This document shows, piece by piece, positions 1 to 64,000 of a stretch of 64,000 bases of DNA. The notes beneath the pieces were generated by a model, which saw nothing but the letters and a program-made list of their open reading frames with translations, did no database searches and was not told where the DNA came from. A program made the translations under genes and the position numbers. The stretch is from Orbicella franksi (taxonomy: Eukaryota), in NCBI GenBank assembly GCA_964199315.1, contig OZ116699.1:30938001-31002000 (forward strand), written 5' to 3'. Within the stretch, counting starts at the first letter, position 1. Every line of letters begins with the position of its first letter.

Positions 1-12400: not shown

Positions 12401-15400
12401 CACAGACCACAGAGCCCTTCCAGTGATTCATTTTCCCGCATGCATTGCACCGTTTACCCCATGCAGGACACAATTCTTTTTTCAGAACATGAGTCTGCAA
12501 GCAGAATTTGCACTTGAGCTTTCGTGACTGCGTGGTTTTCCTGTCAGATGATGGTTCAGGGGGGTCACTCCGTTTGCCATTCGCTCTACGTGATTGGTTT
12601 ACCCAGTGGACTTCCTCAACTTTTTCACTCGCACCAATTGCCTGCAGTTGAGTTGTGGCACTTTCAGATGTGCGGCAAATATCAATACATCTCGTTAAAT
12701 CCAGCTTTCGTTCTTGAAGGAGCCTTTTTCTGGCATCGCCATTTCTGATGCCGAGAACAATACGGTCTCGAAGAAGAGAATCAGTCATTCGAGGGCAAGT
12801 GCAAAAGTTACATGTTTCAGCCATGTTTCGTAGTGCGATCAGGTATGCATCGAAGCTTTCGCCGACTTCTTGATTTCTTTGGTTGAACTTGAAGCGTTCA
12901 TACGTCTCGTTGACTTCACCCGTGAAGTACTCGTCAAACTTGGCTATTATGGTGTCAACCTTTTCGGGGTCTTCGCCGGTATTGTACCGAAAGGCGTTGA
13001 AGATCTCCAATGCACCTTGACCGATGGTACAGAGAAAAAGGGCTTTTTGATATTGAGCATCTTGGCTGGTAATCTTCGCTACAACCGCGTAGTTAATCCA
13101 GGTTTGTTTCCATAATTTCCACTTTTTCGGCGAACAGTCCGCAAGGTTGAGTGGAGCAGGAGGTTTTACATGTGGTAATGGCGGGCGATTCGGTTGAGCA
13201 GCGTTCAAGGTTGGTGCAGAAACGGCGTCAGCTTCAACTCCGGTTGCAGGCATGACTTGCAGCGGTTCTGAGCAGATTCTCAACCGCTGCCACCATGTAT
13301 CAATCAGCTATACTCAAGAAAGACGGGACAACAGAAGTCCGGCAAGAAAACACAAGCACAGGCTTTATTTCAAGTGAAGTCCACATGGAACTGACGCCAT
13401 CTAACATACGGGAACTAAATGACGTAACGATGTAACGATATGTCACGCAACATGTCACATAGCCTACATACCAGGCATATTTTTTTTGTGGAGGCGTGGT
13501 GGCCTCCTGGTTAGTGTGCTCATATCCGGATCAAGTGGTCGGGGGCTCAAGCCCTGGCCAGGGACATTGTGTTGTGTTCTTGGGCAAGACACTTTACTCT
13601 TACAGTGCTTCTCTCTACCCAGGTGTATAAATGGGTACCAGCGAATTTAATGGTGGGGGTAAACCCGCAATGGACTCGCATCCCATCCAGGGGGGAGTAG
13701 AAATACTCCTAGTTGCTCCATGCTATAGAAATCAGCATAAGCAATGGCCTGATAGGCCACTTGGCTCATATGCAGACTTTTATAGCCTACATACCTAGCC
13801 CATTTTTCGGTGAGCGAGTGCTGATAAAATATTCTGATCAAGTGTTGAGCCTCCATATTGGATTTGTAATATTCAAGAAGCCTCAAGTGAGCAAAAAAGT
13901 GGACTAGGGGACGGGTAGGGGAAGGATGAATTTCCCAGCCCTCCACTGTTCTACCCTGTCTCCAGCCCCCACTCCCTTCTGCTAAATCCTTCTGGAGGGT
14001 GGCTGTCAACATTTAAGAGTCCAATCTTTAATCTACCCAAAGATTGATCAGTGACAGGTACATAATATATAGATTTAGGCTAGCCTAAAAGCGTAGCTCC
14101 TGGGACGGGTTGTTCAGAGTCTGATTAAGCTAACCCAGGAAAAGGTAGAATTTTGATTTCATGTAACTTTGCGGTGAGGTTTTCTGCATATTGTTTGGCC
14201 TTCTGGTTTGAGTTTTAATAATCACCATATACACAAAACAAAGCAGCAAAAAACATTAATTTGTATAGAAGAAAAAGTTACAATTCCATTAACTTTTAAA
14301 CCTGGGTTAACGTTAACTGGCTTCCAAACAATCCTGCCCTATTTTCAGCAAGTTAAGCTAACATTAACCCACGATCCAATCGAAAACCAGCACTTGGTCA
14401 GCGGTCAACTTAAAAAAAAAAAAACATGAGATCTCGATGACCTGTAAACTTGAGCCCGCGATATGGTCTCGTGATACTATTCAGTGGATACCTTGTTTTG
14501 ACAGGTGTCAATTGATCATAACATGGATGTCCAATATCAAAGAAGTACACAACGTAAACCAAGGCTGCATGTCTCTGTCAACCTATTATTCGGAGTATGG
14601 CTGCCAGGTTGTGCAACTCCGTTGTCGTCGTCACCGTTGTGCGTACGCACCCACAAACAATACCACTAGCCATAATAACCATGAGAAAATCAACTCATGG
14701 GTTTCCTTTTCTTTCCTATATGAGTATGGGGCTCCCCGCCCCTGGAGCTCTGCTATAAATTAAATATTACTGAATGCTACCTGAACAATATTCAAACTAT
14801 AAAATTGTCAACTGCACCTCCATAATAGGATTAGACGCCAAGACCTTCTTTTCAATCTGTGTCTCTGTGGATGCTCCGCCCACTGATGCAAAATACCTCA
14901 TGGCATACTTGGCACTTACTGTCTTACCTGCACCACTCTCGCCGCTCACAATGATTGACTGGTTCAGCCCATCTCTGAATTAGAAAAAGAAAAGAGTGTT
15001 TACAGCTTTAATGTACATCAGTGTATCTCTGTTTGCCACACAATGGAACCCTGTTTTTATAAACTTTTTTTCTTAACATACATGTAGAAATAAGAATTTA
15101 CGACGGGGAAGTAGAGGTGGTGAAGGGTTACAAAAATATTAATTAACAGCAAAAAAAAAAAAAAAACCATCAGAACCTTGAAAAAAATGTTACTTTTAAA
15201 ACTTTAGCATTATTAAATCAACTAAACAAAAACAGAACTTACATGGAAGTAGCTTAGTCCAGAAAAAAAAAGTATTTTTTCCTTTAAAATTTAGCAATGA
15301 AAAGTTCTCTTAATTTAAATTAATTTAACTTTTGCATTTTTGTGACTTTTCAGCACCGGCTAATATAACACTCACACAACTCAATAAAAGCGTGTTGACA

Positions 15401-17593
15401 CTGCTACTGCCGCGCCATAAAAATGTAAATTCATGTGAACACTTCAGGTTTCAAAAATACTTAAACTAAGTTACCTTGCCATGGCTCTAAAAGCATCTTC
15501 AGCAACAGCAAAGATATGTGGATCCATGTCACCCATGGACTGCCCACTGTAGGCAGATATGATGTCTGGCCCATAGAGAGGGAGCTGTTGATAAGGGTTA
15601 ATCGCCACCAGAACAATACCTACAGCCAAAACAGTAACACTGTCAGAAACCACAAGTGCTGAACATATTTAACAGTATGTGTCTTTTATCTCACTGGCAA
15701 AACAATACTAAGCATGGTCTTGCTACATGTGGTTTAAAATATTTATCTTTGGTTTATAAATTTTCAAACCATTTTGATTTCTATTTCTGATTGTATTTTA
15801 ATTATTGCAACTTGAAACAAATGGATATAAAAATTATTAACTGATGTGCACTTTAAACACTACATAGTTTCTGTAATGGCATTTGACAAGATAGAAAAAT
15901 GTATTGTTGCATACCCTTACTTGTTCTGTAAGAGTGATGGCATTGATGAAACAAGATACAGTCAGGGGAGGGTTTATACCCATGGAGTCATAAAACCGGA
16001 ATAGTTTCTGTTTACATTCAGATGGACCTTTAAGTGGGGAGGGGGAGGGAGCCTTCTGACACAGGGGAGGGGTGGGACTTATATCCAAAACTTTACAGTT
16101 GGAAAAGTAGGTCATTATAACCAAAAATCATTTCTCCAACAGAGCATAGAGAAAAACAATTAACTGGGAATAGTGAACTCAATTAACACAGTCAAATCAA
16201 TGACTAAAAACTATTGTCATTTTGTCCTACAAATGTAGGTAATGACAAACCTGTACAATTAAATTGATAATTTGAGGACTTATCTAAAACCTTAAAGAAC
16301 AATGTTTCTCTTTTGCCTTCCTGCAAAATTGCCCAGTTTAAACAATAAAACTGTAACATGCAAACGTCCTTCCAATTTACAAGATATACAAAATGAACTC
16401 ACTAATTTCTTGCTAAATTATGTTTCTGGGGGGATCCGATTTAAACTGATAAAAATTCTAAACCAGAGTGCCATTAAACAAAATGTAAATACGTAACCAA
16501 ATAGAAATGACAGGAATCTTTCCTCGCCCGAGGCAATGTAAAATTTAAATGTCTTTAGGAAGAATGCCATCGTTGAACCAAAACCAAAACAAAAGACTAC
16601 TCGAAATGCTGCTTGATAACAAACACTTTTGCTTCCTTTACAATAAGATATTGCTTGTGCGCTGATTTATCCAGCGAATAAACAGGGCAGCTTACAAACC
16701 TTGAGTGCAATTAGCATCGAGCCAATAACTTCGCGATATGGTTTGGAAGTGATTAAAATTTTAGTTCCAATATTATTTTGCAACACTTGAAGAAAGAATT
16801 TAAGCTTAAACAGCAGGAAATTTTTCATAAACACGGAATGTATACTCACCGCAGTACGTGTATATCGCATTAGACTGAAGGAAACGCACTTGAAGATTGT
16901 ATAACACTAAAAGCGAAAACAAAATAAAGAGAATTAACAAACAGCTTCCAAATAGATTTTTGATTTATACTAGCGGCAACCTTATGTGACAATTTAAAAT
17001 GAAGTTCGTCAGACACAAAATATTCAATGGGTTTCACGAAAAGACAGAACAAAGGAAAACAATTCTTAAGTTCTCGAGAAAAATGTACACAAACAAGAAA
17101 TTGATTGATATAACTAAAGTCTGCATGTACAAACCGGCTGGTTCGTGTAAGTAGCTCAAGGTTGTAAGGTCATTTTCGCCAACAAGGATTTCAGGGTTTC
17201 TCAAAGGAGGGAGCTTTTTCTTGTCCTTAGAAACATCAACAGTTATGTCCTGTCGAGGAGAAACAAATGCAGACTGTCTAAGCTTCCGTAAACACCTCAA
17301 AATAAAAATGAAAACTCCGAACTCTTCCGAAACTAACAAGAACAACATGAAATAATGACAACTTACATTTCCATCTTCCAACTCAATCTCTAGGACACCG
17401 TCCTCTTTTAAATCTTTGGTTAATTCTCCACCAATCCATACAACTTGATCATGAGGTATCCATACCCGAGCTCCCTGAAGAAAGGAAGAGAAACAGACAG
17501 ATAAATTTGCAATTGCGAAATTTGCGCCAGGTACAAGTTGACAACAAACGAAGCCTTGAATAGTACCTTCGTGTACAGTTCTAACGTAGTCAT
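498..17593 (-). CDS. MYO5: Unconventional myosin class V, 5' part (motor domain and first IQ motifs); continues beyond the left edge of the window
   Basis: Exons in transcript order: 17593-17567 (MTTLELYTK), 17474-17367, 17249-17135, 16906-16850, 15619-15475, 14974-14818 (P-loop GESGAGKT), 8605-8380 (NDNSSRFGK), 7783-7569, 7080-6949, 6842-6709 (ending DIYG), 5532-5451, 4998-4858, 4277-4071, 2824-2708, 2090-1794, 1670-1617, 655-498 (IQ motifs [16 protein letters not shown]). All are GT-AG with consistent phase, about 790 codons. The N-terminal ELYTKGARVWIP and [14 protein letters not shown] are class V-like. Confidence 0.95.
1135..1566. mobile_element. Foldback non-autonomous element
   Basis: Imperfect palindrome about 1138-1246 (AATCATACGGTTT...AAACCGTATGATT); roughly 20 bp tandem unit TGCACTGGTGTTACAC at about 1451-1506; CCAATC at 1528-1533. 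Confidence 0.7.
3213..3362. repeat. Imperfect palindrome (foldback element remnant)
   Basis: GTGTTTGACCACATTTCCAAAC / GTTCGGAAATGTGGCCAAACAC arms. Confidence 0.6.
5694..6040. mobile_element. Foldback non-autonomous element
   Basis: GATTGG at 5736-5741; imperfect palindrome about 5848-6040 (AATAGCCTCCATTTGGGG...CCCCAAATGGAGGTTATT). Confidence 0.7.
8666..8829 (-). repeat. 3' LTR of the Gypsy element
   Basis: Direct repeat of 13296-13459; contains AATAAA on the minus strand (8739-8734). Confidence 0.97.
9153..13253 (-). CDS. Gag-Pol polyprotein of the Gypsy element (two Zn knuckles, protease, RT, RNase H, integrase), interrupted by one in-frame TGA at 9410-9408
   Basis: First ATG at 13253. 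Knuckles CKFCLQTH..C and [10 protein letters not shown]; protease QIDCGAT; [11 protein letters not shown]; RNase [11 protein letters not shown]; integrase HASH..CEPC with DLF/DNG/E. After the TGA the frame continues 84 codons (NRVHLKR...[18 protein letters not shown]) to a stop at 9155-9153. Confidence 0.93.
13296..13459 (-). repeat. 5' LTR of the Gypsy element
   Basis: Direct repeat of 8666-8829; followed on the minus strand by the PBS. Confidence 0.97.
13490..13782 (+). mobile_element. tRNA-derived SINE, family 1
   Basis: A-box-like TGGCCTCCTGGTTAG, B-box-like GGCTCAAGCCC, core TGTGTTGTGTTCTTGGGCAAGACACTTT; related pieces at 34745-35152 and 55590-55745. Confidence 0.75.
14062..14756 (+). 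mobile_element. Composite non-autonomous element, copy 1 (myosin intron 6)
   Basis: Aligns end to end with 35161-35884; starts ATAGATTTAGGC..AGCGTAGCTCC, ends GGAGCTCTGCTAT; carries an internal GGGTTGTTCA...AATCCTGCCC MITE. Confidence 0.8.
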
Positions 17594-18309
17594 TTTCAGG
17601 CGTTTTAAATTCTATATATCCATTTAAGATGTTAAGATGTACTATAAACATCCTGCAAAGAGTTTCCACGCTAAAATAGCGTAGAAATATGTGACAGAAT
17701 TCGGCTCAACCACCGCCATTTCGAGAGTCTTGGAGCTCCAGGAGGATAACCGCTGACCAACTGTACACTTGTTCCTTCTGTCAGAAAAATACTTCTAGCA
17801 GGAAAAAAGTTGAAACATATAAATCAAAATAGCTACAATAGTATACATGACATTTTTGAAGATATAGACCTTTAAATCTGCATAAAGAGGCCAGAGTATT
17901 GACGTCACAGCCTTCATATTGCGTCGTACAGACTTGTCATTTTACATTTTGTTCCTTGCTGGGACAGATCTTTTCAGCGAGTGTCTGATTCGCGCGCGCC
18001 TAATTTGGAGAGAAAAGTGGAAATAAACTCAAGGGTTTGAAGATTAAAATCTAGGTGAAAAGCTCATGCGTCAGTATAGACTTCTAAAAGCGATGAGTCG
18101 GCCGGCGGGCCAGTAAAACAACAGCAATAGCGATATTAATAAATATTTCGAAGTCAGTGAAGGTCTGCATGATTCTCCTCACCACTGAAGCGTCGCAACA
18201 GGTGACTTCGCAAGGTGTTTGAAGAGTCGTTAGAAGAAGTTTGATTAGATGATCGAGTTCCTTAAGATATGCTTTATAAAGTAATGAATAGCTAGAGAAA
18301 CAAAGGAAA

Positions 18310-18636
18310 AAAAGAGAGTAAGCTTATACATTTAAGCAATAGAGAACTTTTTCTGTGTTTACGTAGCCTCATCTGAACACAAGGTGGGTTGGGAGAATTC
18401 GAGACTGTTATTCAAACCCGAGACGTAGTCGAGGGTTTGCATAACTTTCGAGAAATCTCCCAGCCCCACGAGTGTTATGTAATCGAGGCTATGTAAACAC
18501 GAAAAAAAGTCTCTATTGCCTTTATAGAGTAATTCTCATAAAATACGCGCGAATCTAAAACGTCACAACCGTGTTTAGATACTCTCATCTAAACACTACC
18601 AATGAAAACGCGCGTAGTAGCTCAGTTATTTTATAG
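18310..18636. mobile_element. Foldback non-autonomous element
   Basis: Palindrome about 18338-18516 (TGTGTTTACGTAGCCTC...GAGGCTATGTAAACAC); CCAAT at 18599-18603 near the other end. Confidence 0.65.
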
Positions 18637-18984
18637 TTAATTGTGTCAAGAGTCAATGAGAGTTACTGGTATCCCAAAAAGCTCGTCCGTCGAAGGTTAA
18701 TATTGGCCTAGACTTTGTTTTTCTTTTTTTAAACCACAAACATTATCATTTTGGGCGGCCGTAATGTACGTGACTGGGATACTTCGATTTTTACCGTAAA
18801 TTTGTACAACTTGATACTTTTGACCACTTTTGTTTTTCATGCAAATACAAACGTTTCCATACTTTTCGTGAAAACTTCAATGTAGTTTGATACTTTTGCT
18901 TTTCTTGCCAACGCAAGCTGAGGGTGTCAATGGGGTTACACGTCAACAAGTCTAAAACTTGACCGTGGTCAACAGTCAATCAAC

Positions 18985-19137
18985 AGTGGCGGATCCAGAC
19001 CTTGAGCTAAGGGAGGAGGGCGGCGGGGCGGTTTTGTTTTGCCTGCTCTGCCGGCTTTTCTTTCTTCTGCGATTTCTTCTCTTTTTACCCACAATAGTTG
19101 GGGGCGGGGCCTCCGGGCCCCTCCCCTAGATCAACCG
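18985..19137. mobile_element. Short GC-rich hAT-like MITE
   Basis: CAGTGGCGGATCCAG ... CCCCTAGATC ends with G/C-rich subterminal runs; related element at about 4478-4637. Confidence 0.45.
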
Positions 19138-19329
19138 TCAACCGTCAAGGAAGCCGATCATCCGGCAACTCTGCTCGCTCAATTCAAAGGGTAGCATAAT
19201 AAAGAATCCTGTCACATACTCAATCAAGTTCATGCCAGTTTCAATATTCCCAAGTAAACCGGTTGTCTGCTATTTGTTGTTTCCTCTCGTCATTCGCAGC
19301 AGAAATGTAAACAAACGAACAAGTCGACA

Positions 19330-20830
19330 TATTCCTCTGTCTTCACTGTGGTGCCTGGATACGTTGTCCGAATGTTGCCAATGAACCTGTTACAATCGAT
19401 AAGGACTTGTACATATATGTTCGCTGGTTTTCGCGCGCAATCGTTTATGATCATTGAAACTTGGAAACGCCGAAGACTATGCTGGTTTGCCAGACTCACT
19501 TTTCTTTCAACGGGAACTTTTACGATCAAACCTGTGACGGGATAGCTATGGGTCTCCCCCTACCCTTCGCACCCATTCTCGGGTCACCATAAAAAGGATT
19601 TGGTTAGAAAAATGCGAGGACCATGCCCTGAAGTTATTTTCTATCGTAGATATGTAGGTGATCAGTATGTTTTGTTTATTTATCAACGAGAATGATGCCT
19701 TGTCTTTTTTTATCATATAATTCACAACATGCCATATTAACATAAGTTTACTCTGGAGACGGAGGCAATACACAAATGACCTTTTTTAGATATTCTTATC
19801 GACAACAGTCGCACTGTATTCATCAGTTACATCAGTGTTTCATAAGAATACCAGGCTTCTCGCTTCTCACTTCTTTTTCCGGCTATACAAAGTTGGTCTC
19901 ATCCGTACATCGGAAGACGAGGCCTTGAAATAACAACACTTAGAACGTTTTTCATTCTGAAATTCGACAATTAACTTCTATTTTGATGAAAAAACAATTT
20001 TCTTGTATTATTATGCGAAGGGCAGTTAATTGTAATCGTTAGAAGTTCTACAACGCCCCCAACTAAGTCATACTGGGAGGAATATTTCAAAGATTTAAAG
20101 AGGGTTTCTTCAAATAAACGTTTATTGAGGCCCCTTTCCTCTTGGAGCACAAGGGAGACCGTGATCATCGCTGAAACTAGGATTTGCACATAAGGTTAGC
20201 TTTTACTTCTCATAAGTAAAAAAAAAAAAAAACGTTTAGTGTGAAGGATTCGATTCCCAATGCGTCACCTTCTCTGATCTGGTGGTATAGAAATTTAAAT
20301 GGGCTGCCTGCCAGTTATGTCATGTCGGTGAAGGTTCGTGTACACTTGACACTTTCGGATCGTACTTAATTCCCATATTAACAAACATTTGCAGGGTTCA
20401 GGTTTGCAAGAATCTATGTTATATGGAATATTTTCCCATGTTGTCAAACCGTGGACTCGGCGTCCATTAGCTTCCAACTAAAGATTAAGAAGCCCTCCAA
20501 ATAGACTGGGAACGCCCAGCCCTGGACAAAAACATTAATTTGACACTTAATTTAGTTTTCATTATTTAGTCTTCCTTGTTTTTTCGTTTCCTTGTTTGGT
20601 ATCGTAACTCCTGGGAATTGCATAATATTTTCGGCAGTTTCGTATTCGTTTCGAGTCCTTTGTGGTCGCTTTTTCGATCATTCCTTTTGTATTATATTCA
20701 AGAATTTGTATCGTGTTTATTGCAATTAGCTTCGTTTCTATTCTTTACAAGCACTTCTTTGTTATCTACTTTGCATATTACTAGTCACATATTGTAATTA
20801 AGCATCCTTAAACTAATGATGAATACTGAA
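19330..20830 (+). mobile_element. Degenerate Penelope-like retroelement (RT + GIY-YIG endonuclease)
   Basis: Frameshifted remnants: FSFNGNFYDQ..GIAMGSPL (19500-19565), FYRRYV(D)D, KFTLETE..PFLDILID, YKFK..ASYV (20290), RVRVHL..SHINKHLQGS, DSASISFQLKIK..IDWERP (20455-20520); AT-rich tail ending CTAATGATGAATACTGAAG. Confidence 0.8.
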
Positions 20831-20831
20831 G

Positions 20832-21328
20832 TACAGTGAAACCTGTATTAAGCGAACACCCTTGGGACCCTCACTAGTGTCTGCTTAATACAGGGTGTCT
20901 GCTCAAAAGAGGTTCTAACATATTGTCCAATAATAGTTAATTATTAATCCTTTTGTAACACAGCGTAACACAGTGTAAGATCAAAGACTAGCTAAGGCTA
21001 CTCATAGTACAATGTCAGTCAATGCATCAATGTCAGTCAATGCATCAATCTGGAATAGTCACTTAGCTTTAAAACGACATCGCTGAACAATGTTAAAGGA
21101 GTCCGAGGTGAAACTTTAGAAGTAAACTGCCCTAGTCGGCTTATTGCAGGTTTTGTGCAACAAAATGTCTTAATATTGGTGTCCGCGTCCGCTTAACAGA
21201 GGTGTCCGCTGAATGCAGATTTATCTTACAGTAAATGTGGGACTGGAGAAAATTTTGGGACTCAAGCTGGTGTCCACTCAATAAAGGGTGTCCGCTTAAT
21301 ATGGGGCCCACTTAATACAGGTTTCGCT
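20832..21328. mobile_element. Tc1/mariner-pogo-like MITE
   Basis: TA then CAGTGAAACCTGTATTAAG at left; CTTAATACAGGTTTCGCT at right; internal GTGTCCGCTTAA subrepeats. The right end abuts a LINE tail. Confidence 0.7.
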
Positions 21329-23440
21329 TCAACTTCAACTCAAATTCACTTTATTTTGCACTTACATTTTGAAATTACAATATTAGCATAAAAAAAAAAA
21401 AAAGATACATATATAACAATTAAAGGTGACAATGGTATTGTCAAGCAAATTGATTTAGATCTTTAAACTTGTATGATATTTCTTGCCAAAGATCAATGAC
21501 CATAAATGAGATCATTTGTTTGCCAGTATTTGTTTTAACTCGGAATTTGTGAAGATTTTGATTGCCCGCATACCTGGTGTTACAATTATGTACGTTGCTG
21601 GCATACTGGAAAAAATGGTTAAAGAGTTCTGGCAAAATACCTTTGTGCCATGCATGTATGAATTTGAGAGCATGCAGGCGATATACATTTGTTATCGTTA
21701 AGATTTCCAAGATATTAAGTAAAGGTAGAGCACTATCGGTATTTTTGCCAGATAAAGTTGCAAAGAACATTGAAGTGAAAGACTTTATTTAATGAGGGTG
21801 ACCCGTTAACATTAACCTAATAACATAAGTTTGCTTAGTTTGTATTTTTGTAAATTTTTTTGCTGGTGCTGCCCTAGATTACAATAGCATACGAAATATA
21901 AGGATAAATAACTGAGATTTTAATTGATCTGCGTAAGATGTTTGAAAAGTAGATAATGCCTTAACTTAGAGATTACTCCTGTATTCCGTGAAAACTTCGC
22001 ACATACATACGAGATGTGGCATTTCCAAGTTAAAGAACTGTCGATCATTGTTTCCAAATGTTTAATGTGGTCCTTTTGTTCTATGGAGTGGCATGATCCA
22101 TCTCGGTTAGTTATATTTATATTAACATTCGTGTTCTTTTTCCTTTGAGATTTTACGATCATGTAATTGGTTTTCTTCCGATGTATTTTGTTTCGATGTT
22201 TTCTTTCGACTTGTTTCTGCCACACCATTCCTTAACTTTTTTTAGTTCTGAAATCATTTGCAATCCTAATGATTTTAAATCTTTTGCAGAAGCAAACAAG
22301 TTAGTATCGTCCGCAAATATCTTAAATGAAAGGACCTCAGAGCAATTAGGGAGGTCGTTGATGTATATCAAAAATAGGAAAGGACCTAACGAACTTCCTT
22401 GAGGGACACCGCAGACCACGGTTTGATAGGACGACTCAGTATCACCCAAGGCGACGTATTGTTTCCTTTTTGTAAGATCACTTTCAAACCAGGCCAGCGG
22501 TACCCCTATTATTCCGTATGATTCTAATTTTTGTAGAAGGATGCTGTGGTTAACCGTATCAAAAGCTTTCGAAAAGTCTAAGAAAATTCCACATGTATAC
22601 AGATTGTTGTCAATTGCTTTTCTTAAAGTATCCGCAATTTCAGTTATGGCTTGAGCGGTGGACCTTACCCTTGCGAAATCCAAATTGATATTCAAAAAGA
22701 ATGTCAAGTTTCTCAGCTCGAAATAGGAAATAAGTAGTTTGTAAACCAGTTTTTCAAATATTTGTGGAAGGGCTGACAGTGTTGAAATAGGACGGAAGTT
22801 CGTCGGGCCAATTATCTCGCCTCCTTTATCAACCGGCGTAATCTTTGATATTTTGAGAAGATTTGGCATAATTCCTTGCGAGAGCGATAAGTTGGAAAGT
22901 CTAGCTAGGGGTTCACTCATAAAATTGAATGCTAACTTAATGCACCTGGGGGGCGTACCTATAAAAGACTTATTTAGTTTTAGCCCAATCAACGCATCCT
23001 GAACTTCGAGATTGTAAATACCGCTGAACGTGACTGTTTTGGAGTCGCCCACGAATGAAATTAGTAGGACTTATATTGTAATTTGGGAGCTGTGCCGCGA
23101 AGTCTTGCCCAACATTTATAAAGTGACTGTTTAACTGACGACAAATACTTGCCTTATCATTGTAACACTTTCCTTTATATAAGAGTTTTTGAATTAACGT
23201 ACCCTGTTGGGCTTTCTTTCTGTTTATAATCGTTCCTATCAACTTCCACGTTGCTTTTAAGTTATCACTAAACATTTTAAATTGAGTTTTGAAGTAGTTT
23301 GTCTTTGAAGCTTCTTTTATTTTGTTCAGCTTTTTATTGTATTTCTTATAGTCTTTAACTTTGTTTGGGTCATTACTTATCCCAAACATGTTTTCTTTGT
23401 GTCTTTTGTTTTTTTTTTTAATGTTTAACTTCTTTCTCAC
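21329..23440 (-). mobile_element. 5'-truncated, degenerate CR1/L2-clade LINE (ORF2 RT region to 3' tail)
   Basis: ORF fragments 23440-22970, 23052-22159 (FRPIS, GIFLDFSKAFDTVNH, GVPQGSSLGPFLFLIYINDL, FADDTNL), 22228-21920 and 21770-21441; AATAAA and a short TTGAAG-repeat tail near 21330-21350. Confidence 0.9.
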
Positions 23441-24986
23441 TGCTACGGAATTTGTTACAATTTGTCATGTTAAAATACAAATATGGAAGCAAGGCTGTTA
23501 CTAGGTAGGAAACTTGGAACTAATCCCTGACGCTAACTTAACGCGACAACGACCGCATGATAGATCGAGTGGACCTGCAATGGGCACGATGATGTCAATT
23601 GTTTCACACTGAAAAACGGAGAGGAGTGACTAAACCCAGGCAGGAGCATACGCGCGTGCTCAATGAATTATTAGGTGCTACCGAGTGTGACATCAGGTGA
23701 AGCAGTAACAAAGTCTATTCTTTGTTCACATACAGCTTTCAGCTGAGATCTCGAAACTAAATTACCAGGGCAATACTGCAACGATTTTATCAGTTTAAAT
23801 GCACTTTTATGCGGTATTCGCTTATTACACTGTTTAACAAAGCTGTTGTAATACCTGCTTGCTAATTCTCTATGGTAAGTTTTCCTTGCTTGTTAAGAGC
23901 TTTGGTATTAAAAATGATGGCAAAAGAATTATTCAGTGGGAAAGATTTCTTGGATTTTGAACGAATTAACAAGCACAAACATTTTAAATTTAGTATAGAC
24001 TACGAATATTTCAGTATTCATTTTTTATGGAAAATATTTGACAGCACCAATTAGGAAAAATGTCATTTCACACCTTAATTTACTTTATGCGGCAGGAAGA
24101 AAAACCAGGTTTATCAAAAGCTAGTTAAACGCTCTCATCATTTCCTCAAAATAGGAGAAAAGAAACAAAAAATGGAAGAAAAATGAATTCATTACGAAGA
24201 AAGACAAAAAGCTTCAAATTATGGCAATGAACAAATATAAACAATAAAATGCTAACCAAAAGGTCCACGCAAAAATCAAGGCGTCGCGATTGGGTGAAAT
24301 CAGGTGGAATGTAAGAAAATGCAAATACAAATATTGCCAATTTTACTTGATAGACTTCGTTGCAGTAAAGATAAAACATTTCCAAAGTTAGAGACAGTTG
24401 ACACTTATAGCATCGCCAGTCTAGAAAAAAACAAAACAAAAAGACCCACAAGATATATATAATTAATGATGAAGAGATTCACAGGAAATAAATACAATTT
24501 GGTTGGTAAAATAGTGCCCTACCGTCAACACAACAAGAATTGCACTCTTAAGATAAGAAAACCACAAAGCTACAGGTCCAGATTGTTTGTAAGATCTTTA
24601 AAAGTTTCATTCGTGTTTCCGTAAATGTCTCGATTGTGGTTGATAGAAAATAGATACGGTGACTATTTTATTTTTATTTCACTGCGAAATTGCAAGCTGA
24701 GGGAAGGCATTATTGTAATTGGCAAAAATTACTCACCAGCGGGAATTCTCTGCGAGAAGAGTAAAATAAGCATATCATTTTGTCGTTCTTGTTCAAGGTG
24801 TGGGATGCTGTTGTGTTGTTTGAAACAAACTTGGTCGTATTTTCAGCAATGTAGCAATTCGACTTGTCGCTTCAGCGAAAAGGGCCGTTATTTTTGAGTT
24901 TTTACGCAATAATCCGTGGCTTTTGGAGTCGTCCAAGTCTGTTTACGCTGGAAATTGCGAATTTCCTTCGAGGGAAGGGACCCGCC

Positions 24987-27206
24987 ATGTTACCATCTCT
25001 TGCGCACTTCAAAACAGACAGGAAGAAATTGTTATTGTTGGAAGTACTAGAATTCTTCATAATCCTTCGACAAGGTAGGTTATCGCTTAAAACGAGTATT
25101 TCAACTATTTTAGTTGTTAACACCAGCATATATTGTCTTCAGGAGATTTAGCTTACGAAAGCAAATTTGCAACTGGTATGCATAAAGTAAAGAGTATTTG
25201 TTATCATTGGAAGGAATTAAAAAAAAACAGGTGATCATATTTTAAATTGGAAAACGTAAAAAAAGGTATGGTCGTGTCTAAATTCAATCAGATTGTCTGA
25301 AACTGAAGCAGAGCAGCTGTTTAGTATGCAATTTGCGAGATGAGCGCGACTATGGTATCGAACTGGAAGCTGGGTCGCTTCACGCGTTCCTTCCCTCGTA
25401 TTGGCAAGATTTGCAGTAAAGCGTTTTATGACCTGTACAGAATTCGGCAAATAACGAAATTCCTCAGTCCTGAGACATCCAAAACTCTTGTCCATGCATT
25501 CGTCGCTTGACCATATCTCCTCTCCCTTGTACGGCCTGCAATGGCTTCCTGTGATTTATAGTGTTCGGTTTTTAAAAAACTATTACTTCTTGTTTACAAA
25601 GCTCTTGATAATCAAGCACCTGACTTTATAAAGGACTTTATATAGACTTTACCACAACCTGTCGCTTGCGCACACTCCCAAGACCATAACCTCCTTGCTG
25701 TTCCCAGAACCAAACACAGGACATTCGGTGATCGCGCCTTTGCATACTCTGGACCTTTTCTCTGGAACAAACTTCCTCGTGAAATAAGACTTAGTCCAAC
25801 CCTGACTGTTTTTAAATCAAAGTTAAAAACTTACTTTTGTAAATTAGCGTATAGCATGCCATAGTTTTATAATATGATTTTTAAATTGTATTATTTTTAG
25901 AAACATTTTTCTTATATTTTTACTGCAAAACTAAATCTTACATTGTAAAACGCTTTAGAATATGTTATAATTTTAGCGCTAAATAAATCTATTATCATTA
26001 TCATTATCATTATCATAATTATTCGAGCAATTTTGCCAAACATTTTGTGGCACGCGTAGCAATAAGTTAGTGTGTCACAAGCGAATGTCGGTCGCAGCGA
26101 AATATCGTTTTTTTTATATTTTTGTCGCATTGATTTCTCGCAGTGTATGGAGACGAGGATGTTACATGTGAGCAAAGAACAAACGACGGCAAATGTTGTG
26201 TGCTTCCATTCACATACGAGGGACAAGAGACCTATTTCTGTACCAGAGGAGGTCCGTCCAACTTCCACTGGTGTGCGACAACCGATAACTACGACCGTGA
26301 CGGAGAATGGGGTATTTGCTCTGGTAAACATAAAATCGCTATTTACAGTTTAAAAGTAATTCTAAGTGCAATTTTTCTGCACCTTTGCGAGGCAAGTAGG
26401 GTGAAGTTGAATTCCTTACAGAGTAGGCATTGATTAACTCGGCAAGGTAATAAACGTCCCTTGTGCAATACTTCCTCGCAGCAGCCCCGGAAAGTGAACA
26501 TTTGAGGCATTTTTTTCTTTTGTAGGGAGTGTTACAATAACTTCTCGTCAAGATTGCAAGAGAAGATTACATAGTGAAACAACCAGACGTTTTTCTGCAC
26601 CACAACTTCGTTACACCCGCAAATCACATCCTAGTTTCCTGGCCTATAAGTGTGATCACACCATTTCCAAGAAGAATTTCCATCTACATAAGCATGTGAC
26701 AGCGATTTGTTTCAGGTGCACTAACGGCCATATAGCGTCGCACTAGCTACAGGTGTTGTGTTAAGAGGAGCTATAGTGAGTCGCTCAGTGCCATAGAATT
26801 GAACTAGCCTTGGGGTTTGGAAATTGTCAGACTTATCTACTATAACCCGGTTTTTTTCTGTTGTTGTTTGACTTCCCTAGGTGTGAAATGTTACATCTGC
26901 ACAAGTGGGATCTCATTATCTGACTGTGAATCTCACCAAGAAGCTCACAACTGCCCGTACATGTACGACCAATGTCTGACTCTCAGCAAGGAAAGATTAA
27001 CAAACTCCACCAAACTCTTCCACAAGAAATGCACCTCTAATACACTGTGTACTGCCTACAATCCGACATGTGAGGGGCTGGATGTGATCAAATGTGACTT
27101 TAGTTGTTGTATGGGAGATTACTGCAACACTGGCTCGCGTTGTGTGAAACTTGGGAGTTTTGTTCCGTTGGTTACAGCTGCTTGGGCTTATTACGTGTAC
27201 GATTGA
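24987..27206 (+). CDS. Putative secreted/GPI-anchored protein: signal peptide, fibronectin type II domain and Ly6/uPAR (three-finger) domain, about 197 aa
   Basis: Exons 24987-25074 (gccATG, hydrophobic LLLLEVLEFFIIL, donor G|GTAGGT; least certain exon), 26144-26323 (FN2: GKCCVLPFTYEG..CT..WCATTDNYDRDGEWGIC) and 26881-27206 (KCYIC...CCMGDYCN, then a hydrophobic tail). Both introns are phase 1; total 594 nt in frame. Confidence 0.8.
25390..26020 (+). mobile_element. L2-clade LINE 3' fragment in intron 1 of the FN2-LU gene
   Basis: Broken frames ICSKAFYDLYRIRQI..LVHAFV, LQWLPV, LLVYKAL, FGDRAF..LWNKLP..FKSKLKTYF; (ATTATC)n tail at about 25990-26015. Confidence 0.8.
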
Positions 27207-27247
27207 GCCAGGAACAAGATTGAGACAAATCATATGACGGTTTTTTT

Positions 27248-27477
27248 AGAGCGGTTTCCACTTGATCATGAGTGTCGTAGTAGCCACTCTAGCCAGTCAG
27301 AAATTACACAGAAAATCAAGTGAACCAAACAATGTGAGCGCGCGAATCGTGATTGGTTTTGGTCTTCCTTGTGATTGGTTGAGAAAGTAGCGCTTGATCT
27401 TTTTAAACTAATTGCTAAGCATAGTGAAGCAAAAACAAATGCAAGGTACTTTTGACACTTTACTGAAAACCGCTCCA
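27248..27477. mobile_element. MITE of the TAGAGCGGTTTTCA family
   Basis: TAGAGCGGTTTCCA ... TGAAAACCGCTCCA; related copy at about 28690-28850 (GAGCAGTTTTCAATTGAGTGT / ACACTCAATTGAAAACTGCTC). Confidence 0.6.
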
Positions 27478-27677
27478 TATACCTTTTTCGACTGGGCGGT
27501 TTGTTGCCCCATTTCAGACCATGTGATGATACTCTGGAGAATTCTTCCGTTCAAATTTTCAAATAGTCGTCTGCAAAAGAATAAATAATTTTAAGACGGA
27601 TAAAAGAACAATTTTCTAGAGAATATCGCGTGGTCTATAATGGGAAAACAAACCGCCCAAGCGAAAAAGGTCTATTG
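27478..27677. mobile_element. MITE with about 29 bp imperfect TIRs
   Basis: ACCTTTTTCGACTGGGCGGTTTGTT / AACAAACCGCCCAAGCGAAAAAGGT. Confidence 0.65.
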
Positions 27678-28945
27678 ATCACCAGAGATGGTGTGAGACA
27701 GAATTTAGCATACTGACGAATTCATTTATGGACAAAAGTGTAAGCCGAGAAATAAGTGCAATTTATTAAAGAGCCTACCGCTAGCCATGCTGGGGAATTG
27801 TAAACAAAACAAGGACTAACCCCTTTCAAATTTTGTCATTACCTTGTTACATCATGTAATTTTGGCTCTTAAAGGGCATTTGAAAGCTAATTTATGGCAG
27901 TTAGTTTATTACAAACTATTGACGGTGGTTATATAAAATATAAACTCTTGTTACAACTACATCTAGGAACTTGGCAACTCTAGATGTAGAAAGCAATATC
28001 TTGAAGAAAAGATTTAGCAATGCAAAACCTGTCTCCAGTTCTCCAGGCACTGAGGACTCAATAAACTTTACACAAAACATTAGCTATAAGCTTTAACTCT
28101 AGTATACTTTAAGTCATATACAAAAGTACTATTTATCAAGTTTTGAACTAGGAGTAGCAAACAAGGTAAAAACCAATGAGCAGTGCAAAATGCTAGAAAT
28201 AGTGTCCAGCCATTAGATGTTGAGTTTACAATTTTTCTTACCAGCCAGAGTTCTCTATTTGGTAACAAAATGATGAATACTTGCAATTTATCCGACAGAA
28301 GGTTGTTCTGATTGGGATGACTGTTAAATACATGCACTACAAGCTTTTTTTTTCAACATCAGAAAACTGATTTAAAAAGATGGTGCCTATTTGGTTTCTA
28401 GTTATTGTTTAGTTCCACTGATAGGTGACTGGAAAAGGGAGAATATGAAAAAAGGTGTAGAATTTTTCAATGGTTTCTACCAACTGCAACGAAAGGACCA
28501 CTCCAAGACGTGGTCCTCAATTTCCATGCAATATTCCCAGAAAATTTCTGTTCAGTCATTTACTGGTACTTTCCAACCAAATGTTTTACTTAAATGGTAA
28601 GCACCCAAGGTCAGTGTCTCAAATCCCCTTTCTCATTTGTAATATACATTTGACATCCCTCCCCTGTTTTTTTTTTCTTTCTGTGACATTTGAGCAGTTT
28701 TCAATTGAGTGTCGTAAAACCAAAACCAAACTAATTACTTACCAGTTACACCACTCAGCCAATCTCAAACTGTAGTAAAACAAAGACCAAAACCAATGAC
28801 AGTAATAACCTGTGGTGATTACTTTCAACACTCAATTGAAAACTGCTCTATAAAGAGCTGTGCTCTCACAACCTGTTTAGCTGAATTTGTTACTGATATG
28901 TAACAGAGAAGTTATGAATTAATCAGTCCTGGAAATTGAAAAGTG

Positions 28946-31480
28946 TCATCTTCTCCCTCCTCTAAACACAACAGGCTCAGGTTCATGACCAAAGCTTGAG
29001 TCCAATCTACCTCCATCACCTGTACACCGAAGGAAAAAGACAGTGCATTTATGAAAGACTGTTTCAAAATTAAATGGTGGTTTCAGTTATTATTGATTTG
29101 TGCAGTTTCAAGAAGACTCCATGGTAATCCCAAGAAGGTCATTAGACATTCTGAGCAGGAGGTGGGCAGGGAAGGGGGGGAGGGGGGGGGGGAAGGGGGA
29201 TGTGTGTGTTGGTTGGCTAAGTTTTTGAAGGAAGTAAGACCCTAAACTGGAATTCCCAAAGGAAAGTTCAAGACACAAACCTTCGGTGGGACTGGAATTA
29301 ATATTTTAAGGGTAAAGACATTCAGCATTTCATATCTTCATTTAACAAACATGGCACAACATTTTGAAATACATGTCAGTTACACGATGAAATATGTCCT
29401 TAAAAAGGTGTATTGTGTGTTTTAATGTTTACATTCAGCCTTTCACAAGATAAAGCACACCATTTAACATAAAATTCAGTGTCTTCAGTACCTCTATCTT
29501 GAACATGCAGCAATCCCTCTGGATTTCCTCTTGAATGTATATCTGATCAAAACAATGGAAGTGAAATGACACTATTAAGAGATGCCAGATGCTCCTAACA
29601 TAAGATAACTGCAAAACAAAGATCTGATCAAATGTTGCAGGGCCACTGTGGATCAATGTGTTAAGTCCCTTCCAGAATCACAGGGGACCCTGTGCAGGTT
29701 ATGGTCATGTAGCCTCTTCAACATTGGGTCATTCTGTTTCTTTTTTTCACTTAGCATTGAATGCACTAAATCTTCACGTTATACAGAAGGGAAGAAATCA
29801 TGATTGTAGCAATAAGAAAAACAATTCTTAATATGAACTCTTTCCTGTGAGACTAAATACAAATTTATAATAACAACTTCCCCATGATCGTAGAGATTGA
29901 TATTTAAAACAAACAAACCGACAAAAAAAATTAGTGCTATGTACTTCTTGTCACAGAGGAGTGATATGAGTAAGTATCAAAGTGTCTGGGTATTTAACAA
30001 TGTTCAATGTACATCATCACAGTTACAAGGTAACAGAGCATTGTACTAACCTCTTGAGACAGGCCTTAACAATGACTCATCCTTCAGTCCTCTCAATCTT
30101 CTTCCATCGCTGTGGCCTCCTTGAAGAAAATGAGCTAAAATGCCATACAAAAGTGGCCTACAAGAAAACAGCAATCTTTCTGTAATCTGTGCTTGCAAAA
30201 ATCTAAAAGATTTTGGATAAGGTAAATGGTGTAAACCATGATAGTAAGAGGAATCTGCCAAAACTGAAAGCTGAAGCAGACAATGCACATATCAAGTTGC
30301 TGAAATTTGAAAATTCCATTGATTTACTCTACTGGATCAAATAAATGTTCATGGTTGTGTAATACACTATATTCAGGAAGTCTTAGCTCGAGTAAATCCA
30401 TGTATAGAAATTATAATGTAATCCTCTTACATGGAGGGTGATGTAGAGTCTCGCTCTGTGATGTTAAGCTCTTGAACAAGAAATTGTCTGTCCATTGGTT
30501 CTTTGGGTTGACCTGTCTCTGGGATTACATGTAATACAATGGAAGAACAGGCATTAGGGTGACTGTGTCACAGGGAAATTTGAACAGTGAAGAAATTCAG
30601 TTTTCCATGATATTCAGAACAATCAAAGTCTCTTAACTGGTGGCAGTCTCAGCCTTCAGCTTTGCCTGATAACACCACACCCTTGATTATTCCTCACATT
30701 ACAAAAAACCTCATTCAATATGCTCAATTGTTCTATTTAACATCGATTTCTAGCACATGTAGACATACATAGTCTGACTCATAATCATTATCATTTTCAT
30801 AAAAAAATTGCAATTCGCTAATCAGAAGCCATTCCTTTGTCATGATATCCTGTAATACCAAGACACTGGTCTGATATGGCCAGATTCGTGGCCACATTTA
30901 GGTGTCATGGTAAATAATAAATCATGTTTTGGTGGCATATCAGGCATGGTTGGTCTTGAGTCGACCAAACTCAGTAGTCACCCACTTCATGCATGTATTA
31001 AAGAAAGTTCTACCTGCTAAAAGGACTGACTCCGTGTATTTGTATTTGTTGAATGCCAAGTATTCTCTGATAAGTTCATTGATTAACAAGTTCTCATTGG
31101 AAAGTACAGGTCTTGCTTCTGACTAAAATAATATTGAACAGATTTAACAGAATAGCGTCAGCGTGATTGATTTTAAATTATAAGCTTGAGCTTAACTTGA
31201 CACACAAGGCACACAAGGATACTCAAAACAACAGTAGGTGCAAACTTCGTTTACTTGATCGTCCAAAGCGCCGAAGACTTCTGCACGAACTCGAGCGCGA
31301 ATTTGACCAAGAACTCCTCTGTTTTCTAAGGTTTCTTTTAACACTGATACGAATGCAAAATAAGCAATTCTTACATTTACGTTTAACCAACAAATCAGAG
31401 AAAAGAACTTAATAAGAATGACACATTTAGTGACAATTTGTGTGCAGCGTACCACTTTTCAGCTCGTCCACTGTCGCCAT
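28946..31480 (-). CDS. FOPNL: FOP-related centrosomal protein (LisH domain), about 164 aa
   Basis: Exons 31480-31453 (MATVDELKS), 31343-31255 (LKETLENRGVLGQIRARVRAEVF), 31122-31014 (ENLLINELIREYLAFNKY), 30518-30431, 30157-30051 (PLLYGIL), 29019-28946. Phases are consistent (495 nt). The last exon is the least certain. Confidence 0.88.
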
Positions 31481-31771
31481 TTTGAAAATGGCGGTAGAGT
31501 TGTTTGCGTTTCAGCTGATTCTTTGCGGGCTCATCATCGACAACAGACAACAACTCAAATGACGCGAGGGGAGAGAGAGGTCGTTTATTGGAGCCAGTTC
31601 TAAAAAAGAAAAAGCGATTATGCCTGGCTCGGGAGAATTCATTTCTGTGTTTCATCTCAAGAAATGTATGGAAAAAAACTTCTGTGAATTTTTAGTCAAT
31701 TTACGCATAAAGGTTTACTAGTAATTAAAAAAGATCATTTTGAGACACCGACCGTACCCCGGGACCGTACC
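31481..31771. promoter_or_regulatory. Bidirectional promoter region between FOPNL and the LRMDA-like gene
   Basis: About 290 bp between divergent starts; CpG-rich patch between two CpG-poor gene bodies. Confidence 0.65.
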
Positions 31772-34700
31772 ATGGTAATGTCAAAGGAACTTAGCGCCAG
31801 TCTGGTTCCACTGATGAAGCGCCGGTTCAGCAGTAGACTTACTTGTGGTAAGGTTTGTCGTACCTAATTACTTTATTTCATGCTATGGATTCAGTAACGA
31901 TGGATCCGAACAACCCAGGGAGAATTTCGTTGGCCTATCGAGAGCTCACGGAACTTCCTACAGGATGGAACAGCAAGTATGACGACATCACTGTCCTGGA
32001 TTTAAGCCATAATAATTTCACGTATCCTTTCTGTAGCTTGAGGTTAGACTATGCAGTTGGAACTTGTTGAATGAACACTTAAACTCACGGTTCGTGGTTT
32101 TAATGATGAGTGTCTTACAGATTGATTTGAACAACAACTGGAAGCATTGTTGGACCCCGGCAGAGGGTGGGGAGGGGAATCTTATATGAAAGGTCAGGGA
32201 TGCTCGGGGGAAAATTTGAATAAACCCATACTAGTAAACGAGGGGACTTTTAATTTTTTTATTTACTCGAATTCAATTACACAGTTTGATTTGCCTTCTC
32301 AAAGATATTATTCTAATAAAGATAATATTCTAATATTCTATTATTCATACCTTCCCTGGGGTTGGTCCTGGGTGAGCATGGAAATTTTCAGGGACACACA
32401 CACTCACTCAATCCTTCTCGTTCCCGATGGAACAAAGGTCGTCCACCAACACCCGCCACCTGACCCTATTTTCACACGTGAGCTGTCTCTCCTCCAACTC
32501 TGCCATTCTTGTGCGCCTCTAGGTGTGCTGGGGTCTGCCCCTTTGGCGCTTCCGCTGTGGGTTCCACTCTATCGCCCTCTTGAATTGGCTATGTATCTGT
32601 CTGGTTTCCTCAACATGTGGCCAATCCAACCCCAAGCTCTTTGCCTTATCTCCTGCTCTACTGGTCACTGCCCTGCTTGTCTCCAAAGCTCCTCATTGCA
32701 TATTCTTCCAGGCCACCAAATCCACAGGATGTTCCTCAACCTCTTATTGATGAGCACTGGCAGCTTCTGCTTTAATCCCTTGGTCAGCCACCAAGTTTGA
32801 CAGCCTTCACATTTGACCCAAAGACTCTCAACTTGGTCTAAGCTGTCAGTGCCGTAGACTGCCATATTGTTCTCAACATTGCAAATGTCTTCCTTGCCTT
32901 CCCAACGCGTGCCTGAGACCACACATTGCTACGAATTCTTGCTCATGAATGCATCTGGAGAAATTTCTGGGGCAAAATCTTAATTTTACTTATCATTTGC
33001 TTTATTATCAGGTTGTGCTCAAACTCAGTGTTGTCTACCTTGACCAATGATAAGCGACTTTCATTTTTTACAGGACTTTACCCAACTCAACACATTAATT
33101 CTAGACAATAACAATCTGACAAATCATGTGAAATTTCCATACATGGAGTCTCTACACACACTGTGGGTGAACCAGAATAAAATTACAAATCTGAGTGCTT
33201 TTATTGAGACTGTAGCAAAGTGCTTGCCGAATTTGAAGTACTTCAGCATGATGAACAATGAAGCAGCTCCAAGTTATTTTAATGGAGGTACCTACCAGCA
33301 GTACAAAGACTACAGGTATTGAAAACAATCACAAAATAAGAGACCACAGGGTGGAGGTGGCATGGCTTAGTGGTTAGGACGATGGATTTGTAATCTGTAG
33401 GTCCCAGGTTCACAGCCTCCTACCTGCCACTTGATGGATTTGTGTTTGGTGGTCCCAAGTTCAACTTCAATTCATGCTTTGTAAATAGCCAACTGTTCAG
33501 CCTCCAGCCAGCTTGAATTTTAACATGTTTCTGTTCAATTAACAATGCTTACTTACTTATTTTGGGGTCCCCAATTTGTAAAGTAATGCTAAACGTGTCA
33601 ACATTTAAATAAAGTGGTTTTATTAATATGGGATGTATTCTGTTGTGATGATCCAGATCAGGATCAGTGATTCTAGAACACTTGGATTATGGTGCATCAA
33701 GGGAACTGACAGATTCCTGCCCAGAGTGGATTCACCAGTTTGATGCTATATAATCTGAGGGTTCTTGGATCGTAGACCTGCTTCAGATCATCCCAAAGGA
33801 ATGCACTGAAAATGTTCACAGAAAATTGTCAGATCCAGAGGTTGACCAGTACCAACACTTCGAATGATTAAAACAAACTAATAGCTAAAAGCAGACAGAC
33901 AGAGTATTAGTCTAGATTTAATTTGTGAAACAAAAATTCTTTGAAGGAACTTTAATTTATGTATTTAGATTTATTTCCTTCTGTGTGAGAAGATCAGTGT
34001 ACTGTTTAGATTAATGATTTTACTTCAATGTACTACAGGTATTGAAGCCCCTTATGGTCAGAACCATTGTTATCTTTATCATATATTTCCCTTTTATGTT
34101 TAGGATAATTTTTGTGGACATGTTGAAAATTAATGTTCATGTACAATCTTAACTTGTCTCTCAGTCATGACAGAAGTCAAATGCCAAATTTGAGTCCCTG
34201 TTTTCTAAGCCTGTTAGTAGTTAATGAGATCCAAATATTTAATGAATGATATTCAAATTTGGCATGCTAGTATTTTATGATGCAAGTGATTCTCTTCCTC
34301 ATAATTGACCTCATTCAATTGCATGCACGTATGACCAGACACTGCGGGCTACAGCTGTTAAGTGGCAGGAGACTGGATTTGCAGTTTACATACATGTATG
34401 TACATGTAACACATTTTGGATTCAATGCAGGTGTTATGTTATAAGCCATCTTCCTAGCTTACTGGTGTTGGATGATCATACTATCACTGGAGAAGAGAGA
34501 GAAGAGGCACGCAAAGTGTATGGCAACAGGAGACTTTCTGTTAGTTCTAAGAGGCCCAGTAAAAAACACAAGGAAAAGGTAGATGCATGATCTTTTTTTA
34601 GAATTACAACTGTGATGGTCACATCTTCATTTCATTTGAATCTTCTTTTGTTGTTGTCAATAGCAACCTATAAAAGTGCATTTCATACCTCATCAACATA

Positions 34701-64000: not shown

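Follow-up and report, generated by a model that had tools for sequence, protein, structure and literature searches.

Gene structure and transcript evidence

The window, a 64,000-nt stretch of Orbicella franksi contig OZ116699.1, harbors a gene of three coding exons (Table 1). The CDS of 594 nt encodes a protein of 197 aa, in which a fibronectin type II (FN2) module is followed by a Ly6/uPAR (LU) three-finger domain, and this is almost certainly a genuine gene with FN2 + LU architecture. Both introns are GT..AG introns in phase 1, with gt directly after exon 1 and ag closing introns 1 and 2. The original prediction had described three phase-1-linked exons, and all of its boundaries and phases were reproduced. 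The start codon at 24987 is the first ATG of the open frame and has a G at position -3; orthologs P0060 and P0122 have the same extended N-terminus. Intron 1 contains a transposon-derived fragment at approximately 25340-25880, and RNA contig depth over 25470-25970 is high and patchy, like that of a repeat.

Table 1. Features of the FN2-LU gene, in window positions.
Feature	Position	Strand	Description
5' UTR portion of exon 1	24800..24986	+	Minimum extent; from L012 alignment and X1 RNA contig
Exon 1, coding part	24987..25074	+	Met1 to first base of codon 30; n-region and hydrophobic core of the predicted signal peptide
Intron 1	25075..26143	+	gt..ag, phase 1; joint 25072>26142 in X1 RNA contig (cut +2)
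Exon 2	26144..26323	+	Phase 1-1; end of predicted signal peptide and entire FN2 module
Extra FN2 Cys pair, Cys38-x8-Cys47	26167-26196	+	Immediately upstream of FN2 core
FN2 core, Pfam PF00040	26197..26319	+	Residues 48-88; profile, PDB sequence and fold matches
Intron 2	26324..26880	+	gt..ag, phase 1; unspliced in same-species RNA contigs, spliced out of the relative's L012
Exon 3	26881..27206	+	LU domain, C-terminal tail and TGA stop
LU three-finger domain	26889..27128	+	Cys93 to Asn172; 12 Cys, CCMGDYCN end; Pfam LU-clan matches
N-glycosylation sequon Asn131-Ser-Thr	27003..27011	+	Middle finger of LU; retained in most orthologs and in the paralog family
C-terminal tail, predicted GPI-attachment signal	27129..27203	+	25 residues

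L012, a 962-nt mRNA contig of a close relative, aligned with the window in three blocks (bases 1-305, 304-486 and 485-847 with 24800-25074, 26142-26324 and 26880-27242), the first of which is contiguous through the 5' UTR and exon 1. The protein encoded by L012 is also 197 aa long and aligned without gaps, with 172 of the 197 residues (87%) identical to the window protein. The X1 RNA contig, of the same species, covers 24908-25074, ending exactly at the end of exon 1, and 26142-27227, where it runs unbroken through intron 2. RNA confirmation of the two junctions, suggested along with the original prediction, was thus obtained for 25074/26144 in the same species, from one contig that itself retains intron 2, and for 26323/26881 solely from the relative's mRNA contig L012. 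The claim that FN2 and LU lie in one gene held, since the relative's mRNA and the orthologous proteins comprise a predicted signal, FN2, LU and tail in one frame.

Exon 3 was found in 14 RNA runs of 11 studies, and same-species poly(A) RNA runs contained 0.90-0.94 of its words, the poly(A) libraries reaching 0.94. Read depth on the gene was zero in same-species poly(A) raw reads from two runs (~10 million records each), and expression in those samples was therefore very low. Regulated or low expression of the FN2-LU gene is plausible.

The FN2 module

Exon 2 matched the Pfam fn2 profile PF00040 over the whole model (1-42/42) with 59.3 bits (E 3.5e-16; cut-off 22.2), so that the domain is complete, as had been claimed. 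PF00040 also matched all 10 family members scanned. The best PDB sequence matches of exon 2 were FN2 modules of MMP-9, MMP-2 and fibronectin, at about 33-41 bits per module. In the AF2 model, pLDDT was 83-90 across FN2, and Foldseek retrieved the FN2 modules of FXII, MMP-2 and IGF2R with probability 1.00, rmsd 1.7-3.3 and 45-49% identity.

The module contains six cysteines, namely the canonical four and an N-terminal C-x8-C pair. The canonical four and the aromatic core FPF/WC/YD/WG align with the modules of MMP-9, MMP-2 and fibronectin and are invariant in the orthologs; in the window copy, LPF stands in place of FPF. In sequence, fold and these core residues the coral module thus resembles those of MMP-9, MMP-2 and fibronectin, whereas it is single, carries the extra disulfide-type cysteine pair at its N-terminal side, has a loop before WC that is one residue shorter, and is joined to LU rather than to a protease or FN1 modules. 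At the position of the MMP-2/-9 Tyr, three residues before the second FN2 Cys, the aligned residue varies among orthologs (T, H, Y, M, Q), which suggests that the binding pocket may differ from that of gelatin-binding FN2 modules.

A 12-cysteine LU domain

Profile matches to the LU domain were weaker. Exon 3 marginally passed the cut-off of Toxin_TOLIP PF00087 (21.7 vs 21.2 bits), with UPAR_LY6_2 and Activin_recp weaker still, and within a set of 10 members the paralog family scored up to 31 bits with UPAR_LY6 PF00021 (cut-off 24.8). Each matching LU-clan model recognized two or three of the 10 family members. Precomputed PF00021 matches exist for P0006, P0007 and P0010, which are LU-exon-only predictions of the group with a single FN2 (1xFN2). 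An activin-receptor-type ectodomain was rejected (Pfam E 0.17).

The fold was recognized clearly. AF2 pLDDT was 80-95 across LU, and Foldseek matched uPAR, Lynx1, PSCA, C4.4A and snake three-finger toxins (erabutoxin, MT7) with probability 1.00; 'Protein sleepless' was also among the fold matches, and AFDB contributed a Nematostella 'UPAR/Ly6 domain-containing protein'. The LU exon had no match among PDB sequences (phmmer, E up to 1). A search of AFDB clusters, whose library lacks single-member folds, gave LU-only matches and none spanning FN2 + LU. A role as a toxin was discarded, as the membrane-anchor tail predicted below is present and a venom context is absent.

The domain was originally described as 10-Cys-type, but it holds 12 cysteines (spacing 2,8,8,6,18,5,6,7,3,0,4), that is, an extra pair, and a 13th Cys lies in the tail. 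The window domain has the cysteine framework typical of LU, including the loop-1 disulfide pair. Of its 12 Cys, 11 do not vary across 39 aligned LU domains, nor does the Asn, and the remaining one (C153) is present in at least 90%. The predicted end of the domain, CCMGDYCN followed by a hydrophobic tail, was recovered, the tail being 25 residues. In the LU fold, the CCxxxxCN motif and the N-glycan site, and by prediction in the N-terminal signal and a short hydrophobic tail of the GPI type, the protein resembles CD59, Lynx1, PSCA and uPAR. It differs from them in the added N-terminal FN2 and in having 12 rather than 8-10 cysteines in LU, the extra pair lying in the third finger.

Orthologs and selection

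Orthologs of 176-197 aa were collected from Oculina, Pocillopora (three species), Porites and Montipora, and FN2 is retained in every one. Gene order is common to the window and the two loci examined, in Pocillopora verrucosa and Oculina patagonica: FN2-LU is followed by a FOP_dimer gene (-) and an LRR_9 gene (+), and then, in the Pocillopora locus, by a large WD40 gene. P0014, an LU-only ORF with 48% identity, adjoins the 1xFN2 clade; its contig begins 10 nt before the ORF, and it might be a more distant ortholog.

The overall dN/dS was 0.14 (0.12 against Pocillopora). By domain it was 0.02 for LU and 0.18 for FN2, and in the terminal peptides it was 0.55 (N-terminal) and 0.44 (C-terminal tail). 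The relaxed values of both ends relative to the domains fit cleaved targeting peptides, as in GPI anchoring.

Ly6/uPAR proteins usually consist of LU alone or carry it on receptor kinases. Literature searches yielded no paper on the FN2 + LU architecture or on this gene; mentions of 'fibronectin type II' in connection with calicoblast turned out to concern fibronectin type III. A 2026 survey of invertebrate LU proteins reports LU fused to other extracellular modules, with Kunitz + LU as the cnidarian example, and FN2 + LU is not among its architectures, nor does the word 'fibronectin' occur there (PMC13719153). The claim that no FN2 + LU protein was known therefore stands with regard to papers but not to databases, which carry the architecture in at least seven coral species under the labels 'uncharacterized protein' or 'fibronectin-like'.

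Predicted signal peptide and membrane anchoring

The N-terminus has a hydrophobic core followed by V-x-G, with predicted cleavage after VYG at residue 32, within exon 2. Among the orthologs, Gly at -1 of this site is invariant and the residue at -3 is mostly Val. The core of the window copy includes two Glu, and its hydrophobicity is 2.32, compared with 3.2 in the nearest ortholog. AF2 places helices at 12-31 and 180-196. Very probably, the protein enters the secretory pathway.

At the other end, the tail has small residues beside CN, a short polar spacer and a hydrophobic stretch that continues to the last residues; by inspection, the pattern reads N-T-G / S-R-C-V-K / hydrophobic 14-17 residues. 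In all 1xFN2 orthologs, too, N, +1 and +2 of the CN motif are occupied by small residues, and the 25-29 residues after this motif end in a hydrophobic stretch without a cytoplasmic tail. In the gene and these orthologs the stretch spans ~14-17 residues and stops at most 1 residue from the C-terminus. By rules of thumb combined with the selection patterns, the protein is probably GPI-anchored. The 197-aa precursor would begin with a cleavable signal peptide, continue with one FN2 and one 12-Cys LU bearing an N-glycan site, and end in a hydrophobic propeptide. Its mature form would have ~140 residues and would be tethered to the outside of the plasma membrane by a GPI anchor, joined to the Asn that closes the CN motif or just beyond it, with LU membrane-proximal and FN2 directed outward.

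Two other fates of the C-terminus were weighed against GPI anchoring. The protein could be soluble and secreted, like SLURP, three-finger toxins and FN2-only seminal or epididymal proteins, in which case the hydrophobic C-terminus would be no GPI signal. Secreted LU proteins do exist (PMC13719153), as do secreted FN2-only proteins (the ELSPBP1-like matches), and the C-terminal stretch of the window copy is moderately hydrophobic (best 12-residue mean, 1.51). However, all orthologs retain the terminal hydrophobic stretch, and its distance from CN stays constant although its sequence drifts (dN/dS 0.44). This combination is what marks a processing signal, as opposed to a folded or dispensable end; we consider solubility unlikely. 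The C-terminal helix could also be a transmembrane anchor, making this a type I membrane protein. The AF2 helix at 180-196 would fit this, some LU proteins do use a transmembrane helix (PMC13719153), and the paralogs P0155 and P0156, which have two FN2 modules (2xFN2), carry 12-24 more residues, partly basic, beyond the hydrophobic stretch. The window gene and its 1xFN2 orthologs, on the other hand, have neither a basic stop-transfer sequence nor a cytoplasmic tail after their short stretch, and a transmembrane anchor appears quite improbable.

A paralogous subfamily and the origin of the fusion

A 2xFN2+LU paralog lies in the same genome at C2:33.593-33.5955 Mb, 2.6 Mb away. This FN2-FN2-LU family, which includes an Acropora millepora 'fibronectin-like isoform X1' and A. 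cervicornis KAK2563807.1, resembles the window gene in its module types and their order, and again each domain has an exon to itself. It differs in having two FN2 modules, of which the LU-proximal one aligns with the single FN2 of the window gene, in an LU identity of only ~32%, and in the extra residues that some members have past the hydrophobic stretch.

In a tree of LU domains (88 columns), those of both subfamilies grouped together with moderate support (SH-aLRT 84), and each subfamily was supported at 97. The joint grouping is what one would expect if FN2 and LU had been fused only once. Both subfamilies are present in the Complexa and Robusta lines, and all named members among those collected are scleractinian; the family appears confined to stony corals, with two ancient subfamilies. 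The architecture would have arisen by shuffling of phase-1/1 exons, probably once and before the Complexa/Robusta split of Scleractinia, and a later duplication would have given the 1xFN2 line of the window gene and the 2xFN2 line. Exon shuffling was part of the original prediction and agrees with the finding that each domain occupies its own phase-1/1 exon, as shuffling predicts. The family is a clean case of domain shuffling by such exons in a non-bilaterian.

Proposed function and alternatives

In the case of GPI-anchored uPAR, vitronectin and uPA are linked to integrins. The coral molecule would in a similar way connect a ligand in the matrix with a partner in the membrane: the conserved aromatic pocket of FN2 would hold an extracellular ligand, and the near-invariant LU would engage, in cis or in trans, a protein that is itself conserved. 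Candidate ligands are mesogleal or organic-matrix collagen, also in denatured form, and, less likely, a choline-bearing lipid. Binding of collagen or matrix by FN2 is a tentative proposal, and matrix or symbiont binding as raised by the original prediction is something that we purely infer. The parallel drawn there with uPAR and uPARAP/Endo180 (MRC2) was reduced to an analogy. FN2 and LU modules act together at the cell surface in vertebrates and would do so in the coral protein, but the vertebrate modules reside in two separate proteins, and the coral FN2 is closest to MMP-9, MMP-2 and fibronectin and not to the mannose-receptor family, its MRC2 match being weaker (35 bits).

The contributions of the two domains can also be read differently. 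LU could be the working part, a cis modulator of a ligand-gated channel or other receptor in the manner of Lynx or sleepless, with FN2 only localizing or tuning it. This would suit the selection pattern, in which LU is by far the most constrained (0.02 vs 0.18 for FN2), and the presence of Lynx1 and 'Protein sleepless' among the fold matches. Yet the similarity to Lynx1 is no stronger than that to uPAR, PSCA or toxins, a sequence-level match to solved LU proteins was not found, and FN2 too is under purifying selection and kept in every ortholog, so we judge LU modulation alone improbable. Alternatively, the main same-species product could be FN2-only, formed by retention of intron 2 (signal, FN2 and a 36-residue read-through), or the FN2 and LU exons could belong to separate genes. 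The sole spliced same-species RNA contig does retain intron 2, and read-through ORFs (the P0074 cluster, eight members) were called on public contigs. However, ORFs of the P0074 type likewise continue across the 3' end of intron 1 and therefore come from unspliced or genomic contigs, and the X1 library covers intergenic DNA at similar depth. Moreover, the exons are connected in frame in the relative's mRNA and in every ortholog model, and the LU exon is under very strong purifying selection despite lacking its own start codon and signal peptide. An FN2-only product or separate genes are thus highly improbable. With these alternatives considered, we moderately favor the whole account, namely an intact, expressed stony-coral gene together with the anchoring, the ligand proposal and the single origin.

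The only coral LU protein found with experimental data is Pdcyst-rich of Pocillopora damicornis (FJ628421). As is predicted for the window protein, it combines a single LU with a signal peptide, an N-glycan site and a GPI signal, the last of these also a prediction; antibodies located it in the calicoblastic ectoderm, and its transcript decreased ~100-fold under heat stress (PMC2728513). In contrast to the window protein, it is LU-only, 147 aa long and without FN2. The immunizing peptide was absent from all proteins collected, and Pdcyst-rich is therefore a different gene. FN2-LU proteins could be a stony-coral innovation and serve as GPI-anchored receptors of the cells that face the skeleton (calicoblastic cells or desmocytes), where FN2 would hold collagen or skeletal organic matrix and signaling would proceed via a conserved LU partner. 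This reading is allowed by the scleractinian membership of all named proteins, by the presence of both subfamilies in Complexa and Robusta, and by the calicoblastic location of the sole studied coral LU protein (PMC2728513), and we regard it as a long shot. If true, it would link the rise of the scleractinian skeleton with an exon-shuffling event specific to this lineage.

The conserved LU-FN2 fusion and its almost frozen LU point to a specific receptor-ligand system of the coral cell surface. With its apparent restriction to stony corals, the family is a tractable candidate for studies of cell-matrix attachment, calcifying-tissue biology or partner recognition. At present, the result amounts to an annotation that is well supported and a function that is inferred, rather than to a demonstrated new mechanism.

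Base composition of the locus

An Rfam scan of 24000-29500 gave a MIR4208 RNA gene at a sub-threshold score only (37 vs 140 bits), on a foldback repeat, and this candidate was rejected. The CpG observed/expected ratio of the FN2-LU locus was 0.86, with 0.80-0.98 in windows of the 24-28 kb region and 0.50 in exon 3 alone. The original contrast between a CpG-rich locus and its neighbors was upheld for the immediate downstream neighbors (0.15 at 28-30 kb and 0.31 at 32-34 kb) but not farther away, where a part of the large WD40 gene (38-50 kb) is equally high (0.81-1.0).

Gene structure and transcript evidence

The FN2-LU gene comprises three exons on the forward strand, and we regard its model as settled; the exon coordinates of the original prediction proved exact. 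The splice donors are gtaggt after exon 1 and gtaaac after exon 2, and the introns close with tcgcag and ccctag. Both introns are in phase 1 (cut past the first codon base), so that exon 2 is symmetrical (1-1). The surrounding DNA is eukaryotic, with a GC content of about 0.35-0.45 and zero N.

Coordinates of the FN2-LU gene, its neighbors in the window and its paralog
Feature	Position	Strand	Remarks
FN2-LU coding sequence	24987-25074 + 26144-26323 + 26881-27206	+	594 nt; 197 codons, then TGA
FOP_dimer/LisH gene	about 28.9-31.6 kb	-	shared gene order
LRR_9 gene	about 31.9-34.6 kb	+	shared gene order
Large WD40 gene	from about 38.4 kb	-	next in the Pocillopora locus
2xFN2+LU paralog (O. franksi genome)	C2:33.593-33.5955 Mb		about 2.6 Mb from the FN2-LU gene; one domain per exon

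The alternative to a single gene is that the FN2 and LU exons belong to separate genes. L012, a 962-nt mRNA contig of a close relative, carries both in a single frame with both junctions matched, which supports one gene. It encodes a 197-aa protein, P0060 (JGI entry P0122), without interruption, and this protein is collinear with the window model with zero gaps and 172/197 identities, sharing even the unusual 13-residue extension ahead of the hydrophobic core. Aligned to the window by blastn, L012 forms blocks at 24800-25074, 26142-26324 and 26880-27242 that meet the predicted exon borders, confirming both junctions and the start codon in the close relative; the alignment also places at least 187 nt of 5' UTR within exon 1.

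In O. franksi itself, junction 1 (25074 to 26144, GT..AG) is present in one contig of the coral metatranscriptome library X1, and junction 2 (26323/26881) was recovered in the L012 contig of the relative only. The same X1 contig is unbroken over 26142-27227, having lost intron 1 but kept intron 2. Its translation would yield the signal, FN2 and a read-through of 36 residues; the contig probably represents pre-mRNA. Further X1 contigs span intron 1 and DNA upstream of the gene, and thus the library contains unspliced RNA or DNA. Two poly(A) raw-read runs yielded no reads on the gene. Sampled words of exon 3 were present at 0.90-0.94 in poly(A) RNA runs labelled O. franksi, and exon 3 was present in 14 RNA runs from 11 studies in all; for the whole 2.5-kb locus, the word share never exceeded 0.53 in any run.

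The public predictions P0074, P0075, P0070, P0076 and P0078 are ORFs that span the FN2 exon together with adjoining sequence of introns 1 and 2. They were called on unspliced or genomic contigs and so are artefactual FN2-only predictions of this gene and its orthologs.

Domain composition and fold

The predicted FN2+LU architecture was structurally right, as judged by Pfam, the modeled fold and the collinear L012 product. Exon 2 alone matched the complete Pfam fn2 model (PF00040) at 59.3 bits (threshold 22.2), and exon 3 alone matched the snake-toxin/LU model PF00087 at a marginal 21.7 bits (threshold 21.2), with weaker matches to UPAR_LY6_2 and Activin_recp; all three of the latter models belong to one three-finger superfamily. 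The marginal score is backed by family members that match LU-clan models: PF00021 reached up to 31 bits in the 2xFN2 (FN2-FN2-LU) paralog family, several of ten scanned sequences matched LU-clan models, and PF00021 was precomputed on three LU-exon-only predictions of the group formed by the gene and its orthologs.

An alignment of 39 LU domains showed no variation at 11 Cys or at the terminal Asn, and one further Cys was present in at least 90%. The LU domain of the window protein had been described as a 10-Cys type; the count is 12, with spacing 2,8,8,6,18,5,6,7,3,0,4 and the additional pair in the third finger, and a 13th, unconserved Cys lies in the C-terminal tail. FN2 has six Cys: besides the canonical four there is a C-x8-C pair upstream, which other coral FN2 proteins also have. 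A single N-glycosylation sequon (Asn131-Ser-Thr) is retained in most relatives.

The fold was modeled on P0060, the nearest full-length ortholog (87% identical), using a 39-row alignment. Mean pLDDT was 76.8, with 83-90 in FN2 and 80-95 in LU, and the termini formed low-confidence helices (12-31 and 180-196). Foldseek searches of the PDB matched the LU part to uPAR, Lynx1, PSCA, C4.4A, erabutoxin, muscarinic toxin MT7 and denmotoxin, and the FN2 part to factor XII FnII, IGF2R FN2 and MMP-2 (45-49% identity). In sequence comparison, the nearest matches of the FN2 exon are gelatin-binding modules found in MMP-9, MMP-2 and fibronectin, with the mannose-receptor family more distant; the LU exon gave zero matches to PDB sequences. 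Among AFDB cluster representatives, only the LU part was matched, best by cnidarian LU proteins.

Orthologs, paralog and origin of the fusion

Proteins of the same build (176-187 aa) occur in Oculina patagonica (77% identity across the LU exon), Pocillopora verrucosa, P. damicornis, P. meandrina, Porites lutea and Montipora foliosa, and the build is also found on many transcript contigs. The window shares the order FN2-LU, FOP_dimer/LisH, LRR_9 with the loci of Pocillopora verrucosa and Oculina. Upstream in Oculina is a myosin gene to which window 15.4-17.7 kb aligns. These collinear loci mark the Pocillopora verrucosa and Oculina genes as true orthologs.

An exhaustive phmmer search of 1.84 billion representatives with the LU exon gave only 52 matches, among which FN2 also occurred in the ortholog cluster and in two clusters with two FN2 modules. 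A later profile search added further 2xFN2 members (A. millepora 'fibronectin-like isoform X1', A. cervicornis KAK2563807.1 and several transcript clusters). All those of the 37 collected FN2+LU proteins that bear an organism name are scleractinian. A tree built from 74 LU domains supported each subfamily at 97 and joined the two at SH-aLRT 84, a moderate support from few columns that fits a single origin of the fusion followed by duplication. Of the paralog's two FN2 modules, the LU-proximal one aligns with the FN2 of the single-FN2 gene. The gene is a conserved Ly6/uPAR superfamily member that carries an additional FN2 module and is apparently restricted to stony corals.

Elsewhere in the O. 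franksi genome, at C14 (5.398-5.452 Mb), 20 or more FN2-type exons are densely arrayed in tandem on a single strand and probably encode 'epididymal sperm-binding protein 1-like' genes with multiple FN2 modules. Smaller groups of FN2 exons are located at C3 3.92-4.01 Mb, C1 9.81-9.86 Mb and C2 5.74-5.79 Mb, and LU-exon clusters at C4:9.51-9.92 Mb and C2:38.83-38.91 Mb point to tandemly expanded Ly6/uPAR genes.

We found no paper on the gene, its accessions or the FN2+LU combination. A 2026 survey of invertebrate LU proteins covered 563 LU proteins from 13 cnidarian genomes, and its new architectures include Kunitz+LU in cnidarians but not FN2+LU (PMC13719153). The gene is present in the databases, where the orthologs are entered as 'uncharacterized' or 'hypothetical', but it is undescribed. 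The nearest experimentally studied coral protein, Pdcyst-rich of P. damicornis, is the product of a different gene: it is LU-only, is predicted to be GPI-anchored and localizes to calicoblastic cells, with transcript levels that fall about 100-fold ahead of bleaching (PMC2728513). Coral LU proteins can therefore be linked with skeleton-forming tissue.

Selection, targeting and proposed function

Compared with L012, dN/dS was 0.14 for the whole protein, 0.55 for the signal region, 0.18 for FN2, 0.02 for LU and 0.44 for the C-terminal tail; the overall value against Pocillopora was 0.12. These ratios clearly indicate a functional gene with a nearly frozen LU domain, and both termini appear to evolve, as expected, like peptides that need only hydrophobicity and are then removed.

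The product, with FN2 and LU, is conserved across corals and is very probably a secretory-pathway protein. At its N-terminus, a basic n-region is followed by a hydrophobic core and a V-x-G motif, the Gly of which does not vary across orthologs; two Glu weaken the core in the window copy, whereas the nearest ortholog has none. In all orthologs, 25-29 residues follow the CN motif, with small residues at Asn, +1 and +2, a short polar spacer and then a hydrophobic stretch up to the C-terminus, without a cytoplasmic tail. Under the usual rules for GPI signals, the tail is a predicted GPI-attachment signal of the kind found in CD59 and PSCA.

For function, we infer an arrangement in which a GPI anchor would hold LU adjoining the membrane with FN2 distal. 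The conserved aromatic core of FN2 may hold a collagen-type or choline-type ligand, and LU may engage a protein partner that is itself conserved; given how low dN/dS is in LU, this putative interaction seems to be the more constrained function. The pocket position occupied by Tyr in MMP modules varies among the orthologs, which lowers the odds of collagen binding, and we consider such binding by FN2 possible but rather doubtful.

CpG content and repeats around the locus

The locus had been described as CpG-rich relative to its neighbors. CpG o/e was 0.86 across the locus, and the 24-28 kb windows gave 0.80-0.98; for the two small neighboring genes the values were 0.15 (28-30 kb) and 0.31 (32-34 kb). 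The contrast thus held for the immediate neighbors but not for the large WD40 gene (0.81-1.0 at 38-50 kb), and exon 3 alone reached only 0.50; intron 1 contains a repeat. A possible link from CpG content to inducible expression draws on general knowledge of coral gene-body methylation.

Within intron 1, a transposon-derived fragment (25340-25880) has short ORFs that resemble a retroelement protein in its C-terminal part and an RNA contig depth of up to about 130, far above that of the exons; an A/T-rich tail and an ATC/ATT microsatellite (about 25983-26026) follow. Upstream of the gene, minus-strand ORFs of 297 and 156 aa with reverse-transcriptase motifs (…FADD…) at 21441-23440 look like a degraded non-LTR retrotransposon. 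Directly downstream is a MITE-like foldback repeat with terminal inverted repeats (27479-27672; X1 depth about 2900), whose sole Rfam match, MIR4208, was sub-threshold (37 vs 140 bits). A second MITE-like element with inverted ends (28690-28850) reaches an extreme depth in RNA contigs (above 17000); a related piece is found at 27250-27300, and the 3' UTR of L012 also contains a copy (846-879).
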